From Dimorphilus gyrociliatus (Eukaryota; Animalia; Annelida): a stretch of 64,000 nt of DNA. The stretch is from positions 1,937,988-2,001,987 of the forward strand of contig CAJFCJ010000005.1 in the NCBI GenBank assembly GCA_904063045.1, in the 5' to 3' direction. Every line of letters begins with the position of its first letter. The stretch's first letter is position 1. The notes under the pieces were generated by a model. That model was not told the origin of the DNA. It was given only the letters and a program-made list of their open reading frames with translations, and did not search any database. The position numbers and the translations under genes are program-made. Positions 1 through 64,000 of this stretch are shown here, one piece after another.

Positions 1-24
1 AGTTATAATATTTATTATCTGCAG

Positions 25-1622
25 CTTATGGAAACGGACCAACTAGCCAACAAGCTTTTAGCCCCCAAACATTTACTTCGCCTTATGCTCATTCAGGTTT
101 GTACTGTTGATTAAAAATTGAAAATACGTCATTTACTTTTAAAACTAACAGCAGCTCCAAACGCAAGAAGAGATTCTTTTGGATCATTGGATTATAAAGG
201 GCAATCAGGCACACTATCACGAGCGCCGTTTCCTGCTCAATTTTATAGTCCCATAGGTGGAACAGTTAGTCCTTTGGGAACTACCGGTCTTTCTACACCA
301 CCTCCTGTACATAATTTGAGTACGCAACGAACACCAAATGCTTTCTACTCTCCCGCTCCTGGAGCGGAGGTGAAATACAGACAATCAGCCCAAGCGCCGT
401 CAGGAGCTAACTATTCAATGACCTTAATGGGAGGACGAACTGGAGCTAAAACACCTTCGAAAGAACCTGCAAGGTCAAGACTTTTGGAAGATTTTCGTAG
501 CAACCGATTACCAAACATACAATTGAAGGAACTTGTAAACCATGTTGTTGAATTTTCCCAAGACCAACATGGCTCAAGATTTATCCAGCAGAAATTAGAA
601 AGGGCTACAATTCAAGAAAAAACATTGATATTTAATGAAATCCTTCCAATGGCTTTTGTGCTAATGACAGATGTTTTTGGAAATTATGTCATACAGAAAT
701 TTTTTGATTTTGGTTCTAATGAACAAAAAGCAACTTTAGCCAACAAGGTTAAAGGTAATGTTTTGATGCTGGCCCTTCAAATGTACGGTTGCAGAGTTAT
801 ACAGAAAGCCCTTGAATGCATTCAGCCAGATATGCAAGTTGATTTGGTAAAGGAACTCGATGGGAATGTGTTGAAATGTGTAAAAGATCAGAATGGCAAT
901 CATGTCATTCAGAAATGCATAGAGTGTGTTGAACCGAAAAATTTGGATTTTGTGATTAATTCTTTTAAAACTCAAGTTACACAGCTATCTACACATCCAT
1001 ATGGTTGTCGCGTTATACAACGCGTTCTAGAAAATTGCACCTCTGATCAAGTGGGTGTTGTTTTGGATGAAATGCATGAAAACACAGAGAGGCTGATACA
1101 GGACCAATATGGGAATTATGTCATTCAGCATGTGTTGGAACACGGAAGAGCTGAAGATAAAACGAAGATTGTTAAAGCTGTTAGGGGTAAAGTTATGAGC
1201 TTATCTCAGCACAAGTTCGCCTCGAATGTCGTTGAAAAGTGTGTTTCGCACTCTTCGGCTCCAGAACGACGTTCACTTATTGATGAAGTTCTGCAGATGA
1301 ACGACAGGTAAATTATTAAATAATAATTTTAATATATATTATAGATATAGATAATAATCATTATTTGCAAAGCAGTTCTCACACTGGATTGTATACGATG
1401 ATGAAGGATCAGTACGCTAACTACGTGATTCAGAAAATGATTGACGTTGCAGATTCCTCGCAGAAAAAGCTACTTGTACAAAAAATTAGACCACATGTAA
1501 CTACTTTAAGAAAGTATACATACGGCAAGCATATTCTGGCTAAATTAGAAAAATTTTGCCTGAAAGCTAATCGGGACTTAGGTCCTATTGGAATGCCACC
1601 AAATGGCGCTTTGCCACGTTAA
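25..1622 (+). CDS. PUM: Pumilio (PUF RNA-binding protein), 3' part; gene begins upstream of the window
   Basis: Exons 25-96, ~152-1307 and ~1373-1622 (NAGNAG acceptors) join in phase. The protein has the RRDS motif and eight PUF repeats ([106 protein letters not shown]). The ORF-track start at 118 lies in an intron. Confidence 0.97.
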
Positions 1623-1669
1623 ATTTAAATGGTTTAACTATAGTACTGTGTGAATGTCTACACATTACA

Positions 1670-2041
1670 TATACATACATATATATATATATATATAAAT
1701 ATATACATACGTATATACAGTGTAATATTTTTTTAAGTTTGTGGTGTTTAATTGTGATTTTCTCTTTTCCTTTCGTGTGGCAAATTTTGAGAGGGACTTT
1801 TTTTATATAAGGAATGCAATTGAATATAAACTATTGTTTGTTCTGAATAATTGTAAATTTATTGTTGTTCGTTTATTGCGGCTTGTATATCTCTGTACAC
1901 TTGTATAAATTAATATATATATGTCGATATGTCTATATGTATATATGTGAGTATTCAGATGTATATATATATATATATATGTATATGTATATGTGTATAT
2001 TTATATTTATATACATATACATAGACGTATGTGAGTATTCA

Positions 2042-2083
<42 letters not shown>

Positions 2084-2089
2084 TATCCG

Positions 2090-2136
<47 letters not shown>

Positions 2137-2140
2137 GCGA
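1670..2140. repeat. Interrupted (TA)n microsatellite tract in the Pumilio 3' UTR
   Basis: Long TATA runs interrupted by TGTA/TACA. The unit ATGTGAGTATTCA occurs twice (~1945 and ~2029). This tract produces the spurious IYIYIY ORFs. Confidence 0.9.
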
Positions 2141-2359
2141 ATAGGGCAACTAGCCGTATACAAAAAACGTGAATTATTCGGTGTCTTTTCTCTTTATATC
2201 ACTAATATTGTACTTTTTGGGAAAATCGTTAATAGAAAATACTAAAAATTGAACATCTGTTGTTAGTTAAACTTCTTCTGATGTAGGCCCGTTTTCGCTT
2301 ATATTGATCCAAAACATCTGCGCATGACGAAAAGAGCGCTTGTTTGAACCAGCTTTATT

Positions 2360-3786
2360 ATGGATAAAGAAACGTTCTTCTGGACTATATCATGGATTGT
2401 TCTTATTCCTATCCTATTATTTATACTGATACTGTTTATATATCTCAAAGATAAGACAAAGAGTAAAAAAGAACAAGTTTTAATAGTTTCTTTACTTTCA
2501 TCTCGAGTTTTATTTTTTGCTGTGACATTGCCTCTAAAATGTTCCAGTTCAATGAACGATTTGGCGTCTGAATTGATATGGTGCAAAATCATTTCAATTA
2601 GTTGGTACATAAGCGTTATCGCAGAGCAAAATACGACAATAGCCATTATATTTTTGGTCTGTTCAACCATTTTAAGAAAGAAAAACTTGACTTTCAATAG
2701 TGTTCTCTTGACAATCTTATCGATATGGATATTATCAAGTGCCGTTTCCTGTTTATTAGTATTTTCTTTTGAAGCTTATCATATGGAGAAATCAAATTGC
2801 ATTCTTTTCAATCAAGACTCGTTTACATTCAAAGTATTTAGCATAACAGTCGCGGTCGAAGGACTAATGACTGTTGTTTCCTTCTTGTACTATTTTATAC
2901 TTTTCGTTGTCGGAAAACACTCTTACAAGAAGAATAAAAATGAACAACCTATTGAAAATGGAGGAGGCAATTCTGACTTTATAAAACCTTTACCATCCTT
3001 ACCTAAACACGAAATATATAGTGATCCTGTGAAGTCAGCAATTTGTCTTTCATGCGCATCATCTTTCTTCTTCTCTGCTCTGCCCATATTTTTAGTTTGT
3101 TTAGTAAGTACCATAAATATCTTGTTTTATCTATTTTTCGCAATACGACTGTTTGGGAACAATTTTTACAGATTTTTCACAGAAAGGAGGCGGAGAAGAT
3201 ATTGATCTCTGTGAGTGTAGCCCAATCTTTGTTCATCTTGTTGATTTTGTTACATAGGGCTGTAAAGAACCGACGTCAAAGATTACACAGAGATGCAGAA
3301 AGATATATGTATTCTCAAAGAGTATCTGTTATATCATTTGATAGTTTCAGTACTTTCGATGATATTAATGCACCCAAAGATGAAGAAGCATTATACGACA
3401 CCGTTGCTAAAGAAATATGCACATCGGAAGCTGCCATTCAAGTCAACGTTGACAGCTTGAGCAGGCGAAATAAGGAGATTGTCAAAGAAGTTGAAGAGTC
3501 GTCTTCTATGAGAGATGATGGGATAACCAGTGACTATTCACAATTATCTCAGAAAGAAGAGGATTCAGCTTCAATAGGATCTTCAGTTGTCAAATTTCGA
3601 AGAATTAGAACCTTAGATATGGGACGTAGTGTCGATAAAGAGGAAGAAGAAGAGAAAAGAAACAAGCTATTTAGCGCCTGGAAGACTGCAGTAGCAACAG
3701 TGAGAATAGCAAATTGGTTAAGTGATAAACCTAAGCAAGCAGATGAAGATGACGGATGGAGTGAACAAGATTCAAGTATTGTTTAA
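2360..3786 (+). CDS. Divergent 7-transmembrane (rhodopsin-like GPCR-type) protein, ~452 aa, with long acidic C-tail
   Basis: Exons 2360-3103 and 3172-3786 (GTAAGT...TTACAG, phase 0) fuse two ORF-track entries. Seven hydrophobic segments are visible, with Cys at the top of TM3 (LIWCKII), Trp in TM4 (SIWIL), an ECL2 Cys (SNCIL) and Pro in TM6 (SALPIF). DRY and NPxxY are absent. Confidence 0.68.
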
Positions 3787-3912
3787 ATTTTGTGAGAATT
3801 AACCTTTTTTCAAAACATAAAAATACATTATCTTAGTTTATTATAACAATAGTTAAACAAGAATAAAATCTAATGAATAATGTTTAAAAACAATGAAAAT
3901 CGTAGAGTATTC

Positions 3913-4368
3913 TCAATTCTCCTTCGAACTATCATCATTCATCTTTTTTCTTATCTCCAGGACCTCTTTGTACTTTAATTTTCTCGGTATTACATCTGTT
4001 ATGGACAGACAAAAATACAATAAGGGTTGAAATTCCATAGCACATATTATAGTAAATAATCAAACCGAGTAAAAAAGACTCCAATTGCTCGTTTTTGTTT
4101 ACAACGTCGGCAAAATCATTATAGTTTATTTTTTGCTTATCAGGGCAATTTGTATACGTTTCTTCTACTAGATGTTCAACAAAGAGTTCCTGCAAATAGA
4201 ATATTAATAAAATATTCGATTTTTAACAAAATTTACCGTTGCTTTTCCAATCAAAAATAGAGAATCAGAACTGATCGATGATACATCTGGCGAGCTCTTC
4301 ATAATAAGCCTAATTCGAGACAAGGGGAAGAGAGAAACTCCTAGATTTGGTAATTTGGTTTCATCCAT
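3913..4368 (-). CDS. CHRAC1: Chromatin accessibility complex histone-fold protein CHRAC1 (CHRAC-15/16)
   Basis: Exons 4368-4237, 4189-~4070 and ~3995-3913. Translation is MDETKLPNLGVSLFPLSRIRLIMKSSPDVSSISSDSLFLIGKAT|ELFVEHL...INYNDFADVV...LL|DVIPRKLKY. LSRIRxIMKSSP and KATELFV are CHRAC1 hallmarks. The start has a perfect GCCGCCATGG Kozak context. Confidence 0.9.
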
Positions 4369-4497
4369 GGCGGCAAAATAAGGTCAAGGTTGCATTAAAT
4401 ACCGATTTTTAATCGGTTTGACGTTCTACCGGTTATAGGTCCTTTCACTTCCGGTGTTGGTAAGTGGTATCACGTGGTGAAGATTTTTCGTTGTTTA
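4369..4497. promoter_or_regulatory. Compact bidirectional promoter shared by CHRAC1 and EF1-delta
   Basis: Only 129 nt separate the divergent ATGs. The interval contains an ETS/GABP site CACTTCCGGT (4446-4455) and an E-box CACGTG (4471-4476). Confidence 0.7.
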
Positions 4498-5372
4498 ATG
4501 GCTTGTGATTTGGCAAAAGACACCTTTTGGTTCGATAAAGCTAGGACAAGTGACGCTGAAAGAATCTATTTTGAAAAATTGTACGGAAATAAACAGACAC
4601 AGGTAAGAGTGTTGCGAATGATCTGCTTAATAATTTTGGTGACCGGTTCCGCTTCTTAACAGCAAAAAAACGCTTCAGCATCTTCTGTCGTCGATCAAAT
4701 AGCTCGCGCAAGAGAGCAAATTGAAAAATCTCTATCTCAAACGAACGTAAATAATTCTAAATGCTAAAGCATTAATTCTAAACTTACTCTTGCTGTTTTT
4801 CTTAATAGGACTCATTTGGAGACATGGCTTCGGAAGCAATGAAAAAATTAGAACTTATGGAGACCAGCAACAAGAACATGATACAGAAAATCGAAAATTT
4901 AACGAGTTTGGTATCTAAACTACAGGACAGAGTAAAGGTTCTTGAAGGAAAGTCATCAGAGAAACCGAAAGAAGAAGAAGAGGATGATGATGATGAAGAT
5001 TTGTTTGCTTCAGATGATGAAGAAGAAGATGAAGAAGCTTCACGTATTCGTGAAGAACGCCTAAAAGCATATGCTGAAAAAAAATCTGCAAAGAAAGCTG
5101 TGGTCGCCAAGTCGAGTTTAATCTTGGAAGTTAAACCATGGGATGATGAAACTGATATGAAAGCTCTCGAAGAATCAGTTCGCACTGTCACTATGGATGG
5201 TTTGCTGTGGGGAGCATCAAAACTGGTACCAGTAGGATACGGGATTCAGAAATTGCAGATCAGCTGTGTCATTGAAGACGATAAAGTCAGCACAGATGAC
5301 CTTACCGAAAAGATCGAGGCTTTCGAAGATTACGTCCAGAGTGTTGATATTGCTGCTTTTAATAAGATTTAA
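4498..5372 (+). CDS. EEF1D: Elongation factor 1-delta (EF1B family guanine exchange subunit)
   Basis: Exons 4498-4602, ~4663-~4746 and 4809-5372. Delta-type N-terminus ([17 protein letters not shown]; [13 protein letters not shown]), leucine-zipper-like segment, acidic [10 protein letters not shown] region and GEF domain ([17 protein letters not shown]...[10 protein letters not shown]). Confidence 0.93.
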
Positions 5373-5487
5373 CAAGTAGCTGTATTAGGTGCAAAGTCGT
5401 AATAAAATGGGATAGGAAATAGAAAAAAAAATTTTTAAGCGGCAGAGCTGTCTATTCTATATACAAGCAGCCAGCTGCAGAATTTCT

Positions 5488-7160
5488 CTAAACGTTCGTA
5501 CAGTCGATTTCAACGATGTCCGTAGGAACAGTAGCAAATTGATACACTAAACGTTGACCATCAACTTTATTGAGAATTCCACGAGCGTAATAATACCTGA
5601 GAGCTCTACCCATTGTCTCGTAGTTCATGCTTGGTTTATTCTTATGTAATCCCCAAAGTCTTGAAACGGCTTTTGAATCAACTAATTTAAATGTACCGTT
5701 GGCCCTATCAGTCCACTTAATGAATCGAGGGCAGTATTGAGGAGACTGTAATAGTTTTAGCAGGAATTCCCATAGGTACGTTGTTGAACTTTCGCGCTTT
5801 CGTTTCGGCGTGTAAGTGGTGGCGGTTTTACGGCCGCGTTTTACTGGCGTTTGCTGTTCGTTCGTTGCATAGGGCGGATTCGGTGTTGAGCAGAAATCGT
5901 TGTAGTTATTCGTTAAATTTAAATCTTGTAATTCTGGATCAGAAACCGATACACCACTATCAGCCGGACTTGGTGGATGAAATGCTGCTGTAGATAGGTT
6001 ATCTTTTTTATCATAATTCTTTTATAAAGTTTCAAAGAAATACTCACATTTTGCGCTATTTTTTGCTACATATCGGTTTTGGCAGTGGATGACGTTGCTA
6101 TTTACTGCAAAAAGTTAGAAGAGAAAGGATAATAAAAATTTAATGACTGTAAAAAAATCAATCACAAGCTGCCCTCGCGATCTCTGTTACTTATTCTCTA
6201 TCTCTCACATTTTTGTTTGTGAACTTGTATTCTACTTTACATCTATTCACCTGACACTGAACAACTTTCTCTTCGACTAAAAAAAAAATTTATAAACCAT
6301 AGAAACGTTTTAGCAGGCCTTTCTTAAAAGCGCTACTTTTCCACGATAGATCAAGCGGTTCTTCTTGGAACATTTTCCAAGTCGAACTGCGGCCGTCTAG
6401 GCAGTGGAATGCCTTAGTCATGTGATCAAAGGCGGATATTTATAGGCCGACAGCGATGCAGAATTTATAGAATTTATTCCTTTATAAAAGATTACATTTG
6501 TAGGAAGGAAAAGCCACTTGCTTGATATAAATTAGTACAGGTGAATAGAACTAAACAAGAAACGTTCATCGTTTCTCTATTCCCGTCTTATTCTATTGCC
6601 CCTCTGCCCTCACCGATCTTTTTTTGCAGCTGTTGCGTATATTACAATTTTTTTCCAAACAAATACAATAACGCGAATTTTTGCTGTAATTATTATCCAT
6701 TTGTTAAAAAATAACATTTTTTTAATACCGTCTAAATCGCTCTTGTTCTTCTTACGGCCTCTCCTAGTTTTAGGACAGCGCTTCGATTCGGAAGGTGGTG
6801 TAACTTCACTAGGTTGAACGCATTCCGAAAGATCTTCGTCATCGCTATAATCTTTCAATTTCCATTCGACATTTGTATAATCACTCCAATCTTTACTTAA
6901 ACTAACTAAATCCGAAAATGACGACGTTACTTGAGTTAAACAATAGTGATTATCATTGAAATTAGATGATTCTTCATTTAAAAAATTCGAAGTGATTGGA
7001 CTTATTTGCTAAATAAATAAAAACAAAGTACGTTATTATTTATTTATGCAATGAATATTAAAAAAATAAAGTAATAAATTACCTCGTTATCTATGCCTTC
7101 AAGTAGGCCGTTGAAAAGCGTTCTAATAGGAGATTCGAATGAAGAGGCGTATGAATCCAT
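5488..7160 (-). CDS. E74: E74/ELF-class ETS transcription factor (long isoform)
   Basis: Exons 7160-7083, 7008-6729 and ~5987-5488 are in phase. The last exon, missed by the ORF track, encodes [10 protein letters not shown] and the ETS domain [84 protein letters not shown]...DIVEIDC, which closely matches E74/ELF. Confidence 0.94.
6298..6373 (-). CDS. Candidate alternative first coding exon of the E74-like gene ([25 protein letters not shown])
   Basis: ATG at 6373, 25 codons, then a phase-1 GT donor (6297) compatible with the ETS exon acceptor. TATAAAT lies at 6444-6438. The exon encodes a PLDLS motif. Confidence 0.6.
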
Positions 7161-8701
7161 TCCTAATGACAGACATAAATACTTTCTATTGTAATAATAG
7201 ATAAAAAGAGAGAGAGAGAGGAAGAGAGAAATAAATGTTTATATATATATATATACAATGTATAAAGATATTTAATTAGATAATAAAACCTCCGTAAAAT
7301 GTTATACAACTACTTAAACTATAATTTAAAGAAGAGCGAAGGGAGAAAAAAAAAAGATATATAGATAGATAGAAAACTGTTAAAAGAGCTTTTTAAAGTG
7401 GAGAAGAATAAGAATAAGAGTGAGAAAAAGAAATAACGTATCCGATGATTCAGCATATATTAAATTTAGTGACATATAAAATTACAAGCGCTACATTTAA
7501 ATTTAGCATTGATTAATCTTACTTTGCTAAAATAATATATTTTATATGCATATTATTTGATATATACATATATATATATATACAGTGTATACTGAACTTT
7601 TACGGTATCAAAATAGTATAGATAATTCTATATTCAAAATAGAATAAACAATAAAAACTAACGGTTAGTTTTTTATGCTAAAATATGATTATTATATACA
7701 GTATACATTAGACTATATATATTAGTATACAATACAGTATATACTGTAAATGCGCGGTTTTATACATAACTATTTAGATAGATTAATTAATTAATTAATT
7801 AATTAACTTATTTTATAGTAAGTTAAAAGAAGTTACTAATATATTGTAGATATTATACTATAAATATGAACGTTATTTTTCGTACCGTAGACATATGCCA
7901 ACTGCGTACAAAACAATGAAGACAGATTAATTAGGTTTAATTAAATGAGAGCAAAAGCACATCTATTAGTCAGACTGCTCTTATCGTATAGGACCACTAC
8001 AAAAAAAATGTGATATACTAATCAACAACATACATACATTGGCCTTTTATAAAAATTACTGTACAATAGGCCTACAATAGCGGTCCGTACATTTTGCGGT
8101 GGGCGTGGCTCTTTTTTTTTCTACTTAAATTTTCCGTTTTCCAATATTTTTGCGTTCTAAAATTATATTTATATATCTAAAAGGGTTCAAAAAGGTTTAA
8201 TACAACAATATAACACAAAAAACGGGGAAGATCTTTATATAGTCTATTATTTTATATTGTATTCTCTATATGATATAGTATATATATATATATATATATA
8301 TATAGTATGGTATATTCCTACATTTGTTATCATAAAAAAATGTTGCGAACTTGATAAATATTTTTGTCTTTGTTAGTCTAAATAAAATATTGATTACAAA
8401 ATAATATAGAAATATATATATATATATATATATATAAAGTATATATATATATATATTAGTATATTCGTAAATGAAGTTATATTAAACATCTATTTAAAAT
8501 CCAAATAGGTAACAATTTTTTTGTTTAAAAAATAAAAGCAAGAACTAAGTGTTTTGTTGGATAAAAAATTTTTTTTTTACTAGTTGAGGCCAATCGTAAA
8601 TAAACGCTTATTGAAAAAATCCTTCAGGTATGAACACTCTTTTTTTACAGGCCTAAGCAAAAGCGGATGATGAATCATTTCTATTTGATATATACTGTAT
8701 T

Positions 8702-8756
<55 letters not shown>

Positions 8757-9267
8757 ACATCTATATATTTCTCACTATTTTTTACTAGCAGAAATGTTTT
8801 CCTTTTAATAAATTTACAATTTAACTTACCCGTTTCTTATCAATACTAATTAGGCTTTTCCTTACCAATTTATCTGCTATGATCAAAATGGTTGTCATTT
8901 AGGAGCGATAGCCGTTAAAATTCATTGCACGAAATTTTTCAGTAAAAAAAAGTATTATTAAGCTCTGGACGACGACAGAGGGCGCTGTTTGAACTCACGA
9001 CTGAGGGAATACCGTGACGTCATAAAGAATCGTTTTAAAGTTTATGAACAGATTAGATATATTCGATTAAATAATTATAAACAGTGCAAAAAAATGAGGG
9101 AGGGACGGAGAGAGAAGAAAGAGAACGGGAAGGATTTATTTTACAATAAAAAATGAAAATGTATTTAATTATATTGGCAAAAGACTGTATTCATGTTTTT
9201 TATTTTGATAAAAAGTTTTTTTTTTAAAAGAAAATAAATAAAAAAAATTCTTTTTATTAGATTATTT

Positions 9268-11289
9268 CTAATGATTAACTAGGAAATAGATAATTATAAA
9301 AATGACAGTAAACGAAGCATAAAGTACTTTAATTAAAGTCGGAAGTCTGATAAACAATGCCGGATAGTGGTAAACGAATTGCCTTATACCACCCTCCCTT
9401 ATATCGTCATCAAGTTCTTCTTTTGTCTATTAGTGAAGAAAAAAATACGATTTAAAGTCGAAAAAGTCAATATTTTTTTCTGTTCGCTACGTGAATTTTA
9501 TCTTTTACAAAAATTTACTAAAAATTCTTAATGATTTTTTTTAAAAAAAAAAGATATTTAATTTTTTTTGTTGTTTTTACTTTAGTCAGCATCTGTGAAA
9601 CGTAATCGAATTGCTCATCGACCCAGGGTTGAACGACCACAATTAGTATGGCTAGTAGAACTATTACACAGTTCATAACTGTCCAAATATCAATGGACTT
9701 TACATAGCCTACATTCGGTGTCGTGAAACTTGATAAACAATGCAAAAACGTTACACAGACAAACATTAGGCCTGCCAGGATGAAGCGGCTTCCAGTAGCC
9801 AAACTTGGTAGCCATAAGATGGCGTTAGTAATGAAAAAGATCATAAACGACGGCAGGTAGATGGAGCATAGGAAATATGAGGATCTCCTCTCGAAATCAA
9901 CAATAATACGGGCCAAATCGTGTCGGGAACCTTGAAAAAAAGTTGAAAAAGATTAAAATACAGGTGAAGTGGCAACTAAAGTAGAAAATTAAGTCGCAAG
10001 AAATGAATGATTTATTTAATTGTCCTATATACAGACCTCCTCTTTCAACAGATTTCCTAACACCCTTCAAACCGGTCATTTCGAAAACAGTATGCTGAAT
10101 AATAGGAGTTTGATGATCTATATTGATTGATTCAATAACGGCATCCTTTGAAGTTGACGCTAACATTTCAAAAGAGCAATTAAATTAAATTATATTAATT
10201 AAAATTATATGCTAAATAAACAATTCGTTTAAATATATCTAGTTAAATTCAAAGATACTTACAAAATTGCCAATCCAAATAACATGTTTGCTTATCGAAA
10301 GGAAACATTTTAAAGTTCATCTTGCAAATAACTGTTGCTGTGACGCTGTTAATTGCAGAACATTCGCATGGTTTTATCAAAATATTTACACTTTTAAGTA
10401 TAATTGACAAATGCAGTAGGCTTATCAAATTTATATAGCTTACTAATTTGTTAATTGAACTGATCCATTGGGGAATATGATGGAGGAGACCTCTGAAAGA
10501 TGATCAGTCCTGCCGGATACTACTAATAACGCTCCCGATAAATAAAAATCTGGTATCCAAATCAAATTGTAAATTCGTTTGCCGTGAATTTTTATTGGTT
10601 CAGAGTGATTGTTAAACTGTAATCGTTTGTCGATCCATTGGAATTTTGTAAATAGCATAGTGGAGATGAGTTGTTTCTTCTCGTTAAAATCAAAGGTATT
10701 TAATAAATAGACGCTGACGTTCACTTTAAGTGGTCCATTAGCGTTTGCTAAAACGAATTTGTCGACTTATTAGTTATCGATCGAAAACTCAATTAAGGAT
10801 GTTCTTATTATAAATAATTAATAAATATATACATTAACATGTCTAATATAGTATCATGTAAGAGATATACATTCCAAAGTAATTAATAGTTCTATTATTA
10901 CTTTAGTTTCGTTTTTAAAGAGAAAGAAAAGAGAGCCTATTCTCTCCCTCCTCCTCCACCTCACCATCCTCTTCCTTCTCTTCTGCTCCCCTCACTCCAC
11001 CCTAACTTTAAACTTTACATTACTTTATTTATCTATTTTTTTTTTTTGAAAAAAAAAACACTACTTTTCAATTTTACCTGCAACTGGGGATATTCTCTTC
11101 TCTACCTCATTTTCCCATTTGTAGAATAGTTGACTGTTATACGGAAAATTAAACGTAAAAGATTAATGACACTGTAATTGAAAGGTTATTTTTTATTTTC
11201 AATTGATTAATCATATACCTAACATTATTATATCCATTTGATGAGCTTATAATAAGCGTAAACAGTAAAAACAATGAAGAGTATTCCAT
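9268..11289 (-). CDS. Divergent Cys-loop ligand-gated ion channel subunit (GABA/glycine/GluCl superfamily-like)
   Basis: Seven in-phase exons: 11289-11219 (signal peptide), 11133-11078, 10747-10444, ~10355-10262, ~10163-10035, ~9930-9570 and ~9430-9268. Loop A IWIPDFY, Cys-loop CKMNFKMFPFDKQTC, M1 YFLCSIYLPS, M3 YVKSIDIW and a C-terminal M4 are present. Confidence 0.85.
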
Positions 11290-12128
11290 TAGGTATTAAA
11301 ATTATATAAGTAGCCGAAATAAGGGGAGAGAAAAAACACACTACGCCCACAGTATTAAAACACCTACAATTTCTGTATAATTAACCAAATTGGTAGGATG
11401 ATCATTGTCTAAAGAGAGCACTTTTTTTTTTGTTTTATCACATATTATATCAATTACAAGTGATGGGATTAATAGATATAGGCTTTATATTGTAATGTAA
11501 TACGAAAGGAAGAGATATAATATTGATTCTAAAGGGGATGATTTATGAATAAATTACCTCTTTTTATTCATTCACGTAGTATATTTTTACTAATATAATG
11601 CTTTTTATACGTTGTTTACATAAATATTTCATTTGAATACATATACATAAATGTATAAAAATTATTTATATTGATGTATCAACATACTGGAATGATTATG
11701 AAATAGATATCTTGAATATTAATTTATTAATGAACAGTTATTTTTTTGAATGTATTCATGTAATTGGAAAAATGCATAAACATTAGAGGTAATATTTAAG
11801 CTTGTTTGTAAATTATTAACATTTAGCGCATGAACAATAACAATGTACTGTATACGAAGAGATACCATGTATGCCTATGTAAAATACAAGTGTATTCGCC
11901 CTGAATTAAAATCGACCTGGCGTTGAAAAATTAATGACGGAGAACAATCGCTGTAGCATTCGCTTACCCGACGCCTGCAAATGCGGTGGGACGCCGTTAG
12001 AAAAACGCCATTTTTTTATACACTATTAAAGAACTTGGAATTGAGAGAGATATTAAAAAAAAATATAGAGGAGAGAAGTTTACAATTGATATTCTCTTTT
12101 CTTGTCTTTTTTTTTTTAGAGCGTCGGT

Positions 12129-14036
12129 ATGAATCCTTTTTGGCATCTTTTAATCTATATTCTAATTTTGAGGTTTGTTCTTTTTATTAATTATTCTCTA
12201 CCTTTTTACCTTTTCTATCTATTTTAATCTTTTTCTATCGTGCATCGGGTTTTTTTTTCATTTCATTCTATCTATTGATCAATTTATCTTCTCTGTGATG
12301 TTCATTGAATCCGTCAATTTTCACCGTTTAATAAACTTTCGATTAATGAAATATTTTACGGTTTCTTAATTAATAGGTTAATTGAATCGAAAAGGAATAT
12401 TTCACATATGCATTTAATTATAAGTCAATTACTAGAGGATCAGTACAATGGAGAAATAAGACCAGGAGCTGTAAATAGTGAAGCGACAACAGTTTATTTA
12501 AACTTTCGAATAAATTCAATGTCAGCATTAAGGGAAACTTCCATGGTAAATATTTCTCATTCCTCTTTCTCTCTTCCCCCTCTCCCCCTTCTCTCTCTCC
12601 CTCTTTCTCTAGACCTTCATCTTACCTCCTATATTTTTCCTTTTTGTTTCTATATTTCCATTTAAATAAAGCACTAAATTCTAACCTTCTTTAGTATCAG
12701 AAATTTAGTTAAATTAAAGTAATCGTTTATTGATTAATTCTATAGGATTACACAGTCAACGTTTATTTAAGGATGATGTGGTTTGAACCGAGGTTAGCTT
12801 TTCAAACAGCACATGGAGACTATACAGAAAATGACGCCTACACCTTGTCACATAAACAATTCTCTAAACTCTGGATTCCAGATTTATTCATTAAGAATGA
12901 AAAGGACGGTAAATTACACGACCTTGTATTACCAAACAAGTTAATGCGGTTGAATGCTTCGGGCAGTATCCTGTATAGCCAGAGGCTAAGTTTAACTTTG
13001 GCATGTGAATTAGATTTGACACGGTTCCCTTTGGATAATCAAACCTGTAAATTTATATTTGCCAGTTGTGAGTGTTTAATCTCAGCTATTTTTCTTAATG
13101 TAATTCGGGTTTCTTTTATTTAAATAATAAGATGCCCATACTCTTGAGGATGTTATTATATTATGGACAAAAGAAAATCCGGTACAAGCAATTAAGGATC
13201 TAAAAGTACCGGAGTTTGAACTGTTAGATATTACAACTGGTTACTGCATATCAAATTCAAGTACTGGGGCATATGCTTGCCTAGAAGCTGTCCTTTTCTT
13301 CCAACGCCAGGTCAATTATTATCTTATTCAAGTCTATTTACCGTCGCTACTAGTCGTGGTACTTTCCTGGGTATCATTTTGGATAGACGCAGACGCCGTC
13401 CCAGCCAGAGTTTCACTGGGATTGTTGACTGTTCTGACAATGACTACACAAAGTTCAAATTTTGCTGCACGTATGCCTAGAGTTAGTTATGTAAAAGCAA
13501 TCGATGTTTGGATGGCTAGCTGCCTCTTGTTCGTTTTTGGCGCTCTTGTCGAATACTCATTTGTTAATGTTCTCGTTCGGCGTTCCAGACCTATGCAACA
13601 GCAAATAATAAGTAATCTTGTAAAACAAGCTCAGGTAAATATTAAAAAAGCAGGACTTGCAGTGAATTCACTGTGAATTATTCATAATTAACAGTCATAA
13701 AAAACGAGACAAATATATATATATATATATATAGGGGATTTTACTATACTCAGATTTTTCTTTTTCCTTTAGCAGGGAAACGGACCGTCCGATAACAATG
13801 ACTCATTGGATAAACACAGACAAGAGGCTTTCGAAACCCAAGTAAAATTACGCAGGATCAGTAATTCACCAGAAGTTACTGTCGTACCCCCGTCAATGAA
13901 TATGTCTTCCATAAAAAATCGAGGAGCGTTGATCGATAAATTCAGCAGGTTTACTTTTCCACTGGTCTTTGGCCTATTCAACTTATTTTATTGGATATAC
14001 TATTTAACAAACACGTCATCAAGTGAACTCCGATAG
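12129..14036 (+). CDS. Anion-selective Cys-loop receptor subunit (glycine receptor / GluCl-like)
   Basis: Exons 12129-12172, 12377-12545, 12746-13067, 13132-13634 and 13773-14036 are all in phase. Features: signal peptide, WIPDLFIKNEK, Cys-loop CELDLTRFPLDNQTC, loop-C Cys pair CISNSSTGAYAC, anion motif VPARVSLGLLTVLTMTTQ, VSYVKAIDVW, and M4 IDKFSRFTFPLVFGLFNLFYW. Confidence 0.93.
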
Positions 14037-14340
14037 ATGGAAGCACTTCAGTTTCATATTGTACATTTATATATCATTTTTCCTATTCCTCAATCATTTC
14101 CTCCTTACTAGACACTATTTTTTTGAAAACTGAATTAAATTTATTACAGTATTCTATATTTGCATTATTTTTAATATTCGATATCTTATTTCTTTGTCTC
14201 TCTCTCTCTCTCTCTCGCTTTAGACTTATCTCCTCTTTCCTTCTCTTTATCCTACACTTTTCTATTATATCTTTAAGACTATCAAAATTTTATTACATGT
14301 TCCTTCTTTTATATTATTTTTTAAAGATGAAGTGAAAACA

Positions 14341-14351
14341 AAGAGAGAGAG

Positions 14352-14390
<39 letters not shown>
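14341..14390. repeat. (GA)n microsatellite
   Basis: AGAG run of about 50 nt between the convergent channel gene and the His-brace gene. Confidence 0.9.
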
Positions 14391-14395
<5 letters not shown>

Positions 14396-14552
14396 TATTA
14401 GGGGAAAAGTTAGTATGACGAGAAAAAACCCAAAAGAAAAATATAAAACAAAACAGGGACAATTTTGTATTTTTTGCAAATAATCCTTTTATTATAAGAG
14501 AAAGAGAATTAAAATGGATGCTAAAAAAATATCATAATGAATTTCATTCAAA

Positions 14553-17237
14553 TTAAGAAGAAATCCTTGGAGCTTTGGCTATAAGCGCTTTCTCATTGAA
14601 TCTCGATGTGGTAATATGTAATTCTAATTCTCCTGCGTTTAGAGCACTAACAATATCAGCGGATGGATTATCAAGACTCCATTCTAGTTTTTGGGAATTA
14701 TCTTCCAATTGGATATAGCTTTCTCCCCTTACATTTGCATCTGTAGCTAGTGTTGTTGAGCCTCGTTTTAGGGTCAAACTTTGCACAACTTCGTTAGATG
14801 CAACATTTCTTAAGAGAGAGTTGATCTCCAATTTAGCATTTGAAGGTGCCAAAAAGAATGTACTTAAACCGTTTGTATTAACCTCTTCAACGCCGAAATC
14901 TGTTGGTTTACCTTCCAAAGATAGCACGCTGGTACGGAAATTGGCTACACTGAATTCTGGATAGGGGAATTGCCCATGAATTTGTCTATCTGAATTGAAT
15001 GCTGGAGAGCTGACAATTTCTGCATAAAGATGGCCGCTTGCCAAAATCCAATAAGATTTTACAGAGTCCAACGGCCATGTACCGGTGGCAACACCGTTTT
15101 CGAAATTCTCTATTTGGTAGATTAGACTACCAGAATGGCCTTGCCTAGCGGGTCCTCTTATCGACAAAGTTCCAGCGACATTAGGTGCAACAACTGCATA
15201 TCGGAATCCTGTCTGTTCTGGTATAAGAACAATTTCTCCCTTATTCTCTTTATAATTGATCCTTAACGGAGCAGCTACAGAACTGGCGAGGGTAACCTCG
15301 ATTTCTTCATTATTGGTAGATTTAAAAACGGCCGAATAAGAATTAGCATCTAAATATAAAGAACAATTAAAAGAATTAGCCAACAATGCTATCCTAATAT
15401 TTGGACGATGCTAAACGATTACCTCTGGGGGAGAGATTATACACTTGATAAACAAGATTTCCACTATCGACATCGGTAGAATCGACCCGTAGAACGGTAT
15501 CACCTTTCAAAAGAAGCAAAATAGAAGAGAGTTTAGTAAAGGTTGAAGGGTTTTATAGAAAAGGTCGCCTTGTTTATAAAGCTATTAAGGAAAACATGAA
15601 AATACATACCATTGAACTTTATCTCAATTGTACTGATTGCGAAGTTAGACGAAGCGGCCCTAACCCATACTCTATCATCCGTTATCGATAAACTTATAAT
15701 AGCCGATTTAGTATCTTGCTGATTAAAACCCTTTTAAAGAGAGACAAAAACACAAAATCAGAGATATAAAAACTAAGTTTAAGGAAGATTATCAATAGAC
15801 AATAATGTTTTTACAATGATTTATCATTAGATTGTTATCTTCTTCATCTAATTTGTTTATAAAAGAAATCAAATAATACTTACTCCTAGATACTTTGCAC
15901 TGGGAATACAAATTCCATTAGGTTCAACAACGAACGAATAAGGTGCATTTGATCCAATAAAATCGTTACCCTTTAGCCAACCATCCTTTCCCCAATCAAT
16001 ACCCAAATGGTAATAATATTGAAATTCGTGTATCTAGAGAAAGGAAAAAGTTATTTATTTGTTTTATTTATTTTACTCTATCGATTATATAATCAGATTT
16101 TATCACGAACTTTCTGCAGAAGGACCAGGGTAGATTTCTCTAATTGATTACCGGCACTTTCATCTCTAAGAGTCAATTCTAGACGGCCATTCTATAATAG
16201 AGATGGGAAGAAAGAAAGAAAAAATACAATATATATATATATATAGATATATACTTCAAAGATTATTTTCTTTCAATTGATTTAAATATTTACTTCTAAA
16301 TCGTCAATAGTATTGGAATCTAAATTGGACCATACTCCAATAGCCCTAATCGCTCCAGAGGCCACTGGAATTTCATATACAGCGTCATTGCCTTTGTAAA
16401 TACTCAATTTATGAGATGAGCTACAAATAATAAATAACATATATTAATCCATATATGTATATATCTATATATATATATATTATTTCTGATTAAAGTTAGT
16501 TTAAATACGTACGTAAATTGAGAGAGTGATATATTATATGCTAAATTATTCATGTGAATATCGTGGTAGAATTTACCGTCGGCTCCAGTTGAACCTATAT
16601 TTACTTTCGAGGTATATTCGTTAGCCGGTCTGTATGGCCATTGACCGATTAAGTTCTTTTTGTATTCCGCTGAGCAGCTGTTGATATCTCTATTTAAACC
16701 TTGGCTTGTTGGACGAATTTTTACGTTAGCGCAAGAGTAGTAAGTACTACAATTGTTATGTCCCATATTTTCTTGATAACATGGAGCCTCATCGGGTCTG
16801 TATTTATCCAACATAACCGATATTACTTGAAGGAAACACCTGTCGCATTTTATGTCTGGAATGTTGACGGTTAGGTAATGTTGAGCGGGGCAACGGCCGA
16901 TTGGATAACCAGATATCCAGCAGTCAGGTCCCAAATCCATTTTAGCAGCATCGTTATGGGGTATATGATCCAAGAGGAGGCAAGTGGCATCGGGTTTACC
17001 ATATTCGTTTAGACTCACTATAGTCGGGGCTTCTCTATGAAAGATGGTCTCTTCAAATCTTATTGTCATTGGTCCGGGTACGATATCCATGTAATTAGCT
17101 TCGAATGGGTTGTTCTCGTCGCTGCATGGTCCCGACTTGATACCACTGTTAGTACTCTCGGGACGAGGGCATACAAAACGTTGATGGCAGTTTGCAGTCC
17201 ATACAAATAAGCAAAATATTACCAATTTATTTATCAT
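14553..17237 (-). CDS. Secreted 706-aa protein: N-terminal His-brace LPMO-like domain plus about four CHRD-like repeats
   Basis: Exons 17237-16513, 16420-16294, 16191-16111, 16033-15884, 15730-15610, 15503-15423 and 15388-14553 sum to 2121 nt with consistent phases. Signal peptide MINKLVIFCLFVWTANC is followed directly by His (HQRFVCPRP...GIKSGPC); also EETIFH, IPDIKCDRCFLQVI and TYYSCANV. C-terminal repeats include SGHLYAEIV..PAF...QIHGQF. The CDS is well supported; the product assignment rests on recalled motifs. Confidence 0.78.
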
Positions 17238-17997
17238 TATTCTATGTAAATTAACTATTAATTACGATATAATAAAATCAGTAATTTAAAAAATCAAGAA
17301 AACTTGTGGCTATGCCAAGCTAAACGATCTAATTAAATACGTTTTGTTATCTTTAATCAAGTTTAATATCTTAAGAAGACGATCATAAGATGTGACTATA
17401 TTTAGGACGTTAAGTATTGCGTAGCAAAATTTCTAGAGGAATTGTTGAAAATTACAAAATACACCGATTCTTATCGATTGAGTAAACTTATATTAAGATA
17501 AGAATGATAATAAATAATGACTTATACATTAATGCGAATGATATTGTCCTAGATTTTAGAAATATTAGTTCAATCGTTTATATTCTCTTATGTTCTTTTT
17601 CCCGTCAGACTCGTTTTTTTTAGTAAATCTTTTCCTCCTTTTTTAATTATCTTCCCTTTAATTATTCATAACAAAATCGAAAAGTAGGCCTTTCTATATT
17701 AAACGGAAAAATATGGAAGATGGCGCTAATGTTTTTAGAAAAGTTTATGTATACAAAATGCACAAAACTTTAAATATCGACTACCAGAAATCGAAAAGAG
17801 CATAATGAGTCGTTAATCAAGTATTGCATAGAGAGCGTGATTTATCGACGTCGCGTTGCTGGAGCAACTATTGAACGACCCATAAAAAAAACTGAGCGTT
17901 CTTTTTAATGTCATTTACCAACCAAGCTCAAAATGAATAACATTCACAATCGAATTTTATTAAGTTCTCAAATAGAAGACACGCAATAAGAGGAAGT

Positions 17998-19735
17998 ATG
18001 GAAAATGAAGGAACGCGAATCGTTTCCTTTTCAAACGGAAGAGATGCGACCCTCTTTCTCAGTCGGACTCCTACAATGGAAAAGTCTCGAACACCAAGAG
18101 AAAGAGCGGCCGTAAAGAAGCATGTTGAAAAGATTAAGGAGGATTATGTAAAATTATGCGACAGATACGGGATTAGAGTGACGTCTATGGTGCTACGTCA
18201 TTTAACGTCTAAACGAATTTCCTTATCTGGTCACTGTATGGGGGATTTGGGAGTGAAGATATTAGCTGTTACGTTGACAGTTAGTGATTGAAGCAGTTGT
18301 ATTTAATTTTCTCTTAAAAATTCTGAATTGTTTTCTTTTAATTTAACATTTAGAACAACAACTTTGTGGAGCATTTAGATTTATCTGAAAATTGGATCTC
18401 CTCTGCAGGTAGCAAATTCATAGCGGAGATGCTACTTAAAAACTCCAGACTATCTTCTCTGGTCTGTTTTACTGTTTGCTATTTAAGCTTTATTCATTAA
18501 TTGTACTTTTATTTCTCTTTAACATAGAACTTATCAGAGAATAAACTACAAAGTGATGGAGTTAGATTTATTTGTGACTCGTTAAGAGTTAATCACTACA
18601 TCTCGTGGTTAGATTTATCCGGTAAAGATCATTATATATATTTTCAAATTAGGGCAAGGGAAAGATAGAATGAAAAAATCAGACTAAGGCTACAGGGGAA
18701 AACAAGGAAAATAGCAATTAATGACGTAATTTTACTCGGTTGGCAGGAAACTCTTTGGAGGATAAAGACGCTAGTTACTTAGCCTATTTGCTAGAAAACC
18801 ACTCGATTCTACGCTATCTACGATTAGCCCATAATCGTTTTTCGGATGATGCTGCGGAAAAAATGGCAATAGCACTTGGTACAGTTTTTAACCTTCCAAA
18901 TAGAGATTATATTCCAATATATTCTTGAATTTATGTCATTTTTCATCATAAAACAGGCAATAATGAGACTCTACAACATTTGGATCTCAGCTGGAATCAT
19001 ATAAGGGGTAAGGGGGGATCATATTTAGGTAGGTGTCTATCGGAAAATGTCTCTCTCAAAACGTTAAAAGTCGAATGGAACGGCTTATCTTTTGAAGGAA
19101 GTGAAGCATTTGGAGAGGGTTTATCAAAAAACCGGACACTTAAGCATTTAGACCTCTCTTGCAATAGGATCGATGTAAGATGCGTTCAATTTATCGCAAA
19201 AGCCCTCATGATCAATGACGGCCTTGAAATTCTCGAAGTTTGTTATAATAGATGATTCTTTTCCATAATTATTTATGTTCTCTTCAAATTCAAACAGTTA
19301 AGTAGAAATCCATTAAGTTCTACAGGCGTTGAAGTAATTCTTAGATCATTGAATAATGATATAACCAATTTAAAAAAATTAAATATACTTGTAAGTCGGC
19401 AGATGGCACTATTTGTATTTTAACTGTTGCACATGCTCCCTCTTTCCCTCTCTCTCTCTCTCTCTCTCCCTCTGTCTTTCTCTCTCTTTAATCTATTGCT
19501 TTAGAAATTTTTGCGCACATTTGTGTTTATATGTTTATTTATTATAGGGAGTTCCTATAGAGAACGTCGACATTGGACGCCTTGTTAGACTATTAGAGTC
19601 GAATAGGGATATGAAAATTGACTATGGATTATATAAAAACAACAACTACGGTAAACAAACTTTAATATAATTTGTATGCAAAGTATTTTGTTTATAGTCA
19701 TAGAAGAAGATTATAAAACTAGGTTAAAGCAATGA
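17998..19735 (+). CDS. LRRC74: Leucine-rich repeat protein, LRRC74-like (RI-type LRRs)
   Basis: Exons start at 17998, 18354, ~18528, ~18747, ~18957, ~19298, ~19549 and ~19699. N-terminal YVKLCDRYGI...ISLSGHCMGDLGVKILAVTL and repeats LDLSENWIS, LDLSGNSLED, LDLSWNHIRGKG, LDLSCNRID resemble LRRC74. The final exon and stop (19735) are tentative. Confidence 0.78.
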
Positions 19736-19746
19736 TTCTTGACAGC

Positions 19747-22308
19747 CTACTCTGAAACGATGCGAGGAAACGGGATCGGAAAAGGCGATTGGCTAGAGGG
19801 GAAAAGAAAGTAGGCCGAAAATGGAAAAGGGGGAGAAGCGTATAATGAAGACGAATTACTTCTTTCCGCCGAATCTGACATATTGGCACGAGCACCTGAC
19901 TCGATTCTTTCACGCTTTTTGCAAACTGTATAAACTCGTTTGTACAATACTGTTGTATGTATTATAAACAATAAGTCCCTTATATACATATAACTGTATA
20001 CATATATGTATATATAGATATATATTGCTTATGTACAGTTTTTATGAGTATCTGCGTTTTTTTTGTTAAAGGGAAATATTGCCAGGTGGGCTTTTTTTCG
20101 AGAGAAGAAAAAATTTACTTTTTTTTTATAAAAAACAAACAAAAGAGAAAAAAATAAAATAACAGTGTTAAAAAATAAATTAACCATTTCCTTCTTTTTT
20201 CATATCAATAGGCTGTTGCATCGTTTCTGAAGTTGTTACTTTCTTATTTGTCTTTGGTTTACGTTTTCTTGTTTGTATTGAGTCCTTCTTCATTGATAAG
20301 GGCCTTGAAACTCCATGTAATTTAAAATAAAGACCGCAGGCGTTACATACCGGCTCCCCATCATTATTTCGTCTCCACAGCGTCGTCGTTAATGTCTGAC
20401 AATTACTGCACTGCAGGCCTATTCGTCGCGAATTGGGTTGAGCGCACTAGATTAAGTAAACATGACAAAAGGGTAACGGTTAAAAAGTAAGTTTTTTTAA
20501 CGATTATTTATGCTTACAAGGCGTCTTTGGGGTCTTACTAAAGGTCTATTAAGTCCGTTCATCTTACTATATAAACCGCAAGCATTGCACAAATAATGAC
20601 CAGTTCCATCCCGTCTCCAAAGAGGCGTCGAAACGGCTCCGCAATTAACACATTCCCGGCCATCGGAAGGGGAGCAGAAGTCGTCTGGAAAGAGAAAAAG
20701 AAGAAAGAGTAAATCAAAGAAATCATTACGTAACTTACGTAACTAGAAAAATAAAGTTTAAAATTTTAATGATTTAAGTAACAGACTTTATTAATAAAGA
20801 CTGTCCCTTTCAAGCTTAATTTTATCCTAATTGAGTACAAGTTATTAATTAAGGGTCAAATCGATTGTAGACAAGGAAGATGATGATAAATTAGAAGAGG
20901 AAGATGGCAAAATAAAAGAATAAAGACTGGACGGCGCCAAGGCGGCAGCAGGTTATCTCTACGTACTTAGAAAAATAGCCGACCTGTATAAGCTTGCAGC
21001 GTGTTTTGAAAACCTTTCCCTACTTCTTACTGGGAGCTTATGTTTGCTGCACGCTGCAATAACATTATGCTAGATTTCTGTCAGCGATTCCGGCCGCTGG
21101 GAATAAATATGAGTAGGATGATGGGAATATAAGATTCTATCAATACTAAGATCCCCTTTTTATCCTCCTTCTGCTTGTAGACTGTTCTAATTGATTCAAG
21201 ACTGCTAAAAATCCGTAAACATCTAAGAGGACAACGGAACCATTATTTTTCTCAAGGAATGTCCGTTCAATTAATTCGAGGTGGCGACAAACCGTCATTG
21301 TTTGTTGTTGGGTGACGCCCGCCCAGCTGGATGCCGACGTCTCGGGCCGGGTAATCTCTGCATGCTATCATAAGATAATGACCGGACTGTCCATCATTTA
21401 TAGTCCTAGTCATTTCCGCCCATTAAACATGGTTTCCGAATCTAATTAGTTTCACGTACATTATCCGACTTTTTCTCGACTACGTAATTTGTATACAAAG
21501 TTTGTCTCGAGTGTTTGTACATTTTCTCAATCATTTCAATGCCTCCCTTTGTTTTCTATCTACGTAATAAAAATTACAAACCAATCTGCTAATTTTCAAC
21601 AAACACTGTCGTGTCATACATTCTGCACTGACGTACGTACAAAAATTTAAAGGAAAACATACTGGGAATGGGAAAGGGAAGAGTTAGCAAAATTAGCGGG
21701 AAAAGAGAGGGGAGAGTCTGCCAAACTTAATGGCTCTATGGTCCGTTCTAAAAATAAATTATAGGCCTATTAGTTGTTTGTTTCAAACGCACGTGACTGT
21801 AAATATAAATTATATATAAGCGTGACAGACCGTGTGGGCGATGGCAGACGTTATACTTTTGGCGGAAAGAGAAAATTACGGAATAATTCGGCCAACCTGT
21901 AACCAGCTGCGCGAGGGCAGCTATCTACTGCTATCTGCTGTCACTGATAAGCAGACATGTTTGGAGACTCACCGTGTCTGAATGCAGTAGGCTGCTGGTG
22001 CGGTTGTACGCTTTGGTGATTATGCATCGCTGCTGCAGCGGCTGCTGCAGTTCCAAGGCCGCTCCATCCATTCTCGAATGCTGTTGGTTGTGGTGGTGGT
22101 GGTGGCTGTGGGTGATGAGGAGGTGGAGGTGCGTGGGCAGACGGTGAAGGGTAACCATACTGCAAGCCGTCATTCCATGGCCCAGTTACGTACGCTGCTG
22201 CGGTCGCTGGAGTAGATAGAAACTGTTGACTCCTAAACTGTGTGTCAGCCGTCGGATAGGCTCGAAATAGCCTTTCCACCTCGTCCTCCCACTTGTGCGA
22301 CTTCATTC
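19747..22308 (-). CDS. GATA456: GATA4/5/6-class transcription factor, paralog C (downstream copy)
   Basis: Exons 22308-21973, 20684-20518, 20446-20185 and 19925-19747 are in phase; a possible extra start exon lies at 23139-23127 (MQPT). Two fingers, [25 protein letters not shown] and [25 protein letters not shown], carry 456-type residues PQRRL, GEPVC, LHGV and IQTRKRKPK. Confidence 0.94.
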
Positions 22309-24467
22309 CTTAAGTTTAAAGATAAGATAAGAACACAAATTTTTCTATCGGAAATGTGAACCCCTGTAATAGACGTAAGGGGAAAAGAAATGGTACAATG
22401 GCCATTTCATTTACATTCTTATATTAAAATTAACTCGACGACAAACAGCGCTTTAGAACTTTTCTTTTTCTTTTCCAACCTTATTCTTTTTTTGATGAAA
22501 AGTGCTTTTTATCGTTGACTGTTTGTACAAGGCGGCGTCATTGATGTTTGTAATGTTTTCTGATGGTGCTCGAGATTATAAAGGTACGCGAAACGGTAGG
22601 TTTCTTTAATGACCTATCGAAAGTATATAGTCGGCAAAGCCCGACGTTACCACTTATCTAGACTTTGATTGGAAAATTGATACGTAATCAGATAAGGGAA
22701 ACTACCCTCGCAGTACCTAGGTGTGTTTGTATGCAAATAGAACGTTATTACCCCGTGTCAAACGTAACATAGCGAATTCCTTAGCATAAGTTTATTTTCA
22801 AAAAGTAATTAATTCGAGCGTATAATTCAAGTCCAATTCCATTTCGATAATGCAAAATGAGGTACGAAATTTTGTCAACAGGTGACAAACATTTAGAAGG
22901 CGTCGCTAACACGGGTCGTAAACCGCGGGTGGTTGGCGATGATGGTCTCGAACTCAGTAAGACGCGTCATTAGAGGCTTAATGCCGCAGACAAACATGTG
23001 CAGAAAATTCTTGTTTGTCGTTAATCAAATTGGCGCGTAAAACAATTTTTCTATAGGTTGTTCGAAGTAAATCATTATTTATAGCATGGAGATATTTATA
23101 GAAATTTAAGAAAACTTTTAACATACCTGTGGGCTGCATTGTCGATTTTTCTGTTTCAACTGTACTTTTCGTCGACTCACCTTGGTAGATAAGATTAAGA
23201 AATTTTAAGATAAAAATTGATAAAGACAAGTATATACGGTATGCGATTAGGCTTAGAAGAAAAAAGGGAGAAGTTTTCAACTACTTGTCTATTTAGCGTA
23301 AGCTGCCTAAATATCTTGCTATCTTATCGAATTTTATTGCATCGATTTCATTTATATCTCTTATCAATCGTTGTCAGTAACTATGCATTGTACAAAATAA
23401 AGTCGGGTTATCTTCAATTTTCATAGTTTAACTCGCTAATTTGTTCGCCTTATCCGTCGACTGACAACCTAATTTCTTCTCACGCCTAATGAAACGGAAT
23501 GCGCGGACCGCTAATGCAGTTTCGCCTCCCACAGGAATAGAGCGTTCTTTATGAAAACTGCAATACGATAGGCTATCATAAGCAATTACGTCATTTCGAA
23601 TCGTAAACGTGTCGGCGCTTAGACGCGAAAGTTTGCCGAGCAGTAAAAAACGCAGCGGGGGAATGACGTTAAAACTCGAAGGGGCAAGATTATAGGGATA
23701 TAAGAGGTGGTTAGCAATCCTTTATTAATAAGAAAAAGAAGGATGCATAGGGAAAAAGTTTTGGGCAGCACCTTAACCGGTGATTGTTTCAGCCGACTGA
23801 TTAGAGGCGGATAATGAGATAAGACGATGCACTGTGCACACCACGCGTATCACATCAAAAGTTTTCTATTTGATGAATGGTAATAGGAAATTGCGGCTAA
23901 CTATGGCCAGGGATCCGCCGAAACCTATTTGTTAGAAAGAGTAAAAAGGCATAATGAAAGGGTTTCTTTAGATTTCCTCGAGGTAGATGGACGGCGGTTG
24001 GGCGGCTGGTAAACGTCAATATAAAAAAGACCCGCTCTATTTATATGCGTAAAACGCCTATCTAACCCTTGACCGTGGCTAATGCACGACCGAACGCCAG
24101 ACAAATGACCGTATCCAACCATAGAAAAACGCGGCGATTTAGAACGCCTGTCAAGGTTCATGCCGTCACTTTGACACGTTACAGTTGGTTAGACAAAATA
24201 CGCTAAGGCGAATTTTTTAATGTAATTTTCTCCTTTCGGAATTTTATTTAACTTTTTTTTATAAAAAAAAAAAGACTGAATTTTAGAATAAAAAAAAAAC
24301 GCACTTTTCAGTAATACATTTGTTTTATAAATACTGAATAATAATTAAAATTTTACAAACAAACAAAAAAAACCGATTTTTACATGAAAAGTATTATGTA
24401 TGTATAGATATATATATCCACCGAAAAAAAAACAAAAACTGTATAGATAGACAAAAACAAACAATTG

Positions 24468-25602
24468 TTAATGTTGCACAAGACCCATTGAAGAAGGTGG
24501 GCAAAATGACGTTGATGACGTTACTTTCGCGGAAGATTGCCCTGGGACTGTGAAAGGCAAATCTGTTGAATTGGTCGGTATTGTGGTGTTGGAGTTATTG
24601 CAAGAGTTGTTTTTAACGTCCGTTGAATTTTTATTGTCTGAAAAATAAATTCAAAATTATTATTTAAATAAACAGTTGAATTATATTTTAATAAATGATA
24701 TAAACATTGATAAGCGATTTATTGAGAAAGATATCTAAAGATACCAACCAGAATTTGACGCTTCTTCCTTGACCTTTACCTTGGACGATTTAGGTTTCCT
24801 CTTTCTAGTTTGTATACCCTCTTTCTTCATCGCTAACGGACGGTTAATCTGTTATAAATAAAAAATATATACTTTATTAGCGAATTGACAAGGTGGGCGT
24901 TGTTAAGACTTGTTTACTTACACCGTGAAGTTTGAAATATAAACCACATGCGTTGCAGACCGGTTCACCTTCGGGGTTCCTCCTCCAGAGTGTTGTCTGA
25001 GTTGTATGGCAATTGGCACATGAGAGGCCTATCCTCCTTGAACCGCTTAAACGTCTCTGAGGCTTTAAAAGTGGCCTACTTAGACCATTCATCTTATGAT
25101 ATAATCCACATGCGTTACACAAATAATGTCCTGTCCCATCCCTTCTCCAAAGTGGTGTCGAAATGGCACCACAGTTGGCGCACTCTCTACCCTCGCCAGC
25201 ATAATAATCGGCGTCTAATGGGTAAGCTCCAGCTGCCGATCTATTTAGAGCTTCCAGTGAATGCGATTGATAATTCCAAGCGTTAATATCGGCGTGCATA
25301 GGAGAGTAGGCAGAATAGGCGAAAGATGTAGGATGTGTGTGAGCTAAAGGCCCATAAGTTCTGGGAACAGTTGGTGACGACGTAGACGGTTGTGTTGCTC
25401 CATAAGTACTGGCAGAATCCTGTGCGGCAGGCCAAACGTTTGGCGCTGGAGCAGCAGCATATTGTAGACGACTAGCGTACATAGAACTTGCCGATGTAGT
25501 TGAAGCGACATTACTAAAAAATGGTGGCGTCTCTCCACTATATGAAGAATGATTTCCTGCGGCGGCAGTTTGCAAATGGGAGTGTAAGGCGTTTTGAAAC
25601 AT
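24468..25602 (-). CDS. GATA456: GATA4/5/6-class transcription factor, paralog B (middle copy)
   Basis: Exons 25602-24922, 24848-24749 and 24637-24468. Canonical [62 protein letters not shown]...[16 protein letters not shown]|[20 protein letters not shown]. Confidence 0.96.
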
Positions 25603-28509
25603 TCTGTAAAATGTATATAAAAGGATATTATTTCAAAGACATTTAGTTTGTTTTTACAATTCGATTCCTAATAGGCGTAACCGTAACTTCCTCCTTCATA
25701 AATTATCGTCCGATAATATTTGTAAAACCAATGAAATAACAAGTAATAGCACAAAAGTCATCTTACTAGAGAGACCTATCAAACAGTCCAAAACAACGTA
25801 AATATTATCGTGCGTAATATCCCACGCTATTAATCCACTATACGAGCTAATCCGATATTTTATATTATTTGAAAAATATATGTTAAAATACACACTTATC
25901 ATAATAGAAACCTGCCATTTCTTAGCATACCTATGTAATTTATGATATGCAAAAATTAGCGGTCAAACAACAACAGACTCTTGTCTACAGGCCGTTATTT
26001 AATGAATCTTTTGTAGAAGTTATTGAGAGATAAAGATTTGAGTATTGTAACGAATAGCAATGCTTAAGAGTTAGGGATACTATTAATAAGCATATTGTTC
26101 TATTTATTGATTATATAACTATAGTACAAAATATTAGTTAATGTAACTACTATTTTCGTTCTTATTCTCTCTTTTCGATCTCATTCGCTAACTCTCTTTC
26201 TCTCTCCCTCTCTCTCGCTGTCTCTTTTTCCTTTCAGAACGATACTACTTTTTGTTTAAAGAAAAGGAAAGTAAAGGTTGAAAGTCACTGCAGATTTATA
26301 CTATTTTGCAGATGGGCATAACACTGTAAATATTGATTCGAATGATTCCTTATCAATTCCGACGTCCAATCACCAAAGGTCGTTTGCGATAATTTTTATC
26401 AAGCGCTAGTGATAAGCCGAACCTAGGCCTCTCGTCTTCAACCCCGAGCGATAAAAGGAGGGTAGCTATCGACGGATAACAAAAAAATTCTTTACAGACC
26501 TGTCTTATCTTACATAAGATTCTCGAAGAAAGCAATAATGAGAACGCCTATCTTGGATCAAGCAGCACCTTGGTCAAACGTACCAACTGATATCTTGCTC
26601 TGATAAACCACGCTCACTCGGGCATTCGTGCCTCATGCACCGCCCACTTCCGGCGTCAGCCTTAAATTCTATTTACTGATTCGTCGACCGATTTGAGGTT
26701 ATGGGCGGAGCTAAAATGAAATTGCTGTTTATCCTCTAATATGTTTTCGCTCTTCGTTGTTTTTTTTGGGTTTTTTTCCCCTACTGGAATAGGATTTGTT
26801 TTGTAACGAACGACTCTAGGGAAAGTGTTATCGTTCCGTTTTCACAAACAAAATTTATTGACCTCTCTGTTCCTCGAAATTTCCTGCCATAGTCGTTTAT
26901 CGGAGTAATTACAGACTCGAACTTTTACTACCCTAATCTAAGTCCTAATCTTGTTTTGGCGTACGTTCTCTTGATATAGGATCGTGCTGTTTGTACAAGA
27001 TTCGTAAACTGTTATTTTTCTCATCAAATTCGCTATCTTTGCTCATTAATAACGCGTAAAGGCTCACAGTACGTATACGAGGCATCTTAATTAATCGCAC
27101 GTTTCACCCGAGGTATAGCAACGCTCTATAGTTGCAAACAAATACCATTATTTGCCTAACGTATTGCAAGAAACTTCAAAGCTTAAGCCGCTAAACGTTA
27201 TCTATTGCGAATATTGGCTCAATACAGCTTGTAGACTTGGCGAGAACAAGCGTTCTTTTGTCTTTGCAATCTTCAGATCACGACCGGCATTAGCGAAAGG
27301 TGCTAGGGACTCGTGGCCCTGATGCCGACGCCTGATAGCTATGTTTCTACAGCAATTTCCGTTTCTTTTCCCCGTTTTCCTAGTAATCGTTTAAGAACGA
27401 AAGTGATCGCAGACAGCGAAGGTAGCCGAAGGATAAGGAAATTACAAAAAAAAGATAACTTTAAAAATCCCTTGGGCTTTTTACGCAAATGTCACGTGAT
27501 TTGTACAACAACCCCCAAAACTATCGAAATTTATCAAGGAGTACGAGACGAAGACCAGATCCGCAATCTCTGGCGTTTCAGGTGTATTTTGCGCGTGCCG
27601 AAAATTTGTTATCGGTTTCTTTCTTTTTTTTGTTTCTTTTTACTCTGTTTCTCTGTGTTCTCTTTTTTTTTCATGGACAACAAATAAACAAACAAACAAA
27701 TAAAATTAATAGTGTCTCTCAATATAATAAAAAATCACAGTTTCAACATTATACACAGAGAGGGAAGGAAATATAAACGTAAAGAGCAGCAAGGAAAATA
27801 GTAATAATAATAATAAAAAAAAGGTGGAAACAGGTGCGTTTTTCACCGATCACAGAAAAATACACTCGTTGATCACAAAGTATATAAGCTTTTTTTTCGC
27901 AATATTATGTTTACAGAACCAAAAAACCTATATTTAGCACCAAAAATCAGTGACTATGGACTAGATATAGATTATTCATACATTTATTTAAAAACAATGC
28001 ATATATGAACACATTTCACATATACACATGTATAATCCTTGCATTATGGACGACATCTGCTTAACCAACGAATATATATATATATATAGAACATACACAA
28101 ATAATATATATATATACTTAATTGTCAATTTAATTTTTTTTATTTCAGAAAAAATAAGAAAAAACAAAATTTTTTTGGAATGTATACGAAAAACAGGCAT
28201 TTTTTTTAATAGTATGAATATTTCTTTGATGCATTCTACACTTTTTAAAATATTATTAAAAGCGCAAAAAAAACAAGTTTTCAGAAAAAAAGTAAAACAC
28301 TGTTTTGTACGACTCGATGATAATATAGACAAGGCAAGTAAAAGGCCGTCAGAATACTGAGCAAATATATAGAATTTTTATAAGGAAAACAAATTGGAGA
28401 AGGTTTAAAAAAAATGGAGGAGACAATATTGACCGATAAAACACACAGTGCCATCTATCGGTTTTACTCTTAACAAATATTTTGTTTAAAGAAAACTTTT
28501 TCTTTTCGT

Positions 28510-31500
28510 TCAATGATTTTCCTGTGGTGCCATTGTCGCTTTTATATCGTTGTCTTTTTTCGAATTGTCTACGGGTATGGTATGAGGAGGTGGATCGTAA
28601 TAAAGTTGGCTACTTTGCATAGATTGTGCTCCAACCATATCCGAGTATGGTCCCATTCCGGGCGGATGATATTTATCTGCATGGTCCAAATGGGCTGATG
28701 CAGCAGCAGCCCCTCCGGCTGTACCTCCTCCGGTTATCATACTCGATTGCCCTTGACCTGACGCCTTTTTATCCGATTTCGAACCTTTAGGCTTCCTTTT
28801 CCTCGTCTGTATACCGTCTTTTTTCATAGACATAGGTCTGGCTACGCCATGAAGTTTGTAATACAACCCACACGCATTACAAACCGGTTCGCCATCATTA
28901 TTTCGACGCCATAGCGTCGTTGTTACAGTCTGGCAATTTGCACATTGCAGTCCAGATCGTCTGCCATTCGTAGGCGGCTGTTTAATAGAAAAAAAAATTC
29001 AATTCATTAGTAATAGTTTTAATATTTAAATGGGATAAAAAGAGATTAGTAATATTATATGTATATATTGAATTTAGTGGTTTTGAACATACTTGAACGT
29101 TTTAACCGCATATTCAATATATACTTGCCAAGAATATTTTAAGATCAAAGAGAAAGCAAGCAGAAAGAATTATAACGTTAATATTAGAAGAGAAAACACA
29201 ACACGTGCAGCAAGCGGAAGGTGAGAAGGTTTTAAAAATAGGTTAAACTATTTGCTAGAGAAAAATATATATAAGTTCTCTTCGGCATATATATAAGGTT
29301 GGATAAGTAATCTAGGTATATACCCATATATATGTTGATATATACATATAGACATATATACCAATATTTATGTGCTACACGTACATTTTGACGTATTGCA
29401 TGAATAAATATTCTTTAGTGGATATATAAAGAAATACATATACATATATATATATATGTATATATATAAATCTTTTAACATGGGATAAGAATTAGAGATT
29501 ACAGCCGACTACATAAATATATATCCTTCTCATTCGAAAATACTCACCACCCGCTTGCCGATAGGTGGCGAAGGTTGGGACGATTTCTGCTGCAGAGGTC
29601 GGTGCGCGCCATTCATTTTGCTGTATAATCCGCAAGCATTGCACAAATAATGGCCGGTGCCGTCCCGACGCCATAAGGGCGTCGAAATTGCTCCGCAATT
29701 TACGCATTCCCTCCCCTCGCCATATAAGGGTTCTTCGGCGGCTGGAGCCGCTCCAGCTGTAGAAGACGCTGTTTAGGGAAAAAAGCAAGGCGAAATTTAG
29801 TAAAGCGGGGAAGCGTTTTTTTACGAACCGTTCGATTAGTTCGATGTGAACCTAGTCTATTCTGCGGCGTCTGGTCGACGGGATCGGCCATGTAGGACGC
29901 CGGGTACATCGATGAAGTACCTGTTTTTTATTTTTATAGATGAAATTTATCATTATATACAATTTTGTACTTATTCGTCAAGTATAATATATATGTATAT
30001 TATATATGTTATATGCACTTGGATGTATGACTATTTATAGAAATGCAATTTAGCCTATATATATATATTGAGTGATATTTTTAAGCAACAAGAGCAATGT
30101 GAACAAACATCTTCTACCTAGCCATTGTCACACCTTATCTATCCATTATCTGAGCAAAGAAAGTCTAAGATAAAGACTTCTTTATCAAACAATCTCTAAG
30201 CTACTGATAAGATATAGGCAGTTGCCTCGTCATGCGATTGAGTGAGAATGATACGCATAAACCTATCTCACAAGCCTCGTCATCTCTTAGCTATAATACA
30301 AAAGTATTGGCCTTAAACCATGTTCCTCTTTAAAGTACCAAGCGTATAAAACTTATAAAAAGTTATAAAAAGTAATTAAAATTAAGAGCTACATTAGGGA
30401 ACTTTTTAAAACAATAGGCCAAAGGAATGGGCTCGTGAGCGCAAACAGGAAAAGAACAAAAGGCCCGTGTTGACACGTTTACAATGACAGACAGTTGTTT
30501 GAAGTGGTGCAGAGCGTGGTGCTACAACATGCTGCTTTGAGAGCTTAGTCAACATTCGATTCTGGACTTTGAACGCGGCAGCCTGATAAGAGGCAAAAAT
30601 ACCGCCCGTCTGACGTCAGCCATATTCATTCATATTGTTTTCGTATTATAAAGAAAGAGATTTCAATAAAACGTTCGTTTTCGAAACGTTTCAAAGACTT
30701 TCTTTATCCGCTAATTATATTGTTTAAAATTTGTTTCTCGGCTCTTGTTATCTTTTCACTTAAACCTATTAATTGGGATTAGATGTCGAGTGGGTGGAGG
30801 TGAGGGAGGACTGTTGAAGAGACCCCTAAAGGGCTCGTTCTTATATTTACCACTCGCGTCGTTTGAACCCGTTATAGCGCCGTGTAAACGACCGCCTTTG
30901 TTCGACTTTGTTGGCTAAATCAACTGCGAACGGCCGGTACTTGACGCTTGTAACACGCTTTGTTTTTCATCACTCACCCGATGTAGGCCTACCGGTCGTT
31001 GGCAGATACATGCCGGACTGCTCGTATCCAGAGGGTCTGTAGGAAGGGTAGCCCGTCGGTGTCGAAGATATCCATGGATGGTGTGCTGGCGGATATTGGG
31101 CTGGTCTACCGGGTGCGGGATACGAAGGGTAAAGGGTTGCCTGAAACAAGCCCTGCTCCGTAGTATAGTTTGCCTGTGGATAGGTCAAAGCGTTTGTTCC
31201 CTGTTCGTTTATTGTAGTTAAGGTAGCTAGGTGGGTAGTCGAAGGGAGACCAGTCTGGTTAAGATCGTGGAAAAAGCTGTCCACCTCCTCCGGACCTTGT
31301 AGGGGTAGGGAATGTTGTGGATGTGAGACGATCGGCGAAGGATAAGATGTACTATTCACTGGCTGTAGTAAGACCATCTGCTTCGTCTCTTCAGCCGCCG
31401 CCGAAACGACATTGCCGTTTTCCTCTTCAGTATTTGTTTGTTGCTGTTGGACATCCTCCCGAGGGACGTCTGCAGACGTTCGTTCCTGATTTGATGAATT

Positions 31501-31512
31501 TTCGGATTCCAT
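28510..31512 (-). CDS. GATA456: GATA4/5/6-class transcription factor, paralog A (upstream copy)
   Basis: Exons 31512-30978, 29920-29852, 29768-29548 and 28977-28510 are in phase. N-terminal motifs PEEVDSFF and MYLPTTGR (like VYVPTTR of GATA456), two GATA fingers and IQTRKRKPK. Confidence 0.95.
30135..30210. promoter_or_regulatory. Cluster of five WGATAA sites in the GATA-A intron (candidate autoregulatory enhancer)
   Basis: TTATCT at 30135 and 30146, AGATAA at 30168, TTATCA at 30182, TGATAA at 30205. Confidence 0.45.
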
Positions 31513-32698
31513 GGCCGTCGATCGGCCGCAATTGAATATTTTATAAATAGGAATGTTGAAGTGACTCGGTCTGGCGTCCGCTCACTGAGTGCCGCTGGCA
31601 CTGAAAAACAATTCATATTCTTCAAAAACATGCATGCAAAAATATTATTCAAATTAAAATGTAAGAATATATTCTTTAATACGTTAAAAGAAAGATAGAA
31701 AATAGACCATACGGTGTTATGGCATAAACTATGCTTTTCTCCCAGTAATTTATAACCGGACGACTGAAAAACAAACAAAAATCGGGACCGCCGCTTTGGA
31801 CCGAGTTGGGATTTGGCTCTACGGAAAAAAAAAACACTTGATTTTCTCTACGTAACTCGATCGGCGACAAACTTGGCTCGGTCGGGCGGAAATTTAGTCG
31901 TCGTCGTTTTAATTAAAAATTCGTCCCGTTGCTCCACCTACATAGGAAACGGGAGGCGGCAAGATTTCTTCCAAAGGGACCGTGTCTACGTAAATATCCT
32001 TAGAGAAATTGAGTAAGAGGGAGGCGTTAAAGGGTTCGTTTACACGGTGGCTTTTGATCCGTTCTATTGCCACTCTAAGGTGCTTTATAGGTATATACAC
32101 ATATCTATTATAAACTAGGTATACATATATTTGCAACATAAACGGATATAAAGCTATGCACGAAACCGAACCGTCTTTAACTGGATAGGGAGGGGAGCTT
32201 AAAGTAAAGTGGGTAGAGGGTAAGAAAGAAACACATATAAAAACCAAGACAAAAAAGAAGACGTGAAGATTGGCAAATACGGAGAGAAAAAAGAGCAAAA
32301 CTAACTATTAGAACCGTCTAAAGGTAGGTTTTTTTTATGGCGTCCAGACTGTCACGTACTTACAGGTTATTGCTGTTATCCGCATGAGGAAAGCCGTAAT
32401 GTTTTCTCATACAAAAAAAGATCAGTACTCTTTTTTCAGTTGAGAATTTTTGAATGAGAAAAAATGGCGATAGGGCAACGAAAATGAATTTTCGTGATAA
32501 AAACCGTTATATTGAGAAAATCCGTTGAGAATATGCTAAAAGAGAGCTGCTCTCTCTAGCACAGTTGTAAACCAAATGATACGGCGAGCAGGAAGATATG
32601 GGGAAAAGATACGAGTTATCAACCGACTGAAATTACACCGAACTTTATTGTTACCAAACACCGATATTCTATCTTGCGCAAACCTACAGAATTACGGT

Positions 32699-32895
32699 AG
32701 ATAAGATAGATAGCGCCCGGTCTAGCTGATAGGAGGCCGTATAGACTATTCGCCTGGAAGGGTAACGTGAGACGAACGATAAGAGATAAGAACAACTCCG
32801 CTTACCTGCTGCGGCGTATGCTAGAGTAACTGGAGCAGATGTGCCCTAAGCGCCAGCTGTTGTCCTCGGCCATTTCTGGCCATTGACCAATCAGG
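32699..32895. promoter_or_regulatory. GATA-site cluster and CCAAT box upstream of GATA-A (candidate promoter / non-coding first exon)
   Basis: AGATAA 32699, AGATAG 32704 and 32708, TGATAG 32727, AGATAA 32784. A minus-strand donor-like CAG|GTAAG lies near 32805, and GACCAATCAG near 32886. Confidence 0.45.
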
Positions 32896-34860
32896 ATCGA
32901 GTATTAGTTTCGGGCTTTGCGCACTGCGCTCCTCCCCCTTTACCGCTTCTCTTTTTCTATTAAAACCCATAAGAAAACTTTACTAATTTCAAATATAATA
33001 CACCCGACTGCAATAGATATTTCAATAGTCCTGTATATTCTTTTTATCTCGAAAATTTTCTCCGATAAATAAAAACGGTAGATAATCAGCAATAAACTCT
33101 CTGGCAGTTAGATAATTAACTATTACAGTATATTCCTCTTAAATTATATAAAAATACTTTTACGCTTTAGCAGGCTCATTAACAATGTTAATTATCCAAA
33201 TTAAATATTCAAATGAGCATTAAAAAATCTGAACTCAGTCTATTGAAAAAATGAAATGGTATAAAAAAAAGAAAAAAAAAAACAATCCACCGATTTTCAA
33301 CGATCGTAAAAACCACCCGAAAACTCTACAAGTACGAATAAAAGTATCATATCAAGTCCATCATTAAAATTATGCGACCCGCAATAAAATTTTACGGCTT
33401 TGCAGCCTGCTCTTGTTATACATTTGTTTTTGCCGTGTTTACACCACGTATATATATTTGTTAACCGTAAAATTAGACACGATACGCGAGCTTACAAACC
33501 AAGTCTAGGGGGCGTTGAAGAAAAAAAAAGAAAAGAGAATGATAAATACATGTAGAGAGAGAGAGAGCGAGAGAGAGAATTTGCTCCAGTAATAAATGGT
33601 ACAGTGTTTACATATATTAATAAAAGTGGGAAGAGAAATTGACGTTAGCGACAATTAATAAATAGACTAACTTATCTATAATATTAATATTAATTAATAT
33701 AAATAGTACAGTCTTAGTCTTGAACGCTGAACAAATTTCAAGAGGTAATAGGCCTATTTTGATTTTTTTTTATCATTTGTGTTGATATGAGAATTGTAAG
33801 CTACAGAAAAATTGTTTACACGCACTGATGCATTTTAGCAACGATGATTATAAATGGCGCCTACACGTTTACACATGTTTATGCTAATTATTTCCAATAG
33901 TTAAAAGTGAATTAATGATATGGAAAGAATAAACAATTTGTAATTTAAGCAGACGAAACAAGAGAAGGAAAAAAATAAATCGTATTTAATGCTACTGTCG
34001 TATGAATATTATCTTGATACTTTTTAAACGTCTGTATTACGATTAGACGAATACAATCTAACGTTACGATCCTCGATAATATCATATGATTAGTTTATTT
34101 ATATGTTTTAATGTTTTTCTATTGTCTTCCTCCCCATTTATTATCTCTTCTTTCTATTATTTTTTCTTTTTCTCTCTTTCTCTCTCTCTTCCTTTCTTCC
34201 GCTTTCTCACTATCACAACTTTTACCGCCTACACTTTTGTCTCTTTTTCCTACAATAAATTGTTTAATCTAAATCGACTAGAAGCTTTGTTTTCTTATCC
34301 TATAACTTTAAAATCTCGTTTTGCTTTCCTCGTCAGCGCCATCTATTGGTTCCGATAAGAGAGTAAGATCTTTTCCATTAGATTAATAATCACTTTGTCG
34401 GTAGAATTTTCTCAGATAGCTTTTGTTTTTATTTATATATTTATATTATGATTAGCATTACTATATACATATATACTTTCTCCAATCTAACATCTGAATG
34501 AAAACTGTCTTAAATTTATCTCAAAAACCTTATTATCGCTCCCTAACTAATATACAATATTTGTAATTAATTTATCAGAGATTTATAATCTTTGTAACAA
34601 ATAGAGATTTTCTTGTCGCACCCTTTTAACTTTTTACATTTGATCAAACAACAGAAACTGTGACGTAATTTATTATGTGAATTAATTAGTTATTAGCCAA
34701 ACTTGGTGAATGTTAAGTTAAGCTGATCCAAGTAACAAGAACGAACGTGATGGTTAGAATTTGTAAAGAGAGAAAGAAAGGGCTACAGAGAAAATTTTGA
34801 CAGTGAGAAGAAGATAAAAAAAGAGGGATGGAAGGAGATAAGACAACAAAACAGACAGGT

Positions 34861-34912
<52 letters not shown>
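34861..34912. repeat. (GA)n microsatellite
   Basis: Uninterrupted AG run of about 45 nt. Confidence 0.9.
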
Positions 34913-34918
<6 letters not shown>

Positions 34919-34951
34919 ATAAAAAAGAGAAAAATAGTCAATTAAGAGATT

Positions 34952-35022
34952 TTGATACACAAATCCACTTTAAAAGAACCGCCAACATCCGATAAAAAGA
35001 GCTATAAAGTTGTAAACGAGAC
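34952..35022 (+). repeat. Copy 1 of a ~70-bp dispersed direct repeat (copy 2 at 38974-39042)
   Basis: Hand alignment gives 62 identical positions of 71 (7 mismatches, 2 gaps). Confidence 0.8.
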
Positions 35023-35119
35023 TAGCTTGGTAATTTCTTTCTTTTAATATAAATTAGGTTTTGTGCAAAAGAGAGATTATTCCAATTTGTCACAACTTGA
35101 ACATGTTTTCTTTAAATAC

Positions 35120-35159
<40 letters not shown>

Positions 35160-37099
35160 CTATATAGATATATACAGTATATATAATCCATTGTAGCTTG
35201 TGTTGATAAAATTATGAATTATCATCAACAATGGAAGAAAAATGAAAACAGATTCATATAGTATAGGATTGAAATGCTCATATATAGGAAGATGTAACTC
35301 ACTTGACATTTATTATTGAAATACCTGTACTGCTCATCTTGTATGCATTTCAATAGGATTGTATTATATGCAGTTAGCAACCTAGATTTTTTTTATTCCT
35401 TTACGACAAGTATAATTCGGCGGTTGTCGTAAAAGAATAATATCACCTGGTTGAAAAATGTCGTTCTATATTTATCTTCGGTCTCTCTTACTCGCTCTCT
35501 CCATCTCTCTTTCCTATATCGTTTGCTTCCTCTCTTTACACACCGACAATTAACTAATCGGTACTTTTTACTTTGTTTTCATATATATTTTAAACTAGAT
35601 GAAGAACAAGCAGATAACTTTGATCTAAATTAAACTCTACGAACTTTGTAATACTCATGAGGTGGTTGTAACTTTATAGTTTGTATAGTTTGTACAAATC
35701 TGTTAGGATATAAACATACGGTGTAACTCTATAGCATCAAATAATTTTAAATTAAGTTAATTAATGAAATTTCTTTGCTGCTTTTCCTGCTTTGCAGGTA
35801 AAGGGAAGCTAAGAGGAAAAGTTTTATCAGGTTTTAATATTAACGTTAGTCAAGATGTAAACCGTTGTATACATATATATATATATATATATATATAAAT
35901 ATTTCTTCGTCGCTTTACCTGATGCTTTTGCTGTACCAATTTTGACCAGCCTATACCAGTAACTAACACGTGTTGGTGACTGTTTAGATTAGTTTTAAAA
36001 AAAAAAGACAATGACACATTACCTCAGGTGATCATATATTAACATCTAATCATGTTAATACATTTATTCAATTACCTTGTTGTATTATCGATAGTATTAG
36101 ATTATTGAGTAATAATTAAAAACTTTCATTTTTTACGAATGTATCTTTAATCTTACCTTTTTTTGATAAACTGAATTAAAATTAAGATATTTAGTATCCA
36201 AAGATAACCAAAAATCTTTTATTAATTAGGACCATTACTATTTAATGCTTTTAGCTACTTAAAAGATAACTGGTATAGAAACCTAGAAGCCAGTTTTCAG
36301 GCTGAAAGATGTTAATTTAAGTGTTAAGATTACCTGATGTTTTCCAGATAAAGGAATAAAAATCAGAGAGAGAGAAAATATCAGCCATTTTGATCATGAA
36401 TTTTCCTTGTTTTCTTAAACCTATACAGGTTTGACATTAAATAATTAAGCAATAAGTTGAAAACCTATGGAAATTTGCAGCTTATGCTATTTGTTCTACG
36501 TTTAGCTTTATCTTTATTGTCCTTATAATATATCTAGATCAGTGTTTTATTGTTTTTGTGTTTATTTTATTTAACTGATATTACTGATAGAAGAAATATA
36601 AGAGAAATGTCCTGATGATAATCATTTTTATTGTTGATCAGTAGCTCCCTTAACAACCTTGTATAATAATTAAAAATCTTAGTGTTTAGATATTAAAATA
36701 TTAAAAGGCTTAGATATGGTATATCTTGAATAAACTGCTTTCTATTTTTTTTTAGCATTTACAAGAGCATTTATATACAATAGTAAGAGATTAGTATGTC
36801 TTCTGTTAAAAAGTAGAAATGATAGAGTGATTGCTTTTTGTTTGTAGCGTTTGGTAACGAGAGTTTTATCTTCAATTCTTTTATATTAATTCTTATTAAC
36901 GAATGAATAATAAGAATAATTTATTAAGCGAGTTGTTTATGTAGAAAGAATTGAAAAATCTCTTATTCTAAAATTCGTTGTTTTATCATATAGTGGTAAA
37001 ATATTTCTTACAAACTATGCTGTTTGTTTATATTCTTTCTTTTGTATTTTTTCTACCTTTTCCATTGTAAACTACTCTTTACCTTTTCTTATCAATTAT

Positions 37100-38030
37100 T
37101 AATCAAGTAACCTCAGATATCTGATAGCAAAACCAATAAGGGATAAGCTAGCTTAACTTTATTTCTTGGTATCTTATATCATTTTCTTTGTATCATTGTT
37201 AGTGTTTTTAGCAATGGTATCAGATATTTAGAAGAGGATAAACTGTATTAAACGATTTAAATGTTTAGTTTGTGAATTGTTTTAGATATAAAGTTTTATT
37301 GTTTCTATCATTTTTTGAACTGAAAATAACAAAAACCCAATTGTAGGCTTAATTTACCCTAATCGTAAACAGATTATATATAAATAGAGCTATAGAGCCA
37401 TTACATTACCTTCTGGAATGTGTCTAGATAAATTAGGGAATTTTAAGAATGTTTGTCAAGCTAAACTCTTGATTAATTGTTTATAATACCACAGTTTATC
37501 AGTGAATTTTTCTTTATTATCTTACCCAAGATAGACTGTTGTTATTCTCGTACAGTCCTTAGGGAATTTTTGAGAATTTAATGTATTAGTAAAATGTAAC
37601 TTTTCCTGTTACAAATAAACAAATATCCGTTTCAAATGGTAAAAGGAAACCAGACTATTGACAGTTTATATAAACCTAGTTTTGAAAAAAGTACAAACAT
37701 CCAGCGTGAAATATCACTAACATAAATCTAGTAAAGCAAACATTTAATGTGAGATTTTTTATTATGTCAAAAGTTAGCATAAACCCTAAAATAATAGACT
37801 TTATAACCCTTTAACTTAATTAGGGCATTTTTATCTCTTAGATATGAAAATTATAAATTAGTCAAATTGTTTACGAATAGTAATTCATTTTCCCCTAGGC
37901 GGTTGTAAATTACCTGCAATTTGTTATATTTGTTATAAAACTAGTTTATGCTAATTAGTTCCAATCATTTAATATAAATAAATGATAATGGAAAGTATCG
38001 ACACTGTTTATAGACTTGAAAAAGAAATAG
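37100..38030 (+). mobile_element. Possible heavily decayed non-LTR retrotransposon (LINE) reverse transcriptase remnant
   Basis: Fragments in mixed frames appear in the expected RT order: YRAITL (cf. YRPISL), KYPFQMVKGNQTIDSLY (cf. QYGF.KGKSTIDA), L-SKA (cf. DLSKAF), INPKIIDFI (cf. GI..KII.WI), PLGGCKLP (cf. PQGS.LSP). Many stops and frameshifts; weak. Confidence 0.33.
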
Positions 38031-38973
38031 ATAGCGAAATTTTAATTGAATCTAAATGGATTGAGAATTTAAAACAAAGTATAAAAATGTACATTTCCGG
38101 TTTGAGATACCAAAAGCCTATAGAAATGGCAGAGGTCAACATTTAGGTAGAAATGAAGAAGCTTTTTATTCAAAACGAAAAAAGAAGAGAACATAATAAA
38201 AAAAATTATTATCTTTATTACTATTAAAATTATCGAAACTACTAACGCCATCTACCAGGGATTTCCCCCCAAAATTCTATATAACTTACCCCATCTTGCA
38301 ACCTTAAAGGGTGTTTCTATATAAATTTTAGCTGTGTGTTTAGTTAGCTTAAGATACGCTCTATTCTCTTATAGGTAATATAGTAAACATAACGAACATT
38401 TACCGTATACAAGACTGTTACTATACACCTATAAGGATAACGCATGTAGAGACTGACCGTTAAAATCAATAGTCAATTGCTCGATGACAGGTTTCTATTT
38501 GGAAAGTAGGTCAATTTAGTTTTTGAGGAGAATGTGTCACTTTTCGCGTTAATTGTCCTTGACTTTTTTTTTAGTTTTTTATGTATTTGATAGGATTTTG
38601 AATAAAAAGATCAGAGAGAGAGACAGAGAGAGAAAGAGAGAGAGAGACAATTTTATTATCTCAATATATGAAACCTTTACTTTTTTTCATATTTATCAGT
38701 AAGAGTATAATCTAAATATTTCTGTAAAGAGTACTTTATTATTTAGGAATTTAAGAACAAAGTCGGTAAATTTTTTTTTATTTACAAGTTTAAACACGCA
38801 AAAACAACAACAACGAAAAAAACAGAGTGTAATTAATAAAGAATTAATTAGATTTAATTAAGTAACAAATGATCAAACTATATCGGTATGATTTTAACAA
38901 TATATAATTAAGATTATAACACATACATGCTCGTATTTTGAATTGTTAAGAGAAATTGCTAATTAAGAAGTTC

Positions 38974-39042
38974 TTGATACACAAATCGACTATAAACGGA
39001 CCGCCTATATCCGATAAAAAGGCTATTAAGTTGTAAACAGAC
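38974..39042 (+). repeat. Copy 2 of the ~70-bp dispersed direct repeat
   Basis: TTGATACACAAATC...ACCGCC...ATCCGATAAAAAG...AAGTTGTAAAC is shared with 34952-35022. Confidence 0.8.
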
Positions 39043-40774
39043 CTAATTTTGGTCTCCCAATACGAAGTATTAAATTAAAAAAGAAGAAAGTTTGGTTAAG
39101 TTGATACTTTCCAGCTTGAAAAGTACGCGATTTGGAGGGATATCATCAAGATAAACTAAATAGAATGATAAATTGTGTTTTTACGAGTGTTTCCGTAAAG
39201 ATTAAGGATACCATTCTACGTTTTGCTGTTGAACTTGTAAAATCTATAAATAGATTTTGAACCATGTGAAATGTTTCACCTAGAATATATTTCTAGTTTT
39301 TGTTTTTTTTATTCGTTTATTATAGCTATAATTTAGAAAATAGTAGTAAAGGAATTACTGAGATTTAACCGAACCTGATTCTCAAATAGTAGAGAATATT
39401 TACCTCCCTTTCCATTTTTAAAGGGAGAGTTTTATTGTTGTTATCTTTCTCTCTCTCTCTCTCTCTCTCTCCCTTCCCTCCCTTCCCCAGCTTATTGTAC
39501 AGTAGAATTTATAAACAGCAGATTTGTTTTTTACCGTTTGATTGATAAAGATAAAAGAAGATTACTTTGCATTGAAAATTAACTATAGTATTATTTGATT
39601 AATGATAAACTTGTCTTATTCTGTTAGTTAATTATAATTTCTATTTAATAAAATACTTAAAAAGGTATTCAATAATTTTGAATTTGTATATTACTTTACT
39701 TAGATTAGATCTATTAACTAGCAGTAAAGAGTGTACAAAATTTTTATTCGACTTTTATAAGGAGTATTGTATTTTTTCCAATCTATATAGTATTTGAATA
39801 AGGTTTAACCTTTATCTTTATTTGTTGTGAACATATAGCATGATTAGTGTTTATTGCATTTTTGATTATTCTACTTATCGGATAGTATTGATTAACAAAT
39901 ACATAAAAGAAATTTCTCTCATTAGAATTGAGTTTTATGATTTATTATTGTCTTTTAAATATTCCATTTCTATCAATATTTAATAAACTCAACTTGTAGT
40001 TAATTTAAGTTACAGTGTAACAAATAAAATATCTGTTTTTGGTTATTATTTGATAAGATAGATATAGAGTATTCTTCTAATTATCTTTCTATCTATCTTT
40101 TTTTTCTTTTTTCGTTCTTTTGTTAAGCATTCTCTCTTTCTCTCTCACGCTTAAGTGGGAATAGTTTAACTAGGATTAACCTTTATCACTGTTTTGTTTA
40201 TTTGTTCCATACATACAAGCTTGAATGCTGTTTATTGTATTTTTCCTATTGATTCAACTTATCAGTGATCATTGAATAATAAATAAAAGTTTCAGACAAT
40301 TTCTAATTCTTACCATTAATTGTAATATATATTTTATATAATTTATATTGTTTATTAACAATAGACAAACCCATCTTATCGGTCAACGGATAGCTGCTAT
40401 AGATCTCTCATTGATTATTACTCAACCAGTACAAGTTTTCATATCAGTTGATAAAACTAAAAGATATAGTCTGTATAATCATTCGACTCCTGTTTATTGA
40501 TAAACTGCGTTGTTGTCTTTTGGGTTATAAAATTAAAGAATAATATATCTTTATATATCTTTTATTATTAATAAACGTTTTTAGGAAATCAGTTTAATCT
40601 CTTTATATAACCAGTAATAATAATATACTTATGAATATTAATGAGTAATTTTTAGAGTTTTCTATTTATTTATAGCGTTGAAGAGGGGAAAAAATCATTT
40701 GAAGATTTTAATGAAAAATTCTTATCATTTTAATTTCTTTTTTTTTTAATATATTAAAACATATTTATCTCTCT

Positions 40775-40806
<32 letters not shown>

Positions 40807-41094
40807 TGTTCTGCTGCTAGTTCTCTCTTTTTTTCCCACTATTAACTAGGTTACTGTTTTAATTTTTCATAAAAATAACGAAACATTGAACTTTGAACAA
40901 TAAAATAAGAAATTCTGTTTTTTTTCTTTTTCTTTTGATAATTCGGAATAATTAAATATTAAGAATATAGGCTGAAATATTGATAAGTAAACAATTTTAT
41001 GTATTAAGCTTGTTCGTACCCATTTATCTATTAATGTACGTTTGTTCTCTTAATTTTAAAGTTATAAGAGTGTTTAATAAGAATAAATAATACA

Positions 41095-42869
41095 TTATGA
41101 ATCTGCGTTATCCGATGGCTTCACTTTAAGTATATTGGCTTTCTGTCTGCTATAATATCGTTTACATATTATCATTGTATTTAACAAAAGCCAATCAGCA
41201 ATTTCAATAAATGTAATTATAGTAGATCCAAGAAATAATCCAAATGCACCTAGTAAAAGATAATTTATGGTATTAAAAGAATGTATCAGATGTACAGGTA
41301 AAAAAATATACCTCCAATATCTGAAAATAGCGCAAGAATGGGATAGGCTTTCTTAATTTCAATTTTCTGATATTCTAAACTGGAAAAATGTATATTCAAA
41401 GAAACAATATTGTCTTCAACTTCTTTTACAGTCATGCCTGTTGAAGTCGCCATTATATTTTTATCAATTTTAGAGAATCGAGAAGATGATAGGCTTTTTT
41501 TAAATATATATATATAGATATATTAAATCAAATTATTCAAAGTTAATTAATTAATTATGCTAACCTATAATCGTAATTTAAATCGTGACATTGAGATTTA
41601 CAAGAACATTTAGATTGTTGATTTGTTAGGTAGTATTCTTGCATTTTTGGTAATGCACAAACAGACACTCTCAAAGGATCGCAAACAGTAGACTCTGCAG
41701 AATACCATAAAGGTACGCATTTACAAGATTTCACAATGAATTTCGCTTTACATTGCTCAATACAGGCGTCATAACGATAATTCTTGCTATCGTTACATTC
41801 TCCATAAGGTTGCGGTAATCTAATAAACTGAGGAGAAATAAAGTATAGAACTATTCAAACAAGCTGTTCTTCAACCAAATTTTCATTACTTTGTTTAATT
41901 TAATAGAGACTGATGTAAGTGCTCCAACACCGATAATAAAACCGAACACATCTACATCCGGTTTAGCAAGTTCATCGTGCAGCAATATCTGTTTTTTAAT
42001 AAATGTAATAGAATCTGTTTTAATTAAAAGCAGAAAAGAAACAATTACTCTATAGCCAACACTATTCCAACTTGTGAATAGGTAATTCTTCTCATCAGCG
42101 TATAATTTTATATTAAAGCCAAATTTAAGACCAGGTTCATTAACCATATAACCTTGTGTTTTCGTATTGAATTGAAAACATTTTCCAGCTGATGTTTGCA
42201 CAATTGTAAAATCACTTGCACTGCATGGTTTGCCGCTAAATGAACACTGTGGAAGAGAGAGAGAGAAGAGGAAGAATGTAAAGTTCAAAGTTTAGTAAAT
42301 TAGTAAAAAAAAGAAAATACTAAACAGTTATTATTTGACGTGCAACATCCATTGACAGATAATCGTGTATTTCGTTCAAATTAACATTTGGATTCTCCTT
42401 AAAAGCTTTCTCTACGAATGAAAAATTTGGATTCTCTGAATTTAATTCTCTCACTATATCTGTAATACCTAAAAACAAATATATTGTTTCATATTAACTA
42501 TTACTGCTTTTTATTAATGTGCACTAGCTTACCAAACTCTTTAGTTCTTGTAAGATTTATATAATTTGAATTGCATATAGTAATGGTGGGAAAACGAAGA
42601 GTTTCATTTCTAATAAAGCTAATGTCAACTCTTGTTGGTCGACTTTTGTAATACGCAAATCTAGATTGTATTTGGAAAAGGAGAAAACCAAAGCTTAAGA
42701 TAATTAATATAAACCAGAATATTCTTCTTGAAATATGTACACCAGGTTTTATAACGTAACGAATTCCTTCTATAGATATTTCCGAAAAGAAATTCTTCCA
42801 GTCTAAAAAGCTAATTGCGGATCGGTCGGTACCGAAATTATTTTCACCATTTGTTCGTTGGCTATCCAT
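41095..42869 (-). CDS. DEG/ENaC/ASIC-family channel subunit, paralog 1
   Basis: Seven in-phase exons. TM1 region RRIFWFILI, FPTITICNSN, CSFSGKPC...GKCFQFN, PQPYGEC, thumb Cys ladder, YPILALFSDIGG|AFGLFLGSTIITFIE (TM2). Stop at 41095-41097. Confidence 0.92.
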
Positions 42870-43341
42870 TGCTAGATGATGTCTTATTTTACAAAGGAGC
42901 CATTTATTTTATTAATCAATAGCTTATCCATTAACCAAGACTTTTCTTTTTATTGTTTAAAGATTTTTTCCCCAAAGCTTTTAGATTCGACCTTACTTCA
43001 ATTCCTGTAATTGTTTACTTTCTAATTATTACATATAAAGGCATTGGCTATAAATTTGTAAAAAAAAAAAAAGACTGAAATTACTTATAATAGATTGGAA
43101 TTCAGGTCAACATTTCCCCCCTTTTATCTTCTTCTTTATCATTATTATTAATGATGTAAGCACGTGCCTATTATTTTTTGCTTATTAGTGGCTGATTATT
43201 AAGACAGGAAAGATATTTACAAATTAAGCGTTTATTAACCTTTAAACAGGTGAATACATGTTTCATTCATTATAATTCAAGTTGTTATTAATTTTAAGTA
43301 TTCATCAATAAGAAAGTCTGCTTTTTCATTAACCTATGGCA

Positions 43342-45809
43342 CTATTTGGTATTCTTTTCAGTGATGATTGGTTCCACCTTTGTAACAGAGACCTTCTTTT
43401 CAAGAAATTTCTTATGAAAGTAGGAAAAAAGCGATACCAGAAGCCAATCGCCAAGTTCAAAGAAAGTTAAAGCTGTTGATCCTAACAATAGACCAAAAGC
43501 CCCTGGAAAACAATTAAATTTTATAATATTAATATTTACTAACGCCATCTATAAGATTTTCGAAAACAAACCTCCTACATCTGCTAAAAGTGCAAGGATA
43601 CTGTAAGCTGGTTTTACTGTAGTTTCTTTATATTCCAACGTATGATAATATAGATTCAATACCAAAATATTTGTTTCAATATCGTTCTCTGTTAGCTCTT
43701 TAAACTTTTTAATAGTCAAATCTGAGAGTCTTGATGTTGATAGACTGAAAGAGAATAGCTCTTACGTTATTCAACTAGTTAATTAGGCTAATTAAAATAA
43801 AATTTTATTAATTTACCTATAAGTAAATTTCGTTTCAGAGCATTGACGTCTACAGTTACAACGCGATTGTTGATTTGAGACAAAGTACTCTGTCGTTCTT
43901 GGGTATATGCATGCGATTATTTCAACAGGGTTGCATAGTCTACTTGTCCCTATTTTAAGTATTTAAATAAACTTAAAAACTATAAATAACTTTAATTTAA
44001 ACAAGGATCAATCAAATAGAAAACGGAACAATCCAATTATTTTATGCCTACTCCAATAAACCATTACTGCGGTGACCTCTGTCATTCAATGCATCAAAGA
44101 GGAGATATCTAGAAGAAGTGTCTTATACCTTTTGTACAGTTGAGAGAAGTGTATGGACTTGAATAACGTGATAGAATAGAAACATTCGAAAAATGAAGAA
44201 ACACAGCTCCGTTGTGAAAAAGCTAAAGGACTAGGACCTGCACTCTTTAAAGTTTTGTCTAATTGAAAGGATATAAAAGAGTAAATTAGGGAGAACAACA
44301 GAAGTAATTTGAAGAGCTTAGGGAGATTTTTGATATCAGCTTTAGTACAATTTAAAATATCATCAATAAATTATTGGGATTTCATTAGAAATATTTGCTA
44401 AATGAGTTCTCAGAACCCGAGCAACTGACATGAAAATTAAAAGAATGACTGCAATATAGCCAACCAATAGAGATCTTTTCTGAAGGAAGGAAATATGTAC
44501 TACGAGGTAGAGAGATTATCATTGAAGAACAGTATAAAAAAACGCACAAGAATGACATTGTTACATCTAAAATCAAGTAGTTCCGTTTTCATTTGTTTGC
44601 CTGTTACATACTAAATATATATTGCAAACCTTTGAAGTATATTGGTCGACATTTACATTTCTCGAAAAAATAATCCCTCTTACAATTACTAATACACTGG
44701 TCGTATCGATAATTGGGGTTGTCTTCGCAATCTCCATATGGTGCGGGTAATCTGACAAACTAAAAATTTATTGTTAAATTAAAAATTAATGAAAATAACA
44801 ATTATTAAGTTTTTTAGACTACTTTACCTCATTTTTCTCAAAGCCAACTAGTACTGATTCTCCCGCACCAGCATTGAAACCGCTCGTATCCATTAGTGGA
44901 ATAGCATCTGGCTCGTGTAGTAGGATCTTGATGAGAGTAGAGTTAAAAAAATATAATATTCAATATGTTATCTTTTGTACAAGATACATACTCTATAACC
45001 GGCGTTAACGGATGAAGTTAAAAAATAATTTGGTTGATCGGTATTTAATACCAACTCCAAACCAAAATTAATTCCAGGCTGTGTTACAGAAAAATTAAAC
45101 TTCATTGAATTGAACTGCAGGCATCTTCCGCTAACGGTTTCAGCGAGTGTAAAATCTTTAAGCGAACAAGGAATACCAGAATATTTACACTAAAACCGTA
45201 TTGAATTAAATAGCATCTTATTAATAATATCTCTCTATTCCTATTATAATTATTATATTTACTTGTAATATTTCACTACTGGCGTTATTTAGTATTATAT
45301 CGAAGATAGTACTCAATCTACTAGGAGGAAATTTCTTGAAAAAGCTTTCAATAAATGTTTTATTGGGAGTTTTAGAATTAATTTCAAGCATTAATTTCTC
45401 CATACCTTTAAATAGACAAGAGAAAAATCGATTATTATCATTAATATCTTTTGAAAATTTACAATATACCGTGCTGTTTAACTTTGGTATGATTTACATA
45501 ATTTGAATTACACAACGTAACAGTTGGAAAACGTAAATTTGATTTTATACTATAGTTTATATCGACTGAGGTTGGTCTACTTAAAAAATATGAAAATCTT
45601 GCTTGAATTTGAAATATCATAAAACCAAGTCCAAATAGAACTAATGTTATCCATATTATCCTTCTAAAAATACTAATTCCTGGTTTAACAACGTATCTTA
45701 CTCCTTCAATAGATAGTTCACTAAAGAAAGATCTCCATTGTGAATTTGAGACATACTCTCCCAAGTCCGTATCTTCCAAATTGCCAATATCTTTTAGATG
45801 TGAAACCAT
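43342..45809 (-). CDS. DEG/ENaC/ASIC-family channel subunit, paralog 2 (tandem duplicate)
   Basis: Eight in-phase exons. FPTVTLCNSN, CKYSGIPC...GRCLQFN, PAPYGDC, YSILALLADVGG|AFGLLLGSTALTFFE. Same orientation and largely the same intron positions as paralog 1, plus a 680-nt intron at 44629-43950. Confidence 0.92.
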
Positions 45810-46384
45810 AATTTCCTTTAACTAACAGCGAAAAGTTCACTGACAAACCCTTTAATAGTCTTATCCGTTATGATGAATGCCTTCTGATTAATTATATGTT
45901 AGCTTTGGAATTTAATGTTTTTAGCTAAACTTTTTCTCTATTATAGTACAATTCCATTCGCGTCACTTAATAATATTGTTTACTACTTCGATAAACGACT
46001 AATGAATTATATTAGTCAATATTGCAAAAAAATACTTTTGTGTTCCCTTAAATGTATCGTTTATAAATAATTAGATTCTAATAAAAGGGATAAAACGCTG
46101 TATGTTATAGTTTTATTGTTTGTCTTAAGCGATGTCAATATGATAGGCTTGGTAGGAAAAAGACAGACGTTTTTTATGTTTTTCAAGTCTTGTTTACACA
46201 GAATATTGGTGTTTACTAATTAAAGAACAATAAAATTGACGTTCCCATTACCTTTTAGTTTGAAATAGGCTTAAATAATTAAAATCATATTTTACTATTT
46301 CATATATACAAATTCAGTTCTTTAAATTGTTCTATTCTCCCATTGAAATGTTCTAAAGGTTTTGAAAACTATAAGTTTTATTCT

Positions 46385-46909
46385 TTATGGAGCTAAATGG
46401 GGCCATAAAAGGGCATTATTTTTTGTTTCAATTGTAGATTTTCCACTTTCAACAGATGAATTTATTAAATTTAATCTTGTTTCATCCCGATTCTCTTTTA
46501 TTTTTAAACCTTGTTTTATCATTGAATCGAATTCTATGTAATTAATAAATAATATATATATATATATATATATACGTATCTATATACAGATAAAAACAAT
46601 ATAGCATGACCTTCAAAACTTATTCGACCATCGTTGTTTTCATCGGCAGCAGCCATCATATTTTTTATTTCAGTATCATTTAAATTTTCTCCCAATGATT
46701 GCATCACTTCCTTTAATTCTCTTAAAGAAATATACCTGTTGTTTGTTTTTGTGTTTTTTGAATTGTTTGTCAACATATAATTATTTTATTAAAATTTATA
46801 ACCCATCATTATTTTTATCAAAAGCCTTAAAAGCACCAATAATGGCCAATTCATCAAGAGCAGGAGCTTTGCCTTTCTTCCTTAGTAGTAATTTTTTAGC
46901 GTCAGTCAT
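46385..46909 (-). CDS. Small calmodulin-like protein with one EF-hand pair (single lobe) and an extended C-tail
   Basis: Three in-phase exons. IIGAFKAFDKNNDG|YISLRELKEVMQSLGENLNDTEIKNMMAAADENNDGRISFE|EFDSMIK contains two canonical 12-residue EF loops resembling the calmodulin C-lobe. Confidence 0.82.
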
Positions 46910-49900
46910 TATGTTGTTTTTTTTTTTTGCAGTTAATTTGTTATTCTTTTTAAATTATTGGCTTATAGAATGATGATGAAACATATTTTCCCTCCTCCCT
47001 CCCCTTGCCTATATACAACTATAAATATAATAATAATCTGATAAATCATATTTATACGGTAGATGGCGCAATGCGACATACTTTTTTGTTTTAAAAATGA
47101 AAAGGAAGATAGGAGAATATGCGTGAGAGATATGGCTGAGATATAGAACAAAAATGGCAGAATACAATCGACTGTTAATAAAAAAGTCAACTTAAATCGT
47201 ATAACTTTGATTGAAAAGGAACAAACATTGCAAAACAAAGAATTTAAATTATATAAAGAATATAACGATCTAACTAATTACAGATGACCAGCCTTTTTTT
47301 AGCATCCTTTGATTCTTGCATTTACTTTACTAAAAGGTTTTACAACAGGTATAAAAGATGATTATCGAGTGATTTACAATTAGTGAATACGAAGTAAACA
47401 TTCTGTAATGTTGGAAAGAGGAAAGATCGTATAACTGAAGACAAATTAAAGGGACGTATGGATAAAAAGTAATCAATCGAATCGTTCACTATTTGTTAAT
47501 ATTTTAAGAAATAGAAGAGAACAAACTGTCTCATTATGACGTCTATATTTTCCAGTATATTCTACGATCTTTAATGCATTCCATATAAAAGTTCACTTTT
47601 ATATATGTATAGTATTATTTATGCAAATATCGTTTATTTATATATAGAAATAAGTAGCTAATTTCGTTCCATACATTATATTCTAAATATAGATGAAATT
47701 ATTGAAAATTGAGCATAAATAGAAAGGGTAAAACAAGAATTTTTAGGTCGATTTTAAGACATTCTACCTTGACCTTTAGTTAGTTTAATATTGCGCAATT
47801 ATTCCATGTAGCGTCATATCCTAATCCTCGAATGTATTAAAAAAAATCTCTAAACGATCTCTTTGTGAACTTAGAGGAATGGTACGTGATCGTATCATGA
47901 ACCCATCCGGATCCATTACCACTGTAGTTACTCATTAAGCATTCGATTGAATACTTTAGTAAAGTATCTTTTTTTTTTACGATTACGAGGGAATTGGCGA
48001 GGAATTTCAACAATTCTCTCTTTTTTTATCTTTTTCCCCTCCTAGTAAAGTTACACACAAATCCTTATGGAAATCTTGATAAAATGACTGACAAACAATT
48101 TGTTAAATGTATTTTATTTGCTATAGGCTGAAAAATCTATTGATATATACTGTATATGATTTTTTTTTTATTAAAGCTTATCTAATAACTCTTATAAATT
48201 TAGGATGAAATAGAATTGACAAGGTCTGCTTTTTATTTATAAATAATGCAATAGAATTAAATAAAGTCTACAAAGAGTACTAAGTTTTTATAGACTAGAT
48301 ATATGTAAATTGATACAATACATATACTTTCACCTTATACTTTCTTTCGTTGTAAGCATCTTTTGAAGTCTGTTAAAAATATATAGAGACGATTTTTCTT
48401 CTGCTATCGCATTTCTCTTTATAAAATTTTGACCTACTATTAATTCTTTATTGTTTTTAGTTTCAAAGTGGTTTCCTTTTCAAATTTAAACGTTGACTGT
48501 GAATTTTTTGTTGCTTTCTTTGCAATTCACTATTCATTTATGCTTCATTTCATTAACAAATTAGCCTAATTAGGTATTACATTAGTCTATTTAGACGAAA
48601 ACATAATAGGTCTTTTACTTTTTGTTGAATAGCAGCTGTAATCACCATCACAACACTATTGGTAAATCAGACTCGATCGGCCTATATTCATTCAAAGGTG
48701 AACGCCCTTTATCTATACAAATTCTTTGCAAAATACGACTATACAAGTAACTAGATAAGTTTCGTATGTGGTTGGCTATTTGTTTTTTTTTTCTTTTTTG
48801 CAGATTTTTTGAGAGAGAGATAGAAAGAGAGAGAGAGAGAGAGAGAGGAGGAGGAGGAGGGGAAGGAGACAAAGAGGAAGAGAACAAAGATATATGCAAA
48901 ATTTTCAGTCTTGAGTGTATAATTATATATTGCATGGAAAGTTAAATTTCAATAAGTCAAGGGTGCTTTATATAAATATTTTGATCATTCTATTCTCTCA
49001 TTTCTTTCTCCCTCCTCCCCCCCAACTCATTTTGATTATTTCTTCTCTCAGCATGATACATTATCATATCTCTTTTTAAAAAAGATATAATATGAACTAG
49101 TTGCAGTACAATTTATAGTTTGGCTGAATAATAGTAAGAATGAAAAATTACACTTCCACATCACCTTTGGGCGTTACTTAACTTTTCCTTTTTACAAATT
49201 GTCATACTTTTTTATACTAATTCGCTGTCCTTTTGCCTTTCTCATTTCCTTCATTATTTATAAATCTTAGTATAAATAATTGAGTTAATAGCTTTATATG
49301 TAGTATTTAATGAGCAGAATACGATGGATTAGGACACTTCAATCCGTTTCCTATTAATTCATTACTTACCTAATTAGATTAAAGATATTTTTTACTGAGA
49401 ATGTAAAATATAGAAACAGGATGAGAGGTCTAATTAAAGGTGAATAAATCCAAGACAGAAATATCGGTAGAGAAGCGATCAAGACGATCTCTATATCTCT
49501 TACATCTTAGTTTCGTTCCTTTTTTTTAGCGTTAAGACGATCAAAACAATCCTTACGAAGGTACTATAAAATTACAGCAAACGTAGAATTTTGCTATCAG
49601 ATAATAAGAGGTGAAGAAATAACTACAATTTCTCTCTTTTTTTCCAGAAAAAAGTCAATAAATTTCTCTTCCATTCTCTTCCTAGTTCTATACGCTCTTT
49701 TTCTTTTCCTCTTCCCCTCTCACTCTCTTTTTATATTTTAATGTAATTTCGTTGTTATTATCTGTTACAAGTAATTAGAGCTGTTTTGTTTTCCTTTTTT
49801 AAAGACTCTTCTAATTGTGAACGTATTCCTTCCTTTCGCATTCTTTTCATTAAGAAATGAGGGACGAAAACAAATTTACAATTAAATAGTAATAGAATAA

Positions 49901-51018
49901 CATTAATAATTGAAACCAACCGCTAAACTCCATGAGAACGTATTTATTGCATTAAGTGGATTTTTGGGGGAAGCATCAAACTGGAGAAAATTACCCGGGG
50001 TATTCTAAATTACGGTTAGGACGGTGAATAATGAAAAAGAAATAAAAAGGACATGTGTAAGAAAAAAAAACGAAATGGTTGGAGGGAATATAGGTCTAAC
50101 ACTTTTTTCATTCAGAATCTGTTCCCGTAGGTAAGTAACGGAAGATGGCGTGATTATCTGCGTATTGTTCGATTAAGAAGAGGACTGGAAAGTTGAAAGA
50201 GGAAATTTTGTGAAAGTGGAAGGGAACCACAGTAAAGTGGAGTATTATAGGATAAGATAAAATAAAAAGAGAAAAGGTAAAGACAGAATAGTAGATTAGA
50301 GAACTTGGTAGAAGGGTTTGACTTAAGGGGTTGGTTGGGGTGAAAAAGTTTTTCTAATGAAAATAGCTGTAATAAATGTAAAAGGAAATTCGAAACGTGC
50401 TGCCTAGAATTGGAAATCGAACGGATAAAAATAGTTAAAGGGAGTTTAACAAAATAGGAAAAGTAAATAGAAAGTGGTTCCAATAGGAAAAGAGATACTA
50501 TTAATTCATACTGAATGAGGGAGGTGAGAAAGAAAGCGTTGTAGGCAGAGTTAAATTGTTTTGGGCGGATAAGCGACCGCTTCTCTTCAAATAAGGGTTA
50601 TTACGCCACGATAATACGCTTAGCCAGTCGACCCCTTAAGTCACGGTTTCTTCTACTCCGTTACATCATTAGGAAAACGGCGTCTACTTTTCTAGCCTCG
50701 CCTTAGAAAACAACTATATTTTTTATACGATAAAAATATATTACTGAATGTGTAAAATAGAACGTCGAAAGATAAACAATACAGATTTTTCAACCGTGTT
50801 CGCGGAAACGAGCAACGACAGCCCGTCTAATGACTGTCGATAGTCTATTGCCTTGTTAAATTATTTAGGTGAATGCTAAAATCCTGGGTCGTAAATTAAT
50901 ATATTTATTACAAGAAATCCAAAACAATTATAGGCCTAAAGAACGATACTGAGACTGCTTTAGCTGTGTATGTTGTAGGCTGATGCAGATCTAGTTAGAG
51001 AGTATGCGTATAAATATA

Positions 51019-51021
<3 letters not shown>

Positions 51022-51080
<59 letters not shown>
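51022..51080. repeat. (GT)n/(CA)n microsatellite upstream of the sHSP-domain gene
   Basis: About 58 nt of pure GT repeat; source of the HTHTHT ORFs. Confidence 0.95.
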
Positions 51081-51084
<4 letters not shown>

Positions 51085-51251
51085 TGTGCGAGTATATGTA
51101 TGTATTAGAGATAGAGAGAGAACGGGGGGGGGGGGAGAGGGGAAAGCAAAAGAGAGTGTGAGTGAGTGAGTGAGTGAGAGAGAGAGAGGTATCTGGAGCT
51201 CGTGCACGAAAATAGAACGATGCAGTTCGTGCTGGTAGAGATGGAAAAAAC

Positions 51252-53006
51252 ATGACGTCCGGTAGTTATATTCATTCTTATTCAACTAGAACTGTGACGA
51301 ATGGCGGCGTCTATCATGGATATCGTTATTCAAGATTTAGAAGTGAGGATTTTGCGGATAACAAAATAGACGGCTATGATTTTATTAAAAAGAAATATGC
51401 TGATCGCTTCGATGAGTATAAACCCAGGCTTAGTAGGAGTGAGGATCGATCTAGACCAACATATACTGGAACTGCTGCAACTAGGAAGATTGAAGAGAAT
51501 CCTAGTTATAGTAGGGCAAAAAGTTTTTGGACGTCTAAGGATGCATTATCATTATCATTATCGAGAACGAATAGCGTCTCATCATACAAATCAACGACTA
51601 ATAGCACAAGTTTAGATGCCTACAGGCCTAGTAGTAGTAGATATCAAACAGCAACTACAGCAATTCCGTCGATTAGACCGTCTAATGAAACCAAAAAAGA
51701 ACAAACGCAATCGAATTCTCCCGTATTAAAGCAATCCCCGTTTTCAGCCTTTAAACGACACCCCTTCAGGCGAGGTAATACTATTGACAATTCGGAAGTA
51801 TCGGAAGAAAGTAAAAAGGATGCAAAGGATACTGACAAGCATGAAAAAGCGAAAGACAAGAAAAAGAGAGAAAAGGAAGAGAAAGTAGGAAAGGACGGGA
51901 AAAAGTCGATAGATCGTCACGAAAGTCGAGAGTCGTTGGCCTCAGTTACGTCGACATGCTCGGAGAAGAGTAAGCCAAAGAGTAAACTATTCTCTTTAAG
52001 ACGATTTCGATCTGTTGATAATGTAAATAAATCGGACAAATCGGAAAAAACTGAAAAAAAGGACAGTGGAGGCGAATCTGCCTCAGCTAATTCTCGTAAA
52101 TTAAATTTCCAGCTGATTGAATCAAAAATCGACGAAGAAGGAAATGATGTTAAAACAATAGCAGTAACGCCTAATGAAAAGAAGATTAGCACACCCAAGT
52201 CCTTAAGAAAATTGTTCCGCTATGGTGTTAGACGATCGAGAAGCGTCGATGTACATAGTTCTATTGAAGAAGAGCCTGGTGATGCAATCAAGCACCAATC
52301 TCTTGAATTACCTGATCCAAATAAACGGGTGTTAAGACTATTTTGGCCAGGACGTAAGAAAACTACTCTAATAGACGATGATGCTAGCTCAGTTGTTTCG
52401 GATACGGCTAGTATAGCTAGCGACTTGTCAAATGCTCCTATATCTTCCATATTAAAGAAGTCCAAAAGAGACGGGTCAGTTGAAGGCCAGAGAAAACAAA
52501 CGCAATTCAGCGATACAGTCCAGGTTGTTCAGCAGGATAAACATGGGAATATATTAACAAAGAGATCTGAGAAATTGAAAGACGATACGCTCAAGAACCT
52601 TCTAGAGGATCATGTACCCGGGGAAAGAGTCGCAGTTCAACGACCTCTCACTTTGGGTGGCCGACAAGGTGCGACGTCGCTCATCATTCCGCTGAGAATC
52701 GACGACGATATGTTCGATGCTCAGAAATTGGTGATTAAAAAGGAAAGTAATACAAAAACGCTATCGCTAGTCTTGAGAATGGGAGAAGAATTCCTTGAGG
52801 AACGGATATCCGTTAGGAGTTTGTGCGGAGGTCAAAAGTTAGCCGTAACTGCCTATAAGTATGAACCCTTAGGTGACGGTTCAAAATACCTTAGAAGATT
52901 TTGTCAGAGGTATGCATTACCTTATTCAGTAGATCCTTATGAGGTTCGAGCCGCATTCGGAGAACATGGACAATTGACTATTGAAGCTCCACTTAGAGAA
53001 GTTTAA
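51252..53006 (+). CDS. 584-aa protein with a long low-complexity N-terminal region and a C-terminal alpha-crystallin (small HSP) domain; coding region uninterrupted
   Basis: Single 1755-nt ORF. The C-terminus LSLVLRMGEEFLEERISVRS...KLAVTAYK...RRFCQRYALPYSVDPYEVRAAFGEHGQLTIEAP matches the alpha-crystallin pattern (F.R.Y.LP..VD...V.A....G.L.IEAP). Confidence 0.78.
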   Translation: MTSGSYIHSYSTRTVTNGGVYHGYRYSRFRSEDFADNKIDGYDFIKKKYADRFDEYKPRLSRSEDRSRPTYTGTAATRKIEENPSYSRAKSFWTSKDALSLSLSRTNSVSSYKSTTNSTSLDAYRPSSSRYQTATTAIPSIRPSNETKKEQTQSNSPVLKQSPFSAFKRHPFRRGNTIDNSEVSEESKKDAKDTDKHEKAKDKKKREKEEKVGKDGKKSIDRHESRESLASVTSTCSEKSKPKSKLFSLRRFRSVDNVNKSDKSEKTEKKDSGGESASANSRKLNFQLIESKIDEEGNDVKTIAVTPNEKKISTPKSLRKLFRYGVRRSRSVDVHSSIEEEPGDAIKHQSLELPDPNKRVLRLFWPGRKKTTLIDDDASSVVSDTASIASDLSNAPISSILKKSKRDGSVEGQRKQTQFSDTVQVVQQDKHGNILTKRSEKLKDDTLKNLLEDHVPGERVAVQRPLTLGGRQGATSLIIPLRIDDDMFDAQKLVIKKESNTKTLSLVLRMGEEFLEERISVRSLCGGQKLAVTAYKYEPLGDGSKYLRRFCQRYALPYSVDPYEVRAAFGEHGQLTIEAPLREV

Positions 53007-53150
53007 CCTTTTATTTTATCTATTACAAACTGAAAGACTCCTGCAACTATTAGCACTACTGTTGTTTTAATTTTCTTTTTCTTCTTTTTCTTCTACTACT
53101 ATTACTACAACAACTGCAATTACGACTCAAACTATAACAATTATTTAATA

Positions 53151-53210
53151 TACTTCTTCTTCTTCTTCTTCTCTTCTTCTTCTTCTTCTTCTTCTTCTTC
53201 TTCTTCTTCT
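53151..53210. repeat. (CTT)n microsatellite in the 3' flank of the sHSP-domain gene
   Basis: About 18 TTC units with one interruption. Confidence 0.9.
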
Positions 53211-54330
53211 ATTTAATTTTTTTTATGAAAAAGAATTATTATAGCTCATACACCTGCATTTTTTGCATTCCGGTCTTTCAGATGAAGAGAAAAAAAAAAC
53301 AAAAGAAGAAAGAACTTAGTGGGAGTTAAAAAAAAGCTTCATTTATAATAAAAGGAAGAATAAAAGGACACTTAATAAGAAAAAGTTTCAAATGTAAACC
53401 AATAAACATATGACGGGTTGGGAGGGTTGGGGTAAAAGAGAACAAATATTGGGGTAAGAGATAATTTTTTGTGTCATTGATAAAATATATTCGTGATCAC
53501 ATGATTAATATCGAATATAGAATGAGGAAAAGAAAGAAAAGACAACAAAAAAAATCGAGAATAAGGATTGATTTACGTAATGCGAGCGAATTAGGTTTTG
53601 CGTTTAAACTGGTAAAAGGTCATCTCTTATTAAGCGCGGGAAAAGGATGCTAAAAGGGGGCGATGATTCCATCCTCTTTCTTTTTTAAGAAAGAATAAGA
53701 GAATAGGAATGCCTTGTGGTGATGAAACATTCGGTATTTAAAGAATAAATATAGTACTATTAGGTTTTTTGTAGGTGAAGGGAAAAGAGAATTGATAGAA
53801 TGAGATATGAAAATTTATAATTTTATTAATATGCACGTAGATTTCTACGCTCAATTTAATGCCCCCCTGCCTTTATTATACACGCCTGAAGGAAGACTTT
53901 GCGCGGGAAATCAAGTTTGTCAACACATGAAAAGACAAATTGTAATGTCTCGGTGTTTGTCATTTTGTTTTCTCACAATCTTCTATTAACTTGTATATAT
54001 TATACACTCTTAACAGATTTAACATTTTTCCTTCTAATCTATTTATCTTATTCGCAAAAATTTCTCACTTTTTCCTTATTAAAAACTTATATACGATAGA
54101 TTTACAGAATTCCTTTGGGAAACTTTTATATTAATTCCAAATTTACTTTAAAGTTTAGCTATATCGCTATCCTTATTATCATTATAATTGAAATGTAACG
54201 GTCATTTCATATTATATACAGCATATATATATATAAATATGGATTATGATACTTCATAATTATAATCGAAACACTTGTGTGCTTCCTTTTCTACGAAAAG
54301 CAAGAAGGTTAATCCTCTTAGAGTATATCT

Positions 54331-54365
<35 letters not shown>

Positions 54366-55420
54366 TACATGTATATATATATAGCATACGTACGACGCGC
54401 AGTTTATATATGTATATATCATAGTATAAGTGTATATGTGTGACATTTATGAATGCTTTAATATATCTTCCAAACATAGACGTGTATTTAGATTCATATT
54501 TGTATATACATACACTACATTTGCTACAACTAATAATTAAATTTTGCTGACAAATGCAAATTTTTTGTCTCCATTTGTTCGTATAGAAGTTTCTGTAGAT
54601 ATCTATAAAGATAATCTTAAGATCACATTTTAATATGATAATATTTATATATAGATCCATATATGTTGTATACATATAGATGTATGTATGTATTTATTTA
54701 GTCAGGTAGTGGCGCTATCATGCGCGATCAGATTGAAAGCGTCACTCAGCCGTTCTGTTCGGGCGTCGAAAGGAGTCGTTTTCAAATAGAGGTAAGCGAT
54801 ATTAATTTCTAACCGCCTATAATACTTTAAATCCTTTTGTTCCTTTCTTTTTCGTCTATCTTCCATTTATAACCTATAAATAAGCGTAAGAAATGATGAA
54901 ATGATTTTTCTCCCTCATCCTTTGCTCTCCTTTTATACTTTATTTAGTTCATGTTTAAAGATACTCAGAAGCAGGAAGTGGAATAATATCTTATAAAAGT
55001 ATCTTCTTTTCTTTATGTCTAAATTTGACGTTCAACTCTCTTTATGCGCGTATTATTTTAAGTAAGCGAAGAAGTTTACGAAGTTATTAAGAGGAGGAAA
55101 TGATAGGTAGATGCAGGGCTAAAAAAAGACAATTGAGGGAAGAGAGAGAATTTGATGAAAAAGAAAGCGGAGAGACGGAGAGAAAAAGGGAGAGAGGGGG
55201 AGGGAGTAAAATGAAAAATTTTTTACTGGGTCGTAAGATAGAATACATAAGGAAAAGATAAAAAAGGCAATTAATGATGGTAAAATTTTGTTTAAAAATG
55301 AATATCAAAGAGGAGTCACGCCAACTAAAAATCAAACATTCCTATCCACTAATGGAAAGTTTGTCTTGCTCTTGTCATTTATAACGAAAAAAGGCCTTAT
55401 ATATTGTTTGTTGTAGGCAA

Positions 55421-55693
55421 ATGGCGAAAGATTACAGCGCTTGTTTGCTTATCATTCTATTATGGAGTAGCTCATTAGCCGATGCTGTAAAAACGGAGTT
55501 TGACGACGTCTGGGATCCAAGCTATCATAGGGATCAGCCAGCGCTCGCTCAATACAAAAGATTCATGTTTAATCCGGACTTGGGTAAGAGAATGTTTAAT
55601 ATGGATTTGGGTAAGAGAATGTTCAATAACGATCTTGGAAAGCGAATGTTCAATATGGACTTGGGCAAAAAAAAGAAAAGGGAAAACAACTAG
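55421..55693 (+). CDS. DLamide neuropeptide precursor (4 amidated peptides)
   Basis: Signal peptide MAKDYSACLLIILLWSSSLADA, then KR-FMFNPDLG-KR-MFNMDLG-KR-MFNNDLG-KR-MFNMDLG-KKKKR with dibasic sites and Gly amide donors. FNxDLamide matches annelid DLamide peptides. A likely 5' UTR exon ends at the donor at 54792, with an acceptor at 55416. Confidence 0.86.
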   Translation: MAKDYSACLLIILLWSSSLADAVKTEFDDVWDPSYHRDQPALAQYKRFMFNPDLGKRMFNMDLGKRMFNNDLGKRMFNMDLGKKKKRENN

Positions 55694-56775
55694 GTTGGTT
55701 GTTTTATATACAATATTTTTAAATTTTTATTCAATTTTTGATTACTTATCACATTATCGCTATTTTTAAGAATAAATATTAAAATTAAACTAAAAAAAAC
55801 CGCCGTAAGCGTCGACGCCGCAAATTTGTTTGACGGTGCACGTTCGACAGAACGCTCTAGGCGGCGTCGAAACGTACTAATCGACCCGATTTTTACAGGC
55901 TACAACTCTATTTCTGCAATCGTCTGCTTTGTCTAGTTGGTTATATATAAAAAATTCTTTACCCATTTTGTTCCACCTTTTTTCTCTCTTAAACGTAACA
56001 AATCACTAAAATAGTAATAATACTAATAATAAAAGCTTACACCGATGACCGAAAAAAATTCCCCTTTTGTTATCTCATTCTTTTTCGTCTATTTCCCTTT
56101 AAATTAACGATTAAGCTGTTAGACGCTTCAAAAGCCATCTCTGAAGAGCAAAGTGTCTGGTATCCGATCATTTTCATCTTTTTCCTACCTATTCTTATTC
56201 TACTTTTCCAATTTTCCCACATTTCGATTCATAAAAAAGTAGCCTTTCTAGTAACTTCGCTATTACCAATATATATAAATATATATGTATATTTATTAAT
56301 ATAGCGTAAATATATATATATTAAAATTTTTAACAACGCCATCTTGTGACACAACGTGCTCAGCATTTTTAATTGAGTCAAATAGGTAATTTATTAACAA
56401 CAAACTGTTTTTATCGCACAATGGTAGTCGTAATATTGTACTATAGAGACATAGGACTTCCTTAAAGGCAAGGATTACTAGCTACTACAAATTTGTAAAC
56501 ATTTTCCTGACTTTCTTTTTTTGTCTTGTTTGTCTATGCAAAAATTTTTTATTTCCTATCTCCTTTTTTTAATACGTAAAAAAAATACCGAGATTCCAGA
56601 TGTATAGGACTAGCCGTGAAAACATTCCAAATATTTAATATGTTCCATATCCTTACTAAAGGCCTATAGACGAGTAGAATTTTTGCAAGAATGAAAAAGT
56701 TAATTAAGGAGCAGACTAAACCGGAAGCAAATAATTTTAATAATCATTAGAGTCTACACACTTATATACGTACAT

Positions 56776-56816
<41 letters not shown>

Positions 56817-57683
56817 TGTGTAATAGTGGATGTATGTTAATTTATAGTGATAGACTATATATTATTTCCTGTATAAAGTCTGCAATGTGTAATACGACCA
56901 ATTAAGGTGTTGGAAAGATATACTCCTCATTTGCGAAGGTGCGAAGGGAATAAAAAGAAGGAAATTAATAAGTTGTATTTTAATTAAAGATAATATTTTC
57001 ATACTCTTCTTCGTACTTATTTTATGTAGGCAAGCTGTAATCTTATTTTATATCATATACTAATAATAATTTATATATATATATAACCTTTTGAACGTTT
57101 CGTTCTCTTTTTCTTTCATATGTGCAGAGGAATTCGAATCGACTATAACAGTATCGCTTCCTTTTCCAATCCTTTTTACGAGTTATTAAGAAACCTTTCA
57201 ACGCCATCATATTTAACGCGTTCATTTGTGAAAATGGGAAAAAAACCAGTGCAACGCTTATCGGATTTCAGATTATAATCTTCATTGAAATTATGATTAT
57301 AATGCAGTACAGCTATTTGATTTTTTAACAAATAAACTGATGGCTCTAATTAGATTCATTTTAAATAGACTGTTCAATGACATTTATAGATATTCTCACA
57401 TTTTAAAGCAATTAGCGAGTCTTTTCTGTTTTCAATGGGAAATATGATAATGTAAGATATGTAGAACAAGAAGAATATGAAATATTCGTACAGAAATTAG
57501 AAACAAACAATAATGAAGTCGACAACAAACTGATATATAGTTTAGCAAATAAAATGGAAAGACAAAAATCAAAATATAGGAGATATTACATTCTCTATCG
57601 AAAAAAGTGATAAAATGTTAGGCCCGGAAAGAGAGAAAAGAGGAGGAGTAAAAGAGAGATAGCTAGACAGTAAAAGAAGATCA

Positions 57684-60600
57684 TCAATTCATGAAGCCCT
57701 GACAGGAACGGGAGCCACATCGACATATAATCTTGTCGTCATCATATGGAAATCGGTAGTTGTACGTAATTTCTTCACCTTCTTCGATATCCTTCTTCGA
57801 GTAAATAATTATTCTTTTCTTATTTTCTGTCGGAACAACTCTAGCATTGCAATTAGGGGTACAAGAATGATTAATAAATCTTGCTGCATTTCCCCTTTGA
57901 GCAGCATCAAGTACAAGAGTTTGGTCCAATCGAAACAAATAGCATCCTTTTCCCTCTTTTATATTTCTTCTCTCCCTAACGTCGGCCACCGATGATCTGA
58001 TGATTTCTCCAACATATTCAATTACCATTTCATCCTGTTTTATCGGCTCATCAGCGAATAATCCCCATTCGTGAATACCCGACCTGCCAAATCGCAACTT
58101 TTTCCTCGTCTATAGCGTTTAATAGAGAAAAGAAATAAGTGTTACTTGTTGTTTATATTTTATTCTTGTTACATAGCTCCCTTTTCTTTTATGAAGTATA
58201 TACTTTCATTTGAAGCATATTACCTTGAATTTGTTGGTGAAACATCTCACTGATTTATCGAGTGTTTGGTGATTTTGCACATTGAATGGAATACGAGTTG
58301 ATTTCCGATTAATCTGAAAGTTTTTGTATAAATTATAAACATTGAAATCGTTACAATAGCAAATACTTTCTCCCCTCTTACCTTATTCTCGTCTTCCTTC
58401 GCTTTTTTCTTTGTTATGAATTCTTTGATGAGGCGAGTTCTAGCGCATCCTTTATCCTTACCACTTAAGATTAATTGTCTTTTACAACTGTCTACTGTTG
58501 GGTCAGCAGTCTCACCCCAATGGGTACGTCTCAGCGGATAAAAAGTATTGGCTATTAGTAATCGATTGTAGGCAATCTTCAAAAAATTTATATCTTCTTG
58601 ATCTATCCCAATTTTAAATGGTTCAGAGAGAATTTCTTTGTCCTCTTCCGGTTGACGTTTCGGAAAAGCCCTCAACTTTCGTGGACTGGATCGTCTCTTA
58701 GCAACAACTTTTTCCTTATATTTTTCACTTACATTTTTAACCTCCTGGTCTATCCTATCATTAATCGCCTGGGATAGAAAATGATAAAAACATATAATTC
58801 TTCTTAAAACTCAATTCACATTTTTATAGAGATAGATATCTTACTTTACTTAAAAAGAATATCAAAAAAAAGATATCTGTATTTCAATGTAAATTGTACT
58901 TAAATAGTTTACAACAACAAAAATAATTAGGTCTAGGAAAGAACGCCTTTGGCGTCTTTTTTTTCAAAGATCTCCTTACCGGCCCACTTACGAACTGAAA
59001 TACACCAAGCGTATAAACGGTCTGAACTAATTTGCAAGAAGATTTTCAACAATCTTAGTATACTTTTTTCTCTGTTCATCATTAATAACAGAACTACTGA
59101 AAGTGAACCTTACCGATGTTGAATCGTCACTATAATCTGTTACAGAATTCCTCTTCTCAATTCCTTCTTCTGTTTCCTCCTCTTCACCGCTTACGATTTC
59201 TCCTTCTTCTACTTCCTCTTTATCGCTTTTACCTTCTCCTTCTTCTGTTGTGTAATACTGGATATTTTCATTTAGGACTTCCGAGTCGGCATCAGCATCT
59301 TCCTTCAATTCTTCCTTCAAATTTCTATTTCGGATATAATGAGCAGGCAAGATTTGAGTTACCAAACAAAATTTCTAGATTAATTCTAAGAAAATCCAAG
59401 CAAACTAACCCATTAGATTTACTATTACCACTTTGGTCGTTAGCCTTATAGCTAGTTTCGTCATATGAATGAAATGGTGATGACGAAGACTTTATTGCTA
59501 ATGGTGCAGATGTTGATGGCAATAATTCTGAAGTAAATGTCTTCCGAAGGCTTGTATGATTAACATTTTGATTGGTATCTAAAATAGTTAAAATAATAAA
59601 AACTTAGACAATTGTTGAATCAGCACTTAGTTAATTAATATGTATCAACCATATGATTGTGGTAGCTTAGATTGATCAGATGTTCCTCTCTGTTGCAAAA
59701 TTTCTTAGTTATTAGAGCTTACGGGCTAGTAATTTTTTATGATATAGCACGTACAGGTACTTTAAGGGACCAGTTGTTTATTAAGCTTACGATATCTCTA
59801 TTTTTTACAGTATCCTCCGATAGAATGTTCTCTTTAGATTTGCAGCTAATATTTGAGTTGTTCCTTAAATCACACAATGAATTTTCTAGGGTATCATTAT
59901 GAGCTACATTATCTGCTATTGAACTAGTCTGTAAAGTAATTAAGAGAATAAAAAAAGGAAAAATTCCAATTTTAATTGACAAAAAGCTTCAATTAAACTT
60001 TACATTTACAGCTCGATGATTTTCTGATGATTTGAGATCATGTTGAAAAGAGACACTGTTTAATTGATTGTCAGAAAACCTATTTGCTATGGTTTCCGTT
60101 GTTTGGTTAATAGAAAGCTCGGTCCTGTCATCTCTTTTTCTAGGACTTTGCTTCGACCATAGGAAAATATCTGACTGAAATTTGTAACATATACATTGTT
60201 GTATCAAGTGAAAATAACGAAAATGTCTCTATTGCTACCTTATTAGTATTTCCAATTTTATATAGAAAAGGCGGTAGAGAAGGTGATAATGGCAGGAAAG
60301 CAGGGAATATTTTTGATTGATAAGTTGATATACTACGTTGATTAGATTGTAAATTATAAGACGAAAGAAATGATTCCTTTCCTGTGGCTTCCTCATATTT
60401 TGCCCTTTTTGGACAAAATGATAAGTTAAGATTCTTACTGGGCTCGTAATAGGGTTGTCTTTCAATTAACTCCAATTTTGTTTTTATTATATTCTGTCTT
60501 TTAACACCTTTTACAAAAAAACATTTACAACAAATTAGATATTTTACAGATGGCGTTTATTTCCATCTCCTCCCCCTCCTACTGACTTAAATACGATAGA

Positions 60601-61138
60601 GGGAAAAGAGACGCAGCGATAAAGAATTTGGTTGTAGTAGTGTCATCTATTATGTAAATTGATTAGACGAACCTTTCGGATCAAAGAATGCGCGAATATT
60701 CGAATTCCCAATTAATTTTCCAGAATATTTCCGAACAAACTGCCTAGCTTCAAATAAATATGCAAAAGTTATCTAAAAATAATTAATTAATGAAGTAATT
60801 AATAGGAAAAAAAATTAAGATAATTTATACTTACCATTCCAACTCCTAAATGTTGATTGGTATGTGGATGATAAAATATTTTAGATTCAATAACTTTTAA
60901 ACCATCCGTAATGTCATTTAAAACTAATTGATCGAATGAGGTTTCCAAATCTGCTAACGTAACTTCTCTGTTCAACAAGACCTTCTTATTTTCCTTCTGA
61001 AAAACAATTTAACTTACTTCAAAAGTTTATATATTTCAAATTTATGTTGGCTGTTACTGATATAATCGGTATATTCTTTACTGAAGAATTACGCTGCCAA
61101 CTTTCGCAGATATTCGCTATATATTTTCCCTCCATCAT
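57684..61138 (-). CDS. SETD1: Compact Set1/SETD1-like H3K4 methyltransferase (737 aa): RRM, n-SET with WIN motif, SET, post-SET
   Basis: Twelve exons (61138-61082, 60996-60835, 60772-60673, 60507-60239, 60174-60010, 59928-59791, 59689-59650, 59578-59410, 59324-59114, 58768-58382, 58313-58224, 58109-57684) total 2214 nt in phase. [11 protein letters not shown]...[18 protein letters not shown]; n-[19 protein letters not shown]; WIN GCART; [13 protein letters not shown]...MVIEYVGE...RFINHSC...EEITYNY; post-[11 protein letters not shown]. The first exon is the least certain. Confidence 0.88.
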
Positions 61139-61184
61139 TCACTCTATCCATAGAGAGTTGGGAAAGCGTATTATCGTCGTATCC

Positions 61185-61216
61185 ACACTACTTCCGGTCT
61201 AATGATGGCGCCATTA
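61185..61216. promoter_or_regulatory. Candidate SETD1-like promoter elements
   Basis: ETS-type ACTTCCGG and YY1-like ATGGCGCCAT lie about 50-75 nt upstream of the predicted ATG. Confidence 0.45.
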
Positions 61217-62491
61217 CTTAATAATCTCTCTTAACCTACTAAATCCGAATAATTGGTTAAAGTTATAAAATTTATTTTAAATTTTCATAATTAACTTATA
61301 TTTAAAGCAATAAAAATTAAATAATCAACTTAATAGATGAAATAAACTATATTTTTATACTTTTAGTAAATGAATGCGGTTGAAATGTCACAATGGCGTC
61401 TACGCGTTTTAGGCACATGTCATGCATTTTTACATTTTAAAAGTAAACTAATAGAAATCAAATTGATTGTAAATTATGTTTATTTATATTTATTTATTAA
61501 TAATATGTTAATAAATCTTTTTAAATGAATGCAACGTGTATAATTCTTCAAAGTAATTAAAACAAAAATACTTTATAATAAGTAAACTATTGTGTTCAAA
61601 TTTTATAAATGTTCAATTCTATAGAAAATTGAATTTCTAATAAATAATAAAGCATTTTATAGCATTTATTTCAATCGTATAATAGTTAAACATTCATGCA
61701 AGAAGTATAGAATAATGATTATAAATGATAAATAATATAAAAAAAACAACGTGAAATATTATAACGAGTGCAAAATAGCCAATAAATTGCACCAACAGGG
61801 GAGGGAGGGAGGGAGGGGTAAAGAGGTAGAATAGTGAAGAACGAGAAAGATAGGCAGAGAGATTATTGTTCTTCTCTAATAAATAATATAAATAAATAGA
61901 GATAAACCATGTTAAAATTTACTTGATAGTAATTTTTTTTAAATATGAATGAAAAGAAAACTTTTCCGTCGTATTTCCTCTTTTTTTTCTTCTCTGAACA
62001 ACACACTTTGACTAAGACAGTAAAACAAGCAAAATAAAAAACAATAAGATTTTGAACAGTGCGAAAAAATTACCCTGGAGAAGAGGACATATAGGCATAT
62101 TACACTTTATTTATAAATCTCTCTAATTAGTATGTAATGTCTCTCTCTCTCTCTCTCTTTCTATCTATCTATCTATCTTTCTCTACTAGTGCTAGAGGAG
62201 GAAAAACATTAAATTAACAACAAAGAAAAAAAAAACAAAATAAAATGGCTGTTTAGTTAAATATTTTAAAAAAATGCACCAAAGGAATACGTTATTAGGC
62301 TGCAGATTATAGCTTTTTCTTTTTGTATTTAATTTACTAATAGCAGAGAGATACAGCAAATAGGCATGTAATTTTAAAGATATAGACAGTGAGAGAAATT
62401 TTGAAGTATTGATTAAGGCATAAGTTTTAGGGGACAGGAAGGAGAGATATTAGTAGTTTGGGTAGCTTTTAAGAAAAACTTGTTGATTTGA

Positions 62492-64000
62492 TCAAGCTGA
62501 AACATTCCATTGGAGAATTGAGGTATCTTTACCACCAGTTGAGAGCAGTTTAGAATCATCATGAACAAATTGTACATTTGTTACATGAGAACTATGACCG
62601 GAGAATGTGTGACAATTAGCCTATTTGAATGGATAATAGAAAGATTTGTTAAATGCTATTTCATATCTATAAGATTGAAAAAGAAAGATACTAACTCTTG
62701 GCTGATAGCAGGGATATCTAAAAAGATTAACTTTTCCAAAATCATCGGCACTAGCTAATAAGTTATGAGCTCTTGGAGCTCTGCAACATGCATTGATGTC
62801 AGTACCATCTGCTCCTTCGGGCCATATTCCTAAATAATTTGTTAATTACAATGTTGAATTATAACTGATTTAATAGAATACAAAAAAAATGATAATTACC
62901 GCAAACATTGAAGGCTAATGTGCAATTATTCGTTGCCCATTCGACGTCACGTAATTGGGATACACTTGAAATTTGCTTGCAATTTGCGCCGTTCCCTAAT
63001 GAAAATATTACAATTTATTTTTAGGTGTTTAAAAAAAGAAAATGCCAACTAAATATTTCTACTAACAGTATAATATTTCATAGTCTCCTGAGTTGGATTG
63101 CAAATACTGACTATCAACTGACCAATCAATATGTGTCACGAAACTGGAATGACCCTAAGAAAATTGTCACGATAGTAATCAAGACAATTAATAATAATCA
63201 ATGTAGTACCGAATGTACTTACAATACAACGACCAACTCTTGAATATTTGCGACCTTCTTCTGTGATATTATAAACATAAATGATGTTATCTCTACTTCC
63301 AACTCCTAAGTAGGCGCCATCTGGTGAAAAGGATAAGCACTCAATCTGCTCATTTCCGTCAGTATGAGATGAAATAATCTGTTGTGACGCAATTTCAAAT
63401 ACTATCCAACGACCAGAATTTAGTCCAATAACAAAGAAATTTCCATTTGGGTGGAAAATTGCGGAGTGGGCACCTTCTGGAACGCATTTTTGCCAAACAA
63501 TTGAATGTTTATGAGCATCCCATAGGAAAACATTCTAAAAATGGAAAATTAAATTATACCATTATGGAGAAAGAAATTGTCAGTTGTATTTAAGATGTAT
63601 AAATAAATTACTTTGTCCTCTCCTGCCGTTAAAAACTGATGCTGAGTTGGATGAACAGCCAAACCCCATAATTCTTCAACGTGACCATAAACAACGGGAC
63701 TCCATTGTAAATCGAAGGAACCCATAAGAATATTATTCTTAGTTGTTCCCACAATAATTTGCGATCCTTTTTCACAACTCAACATTCTAATAGATCCATA
63801 AACTTCGTCTAACTTTGAAGAAGCAGTTTTCTTATAATTAGCATCCCATTTTATAATATTTCTATCCTTTCCACCAGACAAAAAGTTTCCATCAGGAAGA
63901 GAACAAATTGTAAACACGGTTCCATCATGAGCATTTAGTATGACATGTGAAATTTTATTCGTGCCTGAAAAAATTCGATAGAACTTTTATATTAAAAGGT
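62492..64000 (-). CDS. EML: Echinoderm microtubule-associated protein-like (EML/EMAP) WD40 protein, 3' part; gene begins beyond the window end
   Basis: In-phase exons encode GHVEELWGLAVHP, FSPDGAYLGVGSRDN.IYVY, GHSSFVTHIDWS...SNSGDYEILYW, GIWPEGADGTDINA, ADDFGKVNLFRYPC and GHSSHVTNVQF...STGGKDTSILQW. Stop at 62492-62494. Confidence 0.94.

What the first reader, a model, noticed from the sequence alone, without database searches (positions are those of the whole stretch)
16713..17237. Secreted animal protein with an LPMO-like copper histidine brace
Seen in sequence: a 17-aa signal peptide ending A-N-C puts His18 at the mature N-terminus (HQRFVCPRPESTNSGIKSGPC). A second His follows in EETIFH (H67), extra His residues occur in DHIPH, a CxxC lies in IPDIKCDRCFLQVI, and the domain ends in TYYSCANV. 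Established knowledge: lytic polysaccharide monooxygenases and LPMO-like copper proteins bind Cu through His1 plus a second His, with an axial Tyr/Phe in a terminal (F/Y)xxC strand. The K.GPC / ETI.H / LQVI / YY.C pattern is closest, from memory, to uncharacterised myxobacterial- and protist-type LPMO-like domains. It does not look like the arthropod AA15 type. Inference: this is an intron-containing animal gene for an unassigned copper oxidase or copper-binding family, possibly acting on chitin or other extracellular glycans, or handling copper.
Basis: partly seen in the sequence, partly recalled or inferred. Interest (0 to 1): 0.86.

Follow-up and report, generated by a model that had tools for sequence, protein, structure and literature searches.

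The report
Secreted annelid LPMO-like copper protein
A small marine worm makes a secreted protein whose front end has the fold and conserved residues of a copper "histidine-brace" enzyme and belongs to no experimentally studied family I could find; it is joined to a chordin-type domain array, so it may be a second, unstudied kind of oxidative copper enzyme in animals.

Summary
Window 17237-16713 (minus strand) is the start of a real, spliced, transcribed 7-exon gene (17237-14553). Its 693-aa product is identical to DgyrCDS3582 of the annelid Dimorphilus gyrociliatus.

- **Signal peptide:** residues 1-17 end in A-N-C, so His18 becomes the mature N-terminus. In relatives, 80 of 85 have this His, and 72 of 73 have A/G/S/C just before it.
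- **Conserved site:** His18, His67 and Tyr166 are near-invariant. In weak profile alignments they line up with His1/His60/Tyr140 of AA11, and Tyr166 with Tyr184 of AA15.
- **Fold:** the AlphaFold model (pLDDT 90) matches only LPMO-type structures in the top 22 of 48,161 PDB chains. The best is insect AA15 (Z 11.6).
- **Family:** no Pfam family matches. The nearest named family is NCBIfam "SCE4755 polysaccharide monooxygenase-like" (E 4e-10, below its cutoff).
- **Relatives:** mostly eukaryotes without names in the databases (the few traced are protists), plus one well-supported clade of annelids and molluscs; a brachiopod homologue was seen only by fold search.
- **Rest of the protein:** a chordin-type CHRD array without VWC domains.

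Copper binding and catalysis remain untested. I found no paper on this family. This scan had already noted the CHRD array on this window, and another LPMO-like domain elsewhere in this genome.

The parts
14553..17237 (-). Complete coding span of the gene (7 exons, 693 codons plus stop); product identical to DgyrCDS3582 of Dimorphilus gyrociliatus
   Evidence: Gene model built from the sequence. All six introns are confirmed by RNA contig joints. 693/693 identity to P0163.
16513..17237 (-). Exon 1 (aa 1-241 plus 2 nt): signal peptide, LPMO-like domain, start of CHRD-like domain 1
   Evidence: Joint 16420/16513 with GT..AG ends in runs X1 and X5.
17187..17237 (-). Signal peptide, aa 1-17, ending A-N-C
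   Evidence: Translation. It is the only strongly hydrophobic segment of the protein. The (-3,-1) pattern is conserved in 72/73 homologues.
16668..17186 (-). LPMO-like (SCE4755-type) domain, aa 18-190
   Evidence: AF2 model of aa 18-200, pLDDT 89.9, pTM 0.88. LPMO-only top structural hits. NF043005 hit.
17184..17186 (-). His18 codon: predicted mature N-terminal His (brace ligand 1)
   Evidence: His in 80/81 aligned domains. Model residue 1 pairs with the N-terminal His (or, in most AA9 rows, the residue next to it) in the listed LPMO matches.
17037..17039 (-). His67 codon: predicted second brace His, in the EE-x-I-x-H motif
   Evidence: His in 78/81. Aligned to His60 of AoAA11 in the profile alignment.
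16956..16970 (-). DHIPH motif (aa 90-94), a family hallmark with two further near-invariant His residues
   Evidence: His91 in 78/81 and His94 in 74/81. Role unknown.
16836..16847 (-). CDRC (aa 131-134), invariant Cys pair
   Evidence: Both Cys in 81/81. Aligned to the C-x-x-C of TdAA15A.
16740..16742 (-). Tyr166 codon: predicted axial Tyr in the Y-x-S-C-A strand
   Evidence: Tyr in 78/81 and Phe in 3/81. Aligned to Tyr184 of TdAA15A and Tyr140 of AoAA11. The role of Tyr184 is taken from PMC5823890.
16294..16420 (-). Exon 2
   Evidence: RNA joints.
16111..16191 (-). Exon 3
   Evidence: RNA joints in X5.
15883..16033 (-). Exon 4
   Evidence: RNA joints.
15608..15729 (-). Exon 5
   Evidence: RNA joints.
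15423..15501 (-). Exon 6
   Evidence: RNA joints.
14553..15349 (-). Exon 7, coding part with the stop codon (14553-14555)
   Evidence: RNA joints; translation.
16019..16640 (-). CHRD-like domain 1 (about aa 200-316; the span includes three introns)
   Evidence: Pfam CHRD E 0.0029 at the matching place in the 88% orthologue. hhalign similarity to domains 3 and 4. Chordin fold match.
15339..16018 (-). Middle beta-rich region (about aa 317-432; the span includes three introns); a divergent fourth CHRD or another beta domain
   Evidence: Beta strands in the whole-protein model. No significant repeat similarity.
14955..15338 (-). CHRD-like domain 3 (about aa 433-560)
   Evidence: hhalign P 4.9e-6 against domain 4.
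14556..14954 (-). CHRD-like domain 4 (about aa 561-693)
   Evidence: Weak Pfam CHRD hit, E 0.13, at exon-7 residues 158-254. hhalign. Chordin fold match.
14439..14552 (-). 3' UTR with an AATAAA signal at 14493-14488
   Evidence: RNA contigs end at 14439-14500. Motif search.

Best explanation
The gene encodes a soluble, secreted protein of about 75 kDa.

Shown by sequence or tool results:
- Removal of a 17-aa signal peptide would leave His18 as residue 1.
- Residues 18-190 form an LPMO-type beta-sandwich of the SCE4755-like branch.
- His18, His67 and Tyr166 are conserved family-wide.
- Residues 200-693 form a chordin-type CHRD array.

Inferred:
- The amino terminus and side chain of His18, together with His67, hold one copper ion in a histidine brace, with Tyr166 below it.
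- An outside electron donor reduces the copper to Cu(I). The copper then uses O2 or H2O2 to oxidise an extracellular substrate.
- That substrate is most likely a polysaccharide of the worm's own matrix or of its food, such as chitin or a glycosaminoglycan-like glycan.
- The CHRD array acts as the matrix- or glycan-binding arm, in the place that carbohydrate-binding modules often occupy in modular LPMOs (general knowledge).

My probability is about 0.85-0.9 for the fold and the copper brace, and about 0.4-0.45 for oxidative catalysis on a glycan.
For: Gene and expression:
- The spliced gene is real and transcribed.
- The product is identical to an annotated D. gyrociliatus protein on a 4.5-Mb contig.

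His at the mature N-terminus:
- It is conserved in 80/85 relatives.
- The -1 and -3 positions fit signal peptidase in 72/73.

Copper-site residues:
- Column conservation: His18 80/81, His67 78/81, Tyr166 78/81 plus 3 Phe.
- Profile alignments place these three on His1/His60/Tyr140 of AoAA11, and Tyr166 on Tyr184 of TdAA15A. The TdAA15A site comes from PMC5823890.

Fold:
- AF2 model pLDDT 89.9, pTM 0.88.
- All 50 top Foldseek PDB hits are LPMOs.
- In an exhaustive VIA search of 48,161 chains, ranks 1-22 are all LPMO or LPMO-like (Z 11.6-7.8). In those rows the model's residue 1 pairs with the N-terminal His, or in most AA9 rows with the residue next to it.

Family:
- NF043005 'polysaccharide monooxygenase-like' matches this protein (E 3.7e-10) and 80/81 relatives.

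Support for a redox role:
- One relative (P0031) fuses the same domain to DOMON/CDH-type cytochrome and cytochrome b561 electron-transfer modules.
- A similar DOMON + cytochrome b561 part in P0184 follows a PHM-type copper monooxygenase.

CHRD arm:
- Chordin and Sog are the six best Swiss-Prot fold matches to the orthologue's C-terminal 490 aa (E 3e-13 to 2e-9).
- Chordin's four CHRD domains bind heparin and heparan sulfate (PMC13382577).
Against: - No copper binding or activity has been measured for any member. A histidine brace does not predict polysaccharide oxidation, as X325 and Bim1 show.
- I could not measure the geometry of the three residues, because model coordinates are not exposed.
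- The position two residues before the axial Tyr is Ser in this family (52/81). In the alignments the same position is Glu in AoAA11 and TdAA15A. From general knowledge, a Gln or Glu near the copper tunes LPMO reactivity.
- Two extra near-invariant His residues (His91, His94) and Asp144 could fill the open copper position, as the Asp ligand does in X325.
- The CHRD array here is acidic (pI 5.1). Chordin's charge-based binding to sulfated glycans may therefore not carry over.
- The DOMON-b561 fusion is a single transcript-derived protein.
- The sequence links to AA11 and AA15 are individually not significant (E 0.085-0.3).
Confidence: 0.5

Rival explanations
1. The domain is a non-catalytic copper-binding or copper-handling protein, like fungal X325/Bim1 or bacterial CopC. 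It captures Cu(II) outside the cell and passes it on or buffers it. The extra conserved His and Asp residues complete the coordination sphere and block substrate access.
For: - LaX325 is among the best structural matches (Z 9.8-10.0).
- 15 of 81 relatives weakly match Pfam BIM1-like_dom, against 6 of 81 for LPMO_10.
- His91, His94 and Asp144 are near-invariant.
- Ser, not Gln or Glu, sits two residues before the axial Tyr.
- The Owenia and mollusc orthologues end in a hydrophobic stretch after a copper-ligand-less cupredoxin-like domain. They are therefore probably held at the cell surface, as Bim1 is.
- Reviews state that a brace alone does not imply oxidase activity.
Against: - This protein itself does not match PF20238.
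- It has no GPI signal or membrane anchor.
- A relative is fused to a DOMON-cytochrome b561 electron-transfer chain, which fits redox turnover better than metal delivery.
- A large CHRD array is not expected in a chaperone.
- No copper-transport partner is evident in the window.
Confidence: 0.27
2. The domain is a copper-dependent redox enzyme with a non-polysaccharide role. Examples are an H2O2-generating oxidase, or an oxidase acting on a protein, phenolic or small-molecule substrate in the extracellular matrix.
For: - The fold and brace evidence is the same as for the best explanation.
- Family members carry very varied partners, namely Hint, trypsin + PAN, phosphodiesterase/sulfatase-like and DOMON-b561, rather than classical carbohydrate-binding modules.
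- Only one weak, sub-threshold chitin-binding hit was seen (P0069, E 0.0024).
Against: - Every experimentally characterised close structural neighbour acts on, or binds at, polysaccharide surfaces, or binds copper.
- The CHRD arm has a documented glycan-binding precedent.
Confidence: 0.13
3. The domain no longer binds metal. The protein is a structural, adhesive or signalling matrix protein, a chordin relative that uses the LPMO-like fold only as a binding module.
For: - Chordin and Sog are the best full-length fold matches for the C-terminal part.
- A chiton paralogue (P0010) has Glu in place of His1, so metal-free versions exist.
Against: - His18, His67 and Tyr166 are kept in this protein and in about 96-99% of relatives.
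- There are no VWC/CR domains, which are the BMP-binding part of chordin according to PMC13382577.
Confidence: 0.07

Closest known systems
AA15 LPMO, Thermobia domestica TdAA15A (PDB 5msz)
   Same: It is the best solved structural neighbour (Z 11.6, rmsd 2.6 A over 134 residues, with His1 on His1). A weak profile match aligns the C-x-x-C strand and the Y-x-x-C-A strand, placing Tyr166 on the axial Tyr184. It is also a secreted animal protein with many disulfides.
   Different: There is no PF03067 match at E<=10, and the profile E-value of 0.085 is not significant. The stretch before the second His is much shorter: His at mature position 50, against 91 in TdAA15A. This family has the DHIPHND motif, which was not seen in the AA11 alignment. 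It also has Ser rather than Glu two residues before the axial Tyr.
NCBIfam NF043005, SCE4755 family polysaccharide monooxygenase-like protein (bacterial, uncharacterised)
   Same: It is the only named sequence family that matches: E 3.7e-10 for this protein, and 80/81 relatives match, the best at 9.4e-23. Myxobacterial clusters of that name match the model at TM 0.60.
   Different: The score of 40 bits is below the curated 75-bit cutoff, and the best stretch covers only the C-terminal third of the profile. The protein is therefore a homologue, not an equivalog. The window protein is eukaryotic, multi-domain and intron-bearing. No paper on the family was found.
X325 / Bim1 LPMO-like copper proteins of fungi (PDB 6ibh, 6ibi; PF20238)
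   Same: The fold and N-terminal His match (Z 9.8-10.0). 15 of 81 relatives weakly match PF20238. Like them, this is an extracellular protein of unknown catalytic status.
   Different: This protein does not match PF20238 and has no GPI anchor. Whether an Asp ligand is present could not be tested.
AA11 LPMOs (AoAA11, PDB 4mah/4mai; AfAA11B, PDB 9exj/9hdg)
   Same: The profile alignment places His1, the second His (His60) and the axial Tyr (Tyr140) of AoAA11 on His18, His67 and Tyr166. Structural Z values are 8.7-9.9.
   Different: The E-values of 0.11-0.3 are not significant. AA11 is fungal, and the DHIPHND motif was not aligned.
Chordin / Sog CHRD array
   Same: The C-terminal ~490 aa of the orthologue model finds chordin and Sog as its six best Swiss-Prot fold matches, spanning the four-CHRD region. 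Three repeats are recognisably similar to each other. The Owenia orthologue passes the Pfam CHRD threshold.
   Different: There are no VWC/CR domains, so it is not a chordin orthologue. The array is net acidic (pI 5.1), whereas chordin binds sulfated glycans through basic patches. It follows an LPMO-like domain rather than CR1.

Membership tests
LPMO superfamily (histidine-brace copper fold) | His as the first residue of the mature, secreted protein | tested here: met
   A-N-C|H site. His aligned in 80/85 relatives. -1 is A/G/S/C in 72/73. There was no SignalP run and no N-terminal sequencing.
LPMO superfamily (histidine-brace copper fold) | A conserved second His that completes the brace | tested here: met
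   His67 in 78/81. Aligned to His60 of AoAA11.
LPMO superfamily (histidine-brace copper fold) | Axial Tyr or Phe on a C-terminal strand | tested here: met
   Tyr166 in 78/81, Phe in 3/81. Aligned to Tyr184 of TdAA15A and Tyr140 of AoAA11.
LPMO superfamily (histidine-brace copper fold) | Immunoglobulin-like beta-sandwich that superposes on solved LPMOs from residue 1 | tested here: met
   pLDDT 89.9. Ranks 1-22 of 48,161 chains are all LPMO-type, Z 11.6-7.8.
LPMO superfamily (histidine-brace copper fold) | The three residues lie within copper-binding distance (T-shaped brace) | not testable with these tools
   Model coordinates are not returned, so only aligned ranges and pLDDT were available.
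LPMO superfamily (histidine-brace copper fold) | Binds one Cu and oxidatively cleaves a polysaccharide | not testable with these tools
   Needs protein chemistry.
NCBIfam NF043005 (SCE4755 family) | HMM score at or above the curated cutoff (75 bits) | tested here: not met
   40 bits, E 3.7e-10, partial profile coverage. 80/81 relatives match at E<=1e-3. This shows homology, not membership as an equivalog.
AA10/AA15 (Pfam PF03067 LPMO_10) | Significant match to PF03067 | tested here: not met
   No Pfam family at E<=10 for this protein. Only 6/81 relatives match weakly.
AA10/AA15 (Pfam PF03067 LPMO_10) | Significant sequence similarity to a characterised AA15 member | tested here: inconclusive
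   Family profile against TdAA15A: E 0.085 over 66 residues.
X325/Bim1 (Pfam PF20238) | Match to PF20238 | tested here: not met
   No hit for this protein. 15/81 relatives hit weakly, the best at 1.2e-4.
X325/Bim1 (Pfam PF20238) | GPI anchor or C-terminal hydrophobic signal | tested here: not met
   The only hydrophobic segment is the N-terminal signal peptide, and the C-terminus is polar.
X325/Bim1 (Pfam PF20238) | Asp carboxylate as the fourth equatorial copper ligand | not testable with these tools
   Asp144 is near-invariant (77/81), but its position relative to the site could not be measured.
Chordin | Array of CHRD domains | tested here: met
   Chordin and Sog are the top six fold matches. 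Internal repeats. Pfam CHRD above threshold in the Owenia orthologue and weak here.
Chordin | Flanking VWC (cysteine-rich) BMP-binding domains | tested here: not met
   No VWC hit in the scanned parts of this protein (aa 18-241 and 430-693) or in the full-length 88% orthologue and other orthologues. There is only one Cys after residue 188.

The most novel reading that the evidence does not exclude
This is the animal branch of a so-far unclassified family of copper monooxygenases, which would be a new CAZy auxiliary-activity family beside AA15. Lophotrochozoans would use it on their own extracellular glycans (chitin of chaetae, shell or radula, or glycosaminoglycan-like matrix), guided by a chordin-type CHRD array. 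Its copper site would be surrounded by two extra invariant His residues and so may do chemistry different from known LPMOs. If so, CHRD arrays would be general glycan-targeting modules that chordin later borrowed, or the reverse.
Probability: 0.3. Interest if true: 0.85.

Novelty: new variant of a known kind. Interest (0 to 1): 0.64.

Why it matters
As far as I found, the only LPMO family reported in animals is AA15, best studied in arthropods. This gene shows a second, sequence-distinct histidine-brace family in animals. It is inherited as one clade in annelids and molluscs (a brachiopod homologue was seen only by fold search), and it is widespread in other, mostly unnamed eukaryotic sequences, of which the few traced are protists. 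Related folds occur in giant-virus and myxobacterial protein clusters.

No member has been studied experimentally, and I found no paper on the family. It is therefore an open target for a new copper-enzyme activity or a new copper-handling route.

The fusion to a chordin-type CHRD array is also informative in the other direction. CHRD domains had no known function until they were shown in 2026 to bind glycosaminoglycans. Finding them placed after an LPMO-like domain supports a general glycan- or matrix-targeting role.

A practical point follows. CHRD-only searches for chordin in annelids, where chordin was repeatedly lost, could pick up this gene family by mistake.

Tried and rejected
- **Placozoan origin.** I first guessed a placozoan, from the low GC, short introns, marine metatranscriptome hits and an unmasked Trichoplax AFDB hit. 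The 693/693 identity to a Dimorphilus gyrociliatus protein rejected this.
- **Direct sequence searches.** Direct Pfam and PDB sequence searches with the protein gave nothing useful.
- **Word-index search.** The homologue search found only two hits because of its length window. One of them, P0001, is a gene call that reads through intron 1, so I did not use it for gene structure.
- **Bacterial neighbourhoods.** The search for related loci with the family alignment failed because no stretch was conserved enough. Bacterial SCE4755 gene neighbourhoods were therefore not examined. The top 150 relatives look eukaryotic.
- **Literature.** Searches for SCE4755, CHRD + LPMO, Trichoplax + LPMO and LPMO + annelid/brachiopod/Naegleria found no description of the family. 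AA18 turned out to be CelOCE, which is unrelated.
- **Whole-protein Foldseek against PDB.** It gave only generic multi-beta-domain hits such as complement C3.
- **Superoxide dismutase activity in the CHRD domains.** I considered that they might supply H2O2, because CHRD is SOD-like. I rejected this because the C-terminal 490 aa hold only nine His residues and lack SOD-type ligand sets.
- **Cupredoxin domain as electron donor.** The domain found in Owenia and mollusc orthologues lacks the type-1 copper Cys/His ligands, so it resembles early nodulins rather than plastocyanin. It is also absent from this gene and from the window.
- **Paralogues.** The window holds no second copy of the gene.
- **Viral fold search.** It gave only distant chlorovirus, fusolin and GP37 matches.
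Full report
**1. What is in the sequence**

- EETIFH (His67)
- DHIPH (aa 90-94)
- CDRC (aa 131-134)
- YYSCANV (Tyr166)

The finding's end coordinate, 16713, is residue 175.

**2. The gene is real, spliced and transcribed**

I derived a seven-exon model from splice signals and reading frames.

Six joints, all with GT..AG ends on the minus strand, reproduce the model exactly. The introns are 16421-16512, 16192-16293, 16034-16110, 15730-15882, 15502-15607 and 15350-15422. Four of them are seen in two runs. The transcript ends near 14439-14500, after an AATAAA signal at 14493.

The product is 693 aa. It is identical, 693 of 693, to DgyrCDS3582 of the miniature annelid Dimorphilus gyrociliatus, annotated on a 4.5-Mb contig. 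A Cys-loop receptor gene lies convergently next to it. There is no second copy in the window.

**3. Relatives and conservation**

Pfam and direct PDB sequence searches found nothing. An exhaustive phmmer search of 1.84 billion cluster representatives found 271 relatives at E<=1e-3 and 138 at E<=1e-10.

Conservation around the cleavage site:
- Of 85 hits covering the domain, 80 have His aligned to His18.
- In 73 hits that start with Met, the residue before that His is A, G, S or C in 72, and position -3 is small in 72. The median presequence is 21 residues.
- This is the signal-peptidase pattern, so the His is N-terminal across the family.

In an 81-sequence alignment (A1) the column counts are:

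| Residue | Conserved in |
|---|---|
| His18 | 80/81 |
| His67 | 78/81 |
| Tyr166 | 78/81, plus 3 Phe |
| His91 | 78/81 |
| His94 | 74/81 |
| Glu63 | 77/81 |
| Asp144 | 77/81 |
| Five Cys | 81/81 |

**4. Fold**

AlphaFold2 on A1 gave a confident model of residues 18-200 (pLDDT 89.9, pTM 0.88).
- All 50 best Foldseek PDB matches are LPMOs of families AA10, AA9, AA11 and AA16, or fusolin.
- In a Foldseek-independent scan of 48,161 representative chains, ranks 1-22 are all LPMO or LPMO-like proteins. The first unrelated fold, a carbohydrate-binding module, appears at Z 7.6.
- The best matches are TdAA15A (Z 11.6, rmsd 2.6 A, 134 residues), AA10s (about Z 10), AA11 (9.9) and LaX325 (9.8-10.0).
- In the LPMO-type rows the aligned range begins at model residue 1, paired with the target's N-terminal His or, in most AA9 rows, the residue next to it.

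A profile of A1 against PDB sequences gives only weak hits. They are nevertheless mutually consistent:
- With AoAA11, His18, His67 and Tyr166 fall on His1, His60 and Tyr140.
- With TdAA15A, the CxxC strand and Y-x-x-C-A align, and Tyr166 falls on Tyr184.

PMC5823890 confirms His1, His91 and axial Tyr184 as the TdAA15A site. I could not measure distances in the model, because coordinates are not returned.

**5. Which family**

- The only named sequence family that matches is NCBIfam NF043005, 'SCE4755 family polysaccharide monooxygenase-like protein'. The score is 40 bits at E 3.7e-10, below the 75-bit cutoff.
- 80 of 81 relatives match it, the best at 9.4e-23.
- Only 15/81 weakly match BIM1-like_dom and 6/81 match LPMO_10. 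This protein matches neither.
- ESM-Atlas searches agree. Unnamed chlorophyte and giant-virus clusters match at TM 0.74-0.77, myxobacterial SCE4755 clusters at 0.60 and AA10s at 0.57.
- AlphaFold DB clusters add Lingula, octopus and Naegleria proteins.
- I found no paper on the family. A 2023 review of histidine-brace proteins does not list it. CAZy's newest LPMO-type family mentioned in the literature, AA18, is CelOCE, a different protein.

**6. Evolution**

Named animal homologues are the annelid Owenia (61% identity) and molluscs from gastropods, chitons, cephalopods and a bivalve. All are labelled uncharacterised or 'CHRD domain-containing'.

In a maximum-likelihood tree the eleven known animal sequences fall in one clade of 13 rows with SH-aLRT 98. 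The other two rows are unlabelled long proteins. Annelids group together inside it (98) and the molluscs group separately (85). The clade is nested among otherwise unlabelled sequences.

This pattern, the six introns and the chromosomal context argue for vertical inheritance in Lophotrochozoa and against contamination.

**7. The rest of the protein**

A whole-protein model of the 88% orthologue P0003 (pLDDT 80, pTM 0.79) finds chordin from five vertebrates and Drosophila Sog as its six best Swiss-Prot matches. The E-values run from 3.4e-13 to 1.7e-9, over residues 127-684 against chordin residues about 70-650.

- Segments 200-316, 433-560 and 561-693 are recognisably repeats of each other (hhalign P 5e-6 to 5e-4). 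Segment 317-432 is not.
- Pfam CHRD passes its threshold in the Owenia orthologue and is weak here.
- There are no VWC domains.
- A 2026 paper shows that CHRD domains are SOD-like Greek-key barrels without metal sites, and that chordin's four CHRD domains bind heparin and heparan sulfate (PMC13382577).
- The array here is acidic (pI 5.1). The protein has no membrane anchor or GPI signal.

The Owenia and mollusc orthologues carry, after the CHRD array, a phytocyanin-like cupredoxin domain followed by a hydrophobic stretch that looks like a transmembrane helix. This was seen in 8 of 9 tested. The cupredoxin domain lacks the type-1 copper ligands. Both dinophilid proteins end before this part, and the window holds no remnant of it.

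**8. Clues to function from other architectures**

Other family members fuse the same N-terminal domain to:
- Hint autoprocessing modules (three representatives)
- trypsin + PAN
- a phosphodiesterase/sulfatase-type domain (a foraminiferan)
- in P0031, two DOMON domains (one region also matching the CDH cytochrome model) plus cytochrome b561

A similar DOMON + cytochrome b561 part is found in P0184 after a PHM-type copper monooxygenase. From general knowledge, the DOMON-type cytochrome domain of cellobiose dehydrogenase is a known electron donor to fungal LPMOs. This single fusion is the best available hint that the domain is a redox-active copper centre rather than only a metal carrier.

**9. 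Interpretation**

Firmly supported:
- The protein is a secreted histidine-brace domain of the LPMO superfamily.
- It belongs to a sequence family distinct from AA15 and from X325.
- It is joined to a chordin-type CHRD array.

Inferred: copper binding, at about 0.85-0.9.

Uncertain: whether it is an oxidative enzyme on a glycan (about 0.4-0.45), a copper-handling protein of the X325/Bim1 type (about 0.27), another kind of copper oxidase (about 0.13), or a metal-free matrix protein (about 0.07).

Three points weigh against a classical LPMO mechanism:
- Ser sits two residues before the axial Tyr, where the aligned AA11 and AA15 enzymes have Glu.
- The DHIPHND histidines and Asp144 are invariant and unexplained.
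- The orthologues appear to be held at the cell surface.

**10. Verdict**

AA15 is the nearest solved structure, and the domain is the head of a much larger CHRD-bearing protein. The thing is a new variant within a known kind. It is uncharacterised experimentally but already visible to automated annotation, both as the NCBIfam family name and as an unannotated protein in the public D. gyrociliatus annotation, whose structure model appears in AlphaFold DB.

Noticed in passing
window 12408-14036, + strand: A Cys-loop ligand-gated ion channel gene (Neur_chan_LBD E 7.7e-22; Neur_chan_memb E 2.5e-29) lies convergent with the LPMO-like gene. Their 3' ends are about 400-500 bp apart.
   Followed up: partly
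window about 14340-14410: A (GA/CT)n microsatellite lies just beyond the 3' end of the gene. It shows up as runs of SLSL.../RERE... in the ORF list.
   Followed up: no
P0004 (Owenia) aa 625-784; P0006, P0153, P0007, P0008, P0012, P0014, P0025 (molluscs) C-termini: After the CHRD array, the orthologues carry a phytocyanin-like cupredoxin domain (PF02298, E 4e-5 to 0.07 in 8 of 9 tested) followed by a hydrophobic, transmembrane-like stretch. The domain lacks the type-1 copper Cys/His ligands. The Dimorphilus protein and its 88% relative lack this part, so the dinophilid form is soluble.
   Followed up: yes
P0019, P0041, P0053 (relatives of unknown taxon): The same histidine-brace domain is fused to a Hint autoprocessing module (E 7e-16 to 7e-26). 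This is a hedgehog-like layout in which the LPMO-like domain takes the place of the signalling domain.
   Followed up: partly
P0031 (782 aa) and P0184 (874 aa): P0031 joins the histidine-brace domain to DOMON/CDH-type cytochrome and cytochrome b561. P0184 has a similar DOMON + cytochrome b561 part after a PHM-type copper monooxygenase. This suggests interchangeable copper heads on one electron-transfer chassis.
   Followed up: partly
P0010 (Liolophura sinensis, 755 aa): A chiton paralogue has Glu where all others have the N-terminal His (…TSA|EIRLLCPRP). It may be a naturally brace-less, non-catalytic copy.
   Followed up: no
P0001 (334 aa, Logan): This gene call from a related dinophilid reads straight through intron 1 into exon 2. 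It illustrates that prokaryote-style ORF calls in the protein collection can contain translated intron (one search compared).
   Followed up: yes
whole gene, window 14553-17237: Chordin was reported lost repeatedly in annelids, and candidate chordins were kept if they aligned to CHRD domains (PMC9977687). CHRD-bearing genes like this one could be mistaken for chordin remnants in such screens. I did not check whether this happened.
   Followed up: no
window 14500-17230, run X5: Assembler word depth of the spliced contigs in the small run X5 (labelled organism A, not identified here) is 2,100-4,350, which hints at high expression. There was no baseline gene to compare with, and the reads tool allowed one call only.
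   Followed up: no
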